From: an uncultured Rhodospirillaceae bacterium
GTDB taxonomy: Bacteria; Pseudomonadota; Alphaproteobacteria; Dongiales; Dongiaceae
DNA length: 64,000 nucleotides
Reading direction: 5' to 3'
Assembly (NCBI GenBank): GCA_964411425.1
Contig: CAYPKW010000002.1
Span: forward strand, 45,512-109,511
Shown: positions 1 through 64,000 of the stretch, piece after piece
Layout of the letters: each line of letters opens with the position of its first letter
Position numbering within the stretch: the stretch's first letter is position 1
Notes under the pieces: generated by a model
The model's database searches: none
Told to the model about the DNA's origin: nothing
The model's input: only the letters and a program-made list of their open reading frames with translations
Made by a program: the position numbers and the translations under genes

Positions 1-1
1 T

Positions 2-835
2 GGCCGCACCTATCGGGCGCAGGACGACCTCCAGCTCTATTACCGTGAATACGGCGATGCGCGATCGAAGCGCACGCCGCTGCTGTGCCTCGCCGGTCTC
101 ACGCGCAACTGCCGCGATTACCACGCGCTCGCGCGCCGATTGTGCGGCGCGCGCCGGATCGTGTGCCCGGACTATCGCGGGCGCGGGCTCTCGGCGCGCG
201 ACGCGAACTGGCGCAACTACCAGCCTCACGTCTACGTCGAAGATATCCGGCACTTGATGGCCGTCGCCGACCTCTGCCGCGTGGTCGTCCTGGGCACTTC
301 GCTTGGCGGGCTGCTCGCCATGGCTCTCGCGGTGGCGCGGCCCGGCGCGATTGCCGGCGCGATCATCAACGACATCGGGCCGGACGTGGCCGGCACCGGG
401 CTCGGGCGCATTCGCGACTATATCGGCCGCGATCGTCCGCAGCGCGATTGGCCGGGCGCCGTCGCGGAGCTGAAACGGCTGTTCCCCAACATGGCCTACG
501 ACAGCGAAGCCAAGTGGCGCGGCTTCGCGGAGCGCACCTATCGGCGCGGCCGCGACGACCTGCTGCATTTCGACTGGGACGTGGCGTTGGTGCGCTCGCT
601 CGACCGGCCCGGCCGGCTGCCCGACCTTTGGCCCATGTTCCGCGCGCTCCGCCCACTGCCGGTGCTGGCTTTACGCGGCGAGCACTCCGACGTGCTGTCG
701 GCGGCGACCTTCGAGCGAATGGCGCGGGAACACCCGCGACTCGACACCGCCATCATTGCCGACGCGGGCCATGCACCCGAGCTGAACGAGCCGGAATCGG
801 TGCACGCGATCGATGGCTACCTTACCCAGGTCTGA
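2..835 (+). CDS. alpha/beta-fold hydrolase (5' end cut by window edge)
   Basis: Reading frame is open from base 2 (GRTYRAQDDLQLYYREYGD...). Ser-nucleophile elbow GTSLGG and C-terminal DAGHAPEL His region are present. ORF-track entry 140..835 is the internal-start version of the same frame. Confidence 0.8.
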   Translation, partial: GRTYRAQDDLQLYYREYGDARSKRTPLLCLAGLTRNCRDYHALARRLCGARRIVCPDYRGRGLSARDANWRNYQPHVYVEDIRHLMAVADLCRVVVLGTSLGGLLAMALAVARPGAIAGAIINDIGPDVAGTGLGRIRDYIGRDRPQRDWPGAVAELKRLFPNMAYDSEAKWRGFAERTYRRGRDDLLHFDWDVALVRSLDRPGRLPDLWPMFRALRPLPVLALRGEHSDVLSAATFERMAREHPRLDTAIIADAGHAPELNEPESVHAIDGYLTQV

Positions 836-1832
836 CGACGTGCCGCCGGCCATGCTGCCCGACGCGGCCGCGATCGCCGCCGCCGCCGAGCGCATCAGGG
901 GACGCGCGGTCGAGACGCCCCTCCTGGAATCGGCCGAGCTCAACGCGCGCTGTGGCGGGCGCCTACTGTTGAAGGCGGAGACATTGCAACGCACCGGCTC
1001 CTTCAAGTTCCGCGGCGCCTACAACAAGGTGGCACTCCTCGCCGCCGCCACACCGAGGCCCAACGCCATCATCGCCTACTCCTCGGGCAATCATGCCCAA
1101 GGCGTGGCGGCGGCGGCGGCGCTGGTCGGCATACCGGCGGCGATCGTCATGCCGTCGGACGCGCCGGCGATCAAGCTCGCCAATACCCGGGCGCTGGGAG
1201 CCGAAGTGGTGCTCTACGATCGCCGCCGCGAGAAGCGCGAGGAGGTAGCTGAAACCTTGCTGGCCGAACGCGGCGGCGCGCTGGTGCGTCCGTACGACGA
1301 TCCCGACGTGATCGCCGGCCAGGGCACCGTGGGCCGCGAGATGGCGGCGCAGGCCGCGGCGCGGGGCGCCGCCTTCGACAGCGTGCTGGTGCCGTGCGGC
1401 GGCGGCGGGCTGATCGCCGGCGTGGCGCTGGCGCTCGGCGCGGCGAGCCCGGCCGCCCGTGTCTATGCGGTCGAGCCGGAAGGCTTCGACGACACAGGGC
1501 GCTCGTTGGCGGCCGGCGAGCGCCTCGGCAATGCCGTCGGCGCGCTCACCTCGTGCGACGCGCTGATGGCGGCGACGCCGGGCCGGCTCACATTCGCCAT
1601 CAATCGCCGGCTGCTGGCGGGAGGCATCGCGGTCGGCGACGACGAGGTGGCCGCCGCCATGGCCTACGCGTTCCGCGTCCTCAAGCTGGTGATCGAGCCG
1701 GGCGGCGCCGTCGGTCTGGCCGCGGCGCTGGCGGGCAGGATCGACTGCCGCGGCCAAACCGTCGGCATCGTCTGTTCGGGCGCCAACGTGGACCCCGAGC
1801 GCTTCTGCCGCGCCATCAGAGAGGACCGTTAG
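813..1832 (+). CDS. PLP-dependent serine/threonine dehydratase (threonine ammonia-lyase family, no ACT regulatory domain)
   Basis: PLP-lysine motif SFKFRGA and glycine loop PCGGGGL. ATG 852 is an alternative start that would avoid the 23-nt overlap with the upstream gene. Confidence 0.85.
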   Translation: MATLPRSDDVPPAMLPDAAAIAAAAERIRGRAVETPLLESAELNARCGGRLLLKAETLQRTGSFKFRGAYNKVALLAAATPRPNAIIAYSSGNHAQGVAAAAALVGIPAAIVMPSDAPAIKLANTRALGAEVVLYDRRREKREEVAETLLAERGGALVRPYDDPDVIAGQGTVGREMAAQAAARGAAFDSVLVPCGGGGLIAGVALALGAASPAARVYAVEPEGFDDTGRSLAAGERLGNAVGALTSCDALMAATPGRLTFAINRRLLAGGIAVGDDEVAAAMAYAFRVLKLVIEPGGAVGLAAALAGRIDCRGQTVGIVCSGANVDPERFCRAIREDR

Positions 1833-1860
1833 GCGCCGAGCACCGCTTCCGGACGAGCCT

Positions 1861-2129
1861 AGAGCCTATCTCGGCCAGATGGGATCGCTCTGCCAGAGCG
1901 ATTTTCGGCAAGGGCCAGAAAGGGGCCGCAGGGCATAGCGAGCTACGGCCAAGGCCCCTGACGCCGCCCTTGCCGAAAAGCGCCTGGCCCCGAAGGGGTT
2001 TGCCGGCGGCGGGCGCCCGCGGCGTCAGAGCGTTTGCCCGATGCCCGGCATCGGGCGGCGCGCTCTTCCTGGCGGGTCGCCGCGCCGCCGAGCAAACAGA
2101 GCCGGTTCCATCTGGCCGAGATAGGCTCT
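1861..2129. repeat. about 270-bp highly structured element bounded by perfect 22-bp inverted repeats (MITE-like or giant hairpin)
   Basis: AGAGCCTATCTCGGCCAGATGG at 1861..1882 is the exact reverse complement of 2108..2129. Nested internal palindromes include ATCGCTCTG-C-CAGAGCGAT, TTTTCGGCAAGGGC/GCCCTTGCCGAAAA and GCCCGATGCC-C-GGCATCGGGC. It fills the gap between two convergent genes. Confidence 0.7.
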
Positions 2130-2138
2130 GGGTCAGCG

Positions 2139-2606
2139 TTACTTGCGCCCGACGGTCTGCATGCCGGGGAGCGTCTGCACGCTTGCCAGCGGTGGCATCG
2201 TTACCGGCTGCGGCCCGGCCTTGTCCTTCACCAGCGCCATCTTCGGGTCGACGCCCTCGCTCCGCTTGATATCGCCTTCGACATAGGCGCCCGCCTCGAT
2301 CGACAGGGTCTGATGCATGATGTTCGACAGCACCCGGGCGGTCTTAGCGAGCGTCACGGTGGTCGCCTTCACCGTCCCGCCGGAGACGGTGCCGTAGATG
2401 CGTACCGTGTCCGCCGAAAGCGAGCCGCGCACCTCGGCGCCCTCGCCCACCGTGATGCTGCGGCTGTGAATGTCGCCTTCGACGATGCCATCCACCTGGA
2501 TGTCGCCGCTGCCGACGACGTCGCCGGTAATCCGCAGGTCAGCGCTGATAATCGTCGGTGCTTGATTCTTGGCCGGCGTCTTCGCTGCATCGGGAGGAGG
2601 GGCCAT
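2139..2606 (-). CDS. bactofilin (DUF583 beta-helical cytoskeletal protein), BacA-like
   Basis: Repetitive bactofilin core (ITGDVVGSGDIQVDGIVEGDIHSRSITVGEGAEVRGSLSADTVRIYGTVSGG...) with a Pro/Ala-rich N-terminal tail. Start taken at ATG 2606 (MAPPPDAAK), 7 nt after the stop of the M23 gene. The longer ORF start at 2675 would overlap that gene. Confidence 0.85.
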   Translation of the reverse strand: MAPPPDAAKTPAKNQAPTIISADLRITGDVVGSGDIQVDGIVEGDIHSRSITVGEGAEVRGSLSADTVRIYGTVSGGTVKATTVTLAKTARVLSNIMHQTLSIEAGAYVEGDIKRSEGVDPKMALVKDKAGPQPVTMPPLASVQTLPGMQTVGRK

Positions 2607-2613
2607 GGGTCTG

Positions 2614-4395
2614 CTAACCTTTGAAAACGTATCTGCCAGCCTTGAGGAACGGCATCGGATCGCGGGGTACGCCATCCACCAGGATTTCGAAGTGGATGTG
2701 CGGCCCGGTGCTGCGGCCCGAACTGCCGAGAAGCCCGATCTTCTGCCGGTAGTCGACCACTTGTCCAGCCTTTACCGAGATTGCCTTCATGTGGCCGTAG
2801 ACGGTGCGAATCCCGAGACCATGATCGATCGTCACCGTACGGCCGTAATTGCCGCGCCATCCGGCGAACACGACCTTGCCCGGCGCCGTGCTCAAAATCG
2901 GCGTGCCGGCCGCGGCCGACAAATCGAGGCCCTCATGCACGCCCAGCCGACCGTTGAACGGGTCCTTGCGCTTACCGAACAGGCTGCTGATCGAATAATG
3001 GTCGATGGGCGCCGTCAGCGGCAACGAGCGCAGCACGAACTGCAGGCGCTCCCAACGCTCGACTTCGTCGTCGAGGCTGGCGACGCTGGCCAGCATGAGT
3101 TGCGAGAGCCCGCCCTCGGCCGCCAGAGCCGCCGGCACGAACGGACCGCCCCGGCCGGGCAGCTCGTCGGCGGCGCGGCCCAGCAGTTTGTCGACCTCGA
3201 GCCCGGTCATGGCCACCGTCTTCTCGATCAGATTGACGCCGTCGCGCGTGCGCTCGACGATGCTTTGAACGAAGTCGTCCTGCGCGCTCTCGATCACCGT
3301 CAGTCGCTCCTCGAGCTCGCCGACGCGGCCGTTCAATTCCGTGCGCGCCGCGTGCAGGGCATTGCGCTGGCCGATGACCGCGGCCAGCGCTTGCTGCGCC
3401 GCTTCGCCCTCCTGTTCCAATGTCTTCTTGTCGCCGCGGACGGCTTCCAGCTCGACGGTGAGCTGGGCCACCTGCTGTTCGAGCTGCGACTTGTCGCCGC
3501 CGACCGCGTCGAGCTGCTGCGACAGCGTCTCGGCACGCTGCTCGAGATTGGCGCGCACGTCGCGCGTGGTGTCGAGCTGGCGGCCTAGGCTGGCGATCTG
3601 GTCGTTCAGCCGCGCCTGGTTGGCAATGAAAGTGCCCTCGCTGCGCTCGGCATCGGCGAGGCGCTCGCGCAGGCTCACCAAGGTCATGGCCAGGCTGCCG
3701 TGCTGATTCGAGGCATTGTCGAGACGGCCCTGCACGTCCTCCAGTTGGCCGGCGATGCGACGGCGCATCTCGACGACACGATCGGCCTCGTCCTCCGACA
3801 GGCGAAGGCGCTCCTTCAGCTCGGCAAGGTTGCCCGTGAGCGCCTGCTCGGAAGTCTTCAGCTTATTCTTGAATTCGGCCGGGTCGGCGTTCGTCTGCCC
3901 GCTGAGGTCGAGCAGCCTGCGCAGCCCCGCCTCGTACGCCAGCGTGCCGTCGACCGACGGCGCCGTCGGATCCGACTGGATCAGCTTGCGCAGCGGGTTG
4001 GACTCCTGACGCCCGGCGGCGTCGCCGAACAGGCCCAACACGTCCGACTGCTTCTCGCCCAAGCCATCGGCCAGCCGGGCAAACTGGTCGTAGTAGTCGG
4101 CCAACTCGTTCAGCATTCCGATGTACGCCGTCTTCGCCTGATCCCGTTCGGCGTCGAGCGCGACGAGGCGGTGATCCTCGAGGATGACGCCCACCGAGGA
4201 GAAGGCCACCCAACCGACGGCGCCGACCATAGCACCGGCGAGCGCCACCTGCAGGCGCGGGGTCAAGGTGAGATAGCGAACCCGGCCTTCGGAGCGGATG
4301 AGGATTTCCCGCGCGGCGAAGACCCTTTGGACAAGACCGGACATGGTTCCCCACGTCTTCCGGATTGTCATGCTTCGCCGTCTCCCCCGTTGCAC
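2614..4395 (-). CDS. membrane-anchored coiled-coil M23 (LytM-type) metallopeptidase, LmdC-like
   Basis: N-terminal tail, one TM segment (LQVALAGAMVGAVGWVAFSSVGVIL), about 330 aa of heptad-like Q/E/L/R-rich sequence, then a C-terminal M23 domain. Metal ligands appear intact (HEGLD and GPHIHFE). Start is uncertain (4395, 4371 or 4344). Confidence 0.85.
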   Translation of the reverse strand: MQRGRRRSMTIRKTWGTMSGLVQRVFAAREILIRSEGRVRYLTLTPRLQVALAGAMVGAVGWVAFSSVGVILEDHRLVALDAERDQAKTAYIGMLNELADYYDQFARLADGLGEKQSDVLGLFGDAAGRQESNPLRKLIQSDPTAPSVDGTLAYEAGLRRLLDLSGQTNADPAEFKNKLKTSEQALTGNLAELKERLRLSEDEADRVVEMRRRIAGQLEDVQGRLDNASNQHGSLAMTLVSLRERLADAERSEGTFIANQARLNDQIASLGRQLDTTRDVRANLEQRAETLSQQLDAVGGDKSQLEQQVAQLTVELEAVRGDKKTLEQEGEAAQQALAAVIGQRNALHAARTELNGRVGELEERLTVIESAQDDFVQSIVERTRDGVNLIEKTVAMTGLEVDKLLGRAADELPGRGGPFVPAALAAEGGLSQLMLASVASLDDEVERWERLQFVLRSLPLTAPIDHYSISSLFGKRKDPFNGRLGVHEGLDLSAAAGTPILSTAPGKVVFAGWRGNYGRTVTIDHGLGIRTVYGHMKAISVKAGQVVDYRQKIGLLGSSGRSTGPHIHFEILVDGVPRDPMPFLKAGRYVFKG

Positions 4396-4583
4396 TGGCC
4401 TCGACGCTATCGGCCGAGACGCCGCCTCGATGACGCTAAGCTACCTGCGGCCGGTCGCGGTCGTATAAACGAACTTCCCTTTTCGATGCCACCCTGGCTT
4501 GCATCGTCGGGTCAATGCAGCCGTCGCCGTGCGGCGCCGGCCCGAGAGATCGACGGTAGCCGCACTACCGCCGACATGCAAGC

Positions 4584-4617
4584 CAAAATGCTCGTTACAA
4601 CTCAGTCGGTTAACGAG
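4584..4617 (-). terminator. candidate intrinsic terminator downstream of cysNC
   Basis: On the minus strand CTCGTTAAC-CGACTGAG-TTGTAACGAG is followed by CATTTT. It begins 10 nt after the cysNC stop codon. Confidence 0.35.
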
Positions 4618-4627
4618 TGGGATCTGG

Positions 4628-6544
4628 TCAGCGGCCGCCACTCTGTCCGAGGCCGCCGGGCGCCGCGAAGGTGCGCTCGATGTAGGCGACGATGCGCGCC
4701 ACGCACTCGGCCACCGACGAATGCGCGGTATCGACCGCCAGTTCGGGCGCTTCGGGTGCCTCATAAGGGGCCGATACGCCGGTGAACTCCGCGATCTCCC
4801 CGCGGCGCGCCTTCTTGTACAGGCCCTTGGGGTCGCGCCGCTCGCAGGTCTCCAAGTCGGCTTCCACGTAGACTTCGTGAAACAGGTCCTGGGCCGCTTC
4901 CCGGGCGCGCCGGCGGTCGGCACGGTAGGGCGAGATGAACGCGGTTATCGCGATCATGCCGGCGCCGGCGAACAGCGCGGCCACCTCGCCCACCCGGCGG
5001 ATGTTCTCGGCCCGATCGTCGGGCGAGAACCCGAGATTGGCGTTGAGCCCGTGGCGGACGTTGTCGCCGTCGAGCACGTAGACCTGGAAGCCGCGCCGGA
5101 ACAGCTCCTGCTCGACCGCCATGGCGAGGGTCGACTTGCCGGCGCCCGACAGGCCGGTGAACCACAGGACGCCGCCACGGTGGCCGTTGCGGGCGTTGCG
5201 CGCCTCGAACGTCACGCGATGCTCGACCCAGTGCAGGTTGCTCGAACGCACCGTTACCTGCTCGCGCTGGTCGGGATAGCCCTGCATGTTGATGAGGCCG
5301 CCGGCCACGATGTTGTGGCCATCCGTCAGCACGAAGCGCCCGGTGCGCGGCATGACGTGGCCCTCGTCGAGGGCGAGCAACGGGCGGGCGCGCAACACCA
5401 CGTCGGCCACGCCGTTGTGCGGCACCTCGCTGGCGGGCCGTCCGACGAGCGCGTCGGCGTCGAACGCCCGCTCGATCTCCTGGACCTCGACCGACGTCTC
5501 GCGCGTCAGCACCCGCAGCCGGTACTCCTGGCCGACCTTGAGCGGCGCCCGGCCCAGCCAGAACAGCCGGCCGCGGAACACATTGGTTTCGATCGGCGGA
5601 TGATCCTCGCGGCTCGCCAACTCGCCGCGCTCGACGAACAAAGGCTCGTCGAGGGTAATGCCGATCGACTGCCCGGCGCCGGCCTCGACGAGCGGCTGCG
5701 GCCGGTTCCACGACTCGATGCTGGCGACCCGCGCCGACTTGTTGGAGGGCGAGAACATGAGGCGGTCGCCGACGCCGAGCCGCCCGCTCTCGACGCGCCC
5801 CACCAGGATGCGCCGCTCGTCGAACTTGTAGACGTCCTGGATGGGAAGGCGCAGCGGCAAGTCCGTGGGCCGCGGCGCGGCGCGGAACCCGTCGAGCGCC
5901 TCGATGACGGTCGGCCCGTCGTACCAGCCCATGGCCGCCGAGCGATGCACGATGTTGTCGCCCTCGCGCGCCGACACCGGAATGAAATGGTCGGCGTCGA
6001 CGCCGATCCCCGCCAGGTACTTCGCGTAGGCGCCGCGGATGTCGTCGAAGCGCGCGGCGGAATGGCCCACCAAATCCATCTTGTTGACCACGACGGCGAT
6101 CTGGCGGATGCCGAGCAGATGCAAGAGGAAGCCGTGCACGCGCGACTGCTGCTGCACGCCCTGTCCCGCGTCGATCAACAGCAGCGCGGCCTCGGCGCTC
6201 GACGCGCCGGTGATCATGTTCTTGAGGAACTCGCGGTGGCCGGGCGCGTCGATGACGACGTAGTCGCGGGCCGCGGTGCGAAACCAGATCTGCGCGGTGT
6301 CGATGGTGATGCCCTGGTCGCGCTCGGCCTGGAAAGCGTCCATCAGGAAGGCCCATTCGAACGGCATGCCGCGCCGATCGCACATGGCCTGGATCGCCTC
6401 GAGCTTGCCGTCGGGCAGCGAGCCGGTGTCGTGGAACAGGCGGCCGACGAGCGTCGACTTGCCGTGGTCGACGTGACCCACGATGACGAGGCGCAGCGGC
6501 TCGCGCGGGCGGACCGCGACCGACAGCTCGACGGGGCGCGTCAT
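4628..6544 (-). CDS. cysNC: bifunctional sulfate adenylyltransferase subunit 1 / adenylylsulfate kinase
   Basis: N-terminal translational-GTPase domain (GHVDHGKSTL, DAPGH, NKMD). C-terminal APS kinase has P-loop GLSGAGKST. Start ATG 6544 overlaps the cysD stop by 1 nt (TGATG). The longer ORF to 6895 is an artefact. Confidence 0.9.
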   Translation of the reverse strand: MTRPVELSVAVRPREPLRLVIVGHVDHGKSTLVGRLFHDTGSLPDGKLEAIQAMCDRRGMPFEWAFLMDAFQAERDQGITIDTAQIWFRTAARDYVVIDAPGHREFLKNMITGASSAEAALLLIDAGQGVQQQSRVHGFLLHLLGIRQIAVVVNKMDLVGHSAARFDDIRGAYAKYLAGIGVDADHFIPVSAREGDNIVHRSAAMGWYDGPTVIEALDGFRAAPRPTDLPLRLPIQDVYKFDERRILVGRVESGRLGVGDRLMFSPSNKSARVASIESWNRPQPLVEAGAGQSIGITLDEPLFVERGELASREDHPPIETNVFRGRLFWLGRAPLKVGQEYRLRVLTRETSVEVQEIERAFDADALVGRPASEVPHNGVADVVLRARPLLALDEGHVMPRTGRFVLTDGHNIVAGGLINMQGYPDQREQVTVRSSNLHWVEHRVTFEARNARNGHRGGVLWFTGLSGAGKSTLAMAVEQELFRRGFQVYVLDGDNVRHGLNANLGFSPDDRAENIRRVGEVAALFAGAGMIAITAFISPYRADRRRAREAAQDLFHEVYVEADLETCERRDPKGLYKKARRGEIAEFTGVSAPYEAPEAPELAVDTAHSSVAECVARIVAYIERTFAAPGGLGQSGGR

Positions 6545-7338
6545 CACATGTACCCCGCCGCGCGCAGGCGCTCGAAGGCGTCCTCGGTCTCGCGGTCCAT
6601 GGCGCGCCCGGCGCGCTCCGGCGTGCGCGTCGATTCGAGCTCGGCGAGGATCTGCTCCAGGGTGGCGGCCTCGCTCGGCACCGGAAACGTTATGTCCATG
6701 TCGCCCAGCGAACGATACCGCTTGCCGTTCCTGGCGAAGTAGAGATCGACCACCGGAACGCCCTCGCGCTGCACGTAACGCCAGACGTCGAGCTCGGTCC
6801 AGTGCAGTAGCGGATGCACGCGCAGGTGCGTTCCCGCCGGCAGGTCGGTGTTGAAGTGGTCCCAGAACTCGGGCGGCTGGTCGCGGAAATCCCACTGGCC
6901 CGCGTCACCGCGCGGGCTGAAGACGCGCTCCTTGGCGCGGACGCTCTCCTCGTCGCGCCGGATGCCGGCGATGATGCCGGTGAACTTGTGCTTGGCGATC
7001 GCGGCCTTGAGCCCCCCCGTCTTGCGCGCCGCCGAGCGCGCATTGGGCGGCAGGGTCGGATCGACGGCCTCGACCGGCGGGCACGGCTCGACGACAAGGT
7101 TGAGGCCCCATTCCCCCGCGCAGCGATCGCGCAGCGCGTACATCTCCGGGAACTTCTTGCCGGTGTCGATGTGCATGACCGGGAACGGCACGCGCCCGAA
7201 GAACGCCTTCAGCCCGAGCCAGACCATGACATTGCTGTCCTTGCCCAACGACCACAGCATGGCCAGCCGCTCGACGCGGCTGAACGCCTCGCGCAAGATG
7301 TAGACGCTCTGCGATTCGAGCTGGTCGAGATGATCCAT
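6544..7338 (-). CDS. cysD: sulfate adenylyltransferase subunit 2
   Basis: PAPS-reductase/ATP-sulfurylase small-subunit pattern (SLGKDSNVM PP-loop variant, ...ARKTGGLKAAI..., RAGRAMDRE). Start taken at MDHLDQLESQS (7338). Confidence 0.9.
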   Translation of the reverse strand: MDHLDQLESQSVYILREAFSRVERLAMLWSLGKDSNVMVWLGLKAFFGRVPFPVMHIDTGKKFPEMYALRDRCAGEWGLNLVVEPCPPVEAVDPTLPPNARSAARKTGGLKAAIAKHKFTGIIAGIRRDEESVRAKERVFSPRGDAGQWDFRDQPPEFWDHFNTDLPAGTHLRVHPLLHWTELDVWRYVQREGVPVVDLYFARNGKRYRSLGDMDITFPVPSEAATLEQILAELESTRTPERAGRAMDRETEDAFERLRAAGYM

Positions 7339-7397
7339 CGAGCGAGGCGCCTGATTTGCCGGGCGGCTGCGGCGTTTACCCGCTTCGCGGCGGAAAA

Positions 7398-7763
7398 TCA
7401 ACCGCCTCGCCCGGGCGGGGGCCGGCGCCATTCAAGCACGGCGAGAAGGCAGCCGGTGTCGGTGCGCGAGTTGTGCCGGGTGCCTGGGCTGTAGCTCACG
7501 AAGTCGCCTGTGCGGAACACCGTGCCGTCGTCGTCGATGAGCTCGCCTTCGAGGACGACGAAATCCTCCATGCCCGCATGGTCGTGGGCGATGGTGACGG
7601 CGCCCGGCTGCATGCGCATGAGATAGCAGCCGTTGCCGGCGGCCCTGTCGTAGCTCACCGGCAGCCAGCCGATCTCCGGCTGCAGCGGACCTTCGAGGTC
7701 GTAGGGCAGGAACGCGGTCGAATCGGCTCTCACCACCTTCCGCCCCGCCACTTTCCTCTCCAT
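7398..7763 (-). CDS. stand-alone cupin protein resembling the C-terminal cupin of ChrR-type anti-sigma factors
   Basis: Cupin motif HDHAGMEDFVVLEGELIDDDG...GDFVSYSPGTRH. It is only 121 aa and has no N-terminal zinc-binding anti-sigma (ZAS) domain. It is divergent from the bufferin-type operon. Confidence 0.6.
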   Translation of the reverse strand: MERKVAGRKVVRADSTAFLPYDLEGPLQPEIGWLPVSYDRAAGNGCYLMRMQPGAVTIAHDHAGMEDFVVLEGELIDDDGTVFRTGDFVSYSPGTRHNSRTDTGCLLAVLEWRRPPPGRGG

Positions 7764-7888
7764 CCCATGACCCCCGTCGGCTGCCCAAGCTCACGCCATC
7801 ATCACGCAGGAGTGATTATGCTCGCATCGAAATCTTGTCGAGTATGGCGGTGCGTGAATCGATGCCCCCCAACGAATGAGGTAATCAG

Positions 7889-8191
7889 ATGAACCGCATG
7901 CATGTAAGCGCTGCGCTGGCCACGGCCGTCACCCTCGCATTGGCAATGCCGAGCGGGCCGGCCCGCGCGGATGCCGCCATGGACGAGATGATGAAGCAGG
8001 GCGAGATGGACATGAAGGCCGGCAAGATCGAAAAATGTTACGGCGTAAACGTCGCGGGCAAGAACGACTGCCAGACCGCGACGGCCTCCTGTGCCGGCTC
8101 CGCGACGAAGGACTTCGACAAGTCCGCGTTCATCATCGTGCCGTCGGGTACCTGCGGGAAGATCGCCGGCGGCAGCCCGTCGCCGTCCTGA
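7889..8191 (+). CDS. bufA: DUF2282-type four-Cys secreted peptide precursor (BufA1-like), copy 1, with Met-rich N-terminal extension
   Basis: SD GAGG lies 7 nt upstream. Signal peptide MNRMHVSAALATAVTLALAMPSGPARA is followed by DAAMDEMMKQGEMDMKAGKI. The core is [24 protein letters not shown]...PSGTCGKIAGGS. Confidence 0.85.
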   Translation: MNRMHVSAALATAVTLALAMPSGPARADAAMDEMMKQGEMDMKAGKIEKCYGVNVAGKNDCQTATASCAGSATKDFDKSAFIIVPSGTCGKIAGGSPSPS

Positions 8192-8470
8192 TCGCCTCGG
8201 CGGTCGCCGCACCGCCATCCGCGCCGGCGCTCCCGAGCGCCCGTCGATAGCCGCCGGGCATGAATCCCATAGGCAAATCATAGTTCCCCGGCGGCTCGCC
8301 GGATTGCTATGAGTGCCGGCGACCGCTGGCACGTCGCGCGGCCGGAAATCGGTACGTCAAATCTTCGTGAAACCAAGATGTTGCAGGCCGCCGACGATTG
8401 CCAAGCCATGTTAGCGTCGCCACGTCTGTCGGCGTCGCGACAATCCAACAAACTCTCAGGAGGACCGAAC

Positions 8471-8737
8471 ATGAAGACCCCGATTCTTGTCTCTACCGCC
8501 ATGGCCGCGGCGATCACGATTGCCAGCATGGCCGGCGCCCAGGCCGGCAAGGCCCCGGTGCCGAGCTACGAGAACGAGAAGTGTTTCGGCATCGCCTATG
8601 CCGGCAAGAACGACTGCCAGACCGCCAACAGCTCCTGCGCGGGAACCTCGAAGAAGGACCAGCAGGTCGACGCCTGGATCTACGTCCCGGCGGGGACCTG
8701 CGACAAGATCGTTGGCGGCAGCCTGCCAAAGACCTGA
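8471..8737 (+). CDS. bufA: DUF2282-type four-Cys secreted peptide precursor (BufA1-like), copy 2
   Basis: SD AGGAGG. Signal peptide [25 protein letters not shown], then core [24 protein letters not shown]...[12 protein letters not shown]. The longer ORF from 8309 has no support. Confidence 0.85.
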
Positions 8738-8768
8738 CCGGCGCCATCGTCGAGTGGATGTCCCTAGG

Positions 8769-9653
8769 ATGTCGCGCATCGGCTCGACGACGTTCAAGCG
8801 GGGCCCGATCTCGGCCGCGGCCGGGATCGGGCTTCGCCAAGTTCACCACCGCGACGTCCTCGATGCCCGGCCGTCGGTGGGTTTCCTCGAGGTGCACCCG
8901 GAGAACTACCTGGGCGGCGGAGCCAATCTGCATTACCTGACCGAGCTGCGCCGCGACTACCCGATCAGCCTGCACGCCGTCGGGATCTCGCTCGGCACCG
9001 ACGGGCCGCTCGACCGCGAGCATCTGTCCCGCCTGGCGGAACTGGCGGAGCGCATCGAGCCGGCGCTGGTGTCGGAGCACTTGTCCTGGAGCATCGCCGA
9101 CGGCGTCTACCTCAACGACCTTCTGCCGTTGCCCTACACGGAGGAAGCCCTTGGCGTCGTGGCGCGCCACGTGGACGAGGTGCAGGAGTACCTGGGGCGC
9201 AAGATTCTGCTGGAGAATCCGTCCACCTACCTGCGCTTCGTCCATTCCAGCCTAAGCGAGCAGGAGTTCCTGGCCGAGGTCGCGCGCCGCACCGGCTGCG
9301 GCGTGCTCTTGGATGTGAACAATCTGTACGTCAGCGCGATGAACCACGGGTTCGAGCCCGATGCGTACCTGCGCGGACTGCCCGCGGCGATAGGCGAAAT
9401 CCATCTCGCCGGCCACAGCGTGAAACGGGTCGACGGCGTCAGCCTGCGCATCGACGACCACGGCTCGGCGGTCGATGCCGCCGTCTGGCGGTTGTACGAG
9501 AAGGCGCTCGCCAGGTTCGGGCCGCTGCCTACCCTCATCGAATGGGACACCGACATCCCGCCGCTGCCGGTTCTGGTCGGCGAAGCGGAAAAGGCGGCGG
9601 ACGCGCTGGCGAAGGCAGCGCGACGGGAGGCAGTCCATGCCGTCACTGCGTGA
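8769..9653 (+). CDS. bufB: DUF692 / MNIO-family (MbnB-like) TIM-barrel iron enzyme, BufB-like
   Basis: Typical DUF692 blocks GIGLRQVHH, LEVHPENY, SLHAVGISLG, VSEHLSW, LLENPS, DVNNLYVS, IHLAGH. Start is ATG 8769 (or GTG 8754), 32 nt after precursor copy 2. Confidence 0.85.
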   Translation: MSRIGSTTFKRGPISAAAGIGLRQVHHRDVLDARPSVGFLEVHPENYLGGGANLHYLTELRRDYPISLHAVGISLGTDGPLDREHLSRLAELAERIEPALVSEHLSWSIADGVYLNDLLPLPYTEEALGVVARHVDEVQEYLGRKILLENPSTYLRFVHSSLSEQEFLAEVARRTGCGVLLDVNNLYVSAMNHGFEPDAYLRGLPAAIGEIHLAGHSVKRVDGVSLRIDDHGSAVDAAVWRLYEKALARFGPLPTLIEWDTDIPPLPVLVGEAEKAADALAKAARREAVHAVTA

Positions 9654-10428
9654 GCTGCAGGGCGCGATCCGCGCCGGCATCCTGGGCGCGGGCGGCGACA
9701 GCGTATTGCCGCTGATCGTCCCCGATGGACTCAAGCCCGAGGGCCGGCTCGCGGTCTACCGCAACAACACGTTCATCAGTCTCACCGCGGCCCTGAAAGC
9801 CACCTTCCCCGTGGTCTGCCGCCTGGTCGACGAGCGTTTCTTCGCCTATGCCGCGGCCGCTTATGTTCGCGAGCGGCCGCCGACGCGGCCTTGCGTTGCC
9901 GAATACGGCGCCGACTTCGCCGATTTCCTGGCCGCCTTCGAGCCGGCCCGTCGGCTTGTCTATCTGCCCGACGTGGCGCGGCTCGAATGGGCCATCAACC
10001 TCGCCCGTCACGCCCCCGACGCCGCGATATTCGACCCGGCGCGGCTCGCGGCCGTGCCCGCCGAGCGGCAAGGGGCTGTCGCCTTCATCCTGCATCCCGC
10101 CTGCCGCCTCGTCACGTCAGGCTACCCGATCGAGCCGATCTGGCGGGCCAACCAGCCGGATGGCGATGGCGCGGCCGACCTTGCCGCCGGCCCGAGCCGC
10201 CTCATCGTCTATCGCCGGGTCCTCGACGTTCATCTCGCCGACCTCGGTGCCGCCGGTTACGCCTTCGCGGCGGCGCTCGCCCTGGGCCGGGCGTTGCAAC
10301 GGGCCTACGAGGCCGCCACCGCCGTCGATCTCGATTTCGATCTTGCCGTGGCGCTGCATTGGCATTTCGCCCGCGGGACCATCGCGGGCTTCATCCTTCC
10401 CGACAGAGACGATGGAGGCCACTCATGA
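9637..10428 (+). CDS. bufC: DUF2063-family partner protein, BufC-like
   Basis: MPSLRELQGAIRAGILG..., VYRNN..., LPDVARLEWA... match my recollection of DUF2063. SD GGGAGG. The start overlaps bufB by 17 nt. Confidence 0.75.
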   Translation: MPSLRELQGAIRAGILGAGGDSVLPLIVPDGLKPEGRLAVYRNNTFISLTAALKATFPVVCRLVDERFFAYAAAAYVRERPPTRPCVAEYGADFADFLAAFEPARRLVYLPDVARLEWAINLARHAPDAAIFDPARLAAVPAERQGAVAFILHPACRLVTSGYPIEPIWRANQPDGDGAADLAAGPSRLIVYRRVLDVHLADLGAAGYAFAAALALGRALQRAYEAATAVDLDFDLAVALHWHFARGTIAGFILPDRDDGGHS

Positions 10429-10892
10429 GTACCACGCTGCCCGAACGCACCGCCGTCACCGGGATTCCGGCGTTGATCGCCGCGATCATCGGCGCCGTGG
10501 AGAGGGTTCCCATCGCCATCCCGGCCTTCGTGCTGCGCCTTGGGGTGGCGCTCGTGTTCTGGCGCTCCGCCAAGACCAAGCTCGCCAACTGGGACCTGAC
10601 CGTCCAGCTCTTCGCCGACGAGTACAAGGTGCCGGTGCTGCCGCCCGAGGTCGCCGCCTTTCTGGCGACCTCGGTGGAGCTCGCCGCGCCCATCATGCTG
10701 CTCGTCGGGCTCGCGACGCGCCTCGGCGCCGCGGCCATGCTGGGCATGACGCTGGTGATCCAAATCTTCGTCTATCCGACGAGCTATCCGGATCACCTGC
10801 TGTGGGCGGGTCCGCTGCTGTACCTGGTCCTGCGCGGACCGGGCGCCATCTCGATCGATCACTTGATCCGCGGGCGTTACATCGGCGCGTGA
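10425..10892 (+). CDS. DoxX-family integral membrane protein
   Basis: Four predicted TM segments and a DoxX-like pattern (RLGVALVFWRSAKTKL...ELAAPIMLLVGLATRLGA...). ATGA start/stop overlap with bufC. Confidence 0.8.
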   Translation: MSTTLPERTAVTGIPALIAAIIGAVERVPIAIPAFVLRLGVALVFWRSAKTKLANWDLTVQLFADEYKVPVLPPEVAAFLATSVELAAPIMLLVGLATRLGAAAMLGMTLVIQIFVYPTSYPDHLLWAGPLLYLVLRGPGAISIDHLIRGRYIGA

Positions 10893-10910
10893 CGGGCACG
10901 GCGCCGGCGC

Positions 10911-10940
10911 CGGTGTCCATGCCGGCACACCGCCGTTTTT
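10911..10940 (+). terminator. candidate intrinsic terminator after the DoxX gene
   Basis: Imperfect stem CGGTGTCC...GGCACACCG followed by CCGTTTTT, about 20 nt after the stop codon. Confidence 0.4.
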
Positions 10941-11283
10941 CGGCCGCCTCCAGCGAGCCTCCAGCGAGAGGGAGAAAATTCGACGATCAACCCCACGCGC
11001 AGCGGGGCGCCGCTAGGCCCCGCTTGGCGAGGGCCGGGCCAACCACAACAGGTAGGGGGGTCCGCCGGGCTGCGCCCCGTGGGCCGGACGGCGCCGCAGC
11101 GGCAAGGGGATCGGCGGCGTCATGCGTAAGCAAGGTGTCCAGGCATCGATTTTTCGAGGAACGACCCGAATCGCCGCGGGACGGCGCCGTTTTTCGGGCC
11201 ACCTGAAGGTGCTTCACGATTTCAAACAGCGCCCGCCCGGAGGCGGGGCGGCCCAAGGGCCTTCGCCCGCGGACCGCAAGTCG

Positions 11284-11299
11284 GTTCCATTTTAGGAAC
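11284..11299. promoter_or_regulatory. inverted repeat GTTCC-N6-GGAAC in an AT-rich patch upstream of the ureohydrolase gene
   Basis: GTTCCATTTTAGGAAC sits in the only AT-rich stretch of the 490-bp intergenic region, about 130 nt upstream of ATG 11428. Confidence 0.2.
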
Positions 11300-11345
11300 T
11301 TTTTCACGCGTGTCAAGGGAGTCGTAGCGGGCTCGCGCTCGGCGC

Positions 11346-11365
11346 ATAGCCGGCGCGCCGGCTAT
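11346..11365. promoter_or_regulatory. perfect 20-bp palindrome (operator or hairpin)
   Basis: ATAGCCGGCGCGCCGGCTAT is exactly self-complementary. It lies 62 nt upstream of ATG 11428. Confidence 0.25.
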
Positions 11366-11427
11366 TTGCCCCGCGCCGCCGCTGGGCTATGCTGGCGGAT
11401 TCGTGCCGTCGGCCGAAGGGGAAGACC

Positions 11428-12630
11428 ATGGCAACGCGGAAGCCGCCGCGCTCCGGCGGAGCGGGCAAGCAGCAGTTCCGGGGCAATCGCAACCTCGAAC
11501 GCTTGTCGCGCATCTCCCAGACCAAGCAATCGGAGGAGGTGAAGCGTTCTCTTAAACTCGGCCTGGAGGCCGCCGGGTCCGTCGTCGACCGCACCATCTC
11601 GTGCTTCAGCCGCGGCCACCAGCCGGCCTTCGCCGGCATCAACACCTTCATGAAGGCGCCGTACTGCGAGGACGTGCGCAAGGTGCGGAAGTACGAGGCC
11701 GCGTTCGTCGGCGTCCCCTTCGACACCGCCACCACCTACCGGCCGGGCGCCCGCTTCGGCCCGCAGGCGGTGCGCCGCATCTCGGCGCTTTACGACGGCT
11801 ATTCGGTGGACGGCGCGGTCGACATCTACGAAGAGCTCGACTTGTGCGACATCGGCGACGTGTTCGTCATTCCGGGTAACATCGAAAAGACGTTCGATCA
11901 GGTGACCAAGGCCGTGTCGCACATCTTCACCGCGGGCGTGTTCCCGATCATCTGCGGCGGCGACCACAGCCTCGGATTTCCCAACCTGCGCGGCATCGCG
12001 CCCCACATCGAGGGCAACGTCGGCATCATCCACATCGACCGCCACCTGGACATCCAGGAAAAGGACATGGACGAGCGGATGCACACCACGCCGTGGTACT
12101 GGACCACGCACGAGCCCGCCTCGACCACCCATCGCGACCACAGCCACATGCACGACGTGGGCCTGCCCAACTGCCTCCCTGTGAACCTGGTGCAGATGGG
12201 CATCGGCGGCTGGTACGGCTCGCGCCCCGGCGCCATCGTCGCCAAACGCCGCGGCACCTCGGTCCTCACCATGACGGACATCACGGAGCGCGGGCCGGCG
12301 GGGGCGGCGGAGGTGGCGCTGGAGCTCGCCTGGAAGGGCTGCAAGGCGGTCTATCTCTCGTTCGACATCGATTCGATCGACCCCGGCTTCGCGCCGGGCA
12401 CCGGGTCGCCGGAGCCGGGCGGCCTGTTGCCGCGCGAGGCCCTGGAGATGGTGCGGATCATCGCCCGCGAGGGCTTGTGCGGCATGGAGGTGGTCGAGGT
12501 GTCGCCGCCCTACGACGTGAACGACAACACCGCCCAGCTCGCCTGCCGCGTGATGCTCGACGCGCTGGGGAGCATGTGCGTCGAGGGCAAGCTCGGGCAC
12601 CGCTCCCGCGTCATGAAGCGCGGCCGCTGA
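11428..12630 (+). CDS. arginase/agmatinase-family ureohydrolase (guanidino-compound hydrolase) with His-rich loop insertion
   Basis: Family motifs [15 protein letters not shown] (DxHxD) and [31 protein letters not shown] precedes ATG 11428. Extra His-rich segment [25 protein letters not shown] lies between motifs 2 and 3. Confidence 0.8.
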
Positions 12631-12640
12631 GGCGGGCCCT

Positions 12641-13651
12641 ATGACCGACCACGAGGTGTTCGCCGCGGGCGACGTGGTGTTGCAGTGCGGGCTGACGCTG
12701 CGCGAGGCCAAGCTCGCCTACAAGTGCCATGGCACGCTGAACAAGGACAAAACGAACGCCGTCGTCTTTCCGACCCGCTTCTCCGGCCGGCACGCCGACA
12801 ACGAGTACCTGATCGGCGAGGGCATGGCGCTCGACCCGAAGCGCTACTTCATCGTCGTCCCCAACCTGCTCGGCAACGGGCTTTCATCCTCGCCCAGCAA
12901 TACGCCGCCGCCGTTCGACAAGGCGCGGTTCCCCAATGTCACCATCCATGACAACGTCATGCTCCAGCGCCGCCTGCTGACCGAGCGCTTCGGCGTCGAG
13001 CGCGTGGCGCTGGCGGTCGGCTGGTCGATGGGGGCGCAGCAGGCGTACCACTGGGCGGCCCTCTTCCCCACCTGTGTCGAGCGGCTGGCGGCGATCGGCG
13101 GCTCGGCGCGCACCTCCGACCATAACTTCGTGTTCCTCGAGGGTGTGAAATCGGCGCTCACCGCCGACGCCGCCTGGAACGGCGGCTGGTACGACAAGCC
13201 GCCCGCCGTCGGCCTCAGGGCGATGGCGCGGGTGTGGGCCGGCTGGGGGCTGTCGCAGGCCTTCTACCGGGAGAAGCTCTACAAGACGATGGGCTACGCC
13301 ACGGTCGAGGACTTCCTCGTGGGCTGGTGGGAGGGGCTGTTCCTGCAGCGCGACGCCAACAACCTGCTGGCGTTGATCTGGACCTGGCAGCACGGCGACG
13401 TGAGCGCCAATGACCTCTACAAGGGCGATTTCGAGAAGGCACTGGCGGCCATCGAGGCCAAGGCGATCGTCATGCCGGGCGCGACCGATCTCTACTTCCC
13501 GCCCGAGGACAACGCCAACGAGGTGCGGCACATGCGCCGGGCCGAGCTGCGCCCCATCCCCTCGATCTGGGGCCACTACGCCGGCGGCGGGCGCGACGCC
13601 GCCGCGGCCCGGTTCATCGACGCGGCGCTCAAGGAGTTGTTGGCGGGCTGA
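12641..13651 (+). CDS. MetX-like alpha/beta hydrolase / acyltransferase (homoserine O-acetyltransferase family)
   Basis: GWSMG nucleophile elbow and overall MetX-like layout ([13 protein letters not shown]..., [13 protein letters not shown]..., ...WGHYAGG). Confidence 0.7.
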
Positions 13652-13666
13652 CGGAGGTTCATTGTC

Positions 13667-14092
13667 ATGAGCGACTTCAAACCGATTCACGGGCGTTGCC
13701 AGTGCGGGGCCGTGCGCTACCGGGTCGATGCGCCCGCCATCGAGCTGTACCATTGCCACTGCTCGATGTGCCGGCGCTGCCACGGCACGCTGTTCGCCAC
13801 CTACGCCACCGTCCCGCGCCAAAGCCTGGTGATCGAAGCCGGAGCCGACAATCTCGCCACCTACGACAGTTCGCCCCCGGTGCACCGGCATTTCTGCCGC
13901 ACCTGCGGCTGCCAACTGCTGCTCGACGACGACCGCTGGCCGGACCTCAAGTGGTACACGCCCGGCACCTGCGACGGCCATCCGGGGCACCGGCCCGAGG
14001 TCGAGGCGCACATTTTCACCAACTCGAAGGTGGCATGGTACCGCATCTCGGACGGGCTGCCGCAATACCCGGAGTTCGCGCCGCAGGTGTGA
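13667..14092 (+). CDS. GFA / CENP-V family zinc protein (glutathione-dependent formaldehyde-activating-like)
   Basis: Cys pattern GRCQCGAVRY, CHCSMCRRCHG and FCRTCG. Confidence 0.8.
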   Translation: MSDFKPIHGRCQCGAVRYRVDAPAIELYHCHCSMCRRCHGTLFATYATVPRQSLVIEAGADNLATYDSSPPVHRHFCRTCGCQLLLDDDRWPDLKWYTPGTCDGHPGHRPEVEAHIFTNSKVAWYRISDGLPQYPEFAPQV

Positions 14093-14118
14093 TTAATACC
14101 AAGGGCCGATGACGGCGA

Positions 14119-14240
14119 CCTCTTGCCTCGTGCTTCGAGACGCCGGCTTCGCCGGCTCCTCAGCATGAGGCAAGGGGTTGTTTTTGTGAACAAAACCTCG
14201 TCCTGAGGAGCGCCCGAAGGGCGCGTCTCGAAGGACGGGC
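14119..14240. repeat. double-hairpin REP-like intergenic repeat, copy 1
   Basis: Hairpin 1 contains TTCGAGACGCC...GGCTCCTCA. Hairpin 2 contains the complementary CTGAGGAGCGCCC...GCGTCTCGAA. It lies between convergent genes. The same core is found at 43610..43722. Confidence 0.75.
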
Positions 14241-14252
14241 TACGAGTCGATC

Positions 14253-15122
14253 TCAGAGGCTCTTGGTATAACTGGATCGCAGGTGCGCCAGCACCTCGCG
14301 GGCGAAGGGCTCGGGCGCGTCCTGCTGCAGCCAGTGCGAGGCGTTCTCCAGCCGCACCAAGCGGGCGCCCGGAATCTCGGCCGCCAATCGTTCGCCGTCG
14401 CCGATGGTCTGCCACGGATCGTGCACGCCCCACAGCACCAACGTGGGGGCGCGGATGTCCTGGTGGCGATCCACCAGCATCATGGTGTGGTTGGTGTTGA
14501 GTGCGCTGGCGTTGCGGATGAGGCTGATCTTGCCCTCCTCGTCGCTGTAGGGGGCGATGATGCCGGCGCGGAACCGCGGCGTGAGGCGCTCTCGGTTGTG
14601 CAGCCCGTCCGGCAGCCCGGAGGCCACGAACTCCGCCACCTCCGCCGGCGTCTTGGCGCGCCATGCGGGGTCGCCCAGCGCCACCATGTCGCCGATCGGC
14701 CAGGAATCGTAGGCCACGACGTTGCACAGCACGAGACGCCGCACTCGTTCGGCGTGCTCGATCGCCAAGATGAGTGCGACGCCGCCGCCGGTGTCGTGCC
14801 CGACGACGTTGGCCCGCTCGATCCCGAGTGCATCCATGAATCGCAGGATCATCGCCGTTTGCGCCACCAGCGAGCGGTCGAAGCGGTCGCGGCGATCCGA
14901 GTATCCGTGGCCGAGGAAGTCCGGCGCGATGACCCGGCAATGCGGCGCCAATAACGGGATCGCGTCGTCGTAAAGAAACGACCAGGTCGGGATGCCGTGC
15001 AGCAGCAGCACCGGCTCGCCGTCGCCGACGTCCGTGTAGGCGACCTTGAGCGGCTGGTAGGAGAGCCCGTCCAGGAAGAGGGTCTTCTGACGGGCCCGGA
15101 AGGCTTCGTGGGACGCGGTCAT
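14253..15122 (-). CDS. alpha/beta hydrolase, epoxide-hydrolase/haloalkane-dehalogenase-like (Asp nucleophile)
   Basis: HGIPTWSFLY oxyanion region, GHDTGGG nucleophile elbow and C-terminal ASHWLQQD His. Start taken at MTASHEAF (15122). Confidence 0.75.
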   Translation of the reverse strand: MTASHEAFRARQKTLFLDGLSYQPLKVAYTDVGDGEPVLLLHGIPTWSFLYDDAIPLLAPHCRVIAPDFLGHGYSDRRDRFDRSLVAQTAMILRFMDALGIERANVVGHDTGGGVALILAIEHAERVRRLVLCNVVAYDSWPIGDMVALGDPAWRAKTPAEVAEFVASGLPDGLHNRERLTPRFRAGIIAPYSDEEGKISLIRNASALNTNHTMMLVDRHQDIRAPTLVLWGVHDPWQTIGDGERLAAEIPGARLVRLENASHWLQQDAPEPFAREVLAHLRSSYTKSL

Positions 15123-15179
15123 GGACGCCCGCCGCGGCCGGGGGACCCGCGAGGGGTCCCCCCTGCCCACCCGCCGATG

Positions 15180-16799
15180 CTACTCGATCGGGATCTCCTT
15201 GAAGGCCAGCGAAACATCGACCCCCTGCGAGCGCCGGATCGTCTTCATGACGAAGTAGAAGACGACGCCGATCGCGAACACGCCGCCGACGATTTTCATC
15301 TGCGTCGGATCGTGGCCGGCCGCCACCGGATCGGCGTACGCCGCCCAGAAGTAGAACTGCGAGCCGATGAAGCCCAGCGCGCAGGCCACCGTCATCATCG
15401 GCAGCCCAAAAATCTTCTTCCCGTAGATCGGCGATTTCTCGTAGATCTGCGGCCGGATGTAGGGGAAGAAAACACCGGCCAGCAGAATGATGCTCCAGGC
15501 CAGCAGCGCCGCCTCGATCAGGATGATGATGGTGGAGAAGAAGCTGGTGAACACGAACAGCGCCATGAAGATGATCGTGATGACGACCGACACCACGACC
15601 GCCACCGTCGGCGTGTGACGGGTGGGCGAGATTTCCCCCAGCGCCGCCGGGGCTATGCGGTCGAAGGCCCAGGCCACCATGGCGCGCACGCCGAAGGTGT
15701 GCATGCCGGGAATCCACATCCAGATCCAGGTGACGAAGCCGATCGACACCAGAAGCGTGACGATCCAGGAGCCGGTGAGGATGCCGGCCATCAGCGTGAT
15801 CGCCGGCGAGGTCGGCGTGGTTACGCCGCCTTCGAAGGAATTGAACACGGCGGAGCCGAGGAATTCCCAGCCGAACACGCTGTTGGCGAGCGGGATGGTG
15901 ATGAGCCAGATCACCAGGGTGCCGGCGATGGCGCCCAGCATGCCGTAAGTCTGCGACCGTTCGACGGATTTGATTTCGCCGGCGATGCAGATCGAGAACG
16001 CGGCGCCCAGGAGCGGTAGGAACGCCCAGTTCGACAGCTTGACGGTGGTGAGCCAGTCGGCCCCCTCGGTGGTCCAGCCTTTTTCCGCGCCCGAGGCGAT
16101 GATGGCGTTATAGGCGTCCTCGACGCCCATGACCGGCCCCATCAACCCGTTGAACGCCGTCACGAAATCCTCGCGCGAGTACATCGCCAGCACCAGGATG
16201 AGGAGCGCCGAGCCCGCCAAGGAGGTGACGAAGACGATCTTCTGGCTCAGCAGATATCGCTTCATGCCGGAATTGATGATGATCCCCGACAGCACGAGGA
16301 TGGCGGAGCCGATGATGAACATGGGCCAAGGAGTCAGCACCCACGCCGCGGCGTCGAGCGCCCACTGGGCTCCGGCCACGTAGCCGATGGTGGCGAGCGT
16401 CGGATTGATCCCAAGGAGCACGATCCAGTAGGCGGCGATGGCGCAATAGAAGAGCCAGGCCACGATCTCAACCAGGCTCAAGGTCAGCGCCAGGAACGGC
16501 GGCAGGCTGCGCGAGCCGAACACGTAGATGCCGCCCGAGCGCGGCAGGGTCACCGACCAGGTGATCATGCCGAACGAGATCAGCGCCATCATGAAACCGG
16601 CCAGCAGGCATCCGACCACTAAATTGCCGCCGGGATAGAAGGCAGGGCCGTAATACATCATGGTGCCGACCCCGAGGCCGACGCTGACGAGGCCGATGTT
16701 GTAGATGAACGTATCGAAGGGGCTCGCCGCGCGTATGAGGCCCGACGCCTTGCGCAAGAAAATTCTCTGCTCGCCCCCGCTGCCCGATGTCGTGCTCAT
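15180..16799 (-). CDS. APC-superfamily amino acid / amine permease
   Basis: About 540 aa with about 12 hydrophobic segments and an APC-like N-terminus (LRKASGLIRAASPFDTFIYNIG). Start at MSTTSGSGG (16799). Confidence 0.8.
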   Translation of the reverse strand: MSTTSGSGGEQRIFLRKASGLIRAASPFDTFIYNIGLVSVGLGVGTMMYYGPAFYPGGNLVVGCLLAGFMMALISFGMITWSVTLPRSGGIYVFGSRSLPPFLALTLSLVEIVAWLFYCAIAAYWIVLLGINPTLATIGYVAGAQWALDAAAWVLTPWPMFIIGSAILVLSGIIINSGMKRYLLSQKIVFVTSLAGSALLILVLAMYSREDFVTAFNGLMGPVMGVEDAYNAIIASGAEKGWTTEGADWLTTVKLSNWAFLPLLGAAFSICIAGEIKSVERSQTYGMLGAIAGTLVIWLITIPLANSVFGWEFLGSAVFNSFEGGVTTPTSPAITLMAGILTGSWIVTLLVSIGFVTWIWMWIPGMHTFGVRAMVAWAFDRIAPAALGEISPTRHTPTVAVVVSVVITIIFMALFVFTSFFSTIIILIEAALLAWSIILLAGVFFPYIRPQIYEKSPIYGKKIFGLPMMTVACALGFIGSQFYFWAAYADPVAAGHDPTQMKIVGGVFAIGVVFYFVMKTIRRSQGVDVSLAFKEIPIE

Positions 16800-16956
16800 G
16801 ACGCTCCTCCCCCAGATTGCCCGGTCGACCGCCAACGAGGCCGCCAGAAGCGCCGCCTCGCCTCGACCGCAATGATAACGCTTTCCATCGGCATTAAGCG
16901 ATACGAATCTCCCCTGGCGCCAGAGCCAGGTTTTCGCCTGCCGGACAGGCCGGCGC

Positions 16957-17730
16957 CTAAAAAATGTCCCCCTTCTCCGAGACCTCCTGATACCAGCGCG
17001 CGCGCGTGCCCACCTTGGAGCGAATCTTCCACTTCATCGATTTTGGCGCATTCTCGATCTTGTGCAACAGCTTGCCCACCCGGCCGCGGATCACGTCGGA
17101 TTCGTGCGCGCCGATCGCGGGAAACGCCGGCAGATGGCCGGGGATGCTCCGCAGGTTGTTCGTGAACGTGTAATAGAACCCCCAGTCGCTCGCCATGATG
17201 GCGGCGACGTAATTCTCGTCGATGTTCTCGCGCCCCGCCGCCGGCTCGCCCACCGGATGCTCGAGCAGGAGGACCATGGTGTCCTTGATGTCCTTAAGGT
17301 TGATTTGCACGATCTGCATCTTCTCCAGCAGCAGATCCGTCGTGGTGATGGTGGGCGAATCGAGATGCAAGCGTCCCTTGAACGGGATCGGGTGGCAGAA
17401 GTAGAGCTCGTCGGTGAACACGTCGACGTGCAGCGGCCATTGCGGATGCCGATAAATGTGGCGGGCGCCCTCGGTGCCGACGATGACGCCCTCGTCCGCC
17501 CGGTAGCCCTGCCCGGCCATGAATTCCCTGATCGCCTGGGTCTGGCGGCGCTCCGCCGCGAAATCGATGTCGGTGAGTTCGCGGTCCATCTCGGTGAACA
17601 GGTGCAGGTACTTCGGGGAATGCAGCCGATAGGCGATGGAGCCGAGAATGCGGAGTTGGATTCCCCTCTCCTCTCCCTTGTGCACGAGACGCATCGCCTC
17701 ATCGACGAAATGCAGATTCTGCAACGCCAT
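16957..17730 (-). CDS. hypothetical protein, possibly Pol-beta-type nucleotidyltransferase fold
   Basis: Good coding character. LRILGSIAY...ELTDIDFAA resembles the G[SG]...DxD nucleotidyltransferase signature. Start at MALQNLHF (17730). The longer ORF to 18168 runs antisense through the next gene. Confidence 0.5.
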   Translation of the reverse strand: MALQNLHFVDEAMRLVHKGEERGIQLRILGSIAYRLHSPKYLHLFTEMDRELTDIDFAAERRQTQAIREFMAGQGYRADEGVIVGTEGARHIYRHPQWPLHVDVFTDELYFCHPIPFKGRLHLDSPTITTTDLLLEKMQIVQINLKDIKDTMVLLLEHPVGEPAAGRENIDENYVAAIMASDWGFYYTFTNNLRSIPGHLPAFPAIGAHESDVIRGRVGKLLHKIENAPKSMKWKIRSKVGTRARWYQEVSEKGDIF

Positions 17731-17762
17731 TGGATCGATGCCCCCGGGCCGGCGCGGTCCCC

Positions 17763-18740
17763 CTACCCTTGCGTGAGCTGCACGCCCTTGACCGCGCCGT
17801 CCTCGAGGGTCACCAGCACGCCTTGCAGCAGGCCCTCCGGATAGACGCTGCCCGGGTTGACGCACACCGTCCGCCCGATGCGAATGTTGCCCCGCCCCTC
17901 GTGGATATGCCCATGCAATCCCAGCATCGGCTGGTGCTTCTCGATGGCGGCGTACAGCGTGGTGCTGCCGGCGTGCATCTGCACCGGGTTGCCCATCTCG
18001 AACACCACCTGCAGATTCTGGTCGAGCTTCGGGCACTGGTCGAGCACCGTGCCGTGCGGCGGCACGTGGACGTTGAAGATGCAGCGGCTCATGTCCTTGA
18101 CCTGCGGCAGCAGCTTGGCGAAACGCTCCTCGTACTGCGGCTCGGTGTATTCGCGCTCGGTGTTCCACGGCGTCAGCGTCGAGCCGCCGCAGTGCAGCAC
18201 TTCATAACCGCGCAGCTCCGTCACCTCCATCTCGTAGAACCGCACGTGCGGCGACAGGCGCAGCACGTCGTCGATTTCGAGGAAGTCGTCGTTGCCGGGC
18301 GCGGTAATGAACGGCACGTCCTTGCCGTGCAGCCTCTGGCCCGCGTACTCGCACCACTCCTTCACCCGATCCAGCACCAGCTTCTTGAACAACTCATGGC
18401 GCATGTGCTCGTCCTCGCGCAGCCGGCGGTATTCTCCCTCCGACATGACGGCAGGATAAAAGCCCATGTTGGTCGTGCGGTTCATGTATTCGTCGACCTC
18501 CGCCTGGCTGCCGAGCTCGGTGGTGGCGCCGGCGGAGAACGCCAGGTAGCCGCCGTCGGGCTGTTCGGCGATCGGCATCACCGCCTTGCCGGTCATGTCG
18601 CCGCCCATGACCAGAACATTGGCGCCGTAGAACTGCGCGGCAGAGATGAACTTCTTGAAGCACACGGTGGAGCCGTGCAGGTCGGAGGCAAAGAAGATCA
18701 CTAGCCTCTCGCCGCCGCCCGATTTCTTTTTCCAGAACAT
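17763..18740 (-). CDS. calcineurin-like metallophosphoesterase
   Basis: Motifs ASDLHG, GGDMTGK, APGNDD, FNVHVPP and GLHGHIHEG. Start at MFWKKKSGG (18740). Confidence 0.8.
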   Translation of the reverse strand: MFWKKKSGGGERLVIFFASDLHGSTVCFKKFISAAQFYGANVLVMGGDMTGKAVMPIAEQPDGGYLAFSAGATTELGSQAEVDEYMNRTTNMGFYPAVMSEGEYRRLREDEHMRHELFKKLVLDRVKEWCEYAGQRLHGKDVPFITAPGNDDFLEIDDVLRLSPHVRFYEMEVTELRGYEVLHCGGSTLTPWNTEREYTEPQYEERFAKLLPQVKDMSRCIFNVHVPPHGTVLDQCPKLDQNLQVVFEMGNPVQMHAGSTTLYAAIEKHQPMLGLHGHIHEGRGNIRIGRTVCVNPGSVYPEGLLQGVLVTLEDGAVKGVQLTQG

Positions 18741-18826
18741 CGGCTTAGGTCCTTGCTTCGTCCGGCGGCCGGCATCATCCGCGCCATAGCCGGGCAAATC
18801 CTCGCCCATCCGACGGGCTGGCGCAA

Positions 18827-20224
18827 TCAGAACTGCTTCAGGTAGCGCGCCTTCTCCCAATCGGTCACGTGATTGCAGAAGCTCTGCCACTCGTCCTTCT
18901 TGTAGTCGAGCCAGGCGCGCCGCATGGCCGGGCCGAACACGCGCTCGGCCAAGGGATCGGCCGCGAAGGCCTCGATCGCCTCGCCCAGGCTGCGCGGCAG
19001 GTAGCCCACGCCGAGCTTTTTCAGCTCCTCATCGGTCTTGATATACATGTTGTCCGTGTGCGGCTCGCCGGGGTCGAGCTCCTGCTCGATGCCTTCGAGG
19101 CCCGCCGCCAGCACCATGGCGGCGCCGAGGTAGGGATTGCAGGCGCTGTCGGTGGCGCGCAATTCGATGCGTCCGCCCGCCAGCGGGATGCGCACCGTAT
19201 TGGTTCGGTTGTTGTCGCCGTAACACACGAACACCGGCGCCCAGGTGAAGCCCGACTGGCTGCCCTTCAGGATCAGCCGCTTGTAGCTGTTCACGGTCGG
19301 CGCCACCACGGCGCAGATCGCGCCCAGGTGGCGCAGCACGCCGGCGATGAACTGGTAGCCGAGCCTGGACAGCTTGCAGCCGCGCGGGTCCTTGGCGTCG
19401 AAAAACAGGTTCCGCCCCGTCTTGCCGTCCGCGATCGAGATATTGAAGTGCGAGCCGCTGCCGGCGCGGTCGGCGAACGGCTTCGGCATGAAGCTGGCGA
19501 AGTAGCCGTGCTGGCGCGCGATCTCATGCGCCATCATGCGGAAGAACACGTAGCGGTCCGCCATGGTCTGCATGTCGAAATAGTTGAAATCGACCTCGAA
19601 CTGGCCGATGCCGTCCTCGTGGTCGAGCGAATACACGTCCCAGCCGAGGCCGTTCATGGCGTCGACCAGCTCGTGCATCCAGTGCAGGTTGTCGAGCAGG
19701 CGGGCGGAATCGTACGCCGGCTTGTCCAGGTGCCCACGGCTCGACACCGGCGCGTAGCCGCCGTCCTCGGTGTCCTTCAGCACGAAGAACTCCGCCTCCA
19801 TGCCCATCTGCGGCACCAAGCCCAGCTTGGCGGCGCGCTCCATCTGGCGCCCGAGGGTCGTGCGCGAGCAGGCCGCAAACGGCTTGCCGCGGGTCCACAG
19901 GTTGCTGGCGAACCACGCCACGTCGCGCCGCCACGGCAGCACGATGCAGGATGCCGGATCGGGGTGGGCGGAAACTTCCTCCTCGCTCACCTCCTGCGGC
20001 ACTCCTTCGAGCGCCGCCCCCGTGAACAACTCGGAGCCGCCGAGCATCTGGCGCAGGTGCGTGATCGGCACCATCTTGGCCTTGGGGATGCCGTGCAGGT
20101 CGACATAGCCCGCCAGCATGTACTTGACGCCCTGCTTCTCGAGGTCACGGCCGAGCGCCTCGGTCTTGCTCGATCCGGCGCCGGCCGCCACGGCCCGCTC
20201 GGCGCCCGCTTCGTGGGCTGTCAT
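18827..20224 (-). CDS. glutamine synthetase-family ligase (GlnA-like; possible gamma-glutamyl-amine synthetase)
   Basis: GS motifs DLHG, FMPKPFADRAGSGSHFNIS, NSYKRL and NNRTNTVRIP...RIELR. NMY (Tyr394, codon 19043..19045) aligns with the GSI adenylylation-loop NLY. Confidence 0.85.
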   Translation of the reverse strand: MTAHEAGAERAVAAGAGSSKTEALGRDLEKQGVKYMLAGYVDLHGIPKAKMVPITHLRQMLGGSELFTGAALEGVPQEVSEEEVSAHPDPASCIVLPWRRDVAWFASNLWTRGKPFAACSRTTLGRQMERAAKLGLVPQMGMEAEFFVLKDTEDGGYAPVSSRGHLDKPAYDSARLLDNLHWMHELVDAMNGLGWDVYSLDHEDGIGQFEVDFNYFDMQTMADRYVFFRMMAHEIARQHGYFASFMPKPFADRAGSGSHFNISIADGKTGRNLFFDAKDPRGCKLSRLGYQFIAGVLRHLGAICAVVAPTVNSYKRLILKGSQSGFTWAPVFVCYGDNNRTNTVRIPLAGGRIELRATDSACNPYLGAAMVLAAGLEGIEQELDPGEPHTDNMYIKTDEELKKLGVGYLPRSLGEAIEAFAADPLAERVFGPAMRRAWLDYKKDEWQSFCNHVTDWEKARYLKQF

Positions 20225-20287
20225 GATGCTCCTGCCATGCTCGGCGTCGAATCGAATTCCCGTTGGCAGCGATCATGGCAGATGCTA

Positions 20288-20305
20288 ACTAATCGGTCAA
20301 TTAGT
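20288..20305. promoter_or_regulatory. candidate operator ACTAAT-N6-ATTAGT in the divergent promoter region
   Basis: An AT-rich inverted repeat in an otherwise GC-rich 125-bp gap between the GS-like operon and the DUF1116 gene. A TetR-family gene lies 1.3 kb away. Confidence 0.3.
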
Positions 20306-20349
20306 GGCGCGACCGCGGCGACGGCAGCGGGACTGGAAGCTCAACGCCA

Positions 20350-21660
20350 ATGAAGGCAAGCGGCGCTCGACTCGAAGGATCGCGGCGCCGGGACGCCAAC
20401 GCCGAGGCGTTCCGGCGCCTGTGCGCGTCCGAGCCCGTCCTCTTCGACATCCTGCCCGCCATCGAGGCGCTGCCCGGCATGACGCCTCGGACCATCCTCA
20501 CCTCCGGGCCGCCCCTGCCCTGGCCGGCATACAGCGGCGGCCAACGCCAGGCCATCATCGGCGGCGCCCTCTACGAGGGATTGGCGGGCGACGCCGACGG
20601 CGCCGCCCGAAGCCTGGCGGCCGGCGAGATCAAGGTGGCGGGCTGCCACGCGCATGCTTGCGTCGGATCGCTCGCCGGCATCTATACGGCCTCGATGCCG
20701 GTGTTCGCGGTCCGCAACGCCGCATTCGGCAACATCGGCTACTGCAACTTCTACGAGGGCACCAACCCGCGCCGCCTCAACTACGGCGTCTACGACGAGG
20801 GCGTGCGCGACCGGCTGAATTACATCCGAGACGTGGTGGCGCCCGTGGTGCGCGACGCCGTACGGCTGTCGGGCGGCGTGCCGTTGAAGCCGATCATGCG
20901 GCGCGCGCTGCACATGGGCGACGAGCTGCACAGCCGCAACACCGCGGCCTCGCTGCTGTTCACCCGCGAGCTCTTTCCGCACCTGCTGACGCTGGCCCAG
21001 ACCTCGCGCGACGCCGTGGCTGAAGCTGTGCAGGCGCTTACCGAGGACCACTACTTCTTCCTGCGCCTGTCGATGGCGGCGGCCAAGGCGACCGCGGACG
21101 CCGCCCACGGCATCGAGGCGTCGAGCGTGGTGACGGCGATGGCCTTCAATTGCCAGGGCTTCGCCATTCGCGTGAGCGGCCTGGGCGACCGCTGGTTCGA
21201 GGGACCGCATGCCACGGTCGCCGCCAAGCTGTTCGACGGCCACGGCGAGGACGAGATCGCCTGGATGGGCGGCGAGAGCATCATCGCCGAGACGATAGGT
21301 CTCGGCGGCTTCGCCCAGGCCGCCGCGTTCGCGCTGCAGACCTATCAAGGCGGCTCGCCCGAGGCCATGGTGGAGCGCAACCTGGCGCTCTACAAGATCA
21401 CGGTCGGCGAGCATACGGACTTTCATATCCCGTTCCTCGGCTACCGCGGTACGCCAACCGGCATCGACATCTTCAAGGTGGTCGAGACCGGCGTGGCGCC
21501 CGTCATGGACATTGGCATCGCCGGGCGCGACGGCGGCCAGATCGGCGCCGGAATTGTCAGCGCGCCTATGGTTTGCTTCGAGCGCGCGCTCGACGCCTAC
21601 GAGGCCCGCTACGGCCGCTCCGCGGCCGGTGGCCGAGATGGTTCCAGAACATGCGCTTGA
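20350..21660 (+). CDS. DUF1116-family protein (YlbE / AllG-like)
   Basis: TSGPPLPW, HACVGSLAGI, NFYEGTN, HMGDELHSRNTAAS and FFLRLSMAAAKA blocks match my recollection of DUF1116. 436 aa. Confidence 0.65.
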   Translation: MKASGARLEGSRRRDANAEAFRRLCASEPVLFDILPAIEALPGMTPRTILTSGPPLPWPAYSGGQRQAIIGGALYEGLAGDADGAARSLAAGEIKVAGCHAHACVGSLAGIYTASMPVFAVRNAAFGNIGYCNFYEGTNPRRLNYGVYDEGVRDRLNYIRDVVAPVVRDAVRLSGGVPLKPIMRRALHMGDELHSRNTAASLLFTRELFPHLLTLAQTSRDAVAEAVQALTEDHYFFLRLSMAAAKATADAAHGIEASSVVTAMAFNCQGFAIRVSGLGDRWFEGPHATVAAKLFDGHGEDEIAWMGGESIIAETIGLGGFAQAAAFALQTYQGGSPEAMVERNLALYKITVGEHTDFHIPFLGYRGTPTGIDIFKVVETGVAPVMDIGIAGRDGGQIGAGIVSAPMVCFERALDAYEARYGRSAAGGRDGSRTCA

Positions 21661-22174
21661 GGTCGGCCATGGCGCCGGCCAGATCGAAATCCCGGTGGAT
21701 CATCGAGCGCACCATGACGCCGTCGAGATGGGTCGAGGCGAACTTCGCGGCCTGATCCGCGTCCACCGGCCGGAACCGTCCCTCGGCGATCCCCCGGCGC
21801 ACGCCCCCGGAGATGATGGCGCACTCCTCGTCGTAGAAGCGCTTGATGACGCGGTCGACCACCGGTTTCTGCGCGCGCGAACTCGCGTAGTCGAGCATGA
21901 TCTTGACGAGCTGGCGAATCGGCTCCGAGAGCTGCAGATTGGTCTCGAACCAGTCATCGATCAGGTCTACCGGATCGCTGTGGCGCTCGCGCAGACGCCG
22001 GTAGTTGTCGAGTGCCTGCGCCACCGCGTACTCGACGGCGGCGCGAAACAGCGCCTCCTTGCTGTCGAAATAGTAATAGATGAGCGCCGTGTTGACGCCC
22101 GCCGCCTTGGCGATGTCCTTGATCGTGACCGCGGCGAAGTCGCTGCGCGCGAACAGCTTTAAGGCGATCGTCAT
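21566..22174 (-). CDS. TetR/AcrR-family transcriptional regulator
   Basis: HTH region FAAVTIKDIAKAAGVNTALIYYYFDSKEALF. The first canonical start is ATG 22174. Its 3' end overlaps the convergent DUF1116 gene by 95 nt. Confidence 0.8.
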   Translation of the reverse strand: MTIALKLFARSDFAAVTIKDIAKAAGVNTALIYYYFDSKEALFRAAVEYAVAQALDNYRRLRERHSDPVDLIDDWFETNLQLSEPIRQLVKIMLDYASSRAQKPVVDRVIKRFYDEECAIISGGVRRGIAEGRFRPVDADQAAKFASTHLDGVMVRSMIHRDFDLAGAMADLKRMFWNHLGHRPRSGRSGPRRRRARARSKP

Positions 22175-22236
22175 CAGCGCCTCGGCCCGCGCCGGCAGCG
22201 GCTTAATGGGGATGTTCCTCGTCTGAAGGCGGTCCG

Positions 22237-22659
22237 TCAGCCGACGATCTCCAGGCCGCCGAAGAAGAATGCGATCTCGACGCCGGCCGTGGCCGGCGAA
22301 TCGGAGCCGTGCACCGAATTGGCCTCGATCGATTGGGCAAAGTCCTTGCGGATGGTGCCGGCATCGGCCTTGGCCGGATCGGTCGCCCCCATGACGGCGC
22401 GGTTGCGGGCGACGGCGTCCTCGCCCTCCAGCACCTGAACCACAACCGGAGCGCTGCACATGAACCTGCACAGGCGGTCGTAGAACGGCCTGCCGGCATG
22501 CACCTCGTAGAACTTCTCGGCCTGGGCGCGGGTCATCCGAATGCGCCTCTGCGCCACGATGCGCAGGCCCGCCGCCTCGAGGCGCGCGTTGATGCTGCCG
22601 GTGAGATTGCGCCCCGTGGCGTCCGGCTTGATGATCGACAAGGTGCGCTCGATGGCCAT
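22237..22659 (-). CDS. ndk: nucleoside-diphosphate kinase
   Basis: [14 protein letters not shown]... and active-site [16 protein letters not shown] lies 7 nt upstream of ATG 22659. Confidence 0.95.
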
Positions 22660-22764
22660 CGGCATGCCTCTTTGCCAGTCCTCGGGTCGGCGGCCTTATA
22701 GCCGGCCTGTCCCGGGGGTCAAGGCATTTGCCGGGCCGCGCGCGCATGCTATGAGGCGCCCGCC

Positions 22765-24639
22765 ATGCTGCACATCCGGGACCTCACCTATCGCATCGCC
22801 GGCCGCCCCCTGTTCGAGGGCGCCTCGCTGACGCTGCCCGGCGGCCATCACGCCGGCTTGGTCGGGCGCAACGGCACCGGCAAGACGACGCTGCTGAGGC
22901 TGATCGCCGGCGAGCTCCATGCCGACGGCGGCAGCATCGGGCTGCCCAACCATTGCCGCATCGGAATGGTGGCGCAAGAGGCGCCGGACGGGCCGCGGAG
23001 CCTGCTCGACGCCGTGCTCGCCGCCGATGCCGAGCGCAGCCGCCTGCTGGCGGAAGCCGCCAGCGCCAAGGACCATCACCGCATCGCCGAGATGCACGAC
23101 CGCCTTACCGACATCGGCGCGCACAGTGCGCCGGCGCGCGCCGCCAGCATCCTCGCCGGCCTCGGCTTCGACGCCGAGGCCCAAGCGCGGCCGTGCGGCG
23201 ACCTCTCCGGCGGCTGGCGCATGCGCGTGGCGCTGGCGGCCGTGCTGTTCGCCGAGCCGGACCTGCTGCTGCTGGACGAGCCCACCAACCACCTCGACTT
23301 GGAAGCGACCCTGTGGCTCGAGAGCTACCTGAAGAGCTACCCGCACACGCTGCTTCTGGTGAGCCACGACCGCGACCTGCTGAACCGGGCGGTCGACAAG
23401 ATCGTGCACCTGGAGGGCGGCCGGCTTGCTGTCTACAGCGGGGGGTACGATCGCTTCGAGCGCACCCGCAACGAGCGGCTGGCGCACCAGACGGCGCGCG
23501 CGTCTAGGCAGCTCGCTCAGCGCCGCCACATGCAGACCTTCATCGACCGCTTCCGCTACAAGGCCAGCAAGGCGCGCCAGGCGCAGTCGCGCCTCAAGGC
23601 GCTGGTGCGCATGGAGCCGATCGCCTCGGTGAGCGAGGCGCGGACGGCGACCTTCGGTTTCCCGACGCCCGAGCCGTTGGCCTCGCCGATCCTGGCGCTC
23701 GACGACGCGGCGGTCGGCTACCAGCCGGGCCGGGCGGTGCTGAGCCGGCTCACCTTGCGCCTCGACAGCGACGACCGCATCGCCCTCATCGGCGCCAACG
23801 GCAACGGCAAATCGACCCTGGTCAAGCTGCTGTCCGGGCGGCTTGCGGCGCAGTCGGGGGAGGTGCGCAAGTCGCCGAAGCTCCGGGTCGGCTACTTCGC
23901 CCAGCACCAGGCCGACGAGCTCGACCTCGACGCCACGCCCCTGCAGCTCATGGAACGCCTCGACCCCAGGGCCGCCGAGCAGATGCGGCGCGGCCATCTC
24001 GGGCGCTTCGGCTTCGGTGCGAACCTGGCGGCGACCGCCGTGCGCGCGTTATCGGGTGGCGAGAAGGCGCGTTTGCTGCTGGCGCTGATGAGCCGCGCGG
24101 CCCCGCACGTGCTGATGCTGGACGAGCCCAGCAACCACCTCGACGTTGATGCGCGCCAGGCGCTGGTGCAGGCCGTCAACAGCTTCGAGGGCGCGGTCGT
24201 GCTGATCACCCACGATGCGCATCTGATCGAGCTCACCGCCGACCGATTGTGGCTGGTGGCCAACGGCGGAGCCAGCACGTTCGAAGGCGATCTCGACGAC
24301 TACCGCCGCTTGCTGCGGGACGAACAGCGCGAGCGCAAAGCCGGCAACGGCCGGCCGTCGACGCCGAGCCGCAAGCAGGAGCGCCGCCAGGCCGCTGATG
24401 CGCGCGCCGCGGTCGCCCACCTGAAGCGGGCCGCCATCGACGCCGAGAAACGGCTGCTGCGGTTGCAGGCGCGCCGGGCGGCGCTCGAGCAGCGCCTGGC
24501 CGACCCCGCCGTCTACCGGGGGCCGACACGCGAACTCCTCGAGCTGCAGGTCGAGCTGAGTCAGCTCAAGAAGGACAACGCCGCGGCCGAGGAGGCTTGG
24601 CTGCAAGCGCAGCAGGTGCTGGAGACGGGGGATGCGTGA
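22765..24639 (+). CDS. ABC-F family ATPase (Uup/YheS-like translation factor)
   Basis: Two Walker A motifs (GRNGTGKTT, GANGNGKST), two signatures (LSGGWRMR, LSGGEKAR) and a C-terminal coiled-coil. No transmembrane domain. Confidence 0.9.
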   Translation: MLHIRDLTYRIAGRPLFEGASLTLPGGHHAGLVGRNGTGKTTLLRLIAGELHADGGSIGLPNHCRIGMVAQEAPDGPRSLLDAVLAADAERSRLLAEAASAKDHHRIAEMHDRLTDIGAHSAPARAASILAGLGFDAEAQARPCGDLSGGWRMRVALAAVLFAEPDLLLLDEPTNHLDLEATLWLESYLKSYPHTLLLVSHDRDLLNRAVDKIVHLEGGRLAVYSGGYDRFERTRNERLAHQTARASRQLAQRRHMQTFIDRFRYKASKARQAQSRLKALVRMEPIASVSEARTATFGFPTPEPLASPILALDDAAVGYQPGRAVLSRLTLRLDSDDRIALIGANGNGKSTLVKLLSGRLAAQSGEVRKSPKLRVGYFAQHQADELDLDATPLQLMERLDPRAAEQMRRGHLGRFGFGANLAATAVRALSGGEKARLLLALMSRAAPHVLMLDEPSNHLDVDARQALVQAVNSFEGAVVLITHDAHLIELTADRLWLVANGGASTFEGDLDDYRRLLRDEQRERKAGNGRPSTPSRKQERRQAADARAAVAHLKRAAIDAEKRLLRLQARRAALEQRLADPAVYRGPTRELLELQVELSQLKKDNAAAEEAWLQAQQVLETGDA

Positions 24640-24684
24640 GGGCGACCCTCCGCCACCGGCTCGCGGCGCGGTCGAAGCGGCTGC

Positions 24685-25008
24685 CTAATTGGTGACCCGG
24701 CCGCGCGGCACGTAGCGGCCGGCCTCGATGTGCGAGAACATCTGGCCGATGGCGGGATGCGATACCGGCTTGCCGCTGTCGTCGAGCAGCAGGTTTTGCT
24801 CGGATACATACGCGATGTAGGTCGTCTCGGCGTTTTCGGCCAGCAGGTGGTAGAACGGCTGGTCCTTGTGCGGCCGCATCGCCTCGGGGATCGACAGCCA
24901 CCACTCCTCGGTGTTGGCGAACACCGGGTCCACGTCGAAGATCACGCCGCGGAACGAGAACCGGCGGTGACGCACGATCTGGCCGAGGTGAAACTTAGCG
25001 TGGCGCAT
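24685..25008 (-). CDS. hspQ: heat-shock protein HspQ (YccV hemimethylated-DNA-binding family)
   Basis: MRHAKFHLGQIVRHRRFSFRGVIFDVDP...PFYHLL. Start at 25008. Confidence 0.8.
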   Translation of the reverse strand: MRHAKFHLGQIVRHRRFSFRGVIFDVDPVFANTEEWWLSIPEAMRPHKDQPFYHLLAENAETTYIAYVSEQNLLLDDSGKPVSHPAIGQMFSHIEAGRYVPRGRVTN

Positions 25009-25146
25009 GAGCCATGTCCTTCGGCGCCGGCTCGCCGCCGGCCACATGGTATTGTAGCACGGGCCGGCGGCCGGTCGATCCCGTCTCCCCTTCGCGCCGG
25101 CCCCCGCCATGGGTAGACTGCCGGGCGTATCCGACGAACGGGCCCC

Positions 25147-25623
25147 ATGTCGGCGCACGACTTCTCCTTCACCTCGATCGACGGCGAGCCGCTGCCGCTT
25201 CAGCGCTTCAAGGGGCGCCTGCTGCTGGTCGTCAACACCGCTTCCGAATGCGGCTTCACGTCGCAATACGCCGCGCTCGAGAGCCTGTGGCGGCAGTACC
25301 GCGCGCGCGGTCTTGCGGTGCTGGGCGTGCCCTCGAACGATTTCGGCGACCAGGAGCCGGGCGACGAAGCCGCGATCAAAAGGTTCTGCGCGACGTACTA
25401 CGCCATCGACTTCCCGCTGACCGATAAGCAGCGGGTGATCGGGGCGGACGCCCATCCGTTCTTTCGCTGGCTGGTCGATGAGCTCGGCGAAGCGGCGGCG
25501 CCGAAATGGAACTTCCACAAGTACCTGGTGGGGCCGGACGGCGAACTCGCCGGGTTGTGGCCGTCCAAGGTGGCGCCGCTCGATCGGCAGATCGTCGACG
25601 CCATCGAGGCGATGCTGCCTTGA
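25147..25623 (+). CDS. glutathione peroxidase (Cys type)
   Basis: VVNTASECGFT, LGVPSNDFGDQEPG and WNFHKYLV motifs. Confidence 0.9.
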   Translation: MSAHDFSFTSIDGEPLPLQRFKGRLLLVVNTASECGFTSQYAALESLWRQYRARGLAVLGVPSNDFGDQEPGDEAAIKRFCATYYAIDFPLTDKQRVIGADAHPFFRWLVDELGEAAAPKWNFHKYLVGPDGELAGLWPSKVAPLDRQIVDAIEAMLP

Positions 25624-26366
25624 CGCCGCCGGTGCGCGTTTACTGCCGGGTCGTCGAGATCGCGGAGGCGACGCACGATATCCGCATCGTTCGATTGGCG
25701 CCCGAGGGCGGCGAGCGGTTCCTGTTCCTTGCCGGCCAGTATGCGAGCGTCAGCTTCGCCGACCTGCCGGCGCGCGACTACTCCATGGCCAATCGCCCCG
25801 ACGAGGCCATGCTTGAATTCCACATCCGCCGGGTGCGCGAGGACGGCGCCAGCGGGTTCGCCACGCGCGGCCTCAAGCCCGGCGATCGAGTGACGATCGA
25901 GGGACCCTTCGGCAACGCTTGGCTGCGCCAGGACGCCGGCCCGATCCTCGCCGTGGCCGGCGGCTCGGGCCTGGCGCCGTTGAAGTCGATCGTGGAAACC
26001 GCACTCCATCTCGGCATGCGCCAGGACATCCGCCTCTACCTCGCGGCGCGGGACGAGCGGGACATCTACTTGGAGGACCATTTCGCCCGCTTGGTGCGCC
26101 GGCACCCCAATCTCCGCTTCGTGCCGGTGCTCCAGCACCCGGCGGCGGGCCGGCGCAGCGGCACGCCGGCCGAGGCGGTGGCCGAGGACATCCCCAATCT
26201 CCACGGTTTCCAGGCCTATCTGGCCGGACCGCCGCCGCTGGTCGAGGCCATGGCGCGCTCGCTCGGCGAGCGCGGCCTCAGGGACGCCGACATCCACGCC
26301 GACCCGTTCTACACCGTGGCGGAAAAGGCCGCGGCGCGCGCCGCCGGCCGGACGCTGCTCGGCTGA
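25620..26366 (+). CDS. ferredoxin-NADP reductase-like FAD/NAD(P)-binding oxidoreductase (no Fe-S domain)
   Basis: RDYSMAN (RxYS FAD motif) and GGSGLAP NAD(P) motif. The proposed TTG start at 25620 overlaps the gpx stop (TTGA). The start is uncertain. Confidence 0.7.
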   Translation: MTPPVRVYCRVVEIAEATHDIRIVRLAPEGGERFLFLAGQYASVSFADLPARDYSMANRPDEAMLEFHIRRVREDGASGFATRGLKPGDRVTIEGPFGNAWLRQDAGPILAVAGGSGLAPLKSIVETALHLGMRQDIRLYLAARDERDIYLEDHFARLVRRHPNLRFVPVLQHPAAGRRSGTPAEAVAEDIPNLHGFQAYLAGPPPLVEAMARSLGERGLRDADIHADPFYTVAEKAAARAAGRTLLG

Positions 26367-26382
26367 CGGCGCCAGCCGAGGT

Positions 26383-26838
26383 CTATCCGCGCGCCTTCTC
26401 CTCCCAGCGCCCGGCGGCGGTCTGCTGGTAATAGACGAGACGGTGGCCGGCCGCCTGGTAGTCCTGCCAGCGCCGACGGGCCGCCGCCACCGCCGCCCCG
26501 TCGTTGCCGTCGAACAGCTCGACGCAGATGGTGTAGCGATCGATCGTGTTCGAGGCGGCGCCGTCGGTGAGGAACAGCACCTCGGCCGCGTTCGGATTCT
26601 CGTCGACTTCGGAGAGCCAGATCGGCTGGTGGGCGGCGTGGCCGTCGCGGGCGTTGCCGTGCGGCACGAAGCCGCGCTCGTTGTAGGTCCAGAGATGCGC
26701 GGTCAGCGCCTCGACGCGCTCCGGCGAGCCGGCGAGCACGACCGCGCGCTGGCCGCGTTCCAGCGTGCGCTCCAGCATCCGCGGCAGCACCGATTCCAGC
26801 GCGCTGCGCTGCAGATGGTAGAAGCGCACCTCGGTCAT
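26383..26838 (-). CDS. holC: DNA polymerase III chi subunit
   Basis: MTEVRFYHL... and the position immediately downstream of pepA are typical for holC. Confidence 0.8.
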   Translation of the reverse strand: MTEVRFYHLQRSALESVLPRMLERTLERGQRAVVLAGSPERVEALTAHLWTYNERGFVPHGNARDGHAAHQPIWLSEVDENPNAAEVLFLTDGAASNTIDRYTICVELFDGNDGAAVAAARRRWQDYQAAGHRLVYYQQTAAGRWEEKARG

Positions 26839-26842
26839 GGGC

Positions 26843-28342
26843 TCACGGCGCCTCGTAGTTGTCGGCGACGAAGCGGTCGAGCAGGCGCACGCCGAAGGCG
26901 CTGGCGCCCTTGGGCACGGTCGGCAGGTCCTTGTCGGCCCAGGCCATGCCGGCGATGTCGAGGTGCGCCCACGGCGTGTCCTTGACGAAGCGCTTGAGGA
27001 AATGCGCCGCCGTGATGCTGCCGGCCCACCGATTGCCGACGTTCTTCACGTCGGCGATGTCGGAGTCGATCGCCTTCTCATAGGCATCGTCGAGCGGCAT
27101 GCGCCACAGCTTCTCGCCCACGGCCTTGCCGGCGCCGGCGAGCCGCCCGGCCAACTCGTCATCGGTGGCAAACAGCCCGGCGTACTCCTTGCCGAGCGCC
27201 ACGATGATCGCCCCGGTGAGTGTCGCCAGGTCGATCATCAGGCGGGGCTTGAAGCGGTCGCGGCAGTACCACAGCGCATCGGCCAGCACCAGGCGTCCTT
27301 CGGCGTCGGTGTTGATGACCTCGATGGTCTGGCCCGACATCGACGTGACGACGTCGCCCGGGCGCTGGGCCGTGCCCGACGGCATGTTCTCGACCAGGCC
27401 GATGACGCCCACGGCATTGACCCGAGCGTTGCGGGCGGCCAGCGCCCGCATCGTGCCGATGACGGCGGCCGAGCCGGCCATATCCCATTTCATCTCTTCC
27501 ATGCCGCTGGCCGGCTTGATGGAGATGCCCCCGGTATCGAAGGTGACGCCCTTGCCGACGAAGGCGATCGGTCGGCGGTCCTTGGCGTCCGGGTCGCCGC
27601 GCCACTGCATGACCACGAGCTGCGATTCCCGCTCGCTGCCCTGGCCGACGCCGAGCAGAGCGTTCATGCCGAGTTGCCGCATCTTCTTTTCGCCCAAGAC
27701 CTCCACCTCGACGCCGAGCTCGGCAAGCGTCTTGGCGTGCGCCGCCAGCGTCTCGGGGTGCATGACGTTGGCCGGCTCGGAGACGAGGTCGCGCGCGAAC
27801 GACACCGCCTCGGCCACCTTGTCGAGGCGCTGGAACGCGCCCCGCGCGGCCCCGGGGTCGGCGACGGCGATCGACAACCTCTTCAGGCTCGGCTTCTTGT
27901 CCGGCTTCTCGGTGGTGCGATATTTGTCGAATCTGTAGCTGCGCAGTAGCGCCCCATAGCCGATGTGCGCCGCAAGCTCGCTCGCGGGCAGCTTGGCCCC
28001 GGCGATCTCGTCGACAAGCACGACCGCGGCCGGCTCGCCGGTAGTGGCGAGATCGGCGTACATGCGCCCCCCGATCGCCTGCGCCGCGAGGGCGTCGAGA
28101 TTGGCCGCCTTGCCCATCCCCGCCAACATGACGCGCCCGATCCTGACGCCGGGCGGCACAAGCACGGACAGCGTTTGTTCGGACTTACCCCTGAACCGGC
28201 TGGCGGACATGGCGCGGCTCAAGGCGCCCCGACAGCGGCGATCGAGCGCGGCCGCGCTCGCCGTCAAGCGACGGTTGGCCAGCACGCCGACGACGACGGC
28301 GCCAGTTTTCGGCAGTTCCGGTTTGGCAAACGTGACCTTCAT
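26843..28342 (-). CDS. pepA: leucyl aminopeptidase (M17)
   Basis: VGKGVTFDTGG and NTDAEGRL motifs. Start at MKVTFAKPELP (28342). Confidence 0.9.
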   Translation of the reverse strand: MKVTFAKPELPKTGAVVVGVLANRRLTASAAALDRRCRGALSRAMSASRFRGKSEQTLSVLVPPGVRIGRVMLAGMGKAANLDALAAQAIGGRMYADLATTGEPAAVVLVDEIAGAKLPASELAAHIGYGALLRSYRFDKYRTTEKPDKKPSLKRLSIAVADPGAARGAFQRLDKVAEAVSFARDLVSEPANVMHPETLAAHAKTLAELGVEVEVLGEKKMRQLGMNALLGVGQGSERESQLVVMQWRGDPDAKDRRPIAFVGKGVTFDTGGISIKPASGMEEMKWDMAGSAAVIGTMRALAARNARVNAVGVIGLVENMPSGTAQRPGDVVTSMSGQTIEVINTDAEGRLVLADALWYCRDRFKPRLMIDLATLTGAIIVALGKEYAGLFATDDELAGRLAGAGKAVGEKLWRMPLDDAYEKAIDSDIADVKNVGNRWAGSITAAHFLKRFVKDTPWAHLDIAGMAWADKDLPTVPKGASAFGVRLLDRFVADNYEAP

Positions 28343-28565
28343 GGGCGCTCCTCCGATCGCAAGGCGCAAGGCGGCGACGGGACGCCGCCGCGGGCGCGCG
28401 AGCGCACCGCGGCGCAGATCTAGCACGCCGGCATGCCGCGATAAAGCCGCCAGCCAACGGCAATGCCCGCCTTTTCAAGTCGTTGCGCGGGACCCGATTT
28501 CCTGCTGTAGTCGCGAGGCATCTTGGGGTTAGGATGCAATCGCATCGGCGGCAGGGTTGGGGGCG

Positions 28566-30749
28566 ATGCGCGGCTGGTTTTGGGGCGGTGTCGTGGCGGT
28601 GGCGGTGCTGTGGGGGCAGCCCTCCGGCGGCGTGGAACTGCCGCGCGCCGAGGACCAGTTCCTGTTCAGCGCGGACGAGGTAACGCACGACAGCGACTTA
28701 GGCTTGACCGTCGCGTCCGGGCACGTCGTGGTCTGGCAGGGCGACTTCATCCTGTTCGCCGACACGCTCAGCTACAACGAGCGTAGCCGCGTCGTGGCGG
28801 CCTCGGGCAATGTCAGCTTGATCGAGCCAAGCGGCAACGTGCTGTTCGCCGACTACATGGAGCTGAGCGACAATCTGCGCGAGGGCGTCATCCGCGACGT
28901 GAAGTTGCTGCTGTCGGACCGATCGCGCGCCGCCGCGGCCGGCGGCAAACGCACCGGCGGCAATCGCACTGAGCTCGACCGCGTCGTCTACTCGCCTTGC
29001 GATCTATGCCCCGAGGATCCGACACACCCGCCGTTGTGGCAGATCAAGGCGGTCAAGGTGGTGCATGACCAGGAGAGGAAGATCATCGAGTACGAGGACG
29101 CCTGGCTGGAATTGTACGGCGTGCCGGTCTTCTATACGCCGTATTTCTGGCACGCCGATCCGTCGGTCAAGCGCAAGACCGGCTTCCTGGCGCCCTCCAT
29201 CAGCGTCTCGAACAATCTCGGCTTCGCGGTCCGCACGCCGTTCTACTGGAGCCTCGGCCCCGACCGCGACGTCACGTTTCGGCCGCTGTTCTCGACCGGC
29301 GCAGGGGTGGTGTTCGACGCCGAGTACCGCCAGCGCATGGTCGATGGCAAGCTCGCGCTGCGCGGCAGCGCCACGGTCGGCGACCGCACCCAGGAGGAGG
29401 GCGGCGTCGAGGTGACGGATGAAAACGTGTTCCGCGGCCACTTGGCCGGCATGGGCCGTTTCGATGTCGACGAGCATTGGCGTTGGGGGTTCGACGTCAA
29501 TGCCGCGAGCGACAAGTCCTATATGAGACTGTTCAACCTGTCGGACGAGAGGACGCTGGTGAGCCGGCTCTACGCCGAGGGCTTCCACCGCCGCAACTAC
29601 GGCGCGGCGCAGGGGCTTCTCTTCCAGGGCCTGCGCGACGAGGACGAGTTCAAGGAAGGGCCGATCGTTTTCCCCAAGATCGACTACAATTTCGTCGGCG
29701 ATCCGGACGCGTACGGCGGCTATTATACCCTAGACGCCAACGTCATGGCGCTCCACCGCATCGACGGCCGGCAGAGCCGGCGAGCGTCGTTGGCGGTCGG
29801 CTGGACGCTGCCCTACACGGCGCCGGCGGGCGACATTTATACCTTCTCCGCGTCGCTGCGAGGCGATCTGTACAATTTCGAGGACGTCGATCCCAACTCG
29901 GACGACCCGGACCCGCCGACCGCCATGGCCGAAAGCGGCGTCACCGGGCGCATATTCCCGCAGATCGCCTTCGAATGGCGCTATCCGTTCGTCCGCCAGC
30001 ACGGCAGCAGTCAGGAGGTGCTGGAGCCGATCGCCGCGATCGTCGTATCGCCCAGCGGCTTGAACTCGGGCAAAATTCCGAACGAGGACAGCCTCGACGT
30101 GGAGTTCGATGACACCAACCTGTTCAGCACGAACCGCTTCGGCGGGCTCGACCGGGCGGACAGCGGACAACGCGTGTCCTACGGCCTCAAATGGAGTCTG
30201 TTCGGCGACATGGGCGGCCATACCAGCGTGTTCCTCGGCCAGAGCTACCAGTTCAACGACAACAACAAGTTCGCCGACGACACCGGGCTCGAAGGCAATC
30301 TCACGGACGTGGTCGGGCGCGTCGAGGTATCGCCCAGCAAGTACCTCGACCTGCTGTATCGCTTCCGTTTCGACATCGGGGACCTGCACGTGGGACGCAA
30401 CGAGATCAACCTGCACGCCGGTGTGCCGGCGCTCAATGCGGACCTGTCGTATTTCTTCCTGCGCGGCGACGCCGGCGCCGGCATGGAATTCGGCAATCGC
30501 GAGGAGGTTGCCGGGCGCCTGTCCTCGCAGCTCACCGATTATTGGTCGAGCTTCACGGCCGCGCGTTACGATCTGCGGCACGACCGCCTGCTGTCCGTCG
30601 GTCTGGGCCTCGCTTACGAGGACGAGTGTTTCGAGATCCGCGGCTTGGTGACCGAGTCCCGCTACCGCGACGAGGAGATCGACCCGGACACTCGATTCGA
30701 GCTCGAGATCGCATTCAAGAATCTCGGCGACATCGACGTCGGATTCTGA
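28566..30749 (+). CDS. lptD: LPS-assembly outer membrane protein LptD
   Basis: Signal peptide, an OstA-like N-terminal domain (ADEVTHDSDLGLTVASGHVVV), a large beta-barrel region and the conserved lptD-surA context. Confidence 0.85.
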   Translation: MRGWFWGGVVAVAVLWGQPSGGVELPRAEDQFLFSADEVTHDSDLGLTVASGHVVVWQGDFILFADTLSYNERSRVVAASGNVSLIEPSGNVLFADYMELSDNLREGVIRDVKLLLSDRSRAAAAGGKRTGGNRTELDRVVYSPCDLCPEDPTHPPLWQIKAVKVVHDQERKIIEYEDAWLELYGVPVFYTPYFWHADPSVKRKTGFLAPSISVSNNLGFAVRTPFYWSLGPDRDVTFRPLFSTGAGVVFDAEYRQRMVDGKLALRGSATVGDRTQEEGGVEVTDENVFRGHLAGMGRFDVDEHWRWGFDVNAASDKSYMRLFNLSDERTLVSRLYAEGFHRRNYGAAQGLLFQGLRDEDEFKEGPIVFPKIDYNFVGDPDAYGGYYTLDANVMALHRIDGRQSRRASLAVGWTLPYTAPAGDIYTFSASLRGDLYNFEDVDPNSDDPDPPTAMAESGVTGRIFPQIAFEWRYPFVRQHGSSQEVLEPIAAIVVSPSGLNSGKIPNEDSLDVEFDDTNLFSTNRFGGLDRADSGQRVSYGLKWSLFGDMGGHTSVFLGQSYQFNDNNKFADDTGLEGNLTDVVGRVEVSPSKYLDLLYRFRFDIGDLHVGRNEINLHAGVPALNADLSYFFLRGDAGAGMEFGNREEVAGRLSSQLTDYWSSFTAARYDLRHDRLLSVGLGLAYEDECFEIRGLVTESRYRDEEIDPDTRFELEIAFKNLGDIDVGF

Positions 30750-30857
30750 CGCCGCAAGGGCGGCGGCGCGGTCTATCGCATCAGCCGCGTCATCGGCGAT
30801 TGCCGCCAGCGGCCGCGTTCCATATATTGTGCCGCTCCTTCTCTGGTACCGACACCC

Positions 30858-32120
30858 ATGCCTGCAATACCGAAGCTCTTGCGTCTGGTGGCGTTCGCCC
30901 TGGCAGTGACCGCCGCGGCGCCGGTCGAAGGCCAGGACCAATTGGGCGTCGCCGCCGTGGTGAACGATGACGTCGTCACCGTGCTCGATCTGGTAAGCCG
31001 CATGCGCCTGGTCATGTTGGCCTCGCAAACACCGGACACGCCCGAGGCGCGCGAACGGCTGGTGCCGCAGGTCCTGCGCGCGCTGATCGACGATCGCTTG
31101 AAACTGCAAGAGGCGAAACGGCTCGGCATTGCCGTCGGCGAGGACGACATCGACAACCGTCTGGATCAGATAGCGAAGCAGGCCGGCACGTCGGCCGACC
31201 AGTTCGTCGCGGGGCTAACGGACCGCGGCATACCTGCCGAGACGCTGCGCGCACAGTTGCAGGCCGACATCGCTTGGGTGCGCGCGGTGCGTCGGGCGCT
31301 TCAGCCGCGGATCACCGTCACCGAGGAACTTGTCGACGAGACCGTGGCGCAAATCGAGAGCGAGCGGAGCGAGCCGGCCTATCTCGTTTCGGAAATCTTT
31401 CTCGCGGTCGACGACGTCGATGCGGAGGACGAGGTCCGTCAGGCCGCCGAGCGCCTGGTCGTCCAGCTTCGCGGCGGTGCGGACTTCGCCGCCGTGGCGC
31501 GACAGTTCTCGGAGGCCTCCAGCGCCGCCGCCGGGGGCGACCTCGGCTGGGTAAGTGCGAGCCAGCTCGATCCCCCGCTCGCCCAGGCGGTGCAAGCCTT
31601 GGCGCCCGGTCTCGTCAGCGACCCCGTTCGCGACATCGGCGGTTATAGCATTCTCGCGCTGCGCGATCGGCGGGACAGCCGCGGCGAGGACGATACCAGG
31701 GCGACGCTGGCCCAGGTCTTCTTTCCGCTGGCGGACGACGCCGGCGCCGAACAGGCTGAGCAGGCGCGCGCCGAAGCGCGCGCGGCCACCAAGGACTTGG
31801 CCAGTTGCGAGGAGATGGCCGATCTTGCGCAAAGGGTGAGCCCGCCCGACACGCAAACGATGCTGCGGGACGTTCCTCTCTCCGAAATGCCACCCGACTT
31901 GCGCGCCATTGCCGTCGACGCGCCGGTCGGCGAGGCAGTCGATCCGATGCGCATCACGGGCGGGCACACCGTGCTCATGGTGTGCGACCGCAGCGGCACC
32001 GGCGGCCTGCCGAGCCGCAGCGACGTGCGTGAGCGGCTTGGACGCGACCGGCTCGAGGTGCTGGCCCGCGGCTACCTGCGCGACCTGCGGCGCTCCGCCA
32101 TCGTCGACATCCGGCTATGA
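30858..32120 (+). CDS. surA: periplasmic chaperone / peptidyl-prolyl isomerase SurA
   Basis: Signal peptide, SurA N-domain and a parvulin-like region. It lies downstream of lptD. Confidence 0.8.
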
Positions 32121-32977
32121 CCGGCGCGCTCACCGCCAGCGCAACCGAAGCGCTGCCGCCGCTAGGCGAGGTCATCGCCCGTTACGGTCTCGGCGCCCGG
32201 CGATCGCTGGGCCAGCACTTCCTGCTCGACCGCAACCTGACGGCGCGCATCGCGCGGGCCGCGGGCGACCTATCTTGCGCCACGGTCATCGAAGTGGGCC
32301 CGGGGCCGGGCGGCCTCACCCGCGCGCTGCTGCAGGCAGGAGCCCGACGCGTCGTCGCCATCGAGCGCGACCGGCGCTGCGCCGGTGCGCTCGCCGAACT
32401 GGCGGGTGCGTACCCGGGGCGCTTTGAGATTGTCATCGCCGACGCCCTCCGGGTCGACGTTGCCGGTCTTGGTCCGCCGCCGCTGAAGATCGTCGCCAAC
32501 TTGCCGTACAACGTGGGCACGGAGCTGCTGCTGCGCTGGTTGGCGCGGGTCGAGGCGTTCGAGAGCCTGACGCTGATGTTCCAGAAGGAGGTCGCGCTGC
32601 GACTCGTGGCCGGGCCGCGCAGCAAGGACTATGGGCGGCTGTCCATATTGACCCAGTGGTTGACCGAGGCGCGCCGGCTGTTCGATATCGCGCCGCGGGC
32701 CTTCACGCCGCCGCCCAAGGTGACGTCCACGCTGGTGCGGTTGGTTCCCCGGCGCCAAGTCCTTTACCCGGCGGACCGCGCCGCCCTGGAGCGGGTCACC
32801 GCCGCCGCATTCGGACAGCGGCGCAAGATGCTGCGCCAAAGTTTGCGCAGCCTGGGCGGCGATCCGCTCGCCCTTTTGGCCGATGCCGAGATTGCCGAGA
32901 CGGCGCGGGCCGAGGAGTTGACGGTGGCGCAGTTCTGCGCGCTCGCCCGCGCGTTCAAGCGGCGCGACGACAGTTAG
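32117..32977 (+). CDS. rsmA: 16S rRNA (adenine1518/1519-N6) dimethyltransferase
   Basis: [18 protein letters not shown] and NLPYNV motifs. ATGA overlap with surA. Confidence 0.9.
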
Positions 32978-32989
32978 CCCGTATCCCGG

Positions 32990-33652
32990 TCAGTTGGAAC
33001 CGGCGCGCAAGCACGAAACGAACTCATGCAGCCCGACCTGCCGCTGGCGGCGCAAGCGCTCGGCGGCGACGATCGCCTGCACTTGGCGCACGCTGTCCTC
33101 GAGATCGCGGTTGACGACGATGTAGTCGTACTCGGCCCAGTGGCTCATCTCGTCGGCCGCCTTGATCATGCGCCGTGCCACCTCGGCGGCGCTGTCCTGG
33201 GCGCGCGTCCGCAGCCGCCGCTCGAGCTCGACCGTGGAGGGCGGCAGCACGAAGACGCTCACCAAGTCGTCGCGTGCCGCCTCGACAAGCTGCTGGGTGC
33301 CCTGCCAGTCGATATCGAACATGACGTCGCGCCCGGCCGCGAGCGCCGCATCGACCGGTGCGCGAGGCGTGCCGTAGGCGTGGCCGAACACGAGGGCGTG
33401 CTCCAGGAAGTCGCCGCGCCGGGCGCGCCGGTCGAACTCCGCCTGGTCGATGAAGTGGTAGTCGCGGCCGGCCACCTCGCCGCGGCGTTGCGGGCGGGTG
33501 GTGGCCGAGACCGACATTTCGAATTTGCCGTCCAACTCGATCAGGCGGCGCGAGATGCTGGTCTTGCCGGCGCCCGAGGGCGACGACAGCACCAGCATCA
33601 GGCCGCGCCGCAGGATATTGCCGACGCCGTTGGCTACCGATTCATCTCCCAT
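32990..33652 (-). CDS. gmk: guanylate kinase
   Basis: P-loop SSPSGAGKTS, then YHFI...F and FDIDWQG. Confidence 0.9.
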   Translation of the reverse strand: MGDESVANGVGNILRRGLMLVLSSPSGAGKTSISRRLIELDGKFEMSVSATTRPQRRGEVAGRDYHFIDQAEFDRRARRGDFLEHALVFGHAYGTPRAPVDAALAAGRDVMFDIDWQGTQQLVEAARDDLVSVFVLPPSTVELERRLRTRAQDSAAEVARRMIKAADEMSHWAEYDYIVVNRDLEDSVRQVQAIVAAERLRRQRQVGLHEFVSCLRAGSN

Positions 33653-33658
33653 GTCCCG

Positions 33659-34558
33659 CTACTCGATGTTCTGCACTTGCTCGCGCAACTGTTCGATGGC
33701 CGCCTTGAGCCCGAGCCCGAGCGAAGTCAACTCCACGTCCGCCGACTTGCTGCACAGCGTGTTCGCCTCGCGGTTGAGCTCCTGGCACAGAAAGTCGAGC
33801 TTGCGGCCGGCGGGGCCGCCGCCTTCGATCAATGCGAGGGCCGCCGCGCCGTGGGCGGCAAGCCGGTCGAGCTCCTCGCGAATGTCGCCCCTGGCAACGA
33901 CCAGCGCGGCCTCCTGCGCCAAACGCTCCTCCGAGAGCGCCGGCAGCCCTTCGAGGAGGACTTGAAGCTGGCTCTTGAGGCGCAGCTTCAGCGCCTCGGG
34001 CAGCGCCGCCGCCGTCGCCGCCGCGGCGGCGCGGAGAAGCGCGATCTCTTCGAGCTGGCCCTGGGCGAGCGCCACCAAGCGCGCGCCCTCGTGTCGGCGC
34101 ATGGCAGCCAACTGGTCGAGCGCGCGACCGAGGTCGCCCGCCATGCGTTCGCGGCGCTCGGCAGAAGCCGTCGGGTTCTCGTCCTCGGCGACCAGCTCGA
34201 CGACGCCCGGCACAATCAAGAGAGCGTCGAGATGCGGCGGCGCCGACGCCGGCAGACGATCGCGCAACTCGGTTACGACGCCGATGAGTTGATCGAGTGC
34301 CTCGCGGTTGACGCGCACGCGCGCGCCCGGCGCGCCGCGCGAGACGGTAAGCGCGACGTTGACGTGGCCGCGTCGGCACCGTTCGCCGACCGCCGCCCGA
34401 ATGACAGGCTCCAGCAAGTCCAGCCCCGCCGGCAGCCGGCAGCGCACCTCCAGATTGCGGCCGTTGACGCTTTTTACCTCCCAAACCCAATGGTCCCCAT
34501 CGGCGCCGCCCTCGACGCGCGCAAAGCCGGTCATGCTGGCGATGGGCATCTGGCTCAA
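33659..34558 (-). CDS. yicC: YicC-family stress-induced protein
   Basis: MTGFA..., SVNGRNLEV and KLDFLCQELNREANTLCSKS are typical YicC blocks. It is adjacent to gmk. Confidence 0.85.
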   Translation of the reverse strand: MSQMPIASMTGFARVEGGADGDHWVWEVKSVNGRNLEVRCRLPAGLDLLEPVIRAAVGERCRRGHVNVALTVSRGAPGARVRVNREALDQLIGVVTELRDRLPASAPPHLDALLIVPGVVELVAEDENPTASAERRERMAGDLGRALDQLAAMRRHEGARLVALAQGQLEEIALLRAAAAATAAALPEALKLRLKSQLQVLLEGLPALSEERLAQEAALVVARGDIREELDRLAAHGAAALALIEGGGPAGRKLDFLCQELNREANTLCSKSADVELTSLGLGLKAAIEQLREQVQNIE

Positions 34559-34655
34559 GGAATCGCTCGGCAGGCTGTGGTCGGATGGGCGCGGGCCACC
34601 TTATACTTCGCCCGCCGGCCTGCAAAGGCGCCGCCAAGGCCATGGGGGAGACCAG

Positions 34656-35417
34656 ATGCGGAACCCGCGATCCATCCTGATCACCGGCGCCAGCAGCGGC
34701 ATCGGCGAGGCCCTGGCCAAGGCTTACGCGGCTCCCGGCGTGTCGCTGGCGCTGGGGGGACGCGATGCGGCCCGTCTCGAGGCGGTGGCGGCCGCCTGCC
34801 GGTCCCAGGGCGCCGCGGCGAGCCACGCCGCCCTCGACGTGGTCGATCGGGACGCGATGGCCGATTGGACCGAGGAGGCGGATCGCGCTGCGCCTCTCGA
34901 GTTGGTGGTCGCTAATGCGGGCATATCCGCCGGCACCTGGCGGGGCGGCGAGAGCGCCGAGCAGGCGCGCAGGATCCTTGCAATCAATCTCGACGGCGCG
35001 CTCAACACCGTGCTGCCGGCGATCGCGGCTCTCAGGCGCCGGGGCCGCGGCCAGATCGCGCTCATGAGTTCGCTCGCTTCGTTCCGCGGCTGGCCGGGCG
35101 CACCCGCCTACTGCGCCAGCAAGGCTGCCTTGCGGGTGTGGGGCGAGGCGTTGCGCGGCGAGCTTCGGGCGCACGGCGTCAGCGTGTCGGTGGTCTGCCC
35201 TGGCTTCGTCGTTAGCCGCATGACCGCCGGCAACCATTTCCCGATGCCCATGCTGATGAGCGCCGAGCGCGCGGCCGACACCATCGTGCGCGGGCTGGCC
35301 GCCGACCGGGCGCGGATCGCGTTTCCCTGGCCCATGTATGCCGGTGCGTGGCTGCTCTCGATGCTGCCGCCGGGCTGGACCGACGGGCTGATGGTCCGGC
35401 TGCCGAAGAAGAACTGA
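34656..35417 (+). CDS. short-chain dehydrogenase/reductase (SDR)
   Basis: TGASSGIG cofactor motif and YCASKAA catalytic motif. Start at MRNPRSIL (34656). Confidence 0.8.
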   Translation: MRNPRSILITGASSGIGEALAKAYAAPGVSLALGGRDAARLEAVAAACRSQGAAASHAALDVVDRDAMADWTEEADRAAPLELVVANAGISAGTWRGGESAEQARRILAINLDGALNTVLPAIAALRRRGRGQIALMSSLASFRGWPGAPAYCASKAALRVWGEALRGELRAHGVSVSVVCPGFVVSRMTAGNHFPMPMLMSAERAADTIVRGLAADRARIAFPWPMYAGAWLLSMLPPGWTDGLMVRLPKKN

Positions 35418-35421
35418 TCCG

Positions 35422-36405
35422 CTATTGCGCCTGCAACTCGCGCCATTTGGCGACGTTGCGGTTGTGCTCCGCCAGCGTCGCGGCGAAGGCGTGCCCACCG
35501 CTGCCGTCGGCGACGAAGTAGAGCTCGGCGCCTTCCGCCGGGTGCAGCACGGCCTCGAGCGCGGCGCGGCCGGGATTGCCGATCGGCCCCGGGGGAAGGC
35601 CCGGATTGATGTAAGTGTTGTACGGGCTCTCGGCGGCGAGGTCGGCTCGGGTGAGCGCCCGGCCGAGCTCCATCTTGCCCTGCGTCAAGGCGTAGATGAC
35701 CGTGGGGTCGGATTGCAGCGCTATTCCTCTGCTCAGGCGGTTGAGGAACACGCGGGCGATGCGCGGGCGCTCGGCCGGCACGCCGGTCTCCTTTTCCACG
35801 ATCGAGGCGAGGATCGTCACTTCCTCCGGCCCGTCGAGCGGCAGACCCGAGGCGCGCAACGTCCACAGCTCGGCCAGAGTCTCCCGCATCGCCGCGGCCA
35901 TGCGCAGAACGATGTCGGCGCGCCGGTCCCCGAGGCTGAAGAAATAGGTGTCCGGCAGCAGCGAGCCTTCGGCGAGTTGGCCTATGTCCGGCGGCAGTTC
36001 GCCCGCGAGCCCGTCGGCGGTGGCGACGAGGGCAATCACCGCCGCGACACTCAGGCCCTCGGCCACCGTGAACCGGCGCTTCAACGTGCGCCCTTCGATC
36101 ATCGCCGCGAGCGCGTCGCCGGCGCTCGCCCTGGCCGGGAACGAGTATTCGCCCGCTTGCACCCCCCGATCGCGGGCGAGCAGCCGGGCGCCGAGTTGGA
36201 ACAGGGTGGGATTGTCCACCACGCCGGCCTCGTAAAGCCGCTCGCCGATTTCGGCGAGAGAGGCGCCGCGCGGGATCACGACGGTCGTCTCCGCCGCGGA
36301 CGGCCCCGGTGCGTGGAAGCGGTTGTAACCCCAAAGACCCAGCCCCGCCATCGTCGCCGCGGCCAGGATCGAGAGAGCGACAACGCCGAAGAGGACGCGC
36401 GCCAT
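35422..36405 (-). CDS. mltG: endolytic murein transglycosylase MltG (YceG family)
   Basis: N-terminal TM segment, LASIVEKETG catalytic region and YNTY...GLPPGPI block. Confidence 0.85.
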   Translation of the reverse strand: MARVLFGVVALSILAAATMAGLGLWGYNRFHAPGPSAAETTVVIPRGASLAEIGERLYEAGVVDNPTLFQLGARLLARDRGVQAGEYSFPARASAGDALAAMIEGRTLKRRFTVAEGLSVAAVIALVATADGLAGELPPDIGQLAEGSLLPDTYFFSLGDRRADIVLRMAAAMRETLAELWTLRASGLPLDGPEEVTILASIVEKETGVPAERPRIARVFLNRLSRGIALQSDPTVIYALTQGKMELGRALTRADLAAESPYNTYINPGLPPGPIGNPGRAALEAVLHPAEGAELYFVADGSGGHAFAATLAEHNRNVAKWRELQAQ

Positions 36406-36407
36406 GC

Positions 36408-36673
36408 CTAGTACCGACCTTCACGGATAGGCGGTACGCCTGACGGCCTGCCGCAATCGCCGGCCAGGCGCGAAGGCGCCGCCGATGCCAGCATCGGCAA
36501 GCCTTCGCAACGCCGCCGGCGGCCGCGGCAGGCCGCCCGAAGGGTCGCCGCCCGCAGGCCCCCGGTTCGTCGCCGACGCTCGCCGATGCTGGCATCGCCT
36601 TCGCGTCGGCTCCTACCGGTCATCCTGCGGGCGGCGATCATGCGTGCTACCTATCCATGAAGGTCGATACTAG
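36408..36673. repeat. about 265-bp structured element with 32-bp imperfect terminal inverted repeats filling the fabF-mltG gap
   Basis: CTAGTACCGACCTTCACGGATAGGCGGTACGC at 36408..36439 matches the reverse complement of 36642..36673 at 27 of 32 positions. An internal inverted pair GCCGATGCCAGCATCGGC / GCCGATGCTGGCATCGCC is present. The right arm overlaps the fabF stop codon. Confidence 0.65.
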
Positions 36674-37932
36674 GGCGGGCCGACGAAGATCAGGCTGGCG
36701 TTGGTGCCGCCGAAGCCGAAGGAGTTGGAGAGCGCGGCCCGCACCTTGCGTTCCTTGGCCTGCTTCGCCACCAAATCGATGTCGCAGCCGGGCGAGGGGT
36801 TGTCGAGATTGAGGGTAGGCGGGCACACACCGTCGCGGATCGCCAACATGGAGAAGATCGCCTCGACGCTGCCGGCCGCCCCCAGGAGATGGCCGATCGC
36901 CGACTTGGTCGACGACATCGAAAGCTTGTACGCGGCCGGGCCGAACACGCGCTTTACCGCCGCCAGCTCGATCTCGTCGCCGAGCGGCGTCGAGGTACCG
37001 TGGGCGTTGACGTAGTCGATGTCCTCCGGGCCCATCTTGGCGCGCCGCAGCGCCGCCTTCATGGCCCGATACGCGCCGTCGCCGTCCTCGGCGGGTGCCG
37101 TCATGTGGTAGGCGTCGCCGGAAAGCCCGTAGCCGACGATCTCGGCGTAGATGCGGGCGCCGCGCTTGCGCGCGTGCTCGAGGTCCTCCAGCACCACGAT
37201 GCCGGCGCCCTCGCCCATGACGAAGCCGTCGCGATCCCGGTCCCAAGGGCGCGAGGCCCGCTCCGGCGTGTCGTTGAAGCCGGTCGACAGCGCCCGGGCC
37301 GCCGCGAAGCCGGCGATCCCGATTCGGCTGATGGTCGACTCCGCGCCGCCCGCGACCATGACGTCGGCGTCGTCGAGCCCGATCAGGCGCGCCGCGTCGC
37401 CGATGGCGTGCGCGCCCGAGGAACAGGCGGTCACGACGGCGTGATTGGGTCCCTTGAAGCCGAACTTGATCGAGACGTGGCCGGAGGCGAGGTTAATAAG
37501 GCAGGAGGGAATGAAGAACGGGCTTACTCGTCGCGGCCCGCGCTCGTGCAGGGTGACCGACGCCTCGTAGATGCCTTGCAACCCGCCGACGCCCGAGCCG
37601 ATCATGACGCCGGTGCGTTCGCGGCCCTCGTCGTCCCGCGGCAGCCAGCCCGCGTCGTTCACCGCCTCGCTCGCCGCGCCCAGGGCGTAATGTATGAAGA
37701 TGTCCGATTTGCGCTGGTCCTTCGGCAGGACGTAGTCGTCGGCGTTGAAATGGCCGCTGGCGGTATCCCCGCGCGGCACCTGGCCGGCGACTTTACACGG
37801 CAAATCGGAGACGTCGAACGACTGCACGGCCCGCACGCCCGAGCCGCCGGCTATCAGTCGCCGCCATACGTTCTCGGTCCCGATACCAAGCGGCGTGACC
37901 AGGCCCAGACCGGTGACGACGACCCGTCGCAT
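36670..37932 (-). CDS. fabF: 3-oxoacyl-ACP synthase II
   Basis: Active-site ACSSGAH, HGTSTPLGD and NSFGFGGTNASL. Confidence 0.95.
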   Translation of the reverse strand: MRRVVVTGLGLVTPLGIGTENVWRRLIAGGSGVRAVQSFDVSDLPCKVAGQVPRGDTASGHFNADDYVLPKDQRKSDIFIHYALGAASEAVNDAGWLPRDDEGRERTGVMIGSGVGGLQGIYEASVTLHERGPRRVSPFFIPSCLINLASGHVSIKFGFKGPNHAVVTACSSGAHAIGDAARLIGLDDADVMVAGGAESTISRIGIAGFAAARALSTGFNDTPERASRPWDRDRDGFVMGEGAGIVVLEDLEHARKRGARIYAEIVGYGLSGDAYHMTAPAEDGDGAYRAMKAALRRAKMGPEDIDYVNAHGTSTPLGDEIELAAVKRVFGPAAYKLSMSSTKSAIGHLLGAAGSVEAIFSMLAIRDGVCPPTLNLDNPSPGCDIDLVAKQAKERKVRAALSNSFGFGGTNASLIFVGPP

Positions 37933-37994
37933 GGCGCTGCTCTGAATCTCGCGGCGGTGAGGCCCGCGCGAACCCGACGGCGCGCCGGGCTGGT

Positions 37995-38228
37995 TCAGGC
38001 GTTGGATTCGATGAAGGCGATGGCGTCCTTCACCGTCAGGATCTTCTCGGCCGCATCGTCCGGAATCTCGCAGCCGAATTCCTCCTCGAACGCCATGACC
38101 AGCTCGACCGTATCCAGGCTGTCGGCCCCCAGATCATCGATAAAGCTGGCGCCATCCGAGACTTTCGACTCGTCCACCCCGAGATGCTCGACGACGATCT
38201 TCTTCACGCGCTCGGCGATGTCACTCAT
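37995..38228 (-). CDS. acpP: acyl carrier protein
   Basis: [12 protein letters not shown] phosphopantetheine-attachment motif. Start at MSDIAERV. Confidence 0.95.
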
Positions 38229-38377
38229 GGTGCGCAACCCTCAACCGCGACAACAGAGACGAATAAGGTTCACCACTAGCGCCGGTGTTGGCAATCCCAC
38301 TCTCCAGCCGGCGCGACCCGAATTCGGGCGTCCCTTAACACAGCCGCTTCCCTTTGGCCAGCGCTTCCCCGGCGACC

Positions 38378-39115
38378 TCATATCATGGCCATTCCGCCGT
38401 TGACATGCAAGGTCTGCCCGGTCACGTACCCGGCCTCGACACTGGCGAGAAAGACGACGCAGGCCGACACGTCCTCGGGGGTACCCAGCCGCCCGGCCGG
38501 AATCGCCGCGTTCAACTTGTCGCGCTGCTCGGGGCCCAGCGCCTCGGTCATCGCCGTCGCTATGAAGCCCGGCGCGACGCAGTTCACCGTGATGCCGCGC
38601 GAGGCCACCTCCGCCGCCAGCGCCTTGGACATGCCGATCATGCCCGCCTTCGAAGCCGCATAATTGGCCTGGCCCGGATTGCCGGTGACGCCGACGATCG
38701 ACGAAATCCCGATGATGCGGCCCCAGCGGCGCTTCATCATGCCGCGCAGAGAGGCACGGGCCAGGCGAAAACCGGCGGTGAGGTTGACGTCGAGAACCAT
38801 CTGCCAGTCTTCGTCCTTCATGCGCACCGCCAGCATGTCGCGGGTAAGCCCGGCGTTGTTGACCAGAATGTCGATCTGACCCATGGCCGCCTCGGCGTCG
38901 CGCGCCAGGCGCTCGACCGCGGCGGCCTCCGCCAAGTTGGCCGGCAACACGTGACAGCGGCCGCCCAATGCCTGGGCGAGCGCGGCGAGCGCCGTCTCGC
39001 GCGTGCCCGAGAGGGCCACCGTAGCGCCCGCTGCGTGCAACGCTCGCGCGATCGCCGCCCCGATGGCGCCCGAGGCACCGGTGACAAGCGCCCGTTTGCC
39101 CGTCAGATCGAACAT
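38378..39115 (-). CDS. fabG: 3-oxoacyl-ACP reductase
   Basis: MFDLTGKRALVTGASGAIG and YAASKAG motifs. GAGG lies 6 nt upstream of ATG 39115. Confidence 0.9.
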   Translation of the reverse strand: MFDLTGKRALVTGASGAIGAAIARALHAAGATVALSGTRETALAALAQALGGRCHVLPANLAEAAAVERLARDAEAAMGQIDILVNNAGLTRDMLAVRMKDEDWQMVLDVNLTAGFRLARASLRGMMKRRWGRIIGISSIVGVTGNPGQANYAASKAGMIGMSKALAAEVASRGITVNCVAPGFIATAMTEALGPEQRDKLNAAIPAGRLGTPEDVSACVVFLASVEAGYVTGQTLHVNGGMAMI

Positions 39116-39131
39116 CATTCGCCTCATCCGT

Positions 39132-40082
39132 CTACAGCAGCTTCAGAACCGCCTCGAGCTCGGCCGGCTCGCCGGCGGCAAGCGCTTCGAGGTCGCGGTC
39201 GATGCGTCGGACCAGGCCGGTCAGCACCTTGCCGGCGCCGAGCTCGACGATGCGCGTGACGCCCTTCTCCTTCAGGTAGAGCACGCTCTCGCGCCAACGC
39301 ACCCTGGCGGTCACCTGCTCAATCAGCAAGCGGCGAATGGTTTCCGGGTTGGCGACCTCGCGCGCGGTCACGTTGGCGACCAGCGGGATTCCCGGCGGCG
39401 CCATCGGCGCGGCGGCAAGCACTTCGGCCATCTCCTCGGCGGCGGGCGCCATCAGGGCGCAATGAAACGGCGCGCTCACCGGCAGCAAGACGCCGCGACT
39501 GCCGCGCCCGGCGGCAATGGCGATCGCCCGCTCGACCGCGGCGCGCGTGCCGCTGACGACCACCTGGCTCGGCGAGTTGTCGTTGGCGACGGCGCACACC
39601 GCCTCGCCGCCCACCTCCTCGGCGGCGGCGGCGGCGACCGCCTCGCCGCCGGCGAGATCGAGGCCGAGAAGGGCGGCCATCGCCCCCTCGCCCGGGGGCA
39701 CGGCCCGCTGCATGGCCTGGCCGCGCCGCTTCAGCAGGCGCGCCGCGTCGGCGACGGCGAAGGCGCCGGCCGCGGCAAGGGCCGAATACTCGCCCAGCGA
39801 GTGGCCCGCGACGTACGCCCCCTTCGCCGCCAGCTTGAAACCACCCTCGCCTTCGATCGCCCGCGCCGCCGCCAGGCTCGCCGCCATCAGGGCCGGCTGC
39901 GCGTTTTCGGTCAGCGTGAGCTCGGAATCAGGTCCCTCGAACATGAGCCGCGTCAGGCGCTGCTTGAGGGCCTCGTCCACCTCCTCGAACACCGCGCGCG
40001 CGGCAGGAAAGGCTTCCGCCAGCGCGCGCCCCATGCCGACGGCCTGCGAGCCCTGGCCGGGAAACACGAAGGCGGTGGGCAT
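39132..40082 (-). CDS. fabD: malonyl-CoA:ACP transacylase
   Basis: FVFPGQGSQ and GHSLGEYSAL motifs. Confidence 0.95.
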   Translation of the reverse strand: MPTAFVFPGQGSQAVGMGRALAEAFPAARAVFEEVDEALKQRLTRLMFEGPDSELTLTENAQPALMAASLAAARAIEGEGGFKLAAKGAYVAGHSLGEYSALAAAGAFAVADAARLLKRRGQAMQRAVPPGEGAMAALLGLDLAGGEAVAAAAAEEVGGEAVCAVANDNSPSQVVVSGTRAAVERAIAIAAGRGSRGVLLPVSAPFHCALMAPAAEEMAEVLAAAPMAPPGIPLVANVTAREVANPETIRRLLIEQVTARVRWRESVLYLKEKGVTRIVELGAGKVLTGLVRRIDRDLEALAAGEPAELEAVLKLL

Positions 40083-40209
40083 GATGGCTCCCCTCGCGGC
40101 TCATTGCGGGCGCTTTCCGAAGGCGCGCATTGATGGCGCGGGGCGTCCCGCTGTCAAGCACAGGCGGCCATCGCACAGACGGACAGCCACCTTGACGGTT
40201 CGCGAATTT

Positions 40210-40224
40210 TCCTTACTGTAAGGA
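40210..40224. promoter_or_regulatory. 7-1-7 perfect inverted repeat, candidate antitoxin operator
   Basis: TCCTTAC-T-GTAAGGA lies 24 nt upstream of the antitoxin GTG and just before the SD (AGGAGCAGGAG). Confidence 0.35.
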
Positions 40225-40247
40225 CGAAAGGAGCAGGAGACTCGCCC

Positions 40248-40472
40248 GTGATCACCAGTCGCATCACCAGCAAGGCGCAGACCACGGTCCCGAAGGAGGT
40301 CCGCAAGGCGCTCGGCGCGGGACCCGGCGACGTGCTCGCCTACGAGATCGAGGGCCGGCGCATCACCGTGAGGAAACTCCAGCCGATCGAGCGCGCGCAT
40401 CTCCGGGCGCTCCAGGAGACGCTTTCGGAATGGGCTTCCCCTGCCGACGCGGAAGCCTATGACGACCTTTGA
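40248..40472 (+). CDS. AbrB/SpoVT (MazE-like) type II antitoxin
   Basis: SpoVT-AbrB swapped-hairpin motif SKAQTTVPKEVRKALGAGPGDVLAYEI. GTG start with a good SD. Acidic C-terminal tail. Confidence 0.75.
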   Translation: MITSRITSKAQTTVPKEVRKALGAGPGDVLAYEIEGRRITVRKLQPIERAHLRALQETLSEWASPADAEAYDDL

Positions 40473-40797
40473 GCGTTGGGCGGTGGCGATCGTGCCCTTT
40501 CCGTTCGTCGATGCGCCGATTTCCAAGCCGCGGCCGGCCCTTGTCTTGTCGCCGCGCGCATTCAATACACAGAACCGCCACACGATCCTCGCGATGATCA
40601 CTCGCGGGATCGATACGCGCTGGTCGAGCGACGTCGTGATCCAACGGTATCGCGAGGCCGGGCTTCCACTACCCTCGGTGGTGAGGTGGAAGCTGTTCAC
40701 ACTCGACAACCGTTTGTTCTTGCGAGCCATCGGGCTCCTCGCGCCGATCGACCGCCGGGCCTGCGCCACGGCCCTGAAGCGCATTCTTGCAGGCTGA
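40459..40797 (+). CDS. PemK/MazF-family type II toxin (endoribonuclease-like)
   Basis: VPFPFVD...KPRPALVLS...ILAMITR...SVVR pattern typical of MazF/PemK. It overlaps the antitoxin by 14 nt. Confidence 0.7.
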   Translation: MTTFERWAVAIVPFPFVDAPISKPRPALVLSPRAFNTQNRHTILAMITRGIDTRWSSDVVIQRYREAGLPLPSVVRWKLFTLDNRLFLRAIGLLAPIDRRACATALKRILAG

Positions 40798-40854
40798 GGA
40801 AATCGGCGCCGGCCTGCCGGGCCGGGGTCCCTCGCTGCGCTCGGGACGACACCC

Positions 40855-40882
40855 TTGCCGGGTCGGTGGATTTGTGTATAGT
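40855..40882 (+). promoter_or_regulatory. candidate sigma-70 promoter for rpsF-rpsR-rplI
   Basis: TTGCCG, 16 nt spacer, TATAGT, followed by a GC-rich discriminator (GCGCC). It is about 135 nt upstream of the rpsF ATG. Confidence 0.4.
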
Positions 40883-41016
40883 GCGCCGCCTCGTGAAAAC
40901 TCCTTGCCGGCGCCGACATCGACGGGGCCGGCTTGGTCCGGGCGGCCGATAGCGGATGCGAGATCGAGCGACATCCCCGGCGCCGGACAGCGGACAGCCA
41001 GAAGGAGCCGAAATCG

Positions 41017-41457
41017 ATGTTGCTCTACGAGAACGTCTTCATTGCGCGCCAGGACATCTCCTCCACCCAGGTGGAGGCGCTGGCGGACGGTTTTTCCAGC
41101 ATTCTCGCCGAGCACGGCGGCAAGGTCGCCAAGCGGGAGATGTGGGGCCTGAAGAACCTGGCCTTTCGGGTGAAGAAGAACCGCAAGGGACACTTCGTCC
41201 TGTTCAATATCGATGCGCCGCCGGCGGCCGTGACCGAAATGGAGCGCAACATGCGCATCAACGAGGATGTGCTGCGCTACCTCACGGTCAGAGTCGAGGA
41301 ACTGGAAGAGGGGCCGTCCGCCATGCTGGTGAGCCGCCATCGCGACCGAGAAGGGGGACGCGGACGCGACCGGGACGACCGGCCGCGGCGCGAGCGTGAG
41401 CGCGCCCCCGACGCCGGCCCGGAGGTCGTTGCCGTGCCCGCACAGGAGACCGCGTGA
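41017..41457 (+). CDS. rpsF: 30S ribosomal protein S6 (with charged C-terminal tail)
   Basis: [13 protein letters not shown]...[20 protein letters not shown]. Confidence 0.95.
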
Positions 41458-41717
41458 TGGAAACCACCGCCTCCGGCGCGGGCCGGTCGCCTGGCCGCCG
41501 CCCGTTCTTTCGCCGCCGCAAGACCTGCCCGTTTACCGGGACGCATGCGCCGAAGATCGACTACAAGGACGTGAAGCTGTTGCAACGCTTCCTGTCCGAG
41601 CGCGGCAAGATGGTGCCGAGCCGCATCACGGCCGTGTCGGCCAAGAAGCAGCGGCTGCTGTCCCAGGCCATCAAGCGGGCGCGCTTCCTCGCTCTGCTGC
41701 CCTACGCGATCAAGTAG
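41457..41717 (+). CDS. rpsR: 30S ribosomal protein S18
   Basis: [10 protein letters not shown]...[25 protein letters not shown]. The start overlaps the rpsF stop (TGATG). GTG 41454 is also possible. Confidence 0.95.
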
Positions 41718-41727
41718 GAGACCCGCC

Positions 41728-42306
41728 ATGCAAGTCATCCTGCTCGAGCGCATCGAAAAGCTCGGCCAGATGGGCGACGTGGTGAAGGTGAAGCCCGGCT
41801 TCGCGCGCAACTACCTGCTGCCGCAGAAGAAGGCGCTCAGGGCCACCGAGGTCAATATGGCGCGCTTCGCCGAACAGCGCGCCCAGCTCGAGGCCGCCAA
41901 CCTGCAGCGCCGCCAGGAGGCCGAGGCGATTTCCGGCAAGGTGGACGGCATCGCCGTCGTCCTCATCCGCCAGGCTGGCGAGACCGGCCAGCTGTACGGC
42001 TCGGTCAGCCCGCGCGACATCGCCGAGGCGGTGACGGCGGCGGGCGTTACCATCCAGCGCCGCCAGGTGATGATGGATCGCCCGATCAAGCAGCTCGGCC
42101 TCAACACGGTGCGCGTCGCGCTCCATCCCGAGGTGATTGTGACGATCACCGCCAACATCGCCAAGTCCGAGGAAGAGGCCGCGCAGCAACAAAAATCCGG
42201 CGGCTACGTCGCGCGCGCCGAGGCGCCGGCCCCGACGCTGGAAGAAATACTGGCCGAAGCGGACGCCAAGGCCGGCGAGGAAGCGGAGACGCCGCCGGCC
42301 GCCTGA
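41728..42306 (+). CDS. rplI: 50S ribosomal protein L9
   Basis: [36 protein letters not shown]. Confidence 0.95.
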
Positions 42307-42337
42307 TTTCCGCGTGCCCGGAGGCGCGCCCCGGACC

Positions 42338-43564
42338 ATGTTGGCATCCCATCTTCTGCGCCGGCTGATCTCGGAAGGGCGGCTTACCGTCATCGATGCC
42401 GCGGGCCGCTCGCACGAGTTCGGCGGCGACGGCCAGCACTTCGCCATCCGCCTGCACGACCGAACCCTCGATCGCCGCCTGCTCACGAACCCGAGGTTGG
42501 CGATCGGCGAAGGCTACATGGAGGGCGGGCTCACCATCGAGGACGGAGGAAGCCTGTACGACTTCCTCGAGTTCGCCGCGCGCAACCTGGCCGCCTACGA
42601 GCGCCGTCCGGCGCAGCGGCTGCAGAACTCGCTGGCGAGTCTGTTGCGATTCGTGCACGCGCACAATCCGGTGCCGCGCGCCAGGCGCAACGCGGCGCAT
42701 CACTACGACCTGTCGGATGCCCTCTACGACCTTTTCCTCGACCGGGACCGCCAATACTCCTGCGCCTACTTCACCACCGACAACGACAGCCTGGAAGCGG
42801 CGCAGGACAACAAGAAGCTGCACATCGCCGCCAAGCTGCTGCTGGCGCCGGGCCAGAAGGTGCTCGACATCGGCAGCGGCTGGGGCGGACTGGCGCTCTA
42901 TCTGGCACGGCTCGCCGGCGTGGACGTGACCGGGGTCACGCTGTCGGATCACCAGCACGCCGTGTCCCTGATGCGCGCCAAGGAGGCGGGGCTGGCCGAC
43001 CGCGTGCGGTTCCGCCTCAACGACTACCGCGAGGAAAACGGGCGTTACGACCGCATCGTCTCGGTCGGCATGTTCGAGCATGTCGGCGCCGGCCATTACC
43101 GCGAGTTTTTCGACAAGGTACGCGACCTGCTGACCGAGAACGGGATCATGCTGCTGCACTCGATCGGACGCATAGACCCGCCCGGCGTCACCAACCCTTG
43201 GCTGCGCAAGTATATCTTTCCGGGCGGCTACACGCCGGCGCTGTCCGAGGTGTTCACCGCCGTCGAGGGCGCCGGGCTGTGGGTCACGGACGTGGAAATC
43301 CTGCGCCTGCACTACGCCAAGACGCTCCGCGAGTGGCGCCGGCGCTTCGAGGCCAACCGCAGCAGAATCCGCGAGCTGTATGACGAGCGCTTCTGCCGCA
43401 TGTGGGAGTTCTATCTGGCCGGCAGCGAGGTCGCGTTCCTGCATCTGGGCCAGATGGTTTTCCAGATGCAACTCGCGCGCCGGCAGGACACGGTGCCGCT
43501 TACCCGCGACTACATCGGCGATTACGAGCGCGAGCACGCGGTCCGCGCGACGCTCGCCGCCTGA
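42338..43564 (+). CDS. cfa: cyclopropane-fatty-acyl-phospholipid synthase-family SAM methyltransferase
   Basis: HYDLSDALYDLFLD, VLDIGSGWGGLA and FPGGYTPAL motifs. Start is ATG 42338 or GTG 42314. Confidence 0.85.
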   Translation: MLASHLLRRLISEGRLTVIDAAGRSHEFGGDGQHFAIRLHDRTLDRRLLTNPRLAIGEGYMEGGLTIEDGGSLYDFLEFAARNLAAYERRPAQRLQNSLASLLRFVHAHNPVPRARRNAAHHYDLSDALYDLFLDRDRQYSCAYFTTDNDSLEAAQDNKKLHIAAKLLLAPGQKVLDIGSGWGGLALYLARLAGVDVTGVTLSDHQHAVSLMRAKEAGLADRVRFRLNDYREENGRYDRIVSVGMFEHVGAGHYREFFDKVRDLLTENGIMLLHSIGRIDPPGVTNPWLRKYIFPGGYTPALSEVFTAVEGAGLWVTDVEILRLHYAKTLREWRRRFEANRSRIRELYDERFCRMWEFYLAGSEVAFLHLGQMVFQMQLARRQDTVPLTRDYIGDYEREHAVRATLAA

Positions 43565-43609
43565 CGGCGGCGAAACTTACTCCCAGGGCAATTGCATTTG
43601 ACTGCGTCG

Positions 43610-43722
43610 GCTTTCCTCCTCTTTCGAGACGCGCCCTCTCGGGCGCTCCTCAAGATGAGGAAAGCCAACAACGAGCCTCATGGTGAGGAGGCCGCGACAG
43701 CGGCCGTCTCGAACCATGAGGC
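43610..43722. repeat. double-hairpin REP-like intergenic repeat, copy 2
   Basis: Hairpin 1 is GGCTTTCCTC...TTCGAGACGCGCCC...GCGCTCCTCA...GAGGAAAGCC. Hairpin 2 is GCCTCATGGTGAGGAGGCCGC...GCGGCCGTCTCGAACCATGAGGC. It has the same TCGAGACG / CTCCTCA core as 14119..14240. Confidence 0.75.
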
Positions 43723-43826
43723 CGCAATCCGCCAAATGCGATTCCCCTGTACTTACTCCCACTATTCACCTTTCCCACCGACGAATCGCTTATAGTGCGC
43801 GGCCGCATTCTGGTACGGTCGCGCAG

Positions 43827-45392
43827 ATGGATCGCAGCCTGTCCCAGCCGTCGAACGTCACGCCGCTGCGCGGCGGCGAGGCGTCCGCGGCGCGCGTGCC
43901 GCCGCACAACTACGAGGCGGAGCAGGCGCTGTTGGGCGCCATCCTCGCCAACAACCTGGCGTTCGACAAGGTCAACGAGTTCCTGCGCCCCGAGCACTTC
44001 GCCGATCCGCTGCACGGCCGCGTCTACGAGGCCGCCGGCAAGCTGATCCAGCGCGGGCAGAGCGCCAATTTCCTCACCCTCAAGAATCTGTTCGACCAGG
44101 ACCCGGCGCTGACCGATGTCGGCGGCGCGCAGTACCTGGAGCGGCTCGCGGGCGCCATTGTCACCATCATCAACGCCGAGGACTACGGGCGCGCCGTCCA
44201 CGATCTCTTTCTGCGCCGAATGCTCATCAATCTGGGCGAAGAGGTGGTCAACGACGCCTTCAAGCACGACCTCGACCTCGCAGCGCGCGACCAGATCGAG
44301 AAGGCGGAGCAACAGCTTTACCTGCTGGCCGAGAGCGGCGATACGGAGGCCCGCTTGGTGCCGCTCGCCCGCGCCATGGAACGCGCGCTGAAGATGGCCG
44401 AGACGGCGCACAAGCGCTCGAGCCACGTCACCGGCGTCACCACCGGCCTTGTGGATCTGGACAAGCGGCTAGGCGGGCTGCACCCTTCGGACCTAGTGAT
44501 CATTGCCGGCCGGCCGGGCATGGGCAAGACGGCGCTCGCCACCAACATCGCGTTCAACGCGGCCGAGGCCTACAAGGAGCTGCGCGAGGAGAGCGGCGCG
44601 GTCAAGGTGCTGGAGGGCGCCAAGGTGGCGTTCTTCTCGCTCGAAATGTCGTCCGAGCAGTTGGCGACCCGCATCCTGGCCGAGCAGACCGGCGTTTCCT
44701 CCGACCGCATCCGTCGCGGCGAGGTCAAGAACGAGGATTTCCCGCGCTTCGTCCAGGCGGCGCAGAAATTGGAGCGCCTGGCGCTGTTCATCGACGACAC
44801 GCCGGCCCTGAGCGTGCCCACGCTGCGCACCCGGGCGCGGCGCCTGAAGCGCCAGCACGGACTGGGGCTGATTGTCGTGGACTACCTGCAACTGATGCGC
44901 CCCGCCGGCTATTCCAGGCCCGACAACCGGGTGCAGGAAGTCAGCGAGATCACCCGCGGGCTCAAGGCGATCGCCAAGGAACTCGACGTGCCGGTGCTCG
45001 CGCTGTCGCAGCTTTCCCGCGCCGTCGAGCAGCGCGACGACAAGCGCCCGCAGCTCTCCGACTTGCGCGAATCGGGCTCCATCGAGCAGGACGCCGACGT
45101 GGTCATGTTCATTTATAGAGAGGAATACTATCACGAACGCACAATTCCGAAAGAAACAAACTATGACTTGACTAACGAAGATGAAAAGATAAGAAAAGAA
45201 GAAAATGCAAAATACGATAGGGAAATGCGCAAGTGGCACAATAAGATGGAAAAGATTCACAACGCCGCCGAGCTCGACATCGCCAAGCAGCGCCATGGGC
45301 CGACCGGCATGGTTCGCCTGTTCTTCGACGGGCACGTGACGAAGTTCGGCAATCTGGTGCGGGACGATCAACTTCCCGATGCCATCTACTGA
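43827..45392 (+). CDS. dnaB: replicative DNA helicase DnaB
   Basis: PPHNYEAEQALLGAIL, Walker A GRPGMGKTALA, IVVDYLQLM, SQLSR and KQRHGPTG. It contains an in-frame AT-rich insertion near the C-terminus. Confidence 0.95.
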   Translation: MDRSLSQPSNVTPLRGGEASAARVPPHNYEAEQALLGAILANNLAFDKVNEFLRPEHFADPLHGRVYEAAGKLIQRGQSANFLTLKNLFDQDPALTDVGGAQYLERLAGAIVTIINAEDYGRAVHDLFLRRMLINLGEEVVNDAFKHDLDLAARDQIEKAEQQLYLLAESGDTEARLVPLARAMERALKMAETAHKRSSHVTGVTTGLVDLDKRLGGLHPSDLVIIAGRPGMGKTALATNIAFNAAEAYKELREESGAVKVLEGAKVAFFSLEMSSEQLATRILAEQTGVSSDRIRRGEVKNEDFPRFVQAAQKLERLALFIDDTPALSVPTLRTRARRLKRQHGLGLIVVDYLQLMRPAGYSRPDNRVQEVSEITRGLKAIAKELDVPVLALSQLSRAVEQRDDKRPQLSDLRESGSIEQDADVVMFIYREEYYHERTIPKETNYDLTNEDEKIRKEENAKYDREMRKWHNKMEKIHNAAELDIAKQRHGPTGMVRLFFDGHVTKFGNLVRDDQLPDAIY

Positions 45393-46497
45393 CGCCGGCA
45401 GCGAAGGCACCGGCGCCTTGCTCACCATCGACTTGGCGGCGCTCGCCGCCAACTATCGGCTGCTGCGCGCGCGGGCGCCCGCGGCCGAATGCGCCGCCGT
45501 CGTGAAGGCCGACGCCTACGGCCTCGGCATGGCGGCGGTGGCGCCGGAACTGGCGGCGGCCGGGTGCCGGACCTTCTTCGTCGCCACGCTCGACGAGGGC
45601 ATGGCGCTGCGCCGCCTGCTGCCGCAGGCCGTCGTTTACGTGCTCAACGGCACCGCCTGTGGCGGCGGCGAGGAGATGGCGCAGAGCGCGCTCCGCCCCG
45701 TGCTCAACAGCCTTCCGGAGATGGACGAGTGGGCGGCGCAACCCGGCCGACCGGCGGCCGCGCTGCACATCGACACCGGGCTCAATCGCCTCGGGCTGTC
45801 GGACCAGGAGGTGACGGTCCTGGCGGGCGACCGCCGCGGCCTCGATCGCGTGGCCGTCGACCTCGTGCTCAGTCACCTGGCGGCGGCGGACGAGCCGTCG
45901 CATCCCTTGAACCGCGCCCAGCTCACGCGCTTCGAGGCGGCGCTAGCCCGGCTGTTCCCGGACCCGGCCCGCCGACCGCGGCTGAGCCTCGCCGCTTCCT
46001 CGGGCATCTTTCTCGGAGCGGACTACTGTTTCGAGCTGACCCGGCCGGGAGCCTCGATGTACGGCATCTCGCCCTTCGCAGAGGGCGCGAACCCGATGGC
46101 GCAAGTCGCGCGTCTGCAAGGAAGAATCCTCCAGACGCGCGACATTGACACAGGCGGGACCGTTGGCTATGGTGCGACCTACCGCGCGACCCGCGCGACG
46201 CGCGTGGCGACGGTGGCCGTCGGTTACGCCGACGGCTATTTTCGTTCGCTCGGCAATCGGGGGGGAGCCCATATCGGCGGACAGCGGTTTCCCGTCGTAG
46301 GGCGCGTATCCATGGATTTGATCACCCTCGATGTGACGGACGCGCCGCAAGCCTGTCCGGGCGCGTTCGTAGACCTAATCGGACCCGATAACCCGGTCGA
46401 CGCCGTGGCCGCCGAGGCAGGCACCAACGGATACGAACTGTTGGCGCGCATGGGCGTCCGCATTCGGCGCCGCTACGTGAACGCCGGCACGCCGTGA
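45379..46497 (+). CDS. alr: alanine racemase
   Basis: PLP-lysine motif AVVKADAYGLG and C-terminal YELL...RRY. It overlaps the dnaB end by 14 nt. Confidence 0.9.
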   Translation: MPSTDAGSEGTGALLTIDLAALAANYRLLRARAPAAECAAVVKADAYGLGMAAVAPELAAAGCRTFFVATLDEGMALRRLLPQAVVYVLNGTACGGGEEMAQSALRPVLNSLPEMDEWAAQPGRPAAALHIDTGLNRLGLSDQEVTVLAGDRRGLDRVAVDLVLSHLAAADEPSHPLNRAQLTRFEAALARLFPDPARRPRLSLAASSGIFLGADYCFELTRPGASMYGISPFAEGANPMAQVARLQGRILQTRDIDTGGTVGYGATYRATRATRVATVAVGYADGYFRSLGNRGGAHIGGQRFPVVGRVSMDLITLDVTDAPQACPGAFVDLIGPDNPVDAVAAEAGTNGYELLARMGVRIRRRYVNAGTP

Positions 46498-47270
46498 CCG
46501 CCCTCCTGCAACCGATCGGCCGCGCCTTTCTGGGCGGCCTCGAGGCGGCCGGGCGGCTTGCAATCTTTTCCGCTTCGGCGGTGCGGCATTGCTGCCAGCC
46601 GCCGTTCTATCCGCGCCTCATCCTGCAGCAGATGATTGAGATCGGGTACTACTCCCTGCCGGTGGTAGGCCTGGTCGCGATCTTCACCGGCATGGTGCTG
46701 GCGTTGCAGAGCAGCACCGGCTTCGGTCGGTTCAACGCCGAGTCGGCGATCCCCAACGTGGTGGTGATCTCGATCACGCGCGAATTGGGGCCGGTGCTGA
46801 CCGCCCTTATGGTGGCCGGGCGGGTGGGCTCGGCGATGGCTGCCGAGATCGGCACCATGCGGGTGACCGAGCAGATCGACGCACTCACCACGCTGTCGAC
46901 CAACCCGATGAAGTACCTGGTCGTCCCGCGGCTCATCGCCGCGGTCGCCATGCTGCCGCTTCTGGTCGTGATCGCGGACATCATCGGCGTGTTCGGGGGC
47001 TACCTGGTCAGCATCTACAAGCTCGGCTTCAACCCCGGCACGTACCTGCACAATACTTGGGATTTCCTGGAGACGATCGACGTCGTGTCCGGCCTCGCCA
47101 AGGCCGCCGTGTTCGGTTTCCTGGTGGCGCTGCTGGGCTGCTATCACGGCTATCATTCGCGCGGCGGCGCCCAGGGCGTGGGCGGCGCCACCATCAACGC
47201 CGTCACCATCTCCTTCATCCTGATCTTCATCTTCGACTACGCCATCACCGAGATGTTCTTCGCCCAATGA
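46494..47270 (+). CDS. mlaE: MlaE-type ABC transporter permease
   Basis: MlaE pattern (GRVGSAMAAEIGTMRVTEQIDAL) and multiple TM segments. Confidence 0.85.
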   Translation: MTALLQPIGRAFLGGLEAAGRLAIFSASAVRHCCQPPFYPRLILQQMIEIGYYSLPVVGLVAIFTGMVLALQSSTGFGRFNAESAIPNVVVISITRELGPVLTALMVAGRVGSAMAAEIGTMRVTEQIDALTTLSTNPMKYLVVPRLIAAVAMLPLLVVIADIIGVFGGYLVSIYKLGFNPGTYLHNTWDFLETIDVVSGLAKAAVFGFLVALLGCYHGYHSRGGAQGVGGATINAVTISFILIFIFDYAITEMFFAQ

Positions 47271-48046
47271 ATGAGCGTGCCCCGAAGATCGCGATCCGCG
47301 GCCTGCATAAGTCCTTCGGCGAGAAAAGGGTGCTGAACGGCCTCGACATCGACATCGCGGTCGGCGAATCGATGGTGGTCATCGGCGGCTCCGGCACCGG
47401 CAAGTCGGTGATGATCAAGTGCGTGCTGGGCCTGCTGCAGCCCGACGCCGGCAGCATCAAGGTGGACGGCGAAGAGGTGATCGGCATGCCGGCGCGCGAG
47501 CGCGAGCGCGTCTTGCGCAAGTTCGGCATGCTGTTCCAGGGCGCCGCCCTGTTCGACAGCCTGAATGTTTGGGAGAACGTCGCCTTCGGCCTGATCGAGG
47601 GGCGCGGGATGAAGCGCGCCGAGGCAAAGGAAATCGCGCTACACAAGTTGGGCGCCGTCGGCCTCGGCCCGGAAGTGGGCGAGATCTGGCCTGCCGAGCT
47701 GTCCGGCGGCATGCAGAAGCGCGTGGCACTCGCCCGCGCGATTGCCACCGAGCCCGAGATCATCTTTTTCGACGAGCCGACCACCGGCCTCGACCCCATC
47801 ATGGGCGACGTGATCAACGATCTGGTCAAGAAATGCGTGGACGGGCTCGGCGCCACGGCCCTCTCGATCACCCACGACATGGCGAGCGTGCGCCGCATCG
47901 CCGACCGGGTAGCCATGATCTACAACGGCCGGATCGTCTGGTCGGGGCCGGCCGAGACAATCGACAAGTCCGGCAACGCCTACGTGGACCAGTTCATCCA
48001 CGGCCGGGCCGAGGGACCGATCCAGATGCCGATCAGGCCCTTGTGA
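47267..48046 (+). CDS. mlaF: MlaF-type ABC transporter ATP-binding protein
   Basis: Walker A GGSGTGKSV, signature LSGGMQKRVALARA and Walker B IIFFDEP. ATGA overlap with mlaE. Confidence 0.9.
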   Translation: MNERAPKIAIRGLHKSFGEKRVLNGLDIDIAVGESMVVIGGSGTGKSVMIKCVLGLLQPDAGSIKVDGEEVIGMPARERERVLRKFGMLFQGAALFDSLNVWENVAFGLIEGRGMKRAEAKEIALHKLGAVGLGPEVGEIWPAELSGGMQKRVALARAIATEPEIIFFDEPTTGLDPIMGDVINDLVKKCVDGLGATALSITHDMASVRRIADRVAMIYNGRIVWSGPAETIDKSGNAYVDQFIHGRAEGPIQMPIRPL

Positions 48047-48059
48047 GCGGGGAGGCGGC

Positions 48060-49481
48060 GTGGCACGAGCGAACGCGATCTACGCCTGCCAGGCCTGCGG
48101 CGCCAGCTACCCGCGCTGGTGGGGGCGCTGCGAGGCGTGCGGCGCGGGGGGTACCATCGTCGAAGAGGCGCCCCGCGAGGTGACGCCGAAGGGTGTCGCC
48201 GGCCGCGGCCGGCGGCTCCAGCTCGAAAGCCTGGCCGGCCCGGTGGAGGATCGCGAGTTGCGTCTCTCCACGGGGATCGGCGAGCTCGACCGGGTAGTGG
48301 GCGGCGGGCTGGTCCGCGGCTCGACCGTGCTGGTCGGCGGCGATCCGGGGATCGGCAAGTCGACGCTGCTGCTGCAGGTCGCGGCGGCGCTTAGCGGCAC
48401 CGCGCGCTGCGTCTATATCTCCGGCGAGGAATCGGTGGCGCAAATCCGCCTGCGCGCGCGCCGGCTGGGGCTTGGCGCGCCGGCACTGGAGCTTGCCAGC
48501 GCCACCAGCCTGCGCGACATCCTGACGAGTCTAGAGGAGGGCGAAGCGCCAGCGCTCGCGGTCATCGATTCGATCCAGACCATGTACGTCGACACCCTCG
48601 ATTCGGCGCCCGGCACCGTCGCCCAGGTGCGGGCCAGCGCCGGCGAGCTGATCCGCCTCGCCAAGCGGCGCGACACGACCATGTTCCTGGTCGGCCACGT
48701 CACGAAGGAGGGTCTGATCGCGGGGCCGCGCGTGCTCGAACACATGGTCGACACCGTGCTCTACTTCGAGGGCGAGCGCGGGCACCATTTCCGCATCCTC
48801 AGAGCGGTGAAGAATCGCTTCGGTCCCACCGACGAGATCGGCGTGTTCGAGATGACCGATGCCGGGCTGGCGGAGGTTGCGAACCCGTCCGCCTTGTTCC
48901 TTGCCGAGCGGCGCGCCGACGCGAGCGGCGCCTCGGTGTTCGCCGGCATCGAGGGCACGCGCCCGTTGCTGGTCGAGATCCAGGCGTTGCTGGCGCCCTC
49001 CCCGCTTGCCGCGCCGCGCCGCGCCGTGGTCGGCTGGGACAGCGGGCGGCTCGCCATGGTGATGGCGGTCCTGGAAGCGCGTTGCGGGCTCTCGCTCGGC
49101 GGGCGCGACGTCTATCTCAACGTCGCCGGCGGTCTCAGGATCGCCGAACCGGCGGCGGACCTGGCGGTGGCGGCGGCGCTCGTCTCCTCGCTGGCCGACG
49201 CCCCGGTGCCGACCGACATGGTAGTATTCGGCGAGGTCGGCCTGAGCGGCGAGGTGCGCGCGGTGGCGCAGCGCGACCAACGGCTCAAGGAGGCGGCGAA
49301 ACTGGGCTTCGCCCGCGCGCTGACGCCGCGACGGATGAAGGCCGCGGCGGGCCCGGAGGGAATCTCGGTGCTGGAGATCGCGCATCTCGGCGACTTGCTG
49401 GCGCTGTTCCCGGTCAAGCCCTCGAACGCGCGGCACCGGGAGCGGACGCAGCGCCAGCCCTACGCCGCCGACAGCGCATGA
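48060..49481 (+). CDS. radA: DNA repair protein RadA
   Basis: Zinc finger CQACGASYPRWWGRCEACG, Walker A GDPGIGKSTLL, KNRFG and a Lon-like C-terminal domain. GTG start with SD GGGGAGG. Confidence 0.95.
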   Translation: MARANAIYACQACGASYPRWWGRCEACGAGGTIVEEAPREVTPKGVAGRGRRLQLESLAGPVEDRELRLSTGIGELDRVVGGGLVRGSTVLVGGDPGIGKSTLLLQVAAALSGTARCVYISGEESVAQIRLRARRLGLGAPALELASATSLRDILTSLEEGEAPALAVIDSIQTMYVDTLDSAPGTVAQVRASAGELIRLAKRRDTTMFLVGHVTKEGLIAGPRVLEHMVDTVLYFEGERGHHFRILRAVKNRFGPTDEIGVFEMTDAGLAEVANPSALFLAERRADASGASVFAGIEGTRPLLVEIQALLAPSPLAAPRRAVVGWDSGRLAMVMAVLEARCGLSLGGRDVYLNVAGGLRIAEPAADLAVAAALVSSLADAPVPTDMVVFGEVGLSGEVRAVAQRDQRLKEAAKLGFARALTPRRMKAAAGPEGISVLEIAHLGDLLALFPVKPSNARHRERTQRQPYAADSA

Positions 49482-49490
49482 GGGAACGCC

Positions 49491-50128
49491 ATGGATAACC
49501 TGCCCGCCAATGCGATCGACCTCGGCGTCGCGGCGGTGCTGCTCGTATCGGCGCTGCTGGCCTTCGCGCTCGGTCTCCTGCGCGGCGCCCTCATGGTGGC
49601 GGCATGGATCGCCGCGGCGGTGGCGACCGTCGTCGGCTTCGACCCGCTGAAGCCGCTTCTGCGCCAGCACATCGCGCTCACCATCCTGGCCGATGCCGTC
49701 ACGGCGGGGGCCATATTCGTCGTCACCCTGCTGGTCGTCACCGCGATCTGCCACGTGCTGTCGCGCGCCGTGCCGCGCGGCGGCGCCTTCGGCGCGCTCG
49801 ATAGGTCGTTGGGGCTCGTGTTCGGCTTCGGGCTCGGCGTCGTCCTCGTCTGCCTCGCCTATCTGGGCTTCACCTGGGTGGTGCCCGAGAAGGATCGCCC
49901 GGCCTGGGTAAGCGAGGCGCGCAGCCTGCCGTACTTGGCCCAAGGCGCCGAGCAGTTGCGCCTGATCTTCGGCCGCTACTTGCGCCGGGACGCCGACGCC
50001 GAAAGCGGCGCCGCCGGCGGCGCCGCGCCCGGCCCCGGTCAGCCCGCCGAATCCTCTGGATCGGCCGAGGGATCGGGCTATAAGGATGCCGAACGCAACG
50101 AGCTCGACCGGCTGATCCAAGGCACGCA

Positions 50129-50132
<4 letters not shown>
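49491..50132 (+). CDS. cvpA: CvpA-family membrane protein
   Basis: Four TM segments and the conserved cvpA-purF context. Confidence 0.8.
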
Positions 50133-51597
<1,465 letters not shown>

Positions 51598-51601
<4 letters not shown>

Positions 51602-52326
51602 CGGCTGGGACGAGGCTCTCGGATCGCATCGCGTTGGTGACCGGCGCTTCGCGCGGCATCGGGGCGGCGGTCGCCAAGCGCTTCGCGGCCGAGGGCGCCC
51701 ATGTGGTGCTGACCGCCCGCACCGTGGGCGGGCTCGAGGAGGTGGATGACGCGGTGCGCGCCCTCGGCGGGACCGCGACCCTCGTCCCTCTCGACCTCAC
51801 CGACGGGGACGCCATCGACCGGCTGGGCCAGGCGCTACACGAGCGCTATCGCCGGCTCGACGTGCTCGCGGCCTGCGCCGGCGACCTCGGCACGTTGACG
51901 CCCATCGCGCACATCACGCCGAAAGATTGGGAGCGAGTGCTGGCGGTGAATCTGACCGCCAACTACCGCCTCATCCGCGGCCTCGATCCGCTGTTGCGCG
52001 CCGGCCCGGCGGGACGCGCCATCTTCGTCACCTCGGGCGCGGGGCGAACCCCGCGCGCCTTCTGGGGAACCTATGCCGTGAGCAAGGCCGCGCTCGACAT
52101 GCTCGTGGGCCTCTACGCCGCCGAGACGCGGCAGACGAACTTGCGCGTCAACTTGGTCGACCCCGGGGCGGTGCGCACCGCCATGCGCGCGCGGGCCTAT
52201 CCGGGCGAGGACCCGGCGAGCCTGCCGCACCCGGACGAGGTGATGGAGAGCTTCGTCGAGCTGGCCGAGGTTTCCTCTACCCGCCACGGCGAGACCGTGG
52301 CAGCAAAGGCGACGGCCGGCCGATAA
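51598..52326 (+). CDS. short-chain dehydrogenase/reductase (SDR)
   Basis: TGASRGIG and YAVSKAA motifs. GTG start overlaps the purF stop (GTGA). Confidence 0.8.
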
Positions 52327-52332
52327 ATCGCC

Positions 52333-53673
52333 TCAGTCCTGCTTCACGTAAGGGTTCGCCCCTGCGCGCGGCACGATGCGGATCGGCACGCCGGGCAGGT
52401 CGAAGGCCTGGCGCATGCCGCCCACCAAGTACCGCAAGTAGGCCTCTGGCAGGCGGCCAGTGCGGCCGCCGAACAGCGCGAAGGTGGGGGGCCGGGTCTT
52501 GATCTGCGTCATGTAACGCAGCTTGAGCCGGCGTCCGTCGACGAGTGGGGGCGGATGCGCCTCGACCGCCGCGGCGAGCCAGCGATTGAGCGCCGCCGTG
52601 GCGATACGGCGCCCCCATCGATCGTAGGTCGACAACACCGCTTCCATCAATCGGTCCAGGTTGTGGCCGGTGAGCGCCGAGATCGGCACCATGGCGAGGC
52701 CGCGGGCCTGCGACAGCGAGGTCTCCAGCCGGTCGGAAATGCGGGCGAGCGCCGCCCGCCTGTCTTCGACCAGGTCCCACTTGTTGGCCGCCAGCACCAG
52801 AGCGCGCCCCTCCTCCAGCACGCGCCGCGCGATGGCGAGGTCCTGCTTCTCCAGGCCGTCCTCGGCGTCCAGCACGAGCACCGCGACATGGGCGAAGCGG
52901 ATGGCGCGGAGAGCGTCCTCGCTCGAGATGCGCTCCATCTTCTCGGCCACCTTGGCGCGCCGGCGCAGCCCGGCCGTGTCGATGAGCCGCACCGGCCGGC
53001 CCTGGAAGTTCCACTCCACGGCGATCGCGTCGCGGGTGATCCCCGATTCCGGGCCGGTCAGCACCCGTTCCTCGCCGATCAGGTTGTTGACCAGCGTCGA
53101 CTTGCCCACATTGGGCCGTCCGACCACGGCGAGGTGAATGACCTCGGCCACGGTATCCGCCTCCGCGCCGGCGTCGGCGGGCCGCAGGCGGTCGGCCAGC
53201 GCGCGATACAGGTCGGCCATGCCTTCGCCGTGCTCGGCCGAAATCGGCACCGGCTCGCCGAAGCCGAGCGCGTAGGCCTCGATCAGCCCCAGGGCGCCCC
53301 CCGCGCCCTCGCATTTGTTGGCGACGAGCACGATGGGCCGGCTCAGCTTGCGCAGCCAGCGGGCGAAATCCCGGTCGAGCGGCGTCACGCCGGCGCGCGC
53401 GTCGATGAGCAGCAGGGCAACGTCGGCGCCTTCGACCGCCATCTCCGTCTGACGGCGCATGCGCGCCGCGAGGGCCGCTCCGCTCGCGTCCTCGAAGCCG
53501 GCGGTATCGACCACCCGGAAGCGCAGGTCGCCGAGGCGCCCTTGCGCTTCCCGCCGGTCGCGGGTGACGCCCGGCGCATCGTCCACCAGCGCCAGCCGGC
53601 GCCCGGCCAGGCGGTTGAACAGCGTCGACTTGCCGACGTTGGGCCGGCCGACGATCGCCACCGTGGGGGCCAT
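52333..53673 (-). CDS. der: ribosome-assembly GTPase Der (EngA)
   Basis: Two G domains ([24 protein letters not shown]) plus a KH-like C-terminus. Confidence 0.95.
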
Positions 53674-53677
53674 GCGT

Positions 53678-55015
53678 TTAGCGCAGCGCGATCAGGTCGG
53701 CGCTGTCGGAGACGAAGAAGAGCGTGTCGCCGGCGACCACGGGCGGCAATTGCGCCGGCGCCGGCAGCTCGATCCGGCCGAGGATTTTGCCCGTATAGGG
53801 CGAGACCGAGAGCGCCTCGCCGCTGCTGCCGGTGACGATCAGGCGGTCGCCGGCGAGCACGGGGCCGTGCCAAAGAATCGGGCCCTCGCGCTCCTCCTCG
53901 TCCTCGTAAGCCGGCAGCGCCTGGATCCATTTGATGCGCCCGTTCTGCCGCGTCAGGCAAATGAGCTCGCCGTTGTTGTCGAGCACGAACACGAAGTCGC
54001 CGGCCACCCAGGGGCTCTCGGTGCCGCCGATATCGCGCTGCCACACCCGATCGCCCCCCCTGAGGTCGATGGCGGCGAGCGTGCCGCTGTTGCTGATCGC
54101 CACGACAAGCTCGCGGTCGATCGCCGGCCGGCCCCGGATGTCGCTCAACGCCGCCGCGGCGCTGGTGCGCGCGATGCCGGCGAGGTTCTCGCTCCACAGG
54201 GTTCGCCCGGTCTCCGCGCGCAGCGCGTAGATGTCGCCCGAGCTGTAGGCGACGACCACCGTGCTGCCGAGCACCGCCGGGGACGCCCCGCCCAGCAACC
54301 CGGCGCTTTCCAGCACGGCGCCGGCCTGCGACCACAACCGCCGTCCGTCGTCGGCGGCCAGCGTGAACAACTGGTTGTCGATGGAGACGACGAACACCCG
54401 GCCATCGCTGACCGTCGGCGGGGTACGTATCGGCCCCTCGACGCGGCTCCGCCACACTTCCGCGCCCGAGGCGGCGTCAAGCCGAAACACGAGCGCGAAC
54501 GGCGTTGTCACGTATAGACCGCCGTCGGCCAGCGCAAGGCCGCCGCCGAACAGGTCGTCGTCCTCCTCCTCGGGCGTGAGATCGACCTGCCACAACTGAC
54601 TGCCGCTGCCGGCGTCGAACGCGCTCACCGTGTTGGCGGTGTCGAGCGTATAGATGCGGCCGCCGGCCACCACGGGCTCGGCCATCATGCGCTCCGAATC
54701 GCTGGCCGCGGCGCCGATGTCCGCGCTCCACCGCACGGCCACGGACTCCGGCAAGGCCAGGTGATGCATGGCGTGCGCCGTGTTGCCGCCCGCCTGCGGC
54801 CAGTCGGGATTGCTGTATGGTTGCGGCAGACGGACGCGCAGATCCGCGAGCTCGTCGTCGGGCACCAAGGACCGATCGAGCCGCAGGACCGAAATGCGCT
54901 CGCCCGGCAGCGGCGGGGCTTCAGGCGCGCCGAGGAAGTCGAGGCCCAAGCTCTCGCAGCCGCCCAGCAGCAGGACGAGGGCGAGCCATATCGGCGCCAC
55001 GCGTTTCGCGGGCAT
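53678..55015 (-). CDS. bamB: outer-membrane protein assembly factor BamB (PQQ-like beta-propeller lipoprotein)
   Basis: Lipobox LLLGGC, repeated PQQ-like blades and the conserved position upstream of der. Confidence 0.85.
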
Positions 55016-55647
55016 TACAGCGCGTTGAGCAGCTCGGCCGCCCGCTGGCGCAACGCCGGCGGCGCGTGTTCGTCGGCCGCGAGCTTGGCGAACGCCTCGC
55101 GCGCCTTGGCCGTGTCGCCGGCGCGTTTGGCCAACAGCCCGGTGAATTCCAGCGCCGAGTGTCGCCAGGGATGGTCCTCGGCGGTGAGCGGCGCCAGGCG
55201 CGCGGATAGGGCCGCCGGATCGGCCGTGTCGATGGTGTGGAGCGCGATCAGGACGACCGCCAGGTCGCGGAACGCCCGGTCGACGCCGACGTCCGCGGCC
55301 AGCGCCTCGTACATGTCGAGCGCCGCCGCCACGTCCCCCGCCTCTGCCTTCATGGCCGCCTGCTGCAATCGGGCCAGCGCGGCATAGCCGTCGCCGCCTT
55401 CGGCCAACGCGGCGAAACCTGCGGCGGCGCCGAGTTCGCCGCGCTCTATGAGGTCGCTCGCGCTCGCGTATTGTGTGCCGCGATCGAGGCGCTGCGCCTC
55501 GCGATACTGCTTCCAGGCGACATAGCCGCCGGTGCCCAGCACGATCGCCACCGCGGCGGCGATGAGGTGCTTGCTATGGCGGCGCCACAGCTTCTCGTAT
55601 CTCTCGCGCCTTAGATCCTCGTCGACTTCGCGAAAGATGTCCGTCAC
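55015..55647 (-). CDS. membrane-anchored TPR-like protein (YfgM-like)
   Basis: MTDIFREVDEDLRRERYEKLW..., a single TM segment, then an Ala-rich helical repeat region. Its stop overlaps the bamB start (TAATG). Confidence 0.7.
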   Translation of the reverse strand: MTDIFREVDEDLRRERYEKLWRRHSKHLIAAAVAIVLGTGGYVAWKQYREAQRLDRGTQYASASDLIERGELGAAAGFAALAEGGDGYAALARLQQAAMKAEAGDVAAALDMYEALAADVGVDRAFRDLAVVLIALHTIDTADPAALSARLAPLTAEDHPWRHSALEFTGLLAKRAGDTAKAREAFAKLAADEHAPPALRQRAAELLNAL

Positions 55648-55805
55648 GACCGGGCTCCGGCTGCGAAACGCGGGCTACCATAACCGGGCGCCCCGGCGTT
55701 GGCAAACCTGGGGCGGCGCCGCTAACGAAGTCTTCAGGGACGATGAACTAGGCTACGCCGATCCGTTGTCGAGCCCTTGCGCTCGTAACCCTCGATCGGC
55801 GCCCC

Positions 55806-56138
55806 GTGTCCCGTCTCTGTTTCGTTGGCGTGCTGCTGCCCTCGCTGCTCGCCGCGTGCGGCGGGCCGGTCGAGCTCGCGGCCTTGGGCGCCAGTGCTGT
55901 GAGCCTCGCCGTCACCGGCAAGAGCCCTACGGACCACGCAATGTCGTTCGCGACCGGGCGGGACTGCTCCATTCTCGCCCAATTCGACGCACGGCCGTAC
56001 TGCGGCGAGGCGGAGCGCGCCTCCCTGGCAGGCGACGGCCCCCCCGCCATGCCGCGCTACTGCTATCGCACCCTGGCCGACATCGTCTGTTACGAGGAGC
56101 CCGACCGGGACGTCAGCGCCGAGCGGCGCGTCCAATAG
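55806..56138 (+). CDS. small lipoprotein, unknown function
   Basis: Lipobox LLAAC after a hydrophobic N-terminus. GTG start. Four further Cys residues. Confidence 0.5.
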   Translation: MSRLCFVGVLLPSLLAACGGPVELAALGASAVSLAVTGKSPTDHAMSFATGRDCSILAQFDARPYCGEAERASLAGDGPPAMPRYCYRTLADIVCYEEPDRDVSAERRVQ

Positions 56139-56145
56139 CGGCGCC

Positions 56146-56559
56146 ATGCCGCATGAGCTGCTGGACGGGCCGCGCGATTTGCGGAACAATCCCCCATTCC
56201 ATCGTGGCCCCGACGGAAGGATGTTTCCGCAGCAACCGATTCGCCTCGCCGAGATAAGGCGCCGACGCCTCGTGTTCTTCAGCAGGCGCGAAATCAATCG
56301 CCTGTTGTCGCTGTACGGCCGGCAAGTGGCGCGCGGCCACTGGCGCGACTACGCCATCGACGTGAGCACGGAGATGGCGGTCTTCGCCGTGTACCGGCAC
56401 TCTTACGAAAGCCCGCTGTTCCGGATCGTCAAGCGCGCCGGCCCCGCCGAGCGCAATGCCGCCTACCAGCTTCTGTCCGGCGGCCGGCGGCTCAGAAGCG
56501 GCGCCACCATCGACGACGTGCTGGACGTATTCGATACCCGGCTGCGCGTCGTCCGCTGA
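56146..56559 (+). CDS. DUF2794-family protein
   Basis: FFSRREINRLLSLYGRQVARGHWRDYAID matches my recollection of DUF2794. Start is uncertain (56146 or 56221). Confidence 0.6.
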   Translation: MPHELLDGPRDLRNNPPFHRGPDGRMFPQQPIRLAEIRRRRLVFFSRREINRLLSLYGRQVARGHWRDYAIDVSTEMAVFAVYRHSYESPLFRIVKRAGPAERNAAYQLLSGGRRLRSGATIDDVLDVFDTRLRVVR

Positions 56560-56665
56560 CGGCCGCGGACAAGAAAGCCTGGACTTAGTTCCGCTTTTGT
56601 TTCATAAATGTCGGGGCCGGCCGCCTCGCACGATGGCGACGGCCAAATTAAGTCTTGAACTCCAA

Positions 56666-56701
56666 CATATGGTGGGTTGTAATGGCCACAACCTCTATAT
56701 G
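56666..56701. promoter_or_regulatory. about 35-bp imperfect palindrome in the gcrA leader
   Basis: CATAT-GGTG-GGTTGT-AATGGCC-ACAACC-TCT-ATATG lies 30 nt upstream of the gcrA ATG, in a relatively AT-rich gap. Confidence 0.25.
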
Positions 56702-56730
56702 TCGGCTTTGAAGCACGAAGGTTTCTCGTC

Positions 56731-57114
56731 ATGGAGTGGACCAACGACCGAGTCGAGATGCTGCGCGGCCTGTGGCTGCACGGTCGAACGGCAAGCCAGA
56801 TCGCGGCCCAGCTCGGCGGCGTCACGCGTAATGCCGTGATCGGCAAGGCGCACCGCATGGGCCTGTCGGGCCGCCCGTCTCCGATCAGGCAGCCGATGGC
56901 CAGCCAGCCGACGGCCAGCCGGCCGATGCCGAGCGCGCCGCTGCCACCTCGGCCCATCGCCGTCGGCGGCGGCGGGCGTACCTGCATGTGGCCCGTGGGC
57001 GATCCCAAGCAGCCGGATTTCCACTTCTGCGGCGCGGCGGTGGAGGTGGGGCGGCCGTATTGCGCCACGCACTGCGCCCTTGCGTACCATCGCAAGACCG
57101 AGGTCGCGGCCTGA
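56731..57114 (+). CDS. gcrA: cell-cycle transcriptional regulator GcrA
   Basis: MEWTNDRVEMLRGLWLHGRTASQIAAQLGGVTRNAVIGKAHRMGLSGR and C-terminal CMWPVGDP...FCG...PYC..H. Confidence 0.9.
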   Translation: MEWTNDRVEMLRGLWLHGRTASQIAAQLGGVTRNAVIGKAHRMGLSGRPSPIRQPMASQPTASRPMPSAPLPPRPIAVGGGGRTCMWPVGDPKQPDFHFCGAAVEVGRPYCATHCALAYHRKTEVAA

Positions 57115-57141
57115 CCCCTGCCGCCCGGCGGTGGGCCAGGA

Positions 57142-57501
57142 CTACTGCGGGGGCGCCGCCAGCCGGTGCGGCTCCAAGGCGCGCACCAGGGATTCGGCGG
57201 CCGTCGCGAAGAGCTGGTCGGGATTGCGGCGGCAGTAGTTCTCGAGGCCCAGCATGATCTGGTCGCCGGTGACTATGCCGCCGATGCTGTAGGTGTCCGG
57301 CCGCGTCTCGTTGATCGCCGTCAGATAGCCGGTCATCCACGAGGCATAGAGATGGTCGCCGGCGCCCTCCTTGGCGGCGATGAAGTCGTGGCACGGCGCC
57401 TTGCCCGGCCCGAGGATGAAATAGCGGCCGTCGCCGTCCGCCGCCTGGCCGGCCGCCGCCCACAGGCACAGCACCGCGATCGCCATCGAACGTCCGCGCA
57501 T
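57142..57501 (-). CDS. small secreted two-Cys protein, possibly HdeA-like
   Basis: Signal peptide MRGRSMAIAVLCLWAAAGQA. CHDFI resembles the HdeA CEDFL motif, and a second Cys follows 52 residues later. Function is not established. Confidence 0.45.
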   Translation of the reverse strand: MRGRSMAIAVLCLWAAAGQAADGDGRYFILGPGKAPCHDFIAAKEGAGDHLYASWMTGYLTAINETRPDTYSIGGIVTGDQIMLGLENYCRRNPDQLFATAAESLVRALEPHRLAAPPQ

Positions 57502-57559
57502 CGTCGATGTCCCTCCGCGAGCGCATTGTCGTCCCGGCATGGTTAACGAAGCGTGAGCG

Positions 57560-59107
57560 CTACTCCCACTCGATGGTTCCGGGCGGCTTGGCGGTCACGT
57601 CGTAGACCACGCGGTTGATGCCGCGCACTTCGTTGACGATGCGAGTGGCGACGCGGCCCAGGAACTCGTGCGGCAATGGAAAGTAGTCCGCCGTCATGCC
57701 GTCCACGGAGCCTACGGCGCGCAGCGCGCAGACGTGGTCGTAGGTGCGCGCGTCGCCCATGACGCCCACCGTGCGCACCGGCAGCAGCACGGCGAAGGCC
57801 TGCCAGATGGCGTCGTACAGGCCGGCCTGCTCGATCTCCTCGAGAAAGATCGCGTCGGCCTTGCGCAGCATCGCCAGCTTGTCGGGCGTCACCGGGCCCG
57901 GCATGCGGATAGCGAGCCCCGGCCCCGGGAACGGATGGCGGCGCACCAGCCGCTCGGGCAGGGCAAGCTCGCGGCCAAGCGCGCGCACCTCGTCCTTGAA
58001 CAACTCGCGCAACGGCTCCACCAACTTCAAATTCATGCGCTCGGGCAGGCCGCCCACGTTGTGGTGCGACTTGATGGTGACGCTGGGGCCGCCGGCGAAG
58101 GAGACCGATTCGATGACGTCGGGGTAGAGCGTGCCCTGGGCAAGAAACTCGACGCCGCCGAGCTGCCGCGCCTCCTCCTCGAACACGTCGATGAACAGGC
58201 CGCCGATGATCTTGCGCTTCAGCTCCGGGTCGCCCACCCCGTCGAGCGCGCCGAGGAACCGCCCGCCGGCGTCGCGATGGACGAGCGGAATGTTGTAGTG
58301 GTCGCGGAACAGGTGCACGACCTCGCCCGCCTCGCCCTCGCGCAGCAGCCCGTGGTCGACGAAGATGCAGGTCAGCCGCTCGCCTATCGCCTCGTGGATC
58401 AGCACGGCCGCCACCGACGAATCGACGCCGCCGCTGAGGCCGCACACGACGCGCCCCCGCCCCACTTGGCGCCGGATCGCCGCCACCGCCTGGGCGCGAA
58501 ACGCCGCCATGCTCCAGTCGCCGGCGCACCCCGCCACCCGGCGCACGAAATTGGCCAGCAGCCGGCCGCCCTGTGGGGTGTGCGCCACCTCCGGATGGAA
58601 CATGACGCCGTAGATGCGCCGCTCGTCGTCGGCGGCCGCGGCGAACGGCGCCCCCTCGCTCACGCCCACCGGGCTGAAGCCGGGCGGCAGGCGGACCACG
58701 CGGTCGCCATGGCTCATCCACACCTGCTCGCGGTCGCCGGGCCGCCACAACCCGTCGAACAGCGCGCAAGCCCCGGTCACGTCCAGGAAGGCGCGCCCGA
58801 ACTCGCGGTGCTCGGACGGCTCCACGACCCCGCCCAGTTGCGCGCAGATGGTCTGGAAGCCGTAACAGATGCCGAGCAGCGGCACGCCCAGCTCGAAGGC
58901 CTGCCGCGGCGCCCGCGGCGTGTCGCCGGCGACCACCGAGGCTGGGCCGCCGGAGAACACGATGGCTTTAGGTTCGAATTCCCTGATGCGGTCCCCGCCC
59001 GCGTTGTACGGCGCGATCTCGCAATAGACGCCGCTCTCGCGCACGCGGCGCGCGATGAGCTGGGTCGTCTGCGAGCCGAAATCGAGGATGAGGACACGGT
59101 CGCTCAT
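57560..59107 (-). CDS. guaA: GMP synthase (glutamine-hydrolysing)
   Basis: GATase CYGFQ, PP-loop [10 protein letters not shown] and C-terminal PPGTIEWE. Start at [11 protein letters not shown] (59107). Confidence 0.95.
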
Positions 59108-59177
59108 AGAGCGCGAATCGCCGGTAACCGCCGCATCATTCCGGTTTCCCCGCCGCCGCGCAAGGCCGTGTCCGGGC

Positions 59178-59723
59178 TCACCGCCGGCCGCGTTTCTCGA
59201 GCCAGTCCTTGAGGTCGGACCAGGCATAGGCGTGCTCGTGCAGCGCGGTACCCCAGATATTCTCGTCGCGGTGGCCCACGCGCCGCCCGCCCATGGCCTC
59301 ATAGAAGAACCGGGACGGATTGTCGGCCAGGACCCAGAGGAACGCCGAGTCCATGCCCTGCGCGAGCAGCCGGCGGAGGCTCGCCCGGAGCAGCGCCCGC
59401 CCGATGCCCTGGTTCTGCCAGTCCGACTGCACGTAGAGCGTGTAGATCTCACCGGCGTAGTCGAGCGCCGTTGCGGGCCCGAAGCTGGAGAATCCGACCA
59501 CCCTCTCCGGCGCGGGCAGGACGGCGACCACAACGCCCTCGCGCCGGCTCGGCCGCTCCAATTGCCGGCGCCATTCGGCGGCCTTGCGATCGACCGAGAG
59601 CCCCACCATCACCGCGTCCGGCAGGATGCCCGGATAGGCGGAGCGCCAAGTCTCGACGTAGACATGGGCGATGGCGCGCGCGTCGGCCGGGGCCGCGGGG
59701 CGGATGCTGGCGCCGGCGGTCAT
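59178..59723 (-). CDS. GNAT-family N-acetyltransferase
   Basis: [16 protein letters not shown]... and acetyl-CoA motif [14 protein letters not shown] overlap with the upstream methyltransferase gene. Confidence 0.8.
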
Positions 59724-61045
59724 GTCGCGGCCGGCCCCGCGCGCTGCAAGACCGCGACGAAGAACCCGTCGGTGCCGTGGCCCGCCGGGGTGAGCGAGAG
59801 GCAGGCATCGGAGCCCGGAGCGGCGCCACCGATGGTCGAGCGCCAAACCTCGTCGATCGGCAACAGCGCGAAGTCCGGCTTCGAGGCGAGGAACCAGTCC
59901 ACCTGCTCCTGGTTCTCCGCCGGCAGCAGCGAGCACGTCGCGTAGACGAGCCGGCCGCCCGGGGCGACCAGCCGGCAGGCGCCGGCGAGGATGCGCCGCT
60001 GCAGCAGGATCAGCTCGCCGAGGCCGGCCGGCGTGAGGCGCCATCTCGCATCGGGGTTGCGCCGCCAAGTGCCGATGCCGGAGCACGGCACGTCGACCAG
60101 CACGCGCGCGAAGCCGCCGGCATGGCGCTTGATCCACGGATCGCGTTCGCTCTCCAGCGCGCGCCGCGTGGCGTTGTGCACGCCGGCGCGCCGCAACCGC
60201 GTTCCGGCCCGCTCGACCCGGCCGGCGAGCACGTCGCAGGCGACGATCTTGCCCTTGTTGCGCATGGCGGCGGCGAGCGCCAGGGTCTTGCCTCCGGCGC
60301 CGGCGCAGAAATCGACCACCCGCATGCCGGGCCGCGCATCGCTCAGCAGGGCGACGAGCTGCGAGCCTTCGTCCTGCACCTCGACGAGGCCTCGCCGGAA
60401 GCTGTCGGCGGCCGCCAGGGGTGGCCGGCCGCGCGCGCGCAGGCCCACGGGCGACAGTGGCGTGGGCCGGGCCTCGACGCCGTCGCGGGCGAGCGCCGCC
60501 AGCGCCTCCTCTCGCGTCGCCTTCAGCGTGTTGACGCGCAGATCGAGCGCCGATTCCGAGTTGAGCGCGCTCAACTCGAGGACCAGCCGGTCGCCGAAGG
60601 CCGCGGCCAACGCCTCGGCCATCCAGGGCGGAAATTCGAGGCGCACGCACTGGGGCTGCGCTGCATGTCGCAGGGCCTGCCCCGCCAGCGCCTGCGCGAG
60701 CCGGCGTTCCTCCGGGTCCAGCGCCGCCGGACGATAACGGCCGCCGTCGAAACCGCCGGCGATGCGGTCGGGCGACCAGCCCTCGACGAGCGCAAGGGCC
60801 GCGATCATGCGCAGGCGCTCCGACGGTGCGGCAGGCGAATCGCCTACTCGCTGGATCCACCAATCGAGCGCGGCGCGGGCGCGCAGGACCGCATAGACGT
60901 GCTCCACGGTGGCGCGCCGGTCCAGGCCGCCCATGTAGCGGCGGCGGCGGAAGTACGCGGCCACGGCGCGGTCGGCCGGGGCGCTGCCGGCGTGGATGTC
61001 GCTCAGCAGCTCGATCGCCGCTTGCAGGCGCGCGCCGGGGGTCAT
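59720..61045 (-). CDS. rsmB: RsmB/NOL1/NOP2/Sun-family RNA m5C methyltransferase
   Basis: DFCAGAGGKT SAM motif and catalytic Cys motifs DVPCSGIGT and YATCSL. Confidence 0.8.
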   Translation of the reverse strand: MTPGARLQAAIELLSDIHAGSAPADRAVAAYFRRRRYMGGLDRRATVEHVYAVLRARAALDWWIQRVGDSPAAPSERLRMIAALALVEGWSPDRIAGGFDGGRYRPAALDPEERRLAQALAGQALRHAAQPQCVRLEFPPWMAEALAAAFGDRLVLELSALNSESALDLRVNTLKATREEALAALARDGVEARPTPLSPVGLRARGRPPLAAADSFRRGLVEVQDEGSQLVALLSDARPGMRVVDFCAGAGGKTLALAAAMRNKGKIVACDVLAGRVERAGTRLRRAGVHNATRRALESERDPWIKRHAGGFARVLVDVPCSGIGTWRRNPDARWRLTPAGLGELILLQRRILAGACRLVAPGGRLVYATCSLLPAENQEQVDWFLASKPDFALLPIDEVWRSTIGGAAPGSDACLSLTPAGHGTDGFFVAVLQRAGPAAT

Positions 61046-61075
61046 GGCAACGTGGAGGGCGCCACGACGCCCCGA

Positions 61076-63161
<2,086 letters not shown>

Positions 63162-63165
<4 letters not shown>

Positions 63166-63887
63166 GGCGCGTTCCGCTTGCCGCGAAATCCCTGCGCCAG
63201 GACGTAGACCTCGGCCGACTCGCTGCGGCTGGCCGGCGGCTTGATATGCCGCACGTTGGCGAACGCGCGCTTGAGTGCCACCAGCAACTCGCGCTCGCTG
63301 CCGCCGCGCAGCACCTTGGCGAGGAAGCCGCCGCCGGGCGCGAGCATGGCCCGCGCCAGGTCGAAGGCCGCCTCCGCCAGCGCCATGGTGCGCAGGTGAT
63401 CGGTGCGGGCATGCCCGGTCGCCGGCGCCGCCATGTCGCTCAAGACCGCGTCGGCGGGCCCGCCGAGCGCCTCCATGATGAGCGCGGGTGCTTCCTCGGC
63501 CAGGACGTCCTGCCGCAGCAGGGTTGCGCCCGGCACCGGGTCGACGGGCAGCAGGTCGATGCCGACCACCCGGCCGCGCGGGCCTACGCGCTCGGCCGCG
63601 ACCTGCGTCCAGCCGCCCGGGGCGGCGCCGAGATCGACGACGCGCTGGCCCGGCCCGAGCAGTCCGAATCGGTCGGCGATCTGGATTAGCTTGAAGGCGG
63701 CGCGCGAGCGGTAACCGAGCCGGCGGGCTTCCGCCACGTATGGATCGTTGAGTTGGCGCTCGAGCCAGCGGGCCGAGGACGGCTTGCGGCGCCCGGATGC
63801 TGCGAGGCGAACGCTAGCGCGGCCGGCCCCGCCCGCGCCCGCGGGCACGCCGCGCGGCCCGCCGGAACGCCGCCCGCGACTCCTCAT
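63162..63887 (-). CDS. rlmE: 23S rRNA (uridine2552-2'-O)-methyltransferase RlmE/FtsJ
   Basis: [34 protein letters not shown] and [11 protein letters not shown]. The start ATG 63887 overlaps the upstream stop (ATGA). Confidence 0.9.
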
Positions 63888-64000
63888 CCGCCGTGCCGGG
63901 ACGCGGGCGCCGTGTCCCGCGACTGGCCCATGAGCCCGACCAGAATGCCTTCGCGCACGCCGCGATCGGCCACCCGCAGTCGACCGACCGGCCACAGGGC
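63884..64000 (-). CDS. Ppx/GppA-family phosphatase, C-terminal 38 codons only (5' part outside window)
   Basis: Minus-strand translation [38 protein letters not shown] has a typical Ppx/GppA C-terminus. The conserved ppx-rlmE context supports it. Confidence 0.55.

Follow-up and report, generated by a model that had tools for sequence, protein, structure and literature searches.

A conserved lmdC–bacA operon in an uncultured Dongiaceae bacterium with a probable loss of the ancestral bacA start

The window, a 64,000-nucleotide stretch of contig CAYPKW010000002.1, carries on its minus strand a bicistronic lmdC–bacA operon of an uncultured Dongiaceae alphaproteobacterium. The ORF list confirmed the pair at 2614..4395(-), followed by 2139..2606(-). 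Both genes are co-oriented, and exactly 7 nt separate the lmdC stop codon (TAG, 2614-2616) from the bacA ATG at 2606. A scan of the junction revealed no promoter-like or same-strand terminator-like sites between lmdC and bacA. The operon promoter presumably lies between cysNC and lmdC; the promoter scan recognised no sigma-70-like match in this region (4396..4627, minus strand), and taken together the promoter and terminator scans gave no usable result. The features of the locus, in the direction of transcription, are as follows:

4396..4627 (-): intergenic region from cysNC to lmdC, 232 nt, taken from the ORF map; presumed home of the operon promoter
2614..4395 (-): lmdC, encoding a bitopic coiled-coil M23 (LytM) DD-endopeptidase homologue, 593 aa from GTG 4395
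4264..4311 (-): β-hairpin, LmdC residues 12-27 (REILIRS-EG-RVRYLTL), predicted bactofilin-docking motif
4180..4254 (-): single transmembrane (TM) helix, LmdC residues 31-55, with the only Kyte-Doolittle 19-residue windows above 1.6, helical in AF2
3163..4179 (-): periplasmic helical/coiled-coil stalk, LmdC residues 56-394 (DUF5930 region), from AF2, Pfam and heptad-like a/d hydrophobic windows
3145..3150 (-): Gly399-Gly400 (GGP motif) in a disordered linker ~50 residues ahead of M23, candidate auto-processing site
2617..2994 (-): M23/LytM catalytic domain and C-terminal helix, LmdC residues 451-576, from Pfam, PDB matches, invariant columns and AF2
2607..2630 (-): relic of the membrane-targeting peptide, ACG-TTT-TCA-AAG-GTT-AGC-AGA-CCC (T-F-S-K-V-S-R-P), from the junction comparison with relatives
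2139..2606 (-): bacA, encoding a bactofilin of 155 aa from ATG 2606 (MAPPPDAAK...)
2268-2555 (-): bactofilin β-helix domain, BacA residues 18-113

LmdC residues are numbered here in the 576-aa form, which starts at ATG 4344 and is the one found in public gene calls (P0001). Another alternative start, ATG 4371, gives 585 aa and has the best Shine-Dalgarno sequence (GGGGAGA, 9-nt spacer). Pfam assigns Peptidase_M23 (7.7e-32), DUF5930 (PF19353; 4.6e-12, 46.1 bits against a cut-off of 27) and several coiled-coil families. The genome has no other DUF5930 locus, and of 14 genomes used as controls only Caulobacter gave a DUF5930 match; nearly all LmdC homologues (n = 90) combine DUF5930 with M23. Residues 31-55 are the sole hydrophobic segment (Kyte-Doolittle 19-residue mean of 1.86), and the net charge of +4 in the N-terminal tail, together with an acidic segment after the TM helix, points to a positive-inside orientation. 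AF2 predicts long helices at 29-106 (of which 56-106 belong to the stalk), 155-211, 220-278 and 285-379, and an M23 domain at 451-561 with a pLDDT > 90. The ORF, the Pfam matches, the single hydrophobic segment and the AF2 helices agree with the 593-aa bitopic coiled-coil M23 protein described in the initial annotation, and the zinc ligands are intact, as had been proposed there. The catalytic residues in HEGLD (H470, D474), YGHM (H518) and HIHFE (H549, H551) are invariant in 73 homologues. In comparisons of the M23 domain with the PDB, which matched TagE (1.8e-26) and also Csd3-type proteins, ShyA and lysostaphin, they align with the active motifs of these solved enzymes. As far as can be predicted, LmdC has an N-terminal TM helix, DUF5930/coiled coil and a catalytically intact LytM domain. 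The LmdC clade is defined by this architecture, i.e., a TM helix, a coiled coil preceded by or overlapping DUF5930 (in alphaproteobacteria except Rhizobiales) and an active LytM domain (Figueroa-Cuilan 2021, PMC8416486).

Two short elements outside the catalytic domain are strongly conserved as well. In the N-terminal tail, AF2 places β-strands at residues 12-18 and 21-27 (pLDDT ~80). R12 and R17 are invariant in the 73 homologues, and conservation is 90% or higher for E13 and G20, within the conserved motif F-x-x-R-E-[IL]-[IL]-[IL]-R-[ST]-x-G-R. The cytoplasmic β-hairpin of R. rubrum LmdC is the BacA-binding element, and mutation of R25/H26/L27 and R30/S31 abolishes its BacA-dependent localisation (PMC10945521). 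The spacing R-x-(L/I)-x-x-R-S of the hairpin found here corresponds to these five residues; the comparison with H. neptunium and R. rubrum uses the residue numbers and spacing quoted in PMC10945521. The second element lies in the linker, where G399, G400 and P401 are invariant in the 73 homologues and residues 395-411 are non-helical in AF2 (pLDDT 51-58). The LmdC of P. aeruginosa cleaves itself between helices, at a Gly-Gly within an unstructured stretch (bioRxiv 10.64898/2026.10.09.758143), and by position and invariance Gly399-Gly400 is a candidate site for the same auto-processing.

The downstream protein matches Pfam Bactofilin (PF04519; 5.6e-21) and, in the PDB, C. crescentus BacA (2N3D; 2.9e-18) and 6RIA (2.9e-09). 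A canonical bactofilin consists of PF04519 and an N-terminal membrane-targeting sequence (MTS), which reads MFSKQAKS in C. crescentus BacA (PMC12448750). The β-helical domain of a membrane-binding bactofilin is present in the window, and the N-terminal MTS would be present only if translation started at the ACG described below. Read from ATG 2606, BacA lacks the hydrophobic residue 2 and the Lys4/Lys7 of a canonical MTS (MFSKKKK/MFSKQAKS type).

Comparison with relatives revealed how this start arose. bacA was matched in 72 of 83 Dongiaceae genomes, and it directly follows lmdC at all 29 other Dongiaceae loci examined, which were retrieved with a BacA query; the adjacency also occurs in four other families of the class. 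In nearly all of these relatives, bacA begins inside lmdC, 24 nt upstream of the position of ATG 2606. There it opens with ATGTTTTCAAAGG, which encodes the membrane-targeting peptide of the bactofilin (MFSK), and shares the final 17 nt of lmdC. An MFS[KRS] start of bacA was found at 27 of the 29 Dongiaceae loci, at all four other-family loci, and in L111 and L162. The LmdC C-terminus (YVFKG*) and BacA MFSK are read from the overlap in two different frames, and this dual coding, retained across at least five families, accounts for the strong invariance of both peptides. When genome contigs were scanned for the junction pattern, only Dongiaceae- and Rhodospirillales-type records matched. The dual-coding overlap also matters for annotation, since gene callers frequently mis-start bacA because of it.

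In the window, ACG stands in place of the ancestral bacA ATG (C at 2629); for lmdC, the change is silent (TAT>TAC). The 7-nt separation of the two genes results from this substitution, and the 155-aa ORF is a derived state. The initial annotation had described a 155-aa bactofilin 7 nt past the lmdC stop; ORF and gap stand, but the ancestral MFSK start overlapping lmdC was missed. Contig L110, from a separately assembled JGI metagenome, has the same ACG base (...AGATACGTTTTCAAAGG...). Across 4.6 kb it shares 99.57% identity with the window (9 mismatches, 3 indels), and the two assemblies sharing ACG possibly stem from the same or related samples. Since the ATG is replaced by ACG, with the same base in L110, BacA probably starts eight codons later and without a membrane anchor. 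The Shine-Dalgarno sequence of ATG 2606 is mediocre (AAGG, 11-nt spacer); a start of this type (MAPP...) is common to the whole subclade, and gene calling selected it on both L110 and L111. At the MFSK start, ATG is retained in L111, L162 and G014, which are the closest relatives. By the LmdC tree, two independent losses of this start are needed, in G000 and G002, and in the second lineage (G002, and contigs P0006/P0007 with spacers of 28-39 nt) the overlap is lost altogether. We also considered a 178-aa bacA ORF from ATG 2675 (MAYPAIR) and rejected it, given its poor Shine-Dalgarno sequence (GGTGG abutting the ATG) and a frame that is stopped in the nearest relative L111; no relative among the junctions compared has such an extension.

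Taken as a whole, an orthologous LmdC–BacA operon combined with a species-specific loss of the ancestral bacA start is, with good confidence, the best explanation of the locus. Its main competitor, which we consider improbable, is that BacA keeps its MTS. In that case the near-cognate ACG (2628-2630) would be read as fMet by ribosomes that terminate or queue where lmdC ends, giving MFSKVSRPMAPPP... and leaving a canonical module in which BacA output is reduced or set differently. None of the eight relic codons is disrupted (they read FSKVSRP, in which Phe2 and Lys4 are conserved and Lys7 is conservatively replaced by Arg), the purine-rich stretch before the relatives' ATG is retained, and the change is very recent, with ATG kept in L111, L162 and G014. 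However, little can be read from the integrity of the relic codons, since the lmdC frame that overlaps them (YVFKG*) fixes most of them in any case. In E. coli reporter studies, ACG performs very poorly as a bacterial start codon. Furthermore, a good ATG is available 7 nt past the lmdC stop, which is present subclade-wide and used by the gene calls on both L110 and L111, and the second lineage does without any overlap.

We give very little credence to the view that ACG is an error of the consensus or the assembly, with ATG in the real population: the window does come from a 164-contig metagenome-assembled genome, but the separately assembled L110 has an identical junction, and its 9 base differences and 3 indels distinguish it from the assembly of the window. 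Least likely of all, and only marginally conceivable, is that the M23 protein acts as a general or divisome factor (an EnvC/DipM-like activator or a MepM-like space-maker) beside which the bactofilin is found by inherited synteny only. In its favour, a coiled coil (or LysM) followed by a C-terminal LytM fold is shared with EnvC and DipM, NCBIfam models for MepM, ShyA, EnvC and DipM match in part, and knocking out LmdC in A. tumefaciens gives no phenotype. Against it, the NCBIfam matches are confined to the catalytic domain and far under their cut-offs (53.7 bits against 270 for the EnvC model). EnvC and DipM combine a degenerate LytM site with a signal peptide and have neither DUF5930 nor bactofilin linkage; the protein encoded here has five catalytic residues that are invariant in the 73 homologues, the hairpin specific to LmdC, a TM anchor and DUF5930. 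At least five families retain the 17 nt in which lmdC and bacA are both encoded, and the genome holds other M23 paralogues for those roles.

By its protein architecture and gene order, the pair is very probably the orthologue of the published LmdC–BacA morphogenetic module of H. neptunium (probably HNE_2630, and HNE_2629) and R. rubrum (Rru_A1868/Rru_A1867) (Pöhl et al. 2024, eLife, PMC10945521). The initial annotation had named Rhodomicrobium as the second organism of that paper; it is Rhodospirillum rubrum (PMC10945521). Orthology is supported by DUF5930 with an active M23 domain, the predicted β-hairpin with invariant R12/R17, the Gly-Gly linker and the pairing at 29/29 loci. As in the two model organisms, lmdC precedes bacA in one operon and encodes a protein whose short cytoplasmic β-hairpin tail is followed by a single TM helix, some three coiled-coil segments and a catalytically intact M23 domain, and relatives of the locus share the 17-nt overlap reported for H. 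neptunium (PMC10945521). In contrast to both, the bacA ATG is changed to ACG, the genes are 7 nt apart, BacA is probably without MTS and the host is a member of the Dongiaceae. A similar picture emerges for LmdC–Baf–Api of P. aeruginosa, with which the architecture of the LmdC clade and a Gly-Gly in an unstructured linker before M23 are shared (bioRxiv 10.64898/2026.10.09.758143), whereas P. aeruginosa LmdC is much shorter, its gene is unlinked to baf, and the Dongiaceae protein is a candidate for auto-processing. C. crescentus BacA–PbpC has in common the bactofilin domain (2N3D) and, as predicted for LmdC, a client docking via its cytoplasmic N-terminal tail (PMC12448750), and the BacA start MFSK(G/A/V)S of the relatives resembles MFSKQAKS; the predicted client at this locus is a hydrolase instead of a PBP1A-type synthase, and the absence of the MTS would be natural, not engineered. 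H. pylori Csd1/Csd2–CcmA likewise ties an LmdC-clade M23 peptidase genetically and functionally to a peptidoglycan-patterning bactofilin, but that link runs via further membrane proteins, Csd5 and Csd7, and Csd1/Csd2 are without the long DUF5930 coiled-coil stalk. Clade architecture, the conserved hairpin and the tight family-wide linkage support the earlier proposal of an LmdC/BacA-like module for localised peptidoglycan remodelling. As it was published in 2024 and is widespread, the module in itself adds nothing new.

Cultured Dongia relatives are plain rods, neither stalked nor spiral. Since simple rods have the pair too, it is not predictive of unusual cell shape, and the suggestion in the initial annotation of a curved, stalked or budding morphology is weak. 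Almost all surveyed proteobacteria have LmdC-clade genes and the lmdC knock-out of A. tumefaciens has no shape phenotype (PMC8416486), LmdC and the bactofilin are functionally linked in the rod P. aeruginosa (bioRxiv 10.64898/2026.10.09.758143), and among the Dongiaceae the pair was present at each of the loci examined.

From the sequence features, conservation, synteny and substitution observed here, we infer interactions, localisation, enzymatic specificity and translation start as follows. By homology with the known modules, BacA would form nucleotide-independent polymers along the inner membrane, on its cytoplasmic side, and the N-terminal β-hairpin of LmdC would dock onto the polymer. Docking would set where the coiled-coil-mounted periplasmic M23 DD-endopeptidase cuts cross-links, resulting in local wall remodelling, and LmdC that escapes from the scaffold may cleave itself at Gly399-Gly400 and be inactivated, as in P. 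aeruginosa. Translation most likely re-initiates at ATG 2606 and yields BacA without the canonical membrane-targeting peptide. Membrane attachment of such a BacA would depend either on anchored clients, namely LmdC and perhaps an SLT paralogue with a hairpin, or on co-assembly with a second, MFRKK-bearing bactofilin. For C. crescentus, it is known that overproduced PbpC rescues MTS-less BacA, i.e., a membrane-anchored client replaces the MTS (PMC12448750).

A further protein of this genome, encoded at a separate locus, joins an LmdC-like hairpin/TM/coiled-coil module to an SLT lytic transglycosylase, and we regard this protein as a candidate for a rare second bactofilin client (PF27553, which appears in precomputed annotations, is 'SLT_superhelical' according to a gene table). 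No paper on such a fusion was found in the literature, a word-indexed search matched nothing but the chimera itself when its N-terminal 118 residues served as query, and no bactofilin adjoins it in G000, G014 or G002. A syntenic Slt70-like gene was rejected as operon partner and treated as family synteny only, because it is convergent and separated from bacA by one to four unrelated genes. The subclade with the MFSK losses also holds this candidate second client, hairpin-bearing and membrane-anchored, in which the LmdC N-module is fused to an Slt70-type transglycosylase. Tentatively, BacA of this subclade might be an anchor-less scaffold held at the membrane by its clients alone, with MFSK lost twice after an internal Met start had been gained. 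If so, the hairpin/TM/coiled-coil unit would be a portable docking module through which a single scaffold could receive both an endopeptidase and a glycan-strand cutter, and client binding alone would suffice in nature for membrane association of a bactofilin.

A wild BacA that is probably without MTS would be the natural counterpart of the engineered ΔMTS BacA of Caulobacter rescued by client overproduction, and it could show whether client tethering suffices in vivo. Furthermore, judging by the fusion of the LmdC N-module to SLT, the β-hairpin tail may serve as an address label for bactofilin scaffolds that can be transferred between proteins, which would widen the range of clients from M23 peptidases and PBPs to lytic transglycosylases.

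Two closely packed ORFs occupy the minus strand at positions 2139–4395 of the window; the genes on either side, cysD and cysNC ahead of lmdC and a convergent PALP-enzyme gene beyond bacA, are unrelated (Pfam):

4628–7431, minus strand: cysD (PAPS_reduct-type) and fused cysN/cysC (GTPase plus APS kinase), directly 5' of lmdC
2614–4395, minus strand: lmdC, 593 aa counted from the GTG start
2139–2606, minus strand: bacA, 155 aa, bactofilin (PF04519, 5.6e-21)

The lmdC stop codon (TAG, 2614–2616) is separated from the bacA ATG at 2606 by 7 nt, and a scan of this junction revealed neither a promoter-like nor a same-strand terminator-like site. ORFs, Pfam matches and junction thus bear out the initial annotation, which had described a coiled-coil M23 gene followed by a bactofilin gene. 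An alternative lmdC start, ATG 4371 (585 aa), has the strongest Shine–Dalgarno sequence (GGGGAGA, 9-nt spacer); ATG 4344 yields the 576-aa form of public gene calls (P0001), which is used for residue numbers here. BacA matched C. crescentus BacA (PDB 2N3D) at 2.9e-18. The order cysD-cysNC-lmdC-bacA-PALP was also observed on related metagenome contigs. The convergent bacA/PALP gap is occupied by a 269-bp element with 22-bp terminal inverted repeats (1861–2129), which may also serve both genes as a terminator.

LmdC matched Peptidase_M23 (7.7e-32), several coiled-coil families and DUF5930 (4.6e-12; 46 bits vs. a cut-off of 27). An AlphaFold2 model (73 homologues as input; mean pLDDT 73.8), combined with hydropathy analysis, gave the following architecture:

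Residues 12–18 and 21–27: strands of a β-hairpin (AlphaFold2)
Residues 31–55: TM segment within a helix starting at 29 (Kyte–Doolittle 1.86; positive-inside charge)
Residues 155–211, 220–278 and 285–379: long helices (AlphaFold2)
Residues 395–411: disordered linker (AlphaFold2)
Residues 412–440: helix (AlphaFold2)
Residues 451–561: M23 domain (AlphaFold2, pLDDT above 90), followed by a C-terminal helix (AlphaFold2)

Residues 31–55 form the only hydrophobic segment (Kyte–Doolittle), which, together with the long helices and the coiled-coil Pfam families, confirms the single TM helix and coiled-coil-like stretch proposed before. The zinc ligands had likewise been judged intact, and H470 and D474 (HEGLD), H518 (YGHM), and H549 and H551 (HIHFE) are indeed invariant among the homologues and, in alignments, coincide with the active motifs of M23 enzymes of solved structure. 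The coiled coil also holds an internal repeat, AVGGDKSQLEQQ / AVRGDKKTLEQE (window 3420–3510, residues 279–308), whose first copy is the site of the helix break at 279–284 and of a second, non-conserved Gly-Gly.

Three features define the LmdC clade, namely a TM segment at the N-terminus, coiled coils and a LytM domain that is active, with DUF5930 additionally present in alphaproteobacteria other than Rhizobiales (Figueroa-Cuilan et al., PMC8416486). The window protein has all three defining features, the catalytic residues being read from the sequence; DUF5930 occurs once in the host genome and, among 14 control genomes, only in Caulobacter. LmdC of Hyphomonas neptunium acts as a DD-endopeptidase and binds BacA through a cytoplasmic tail of 38 residues with a KD of about 15 µM, and adjacent bactofilin and M23 genes are known from 226 species (Pöhl et al. 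2024, PMC10945521). The hairpin (R12-E13-I14-L15-I16-R17-S18-E-G-R-V-R-Y-L-T-L) contains R12 and R17, both invariant among the homologues, and its R-x-(L/I)-x-x-R-S spacing is identical to that of the residues mapped in Rhodospirillum rubrum LmdC, as compared via the residue numbers in PMC10945521; R. rubrum is the second organism of that study, which had been given as Rhodomicrobium. With bacA adjoining lmdC across the family, the pair was correctly identified as an LmdC/BacA-like module, and is a further member of this published, widespread type.

According to a 2026 preprint (bioRxiv 10.64898/2026.10.09.758143), P. aeruginosa LmdC undergoes self-cleavage at a Gly-Gly within an unstructured interhelical segment, bactofilin plus Api inhibit this processing, and most LmdC-clade proteins contain such a site. 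G399-G400-P401, invariant across the 73 homologues, belongs to the low-confidence linker and precedes the M23 domain by about 50 residues; by analogy G399-G400 is likely the equivalent site.

A BacA search matched 72 of the 83 genomes of the host's GTDB family, and bacA lies directly 3' of lmdC at each of the 29 further family loci recovered. In 27 of these 29, bacA starts with ATG-TTT-TCA-AA(G/R)-G.. (MFSK or MFSR) within the last lmdC codons (..R-Y-V-F-K-G-stop), an overlap of 17 nt, which is exactly the H. neptunium figure (PMC10945521). MFSK, MFSR or MFSS starts within the lmdC end were also found in four of four genomes outside the family, each representing a different family of the class, and the strict junction pattern GGNMRNTATGTTTTCAARGGNTAR in 95 stretches of a species-representative genome collection, nearly all Dongiaceae- or Rhodospirillales-type. 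MFSK... is the bactofilin membrane-targeting sequence (MTS; global consensus MFSKKKK), and C. crescentus BacA (MFSKQAKS) binds the membrane via Met1, Phe2, Lys4 and Lys7 (PMC12448750). The LmdC C-terminus is also near invariant (A569, G570, F574, K575 in the homologue alignment). The 17 nt are dual-coding, which explains why this terminus and the BacA N-terminus vary so little.

In the window, this start is lost. The junction reads AGA-TAC-GTT-TTC-AAA-GGT-TAG, where a synonymous change of the ancestral lmdC codon TAT to TAC turned the bacA-frame ATG into ACG (2628–2630; C at 2629), leaving eight relic codons (T-F-S-K-V-S-R-P) in frame with ATG 2606 (MAPPPDAAK). The ACG recurs in L110, an independently assembled JGI metagenome contig (sample 3300010391) with 99.57% identity to the window over 4.6 kb (9 mismatches and 3 indels), which makes a simple assembly slip unlikely. 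The two also differ in the BacA C-terminal tail by a 9-nt tandem PVT duplication (L110 PQPVTPVTMPP, 2440–2480; window PQPVTMPP, 2170–2200). The ATG is retained in the lineages nearest to this one (L111, MFSKVSKPMAPPPE; L162, MFSKVSKTMAPPAE; G014, MFSKASKTMAPQPE), all of which share, as an internal Met, the codon that is the first bacA ATG in the window. The family relative G002 has a 41-nt spacer in place of the overlap, with BacA beginning MAPPPENPK, and two G002-like metagenome contigs have spacers of 28 and 39 nt. A maximum-likelihood tree of the C-terminal 330 LmdC residues, (G002,(L111,(G000,G014))), where G000 is the host (support 84/85 and 100/98), requires the MFSK start to have been lost twice, independently.

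Coupled re-initiation at ATG 2606, which would yield BacA without MTS and without a membrane anchor, is the most likely outcome and, in our view, a reasonably probable one. Alternatively, weak near-cognate initiation at the ACG could restore fMet-FSK, or the ACG could be an error common to both assemblies. Initiation at the upstream ATG 2675 is unlikely, as its Shine–Dalgarno sequence is poor, a stop interrupts the frame in L111 and the extension is seen in no relative. If re-initiation at ATG 2606 applies, membrane attachment might come from LmdC, from a second bactofilin or from a hairpin-bearing SLT protein; a direct precedent is C. crescentus, in which overproduction of PbpC, a client anchored in the membrane, makes up fully for the MTS of BacA (PMC12448750).

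Host contig C18 (L002), 1372–2070, minus strand: second bactofilin, 232 aa, N-terminus MFRKKNETHE
Host contig C88 (L151), 1613–2848, minus strand: hairpin-SLT protein P0091, 404–411 aa, from the LmdC search of the family
Host contig C2, 44210–44728, plus strand: Slt70-like gene, just before the window start
L162, 3920–4858, and L110, 5359–6004: Slt70-like gene on related contigs

The N-terminus of the second bactofilin resembles a canonical MTS, and the protein ends in a Pro-rich tail of 90 residues. A lipoprotein-like 127-aa ORF (L002 978–1361, minus strand), 10 nt further downstream, has no Pfam match. The N-terminal 220 residues of P0091 are homologous to LmdC, comprising hairpin (FRPREVFLRTDGRMRRLVLSRRLQ), TM helix, juxtamembrane helix and first coiled coil (BLASTP 7e-12; hhalign probability 99.9%, E 1.5e-33, 222 columns), and the protein ends in an Slt70-type lytic transglycosylase domain (PF01464, 5.9e-26). 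Only 3 of 31 relatives, the host, G014 and G002, carry the full-length form, and 1.84 billion representative proteins, searched exhaustively (44,095 SLT matches in all), yielded only about five more, all with the hairpin. As these three form one clade, the co-occurrence with MTS changes is a single evolutionary event and not a correlation. None of the three has a bactofilin gene beside the hairpin-SLT gene, and our literature search found no paper on such a fusion. The protein is no more than a candidate for a second client of this bactofilin scaffold. Most Dongiaceae genomes also carry a convergent Slt70-like lytic transglycosylase gene (~700 aa; SLT plus SLT_superhelical) 1–4 genes beyond bacA; the catalytic domains of this protein and of the chimera share 53% identity.

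The host is a 3.0-Mb MAG in 164 contigs. Several family loci are identical to records of Dongia sp., Dongia deserti, Virgifigura deserti and 'Dongiaceae bacterium', which places the host as a Dongiaceae lineage in a genus of its own. Its closest LmdC homologues share only 59–66% identity. SMAG contigs binned as Verrucomicrobiia, Candidatus Acidoferrum etc. (L016, L071 and others) were 100% identical to Dongiaceae family loci, and these labels probably reflect mis-binning. Dongia species are plain rods. Almost every proteobacterium surveyed has an LmdC orthologue, and knocking out lmdC in A. tumefaciens gave no shape phenotype (PMC8416486). A functional LmdC–bactofilin link is known in rod-shaped P. 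aeruginosa (bioRxiv 10.64898/2026.10.09.758143). The pair therefore does not predict a complex morphology, and the suggestion of a curved, stalked or budding cell is a weak one. Of lasting interest are the natural loss of the MTS start codon, the conserved dual-coding junction and the rare fusion of an LmdC N-terminal module to SLT.

Follow-up and report, generated by a model that had tools for sequence, protein, structure and literature searches.

The question raised by this locus is whether its five genes, lying at positions 7889-10892 of the window (the whole 64,000-nucleotide stretch analysed here), form one bufferin-type system acting on two peptide substrates, or whether a classical system lies beside a protein of another kind. 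The results of our analysis indicate that the locus belongs to the bufferin family, a recently described group of periplasmic peptides that bind copper, and is an ordinary example of it except in one respect: it has an additional precursor gene, of a distinct subtype with a methionine helix. We give a probability of about 0.8 to the reading that positions 8471-10892 represent a canonical bufferin-1 cluster (Buf1, that is DUF2282-type captophorin, gig-like) in the order bufA-bufB-bufC-doxX, preceded by a DUF2282 gene of a different subfamily at 7889-8191.

Gene content and maturation enzymes

The five open reading frames are present on the forward strand exactly where a first-pass annotation had placed them, and the cluster that it proposed, a bufferin-type RiPP cluster of DUF2282, MNIO-BufB, DUF2063 and DoxX proteins, is borne out by Pfam and NCBIfam profile matches: in profile searches, all five proteins exceed the curated cut-offs of the DUF2282, DUF692, DUF2063 and DoxX models. 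No other MNIO/DUF2063/DoxX set and no other DUF2282 pair occurs within the 64 kb window.

The MNIO (DUF692) protein or BufB (294 aa, 8769-9653, plus strand), whose gene starts 31 nt past the short precursor, scores 343.6 bits with PF05114 (MbnB_TglH_ChrH) and also passes the equivalog model of the bufferin maturase (NF050167, MNIO_BufB) with 374.5 bits, the cut-off being 310. It contains all the motifs previously noticed (GIGLR, EVHPENY, SEHLSW and HLAGH), and its nearest solved structure is 3BWW (E = 6.5e-42). The iron ligands of MbnB have been listed as H54, H90, E133, D163, N166, H192, D208, H210 and E239 (PMC9060507). In phmmer alignments to 7fc0 and 7tcr, the first eight of these correspond to BufB residues H69, H104, E149, D182, N185, H212, D229 and H231, respectively; because the alignments with MbnB end before E239, the position of its counterpart E259 is derived solely from the 3BWW alignment and from spacing. 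The conserved MNIO metal ligands, on which the first-pass annotation had made its interpretation depend, are present at these nine positions, E259 with the basis just given.

The partner protein BufC (263 aa, 9637-10428, plus strand) matches the DUF2063 model PF09836 with 79.1 bits (cut-off 27.2) and falls below the threshold of the HvfC model NF050145 (42.3 bits); sequence searches found no homologue of solved structure for it. Its gene overlaps bufB by 17 nt and is joined by an ATGA overlap to that of the DoxX membrane protein or BufD (155 aa, 10425-10892, plus strand; PF07681 62 bits, with a weak MauE match of 25.6 bits), both junctions having been read correctly before; a DoxX gene is a common, though non-essential, component of Buf1 clusters. 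A terminator-like hairpin follows on the same strand (ACGGCG...CGCCGU, 10898-10936, with TTTTT at 10936-10940); this proposed end of the unit is visible in the sequence and in the MFE fold, but a simple terminator scan made no call there.

The same four families occur in identical order in buf1ABCD of Caulobacter vibrioides (CCNA_03363-03366; Leprevost et al. 2024, PMC11626156), including the Sec-signal DUF2282 precursor with four Cys, MNIO BufB, DUF2063 BufC and DoxX. In that system BufB1 and BufC1 are necessary and sufficient for the formation of two thiooxazoles, whereas DoxX is dispensable, as is the signal peptide of the bufferin, so that recognition must lie in the precursor core (PMC11626156). 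By analogy with Caulobacter, BufB and BufC of the window would act in the cytoplasm, where the two central precursor Cys would become 5-thiooxazoles in a reaction that depends on a multi-iron site and O2, after which the modified small protein would reach the periplasm via its Sec signal peptide, cut at an AxA site. A disulfide would then link the first and last Cys, with the heterocycles serving as chelators of excess Cu(I)/Cu(II). DoxX presumably acts as an accessory membrane redox protein that modification does not require. The likeness is one of genes; modification and copper binding in the window would follow by extension from the Caulobacter work (PMC11626156). Two differences also stand out, namely the heterologous DUF2282 gene upstream and the lack in the window of adjacent sigF-nrsF genes or of the GTAACC-N16-CGAA box. 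Neighbouring genes for an ECF sigma factor and NrsF, together with this box, mark the SigF/NrsF-regulated buf or gig operons, which are a subset of Buf1 clusters.

The gig (gold-induced genes) operons of Cupriavidus metallidurans and Legionella pneumophila (PMC5413113; cited in PMC11626156) share this four-gene architecture, but they have a single precursor and their induction by metals has been demonstrated, whereas the window locus is known here from its genes. Methanobactin synthesis by MbnABC is a more remote parallel, in which an MNIO that shares its iron ligand set with BufB modifies Cys residues in a ribosomal peptide, yielding a copper ligand. However, its partner protein is MbnC instead of a DUF2063 protein, its precursor is a short leader/core peptide without Sec signal, its oxazolone/thioamide product differs from the bufferin type, and BufB of the window reaches only 54 bits with the MbnB model, for which the cut-off is 325.

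Two precursors from different subfamilies

The short precursor, hereafter As (88 aa, 8471-8737, plus strand), is of the classical BufA1 type and matches the full PF10048 model with 86.7 bits, whereas the upstream protein, hereafter AL (100 aa, 7889-8191, plus strand), is a long-type DUF2282/BufA1 protein with 72.5 bits (cut-off 22.4 in both cases). Heuristic prediction bears out the Sec-type signal peptides ending in A-x-A that had been ascribed to both: residues 1-27 of AL with an ARA/D site and residues 1-25 of As with an AQA/G site, both having an N-terminal basic residue, the 12-residue hydropathy maxima being 2.09 and 1.99, respectively. The N-termini align with those of homologues, and Shine-Dalgarno sequences precede the two genes as claimed (GAGG 8-11 nt upstream of the ATG of AL, AGGAGG 8-13 nt upstream of that of As).

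The four Cys columns of DUF2282, invariant in 119 homologues, correspond to residues 50, 61, 68 and 89 in AL and 38, 49, 56 and 77 in As. Next to the two Cys that undergo modification in Buf1 the cores are near-identical, KNDCQTA and SCAG being present in both proteins. The shared four-Cys core previously described is therefore present in both, with spacings to be rectified: two residues instead of three separate QTA from SCAG, and 16 instead of about 20 separate SCAG from GTC. The two precursors do differ (48% identity), as the first-pass annotation had held, but AL is no mere diverged copy, since it falls within a distinct, well-conserved clade that comprises about 46 clusters with lengths of 97-114 aa, and shows 58-75% identity with clade members outside its own sub-branch. 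The distinctive trait of this clade is an M-x-x-M-M motif, invariant in 45 sequences and formed in AL by M31, M34 and M35 on a helix spanning residues 27-43 of the AlphaFold2 model (mean pLDDT 69), which also contains strands at 47-53 and 77-85.

The 279-nt spacer between AL and As (8192-8470, plus strand) is predicted to form strongly structured RNA (fold z = -3.35) without a T-run and has no Rfam match. Alignment with a related locus, L003, whose first of two short precursors is 76% identical to As, indicates that two spacer elements, 8357-8370 TCAAATCTTCGTGA and 8405-8419 GCCATGTTAGCGTCG, are kept upstream of the orthologous gene; no second copy occurs elsewhere in the window. The region upstream of AL (7764-7888, plus strand) is in turn 93% identical to its L003 counterpart. 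Because AL has this conserved upstream region of its own, and because the element before As is kept in L003 although unrelated genes precede it there, two neighbouring units are a better description of the five genes than a single, proven operon. Judging from these sequences, AL probably has its own promoter and As with bufBCD another, although neither a terminator scan nor folding found a canonical terminator between AL and As, so that co-transcription of both is possible.

On the other side, AL has a divergent neighbour encoding a stand-alone cupin of the ChrR type (121 aa, 7398-7763, minus strand; Cupin_7 54.5 bits, Cupin_2 33.5 bits), which we consider as context outside the core locus. 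L003 and L120 show this divergent pairing of cupin and DUF2282 genes as well; elsewhere in the long DUF2282 clade it is lacking. Around the locus lie cysD/cysNC, an arginase-family gene, a hydrolase and GFA, and none of the flanking genes is a copper-resistance gene.

Relatives of AL and the reading of the locus

A layout with two precursors had been presented as a departure from the canonical one. This does not hold, since tandem precursor genes in Buf1 clusters are already reported in the MNIO landscape survey (Antoine et al. 2025, PMC12452194), and a second DUF2282 gene was found in 3 of the 45 comparable loci in our own neighbourhood survey. The window pair differs in its composition: the other tandem pairs (L059 and L068) are recent duplicates with 85-86% identity, whereas AL and As join two subfamilies.

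We lean towards considering AL as a second substrate of the same BufBC pair, which would thus yield another metal-binding protein of the periplasm, one that has a Met face in addition; the two products may then have different metal or redox properties, as was originally suggested. The near-identity of AL and As around the two central Cys and the single MNIO/DUF2063 pair in the window point in this direction, as does the arrangement in related loci. In L003, AL and two short precursors lie ahead of one BufBC, with AL 2.1 kb upstream of the others; in L121, from a second lineage, the As orthologue follows AL after 81 nt, the contig ending before any BufB gene.

The adjacency to BufBC is nevertheless exceptional for the AL clade, because in 15 of the 18 loci from other organisms DoxX directly follows the gene of this clade, without adjacent MNIO or DUF2063. 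AL might consequently go unmodified, and the chief competitor of our reading, which we regard as unlikely although by no means negligible, is that AL is an MNIO-independent periplasmic Cys/Met protein with DoxX as functional partner, merely placed beside, or merged with, a classical bufABC for which As is the sole RiPP precursor. Five AL loci for which 5-7 kb of flanking sequence is available to one side or both (L004, L112, L115, L118 and the P0009 contig) contain no MNIO at all, and the invariant MxxMM helix could provide a separate metal or redox site. Moreover, a neighbour-joining tree places the DoxX of the window and of L003 as sister to the DoxX proteins directly following long-type DUF2282 genes (bootstrap 85/100), apart from other BufC-linked DoxX, including that of L114 which shares a contig with an AL-DoxX pair. 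Yet AL retains the exact residues around the two Cys modified in Buf1, the AL-DoxX pair of L114 is just 5.6 kb from an MNIO-DUF2063-DoxX cluster, and a short precursor lies downstream of AL in all three loci considered above (window, L121 and L003). According to PMC12452194, many DUF2282 genes do not adjoin an MNIO, but its Table 3 counts 4072 complete genomes with DUF2282 genes, of which only 21 lack an MNIO gene; hence orphan-type DUF2282 proteins generally co-occur with an MNIO, which argues against the enzyme-independent alternative.

A tentative extension, to which we attach a slightly lower likelihood still, would consider the MxxMM-helix DUF2282 proteins as a distinct periplasmic module under sigmaF/NrsF control with a dedicated DoxX partner instead of an MNIO, the window being a merger of AL, As-bufB-bufC and an AL-type DoxX. 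Modules of sigF-nrsF, long DUF2282 and DoxX were defined from metagenome and MAG loci (L004, L032-L040, L112, L114, L115 and L117-L119); AL belongs to the same clade as their DUF2282 proteins and the window DoxX is sister to theirs. All 11 loci scanned in other lineages have a sigmaF-type promoter box before the AL-clade gene, and each of the 10 AL-DoxX loci scanned combines this box with a DoxX gene directly 3' of AL. The window AL has neither, As-bufB-bufC standing between it and DoxX. While sigF-nrsF genes adjoin AL genes elsewhere, a tblastn search of the 64 kb window found neither SigF nor NrsF homologues, and no GTAACC-N16-CGAA box with two or fewer mismatches occurs upstream of AL or As. 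The best candidate upstream of AL has three mismatches, and the sole one upstream of As (GAAACC-N17-CGAC at 8369, two mismatches) is not kept in L003. With neither the genes nor the box, metal-responsive regulation is not evidenced in the window. If the merger were true, DoxX would act on the DUF2282 protein itself, for example by quinone-linked handling of its Cys pair, and some bufferins would be unmodified or modified in trans, with Met and Cys ligands.

The association with sigmaF elsewhere also bears on the improbable alternative that the system, or at least AL, serves in defence against oxidants (reactive chlorine or oxygen) or handles a metal other than copper, its Met residues being sacrificial or recyclable oxidant sinks. 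In Azospira, SigF/NrsF responds to reactive chlorine species and drives MrpX, a periplasmic Met-rich peptide (PMC4436054) that is, like AL, a small Sec-exported protein. A gene for an AhpC/TSA peroxiredoxin directly follows AL in L003 and L120, L112 adjoins a mer operon, and some bufferin fusions point towards mercury (PMC12452194). However, MrpX is defined by about 20% Met, a high content of charged residues and no Cys-based fold, whereas AL has a four-Cys DUF2282 core and five Met in its 73-residue mature form (about 7%), only three of which are invariant. Furthermore, Cu is the metal bound by those DUF2282 bufferins that have been characterised, and they respond with induction to Cu but not to Fe, Zn or Mn (PMC11626156); L118 sets its AL-DoxX pair between CopC/CopD/ScsC/DsbD and a CusB-type efflux system. 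That AL is a decaying or non-functional duplicate is very improbable, for despite the missing sigmaF box, universal in the rest of the clade, and high dN/dS values among its closest relatives (0.3-1.1), its reading frame is intact with Shine-Dalgarno and predicted signal peptide, all four Cys and MxxMM are retained, and with 88-90% identity to three relatives it is the most conserved gene of the neighbourhood.

Significance for the bufferin family

Bufferins and captophorins constitute a very large family that has been characterised only in 2024-2026. A further cluster is in itself of little weight; what makes this one useful is the comparison: a conserved Met-helix subfamily of DUF2282 proteins, usually found with DoxX and a sigmaF promoter and not with modifying enzymes, lies here directly before a complete bufABCD. 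No description of this subfamily or of its DoxX/sigmaF association was found in the accessible part of the MNIO landscape survey (PMC12452194). The lineage lends itself naturally to asking whether orphan DUF2282 proteins undergo modification in trans, whether a single MNIO/DUF2063 pair accepts diverged substrates, and what role DoxX, so far shown to be dispensable for modification, actually plays.

A bufferin-type cluster with conserved iron-site residues

The first-pass annotation described a two-precursor bufferin-type RiPP operon at 7889-10892, and its identification as a bufferin-type RiPP cluster is real and correct: all five open reading frames are present. Both small proteins belong to the DUF2282/BufA1 family by Pfam, the long-type protein, hereafter abbreviated as AL (7889-8191, 100 aa), with 72.5 bits and the classical 88-residue BufA1 precursor, hereafter As (8471-8737), with 86.7 bits. 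They are followed by bufB (start at 8769, end at 9653), whose DUF692-type product belongs to the MNIO family PF05114 (343.6 bits in Pfam), bufC (9637-10428; DUF2063, 79.1 bits) and doxX (10425-10892; DoxX, 62 bits). BufB also passes the NCBIfam equivalog model of the bufferin maturase BufB, with 374.5 bits versus a cutoff of 310. The Shine-Dalgarno sequences, the BufB motifs, the 17-nt overlap of bufB and bufC and the ATGA junction were all found, as was the end of the unit, a hairpin (10898-10936) followed by five T; a scan for sigma-70 promoters and terminators gave no promoter 5' of either precursor gene and missed this hairpin. Signal peptides are predicted heuristically for both precursors by hydropathy and the sites ARA/D (AL) and AQA/G (As). 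Their shared core motif is present, with its spacing amended to QTA-x2-SCAG, not x3, and to 16 residues from SCAG to GTC. The 64-kb window contains a single MNIO/DUF2063/DoxX set and only these two DUF2282 genes.

The metal ligands of BufB were mapped using phmmer alignments to the MbnB structures (7fc0, 7tcr) and to 3BWW, together with the ligand list of the MbnBC paper (PMC9060507). BufB H69, H104, E149, D182, N185, H212, D229 and H231 correspond to MbnB H54, H90, E133, D163, N166, H192, D208 and H210, respectively. E259 lies beyond the MbnB alignments, which end at query residues 231-236, and is matched to MbnB E239 solely by spacing and by the alignment to 3BWW. Since these positions are matched, the loss of conserved MNIO ligands that would have spoken against the assignment is not seen in BufB. 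Sequence searches gave no solved-structure relatives of BufC.

The buf1 operon of Caulobacter comprises the same four families as the window cluster; its BufB1 and BufC1 are necessary and sufficient for converting the two central Cys to 5-thiooxazoles, a step that requires neither DoxX nor the signal peptide, and the Buf1 product is a ligand of Cu(I)/Cu(II) that confers protection against copper (PMC11626156). This class of peptides was later named captophorins (PMC13097082), and an MNIO survey counts 5,268 DUF2282-associated MNIO loci (PMC12452194). We consider it highly probable that the locus is a canonical bufferin-1 system, in which a periplasmic thiooxazole copper chelator would be made from As. 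The two-precursor layout, which the first-pass annotation took as non-canonical, is already on record in the literature (PMC12452194); the window cluster is a further case of a known cluster type in which this feature has been documented.

The long DUF2282 clade and its usual neighbors

AL and As are 48% identical. A search with AL retrieved full-length matches to about 46 clusters, 97-114 residues long (E <= 3e-24), beyond which the matches drop to ordinary DUF2282 proteins of 83-90 residues. The identity value and the separate clade of AL rule out that it is a recent duplicate of As. The long clade carries an insertion of about 20 residues after the signal peptide and before the EKC motif, and M31, M34 and M35 of AL are invariant in 45 sequences. 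In the AlphaFold2 model of AL (mean pLDDT 69, with 80-86 for residues 31-50) the insertion is predicted to be helical (residues 27-43), ahead of a core of two strands and a short helix as known from Buf1; with their i, i+3, i+4 spacing, the three Met would lie on the same face of such a helix. Foldseek found no match to this model in the PDB with E <= 0.001.

The genomic context was studied in 29 genome and 80 metagenome loci (L numbers below) fetched by DUF2282 patterns, in which DUF2282, BufB, BufC and DoxX genes were mapped by HMMs built for this analysis; the sample is biased to AL-like and related sequences and its frequencies are rough. Outside the window's own organism, AL is directly followed by DoxX, not by BufB/BufC, in 15 of 18 AL loci (L004, L032-L040, L112, L114, L117, L118 and the P0009 contig). 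This count takes in loci from seven context look-ups, leaves out L001 and L002 (identical copies from the window's organism) as well as L115, L116 and L119 (repeats of listed loci), and includes L117, where the partial ORF after AL is unannotated. In the Pfam-annotated look-ups the typical module consists of a divergent nrsF-sigF pair, AL and DoxX, and only L114 has an MNIO cluster no more than 7 kb away from AL. In L118 the module sits between ScsC/DsbD/CopC/CopD and a CusB-type efflux system. This copper island (L118 1-12306, also L119) holds SCO1/SenC-like, ScsC, DsbD, CopC and CopD genes upstream of the nrsF-sigF, long DUF2282 and DoxX genes, and genes for a DsbA-like protein, an outer-membrane factor and a CusB-type adaptor downstream. 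In L112 (7001-14306) the long DUF2282-DoxX pair adjoins an ECF sigma factor with a zf-HC2 anti-sigma factor, beside a cupredoxin gene and a mercury operon of the merR-merT-HMA-merB-merA type.

A second DUF2282 gene in tandem occurs in three (L003, L059, L068) of the 45 DUF2282-then-BufB loci with enough upstream sequence; the copies in L059 and L068 are 85-86% identical and are therefore recent duplicates. Other arrangements were also observed. The order is reversed (MNIO, DUF2063, DUF2282 gene) in L013, L029 and L030, DoxX lies between the precursor gene and BufB in L044 and L045, and a second, more distant MNIO-DUF2063 pair is found upstream of the DUF2282-BufB-BufC unit in L010 and L011. 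Many short DUF2282 genes of Legionella species and related MAGs (L015, L017-L023, L026-L028) stand alone: their flanks, about 5 kb each, contain no BufB, BufC or DoxX. The survey likewise lists many DUF2282 genes that lie apart from MNIO genes (PMC12452194).

Upstream of AL, a box, GTAAC(C)-N15/16-CGAA, that matches the experimentally defined sigmaF site of Caulobacter (PMC3511200) is present, with at most one mismatch and at a constant distance from the gene, in each of the 11 AL loci that were scanned beyond the lineage of the window; chance would give it in about 2% of regions. Among short-precursor-then-BufB loci, 14 of 54 have the box. It is absent upstream of AL in the window and in its closest genome, L003 (MAG Rhodospirillales bacterium Bin_16_5). 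Across the window, GTAACC-N16-CGAA with at most two mismatches gave 37 matches versus 30 expected by chance, none of them 5' of either precursor, and spacings of 15-17 added just a weak GAAACC-N17-CGAC at 8369 that is not conserved in L003. A sigmaF promoter for the window precursors was rejected on these chance-level matches and the lack of a conserved upstream box. Queries for SigF, NrsF and the zf-HC2 anti-sigma factor from AL loci had no tblastn match in the window.

A changeable array in the lineage of the window

In the window, L003 (AL 90% identical) and L120, AL is divergently paired with a small gene for a stand-alone ChrR-type cupin (Cupin_7), located at 7398-7763 (-), 4524-4874 (-) and 55-405 (-), respectively. 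This pairing is absent from the rest of the long clade, and the cupin gene occupies the position held by the sigF-nrsF pair in other AL loci. Directly upstream of it, the window carries cysD (PAPS_reduct family) and a fused cysN/cysC (GTPase plus APS kinase, NodQ-like) at 4628-7431 (-); L003 has an AsnC-type regulator in their place, and synteny therefore breaks at the cupin gene. Downstream of the cluster, at 11389-14092 (+), lie genes for an arginase-family protein, an alpha/beta hydrolase and a GFA-family protein, none metal-related.

AL is followed by As-bufB-bufC-doxX after a spacer of 279 nt in the window, by an As orthologue after 81 nt in L121 (AL 89%), and by an AhpC/TSA peroxiredoxin gene in L003 and in L120 (at 1109-1621 in the latter), which hints at a redox link. 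In L003 the next gene encodes a C92 YiiX-like amidase (5465-6999 together with the peroxiredoxin gene), and it is succeeded by a pair of short precursors that share 69% identity and by bufB-bufC-doxX. Given this variation in the genes after AL, the array of the lineage is changeable, each BufBC pair being accompanied by two or three DUF2282 genes.

The region 7680-8190, which comprises the intergenic region and the whole of AL together with the cupin gene's 5' end, is 85-98% identical to L003; identity is 65-83% in the rest of the cupin gene and drops to 38% just past the AL stop codon. For all pairs of the four closest lineages (window, L003, L120, L121), synonymous divergence (dS) of AL is 0.05-0.23, compared with 0.45-0.63 for As, 0.37-0.79 for the cupin gene and 0.93-0.99 for bufB, bufC and doxX; dN/dS of AL is 0.3-1.1. 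RNA structure was rejected as the cause, the AL mRNA being no better folded than shuffles (z = +0.61). Recent exchange of an AL cassette of about 0.5 kb among related lineages seems more likely than constraint at the sequence level.

Two elements upstream of As (8357-8370 and 8405-8419) are kept upstream of As1, the As orthologue and first short precursor of L003. Their conservation despite the unrelated genes that precede As1 argues, from sequence comparison, for a putative control region belonging to As-bufBCD itself. The element TCAAATCTTCGTGA upstream of As has no repeats elsewhere above chance, and was rejected as a repeated operator. The AL-As spacer (8192-8470, 279 nt) folds much better than shuffles (z = -3.35), has no T-run and has no Rfam match, so that read-through from AL may occur; the Rfam E-value scan of 7300-11400 gave two sub-threshold chance matches only, to a eukaryotic miRNA and a lncRNA.

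AL as a possible second substrate of BufBC

We favor the reading, with a probability of roughly 60%, that AL is a second substrate of BufBC, because AL conserves the residues flanking the two modifiable Cys and recognition resides in the core, and because an MNIO is missing from only 21 of the 4072 complete genomes that bear DUF2282 genes (PMC12452194).

The main rival, that AL works with DoxX independently of BufBC, is possible if rather unlikely. In a neighbor-joining tree of 62 DoxX proteins from the sampled loci (bootstrap on 54 non-identical sequences), DoxX of the window and L003 is sister to the DoxX proteins encoded directly after AL genes (bootstrap 85/100). The BufC-linked DoxX of L114, a contig that also has an AL-DoxX pair, falls outside this AL-linked group, which argues against a purely taxonomic explanation. 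The tree fits insertion of an As-bufB-bufC unit between AL and its DoxX; it also fits a history in which duplication and loss gave rise to the AL-DoxX modules from a bufABCD operon of this group.

By analogy with the sigmaF-controlled MrpX (PMC4436054), the Met helix of AL might instead serve oxidant defence, which we judge improbable: AL is far poorer in Met than MrpX, and copper genes surround it in other loci. That AL is non-functional is very unlikely. What the analysis adds to the known cluster type is a distinct Met-helix subfamily of DUF2282 proteins, the usual context of which is DoxX and sigmaF, here standing beside a full bufABCD set.

What the first reader, a model, noticed from the sequence alone, without database searches (positions are those of the whole stretch)
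7970..8029. Met-rich segment between signal peptide and Cys core in precursor copy 1 only
Seen: after the predicted cleavage site (ARA/DA), copy 1 carries DAAMDEMMKQGEMDMKAGKI before the EKC core. That is five Met in the first 15-16 mature residues. Copy 2 has [10 protein letters not shown] at the same position and no Met.

Established: clustered Met (MxxM, MxM) motifs are Cu(I)/Ag(I) ligand sets in periplasmic copper proteins such as CusF, CopC/PcoC and CueO.

Inference: copy 1 may combine a thioether-based Cu(I) capture arm with the modified-Cys chelating core. Alternatively the Met-rich stretch may act as a recognition leader for the modifying enzymes. I am not aware of either arrangement being described for this peptide family.
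Basis: partly seen in the sequence, partly recalled or inferred. Interest (0 to 1): 0.6.

Follow-up and report, generated by a model that had tools for sequence, protein, structure and literature searches.

The report
Methionine-rich arm on a bufferin
One of two tandem precursors of a copper-binding periplasmic peptide (bufferin) has a conserved, helical, methionine-studded N-terminal arm that marks an undescribed subfamily and probably adds a copper(I)-capture site, though this still needs experiments.

Summary
Window 7970-8029 encodes D28-I47 (DAAMDEMMKQGEMDMKAGKI) of a 100-aa BufA1/DUF2282 bufferin precursor. It lies just after an A-R-A signal-peptidase site and holds five Met in 12 residues. 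Copy 2 has none there.

The arm is not a local oddity. Forty-seven relatives (60-100% identical) keep Met at -19, -16 and -15 from the first Cys in 47/47, and M or I at -8. These residues sit on one face of a helix that AlphaFold predicts with confidence.

Different Met-rich arms occur in other BufA1 lineages, where they are the sole precursors of complete clusters. So a second plain precursor is not required.

This clade normally sits as a BufA1-DoxX pair (13 contexts). It follows an ECF-type promoter, lies near copper genes and has no adjacent MNIO or DUF2063. That argues against a leader role. The window's position beside a full bufABCD operon looks derived.

Best reading (about 0.5): a thioether Cu(I)/Ag(I) capture arm or lid on the Cys core.

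None of the four bufferin/MNIO papers I searched mentions methionine. The scan earlier noted Met-rich C-terminal tails on bufferins in other genomes.

Verdict: new variant of a known kind, moderate interest.

The parts
7889..8191 (+). bufA1 copy 1: 100-aa DUF2282/BufA1 precursor carrying the Met-rich arm (stop codon included)
   Evidence: PF10048 at 72.5 bits against a cut-off of 22.4. GAGG lies 7 nt before the ATG. 46 close relatives.
7889..7969 (+). Sec signal peptide M1-A27 (n-region MNRMH, h-region VSAALATAVTLALAM, c-region PSGPARA)
   Evidence: Read from the sequence with the -3/-1 rule (A25, A27). Relatives end in P-x-R-A-A. No predictor tool was available.
7970..8029 (+). Met-rich N-terminal arm D28-I47. 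The predicted amphipathic helix covers about residues 29-43. M31, M34, M35 and M42 share one face; M40 lies on the opposite face.
   Evidence: AlphaFold2 predicts a helix at 24-43, with pLDDT 84 for residues 31-40 and 91 for 41-50. The first run gave a helix at 29-43. Met at -19, -16 and -15 are 47/47 invariant; -8 is 27 M, 19 I, 1 L. Wheel angles span 240-340 degrees.
8030..8188 (+). Four-Cys bufferin core E48-S100 (C50, C61, C68, C89). The central NDCQTATASCAG loop is nearly identical to that of copy 2.
   Evidence: Alignments. C50, N59, D60, C61, C68, G70, P85, G87 and C89 are invariant.
8192..8470 (+). 279-nt spacer between the two precursor genes. Window 8192-8330 folds strongly. An ECF-like motif GAAACC-N17-CGAC lies at 8369-8395.
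   Evidence: MFE -72.7 kcal/mol, z = -3.1. No intrinsic terminator by the simple scan. Motif read.
8471..8737 (+). bufA1 copy 2: plain 88-aa precursor with a short arm ([10 protein letters not shown]) and no Met
   Evidence: PF10048 at 86.7 bits.
8769..9653 (+). bufB, an MNIO (MbnB/TglH/ChrH family). It is the only MNIO gene found in the genome.
   Evidence: PF05114 at 343.6 bits. Own-genome search found one match.
9637..10428 (+). bufC, the DUF2063 partner protein
   Evidence: PF09836 at 79.1 bits.
10425..10892 (+). bufD, a DoxX-family membrane protein
   Evidence: PF07681 at 62 bits.
7398..7763 (-). Divergent ChrR-type cupin-only protein (121 aa). It is also the upstream neighbour of the Met-arm gene in the closest relative.
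   Evidence: PF12973 at 54.5 bits. 82% identical copy at the same position in L003/G477.

Best explanation
**What it is (shown).** Copy 1 is a BufA1-family bufferin precursor of a distinct 'MxxMM-arm' subfamily.

**Proposed mechanism (inferred).**
- After Sec export and cleavage at A-R-A|D28, the mature peptide keeps a roughly 20-residue N-terminal amphipathic helix.
- One face of the helix carries three invariant Met (M31, M34, M35) plus an M/I position (M42).
- An invariant A-G-K-I-E-K turn joins the helix to the first strand and first Cys.
- The Met face most likely supplies thioether ligands for a soft metal, Cu(I) or Ag(I). It could be a first-contact capture arm, since it leaves the translocon before the core. 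It could also be a lid over the two central Cys, which BufB/BufC normally convert to 5-thiooxazoles.
- Either way it would add capacity or speed to periplasmic copper buffering.

**Context (shown).** The subfamily's usual unit is a two-gene BufA1-DoxX pair behind an ECF-type promoter near copper genes. In this genome the gene sits directly upstream of a complete bufA-B-C-D operon, which looks like a derived arrangement.
For: **Conservation**
- 47 sequences at 60-100% identity keep Met at -19, -16 and -15 in 47/47, with no L, I or V substitution. Neighbouring arm positions vary by 0.5-2.1 bits.
- Synonymous changes in arm codons confirm the reading frame.

**Structure**
- AlphaFold2 with 98 sequences predicts a helix through residues 24-43, with pLDDT 84-91 over residues 31-50.
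- The conserved Met fall within a 100-degree arc of the helical wheel.

**Recurrence of Met-rich add-ons**
- Burkholderiales: MDMSKMPQMVKDNMMRMEKNKLEKC.
- Xanthobacteraceae: AMRAMMNFIKKKMQREHLEMC.
- Methylococcales-type: MSKMDKMGKMEKC.
- Others carry up to 8 Met.
- Three C-terminal Met-rich tails also appeared in my set.
- Many of these are G/S/P/K-rich, which does not fit a purely structural role.

**Genomic context**
- Neighbours include CopC/CopD, cupredoxins, CusB, ScsC/DsbD, SCO1, and ECF sigma with NrsF.
- A conserved GTAAC[CT]-N15/16-CGAA promoter-like motif lies upstream.
- In this genome, four of the other real genes with comparable Met clusters are two multicopper oxidases (one Pfam-confirmed), an LTXXQ protein and a cytochrome c.

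**Known biology**
- Buf1 binds one Cu through 2N+2S, with KD about 7e-20 M for Cu+. It is thought to load as it emerges from Sec (PMC11626156).
- MxxM and MxM motifs as Cu(I)/Ag(I) ligand sets (CusF/CusB, CopC/PcoC, CueO, SilE/PcoE) are established knowledge, cited from memory.
Against: - No metal-binding, mass-spectrometry or expression data exist for any member.
- Position -8 exchanges M with I. In the wider alignment the -19/-16/-15 positions are A, V or L in some Burkholderiales sequences. This is what a hydrophobic packing stripe would show.
- The tool returns no model coordinates, so I could not test whether the Met face lies near the Cys loop.
- Most clade members lack an adjacent MNIO, so the core chemistry the arm would cooperate with (thiooxazole or plain thiol) is unknown.
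- The core-only tree is poorly resolved (2 of 190 branches well supported). Independent origins of Met arms are therefore suggested but not shown.
Confidence: 0.5

Rival explanations
1. Structural or docking helix. The Met-lined face is simply a flexible hydrophobic surface. It packs on the bufferin beta-sheet or binds a partner such as the co-encoded DoxX membrane protein, and has no direct metal ligation.
For: - M/I exchange at -8 (27 M, 19 I).
- V, I or A at stripe positions in the VKDNMARM-type arms.
- High pLDDT at the helix-strand junction and an invariant G at -5.
- DoxX directly follows the gene in 13 contexts.
Against: - Three Met are invariant in 47/47 without a single L, I or V replacement.
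- Other lineages carry Met-rich arms and tails that are G/S/P-rich and unlikely to be helical.
- Plain BufA1-DoxX pairs exist without any arm (L026, L029, L093), so DoxX does not require the arm.
Confidence: 0.2
2. Sacrificial antioxidant. Surface Met act as an oxidant sink (Met sulfoxide) that protects the Cys or thiooxazole site under copper or oxidative stress.
For: - Redox neighbours: AhpC/TSA, DsbA-like, ScsC, DsbD and thioredoxin-fold genes near clade members.
- ECF sigma/NrsF-type control.
- Earlier scan notes report bufferin clusters beside exported Msr genes in other genomes (I did not check these).
Against: - No Msr gene appears in any of the neighbourhoods I read.
- An oxidant sink would not need three invariant positions on one helix face.
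Confidence: 0.12
3. Follower or leader-like recognition element that recruits BufB/BufC (the RRE-like domain of DUF2063) to this precursor.
For: In the window, and in the Burkholderiales and Xanthobacteraceae loci, long-arm precursors sit directly upstream of BufB-BufC.
Against: - 0 of 10 clade loci in the metagenome scan have BufB in the flank, against 63 of 70 short-arm loci.
- None of 7 further clade contigs has an MNIO or DUF2063 within 6 kb.
- Copy 2 and most family members are processed or encoded without such an arm.
- Caulobacter BufA1 is modified without even its signal peptide (PMC11626156).
Confidence: 0.05

Closest known systems
Bufferin 1 (BufA1, DUF2282/PF10048) and the bufA1B1C1D1 cluster of Caulobacter vibrioides (Leprevost et al., PNAS 2024, PMC11626156; family landscape in PMC12452194)
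   Same: - Sec signal peptide, four-Cys core and the NDC...SCAG loop.
- Adjacent MNIO, DUF2063 and DoxX genes in the window.
- Tandem precursors and MNIO-less stand-alone precursors are already reported for the family.
   Different: - Adds a conserved 20-residue Met-lined helix between the signal peptide and the core.
- The clade is typically a BufA1-DoxX pair without an adjacent MNIO.
- Word searches of these papers found no mention of methionine or of N-terminal arms.
Met-motif Cu(I)/Ag(I) sites of periplasmic copper proteins (CusF/CusB three-Met sites, CopC/PcoC Met loops, the CueO Met-rich helix, SilE/PcoE MxxH/HxxM helices). Named from established knowledge.
   Same: Clustered MxxM and MM on one face of a helix, in an exported protein encoded among copper-homeostasis genes.
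   Different: No sequence or fold relationship. Pfam finds only DUF2282 and the PDB gives no match by sequence or fold. The arm is an appendage on a RiPP-type core, not a separate protein.
Met-rich C-terminal tails on BufA1 precursors, noted earlier in this scan on other genomes (e1-5254022, e1-1122414)
   Same: A Met-plus-charged-residue appendage on the same core family. Those notes proposed the same pair of roles, Cu(I) capture or oxidant sink. I saw three such tails in my own set (P0188, P0238, P0268).
   Different: - Here the appendage is N-terminal.
- It is a short ordered helix with three fixed Met.
- It is tied to the MNIO-less BufA1-DoxX arrangement.

Membership tests
BufA1 / DUF2282 bufferin precursor | Match to PF10048 above the curated cut-off | tested here: met
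   72.5 bits against 22.4 for copy 1, and 86.7 bits for copy 2.
BufA1 / DUF2282 bufferin precursor | N-terminal Sec signal peptide with an AxA-type site | tested here: met
   By inspection only: n/h/c regions and A25-R-A27. The site is conserved in relatives. No predictor was available.
BufA1 / DUF2282 bufferin precursor | Four conserved Cys with family spacing (EKC...NDC...SC...GxC) | tested here: met
   C50, C61, C68 and C89 are invariant across 98 sequences.
Bufferin biosynthetic gene cluster | Precursor genetically linked to an MNIO (PF05114), DUF2063 (PF09836) and DoxX | tested here: met
   All three lie downstream in the window. For the clade as a whole this feature is mostly not met: 13 contexts have DoxX only.
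Bufferin (mature RiPP) | The central Cys are converted to 5-thiooxazoles and the outer Cys form a disulfide | not testable with these tools
   Needs mass spectrometry. The loop around the two central Cys is almost identical to that of copy 2.
Bufferin (mature RiPP) | Binds Cu(I)/Cu(II) and protects against copper | not testable with these tools
   Only context is available: copper genes lie near clade members.
Met-motif Cu(I)/Ag(I) binding proteins (CusF, CopC/PcoC, SilE/PcoE) | Homology to one of these families | tested here: not met
   No Pfam family other than DUF2282. No PDB match by sequence or fold. The resemblance is at motif level only.
RiPP leader or recognition peptide | Co-occurs with the modifying enzyme and its RRE partner | tested here: not met
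   0 of 10 clade loci have BufB in the flank, against 63 of 70 short-arm loci.

The most novel reading that the evidence does not exclude
The MxxMM-arm BufA1-DoxX pairs may form an MNIO-independent class of DUF2282 proteins. In this reading they are not RiPPs. Unmodified central Cys thiolates and the Met face of the N-terminal helix would together form the Cu(I) site, with DoxX as the redox partner. The window would then show such a protein secondarily parked beside a true bufferin operon.
Probability: 0.2. Interest if true: 0.65.

Novelty: new variant of a known kind. Interest (0 to 1): 0.45.

Why it matters
Bufferins are a recently described and very widespread periplasmic defence against copper. 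Only plain-core members have been characterised.

A conserved Met-lined arm would mean that the family tunes metal capacity, kinetics or selectivity (Cu(I)/Ag(I)) with modular add-ons. Related Met-rich arms and tails in other lineages point the same way.

The tight link of this clade to MNIO-less BufA1-DoxX pairs gives a concrete test case for two open questions. One is whether stand-alone DUF2282 proteins are modified in trans or work unmodified. The other is what DoxX does.

Tried and rejected
- **PDB searches.** The sequence-profile search and the Foldseek search of the AlphaFold model found nothing useful.
- **NCBIfam.** Only weak, sub-threshold BufA2 hits; no BufA1 model matched.
- **Plasmid collection (tblastn).** 85 records hold the core, but none holds the arm.
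- **Covariation of the arm with Phe/Trp on the beta-sheet face.** Met-arm proteins are nearly all Phe-type, but so are 65 of 152 plain W/F-type ones, and the signal is confounded by kinship. I dropped it.
- **Core-only tree.** The Met-arm label is clustered (17 changes against about 30 in shuffles). The tree is too weak to decide between one and several origins.
- **Class-level sample of 400 genomes.** No clade member other than the window's own genome.
- **Chance or low complexity.** Rejected on the conservation data.

Full report
**Observation**

The ORF at 7889-8191(+) encodes a 100-aa protein: MNRMHVSAALATAVTLALAMPSGPARA|[44 protein letters not shown]...GTCGKIAGGSPSPS. Window 7970-8029 is exactly D28-I47. 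Five Met (residues 31, 34, 35, 40, 42) fall within 12 residues.

The second copy (8471-8737) has [10 protein letters not shown] at this position and no Met. A25-R-A27 fits the signal-peptidase -3/-1 rule; I judged this by eye, since no predictor was available.

A cluster of this kind is very unlikely by chance, about 1e-6 to 1e-7 per window. Only 21 of all six-frame open frames in the 3.0-Mb genome reach 5 Met in 12 residues. Four of the real genes among them are two multicopper oxidases with (GGMM)n inserts (one confirmed by Pfam, the other read by eye as its paralogue), an LTXXQ periplasmic protein and a cytochrome c.

**What the locus is**

Both small ORFs match PF10048 (DUF2282/BufA1) well above its cut-off. 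They are followed by:
- an MNIO (PF05114, 344 bits),
- a DUF2063 protein,
- a DoxX protein.

A cupin-only ChrR-like gene lies divergently upstream. This is a bufferin-1 gene cluster as described in Caulobacter (PMC11626156). Tandem precursors and precursors not linked to an MNIO are already reported for the family (PMC12452194). The genome holds only these two DUF2282 genes, one MNIO and no NrsF.

**Is the arm conserved?**

Yes. A search of 5.8 billion proteins returned 46 clusters, 60-89% identical over the full length. All carry A-[DS]-[AP]-[AE]-M-E-[KQ]-M-M-...-[MI]-K-A-G-K-I-E-K-C. I counted positions back from the first Cys in 47 sequences:

| Position | Residues |
|---|---|
| -19 | M, 47/47 |
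| -16 | M, 47/47 |
| -15 | M, 47/47 |
| -8 | 27 M, 19 I, 1 L |
| -5, -3, -2, -1 | G, I, E, K, all invariant |

The positions in between vary. The window's extra Met40 is not conserved. Synonymous differences in arm codons confirm the frame.

AlphaFold2 with a 98-sequence alignment predicts a continuous helix through residues 24-43. The pLDDT is 84 for residues 31-40 and 91 for 41-50. The helix is followed by the first strand; a shallower run gave a helix at 29-43. On a helical wheel M31, M34, M35, G/A38, M42 and G45 span 240-340 degrees, which is one face. M40 lies opposite.

**Does it recur elsewhere in the family?**

Yes, in different forms.
- Burkholderiales genomes carry ...MDMSKMPQMVKDNMMRMEKNKLEKC.
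- Xanthobacteraceae MAGs carry ...AMRAMMNFIKKKMQREHLEMC.

Both align to the window's arm without gaps, with Met again at -19, -16 and -8 in some members. In those loci they are the only precursor, directly upstream of BufB-BufC(-DoxX).

A profile search of 1.84 billion representatives found 1341 family members. Among the top 150 there were many further Met-rich arms, for example:
- MSKMDKMGKMEKC, Methylococcales-type, inside a full cluster in L115;
- MQMTPKQSKMQMQKTMAYMKK;
- one arm with 8 Met.

Samples not biased by the query show the trait is uncommon:
- 0 of 73 non-clade hits have 3 or more Met in positions -22 to -4;
- 1 of 31 BufA1 sequences read from the 30 best loci of a 400-genome class sample does.

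A tree built on the core alone places the MEKMM clade (SH-aLRT 91) apart from the VKDNMARM group (94). The Met-arm label needs 17 changes against about 30 for shuffled labels. The tree is too weak to exclude a single origin.

Three proteins in my set carry Met-rich C-terminal tails instead. This agrees with earlier, unchecked scan notes on other genomes.

**Context of this clade**

In seven distinct metagenome contigs the Met-arm gene is immediately followed by DoxX. No MNIO or DUF2063 lies within 6 kb. A divergent ECF sigma with NrsF or a zf-HC2 anti-sigma is often present, and copper genes lie nearby: CopC/CopD, cupredoxins, CusB, ScsC/DsbD, SCO1.

A targeted metagenome scan added five more such pairs. 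It also gave a clean contrast:

| Locus type | BufB in the flank |
|---|---|
| Clade loci | 0 of 10 |
| Short-arm loci | 63 of 70 |

These counts are not independent of kinship.

A GTAAC[CT]-N15/16-CGAA motif lies 75-80 nt upstream of the start codon in five of the seven clade loci examined (two more carry a GTAACC...TGAA variant read by eye) and in the four Burkholderiales loci. From memory, it resembles the Caulobacter sigma-F promoter. The window's copy 1 lacks this motif.

Within the window's own order (83 genomes, one family), only three genomes carry the arm. The family is Dongiaceae, judged from the NCBI name of a cluster member on a contig of the same length as G449's.

| Genome | Arrangement |
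|---|---|
| G000 (the window) | Arm gene 279 nt upstream of plain bufA-B-C-D |
| G477 / L003 | Arm gene, then an AhpC/TSA gene and a C92 amidase gene, then two plain precursors and bufBCD |
| G449 | Arm gene plus DoxX on one contig; two plain precursors plus DoxX on another; on a third, a BufB-BufC pair (55% identical to the window's BufB) with no adjacent precursor, beside a Buf2-type cluster |

All three genomes therefore have a Buf1-type MNIO somewhere, so modification in trans is possible but unproven. The BufA1-DoxX pair looks like the usual state for the clade, and the window's arrangement looks derived.

**Mechanism**

- *Shown:* a conserved helical arm retained after the predicted cleavage site; three invariant Met on one face; copper-related and ECF-regulated neighbourhoods; independence from an adjacent MNIO.
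- *Inferred:* the Met face provides thioether ligands for Cu(I)/Ag(I).

The inferred role fits several points:
- Met is strictly kept at three positions, with no L, I or V replacement.
- Met-rich add-ons of non-helical composition recur at either end of the core.
- In this genome, Met clusters otherwise mark copper proteins.
- Buf1 is reported to load copper while it emerges from Sec, and the arm emerges first (PMC11626156).

A structural hydrophobic stripe remains a serious rival, given M/I at -8 and V, I or A at equivalent positions in other groups. The two are not exclusive, because a Met-lined lid over the Cys loop would satisfy both. An oxidant-sink role is possible. A leader role is unlikely.

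**Comparison and novelty**

The protein is a member of the BufA1 family: Pfam match, signal peptide, Cys pattern and, in this window, the cluster. It resembles CusF/CopC/CueO/SilE-type Met sites only at motif level, with no homology.

Word searches of the PNAS paper, its preprint, the MNIO landscape paper and the thiooxazole-metallophore preprint found no mention of methionine. A library-wide search found no paper that pairs DUF2282 with 'methionine-rich'.

I therefore rate it a new variant of a known kind, of moderate interest.

Noticed in passing
L038, L041, L075, L077, L078, L004, L006, L009, L010 (about 75-80 nt upstream of bufA1); window 8369-8395: A conserved ECF-type motif, GTAAC[CT]-N15/16-CGAA, precedes Met-arm BufA1-DoxX pairs and the Burkholderiales clusters. 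The window's copy 1 lacks it. Copy 2 is preceded by a degenerate GAAACC-N17-CGAC, although the genome has no NrsF gene.
   Followed up: partly
window 8192-8330: The spacer between the two precursor genes folds unusually strongly (-72.7 kcal/mol, z = -3.1) and has no T-run. It might uncouple or tune expression of the two precursors.
   Followed up: partly
L094 (G449:C131:54000-66000): A related Dongiaceae genome has a BufB-BufC pair with no adjacent precursor, next to a Buf2-type cluster whose precursor carries CKGQNAC repeats. Its BufA1 genes sit elsewhere with DoxX only. This looks like a dispersed bufferin system.
   Followed up: partly
L003 5579-6996: In the closest relative, an AhpC/TSA peroxiredoxin gene and a C92 permuted-papain amidase gene lie between the Met-arm precursor and two plain precursors.
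   Followed up: yes
own genome, contigs C73, C11, C83, C26 (outside the window): Other extreme Met clusters in the genome: two multicopper oxidases with (GGMM)n inserts, an LTXXQ protein with a Met/Gly/Pro region of roughly 85 residues, a cytochrome c with a Met/His-rich N-terminus, and a small exported GMGPGMMGPGMM-repeat peptide.
   Followed up: partly
L046 (G205:C1:231839-235117): An alphaproteobacterial genome has two different long-arm BufA1 genes in tandem (DMPQIVKDNMMRAKAQHLEKC and ATMQQKLEQMLKMHPG...ANMKRVAKNHLARC).
   Followed up: no
window 7398-7763 (-): A ChrR-type cupin domain protein without the anti-sigma zinc domain sits divergently next to the Met-arm gene, both here and in G477/L003 (82% identical).
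   Followed up: no
P0188, P0238, P0268: Three BufA1 representatives carry Met-rich C-terminal tails (for example GMAKDGEKNGMAKDAMSSDSEM). This echoes earlier scan notes of Met-rich tails on bufferins.
   Followed up: partly
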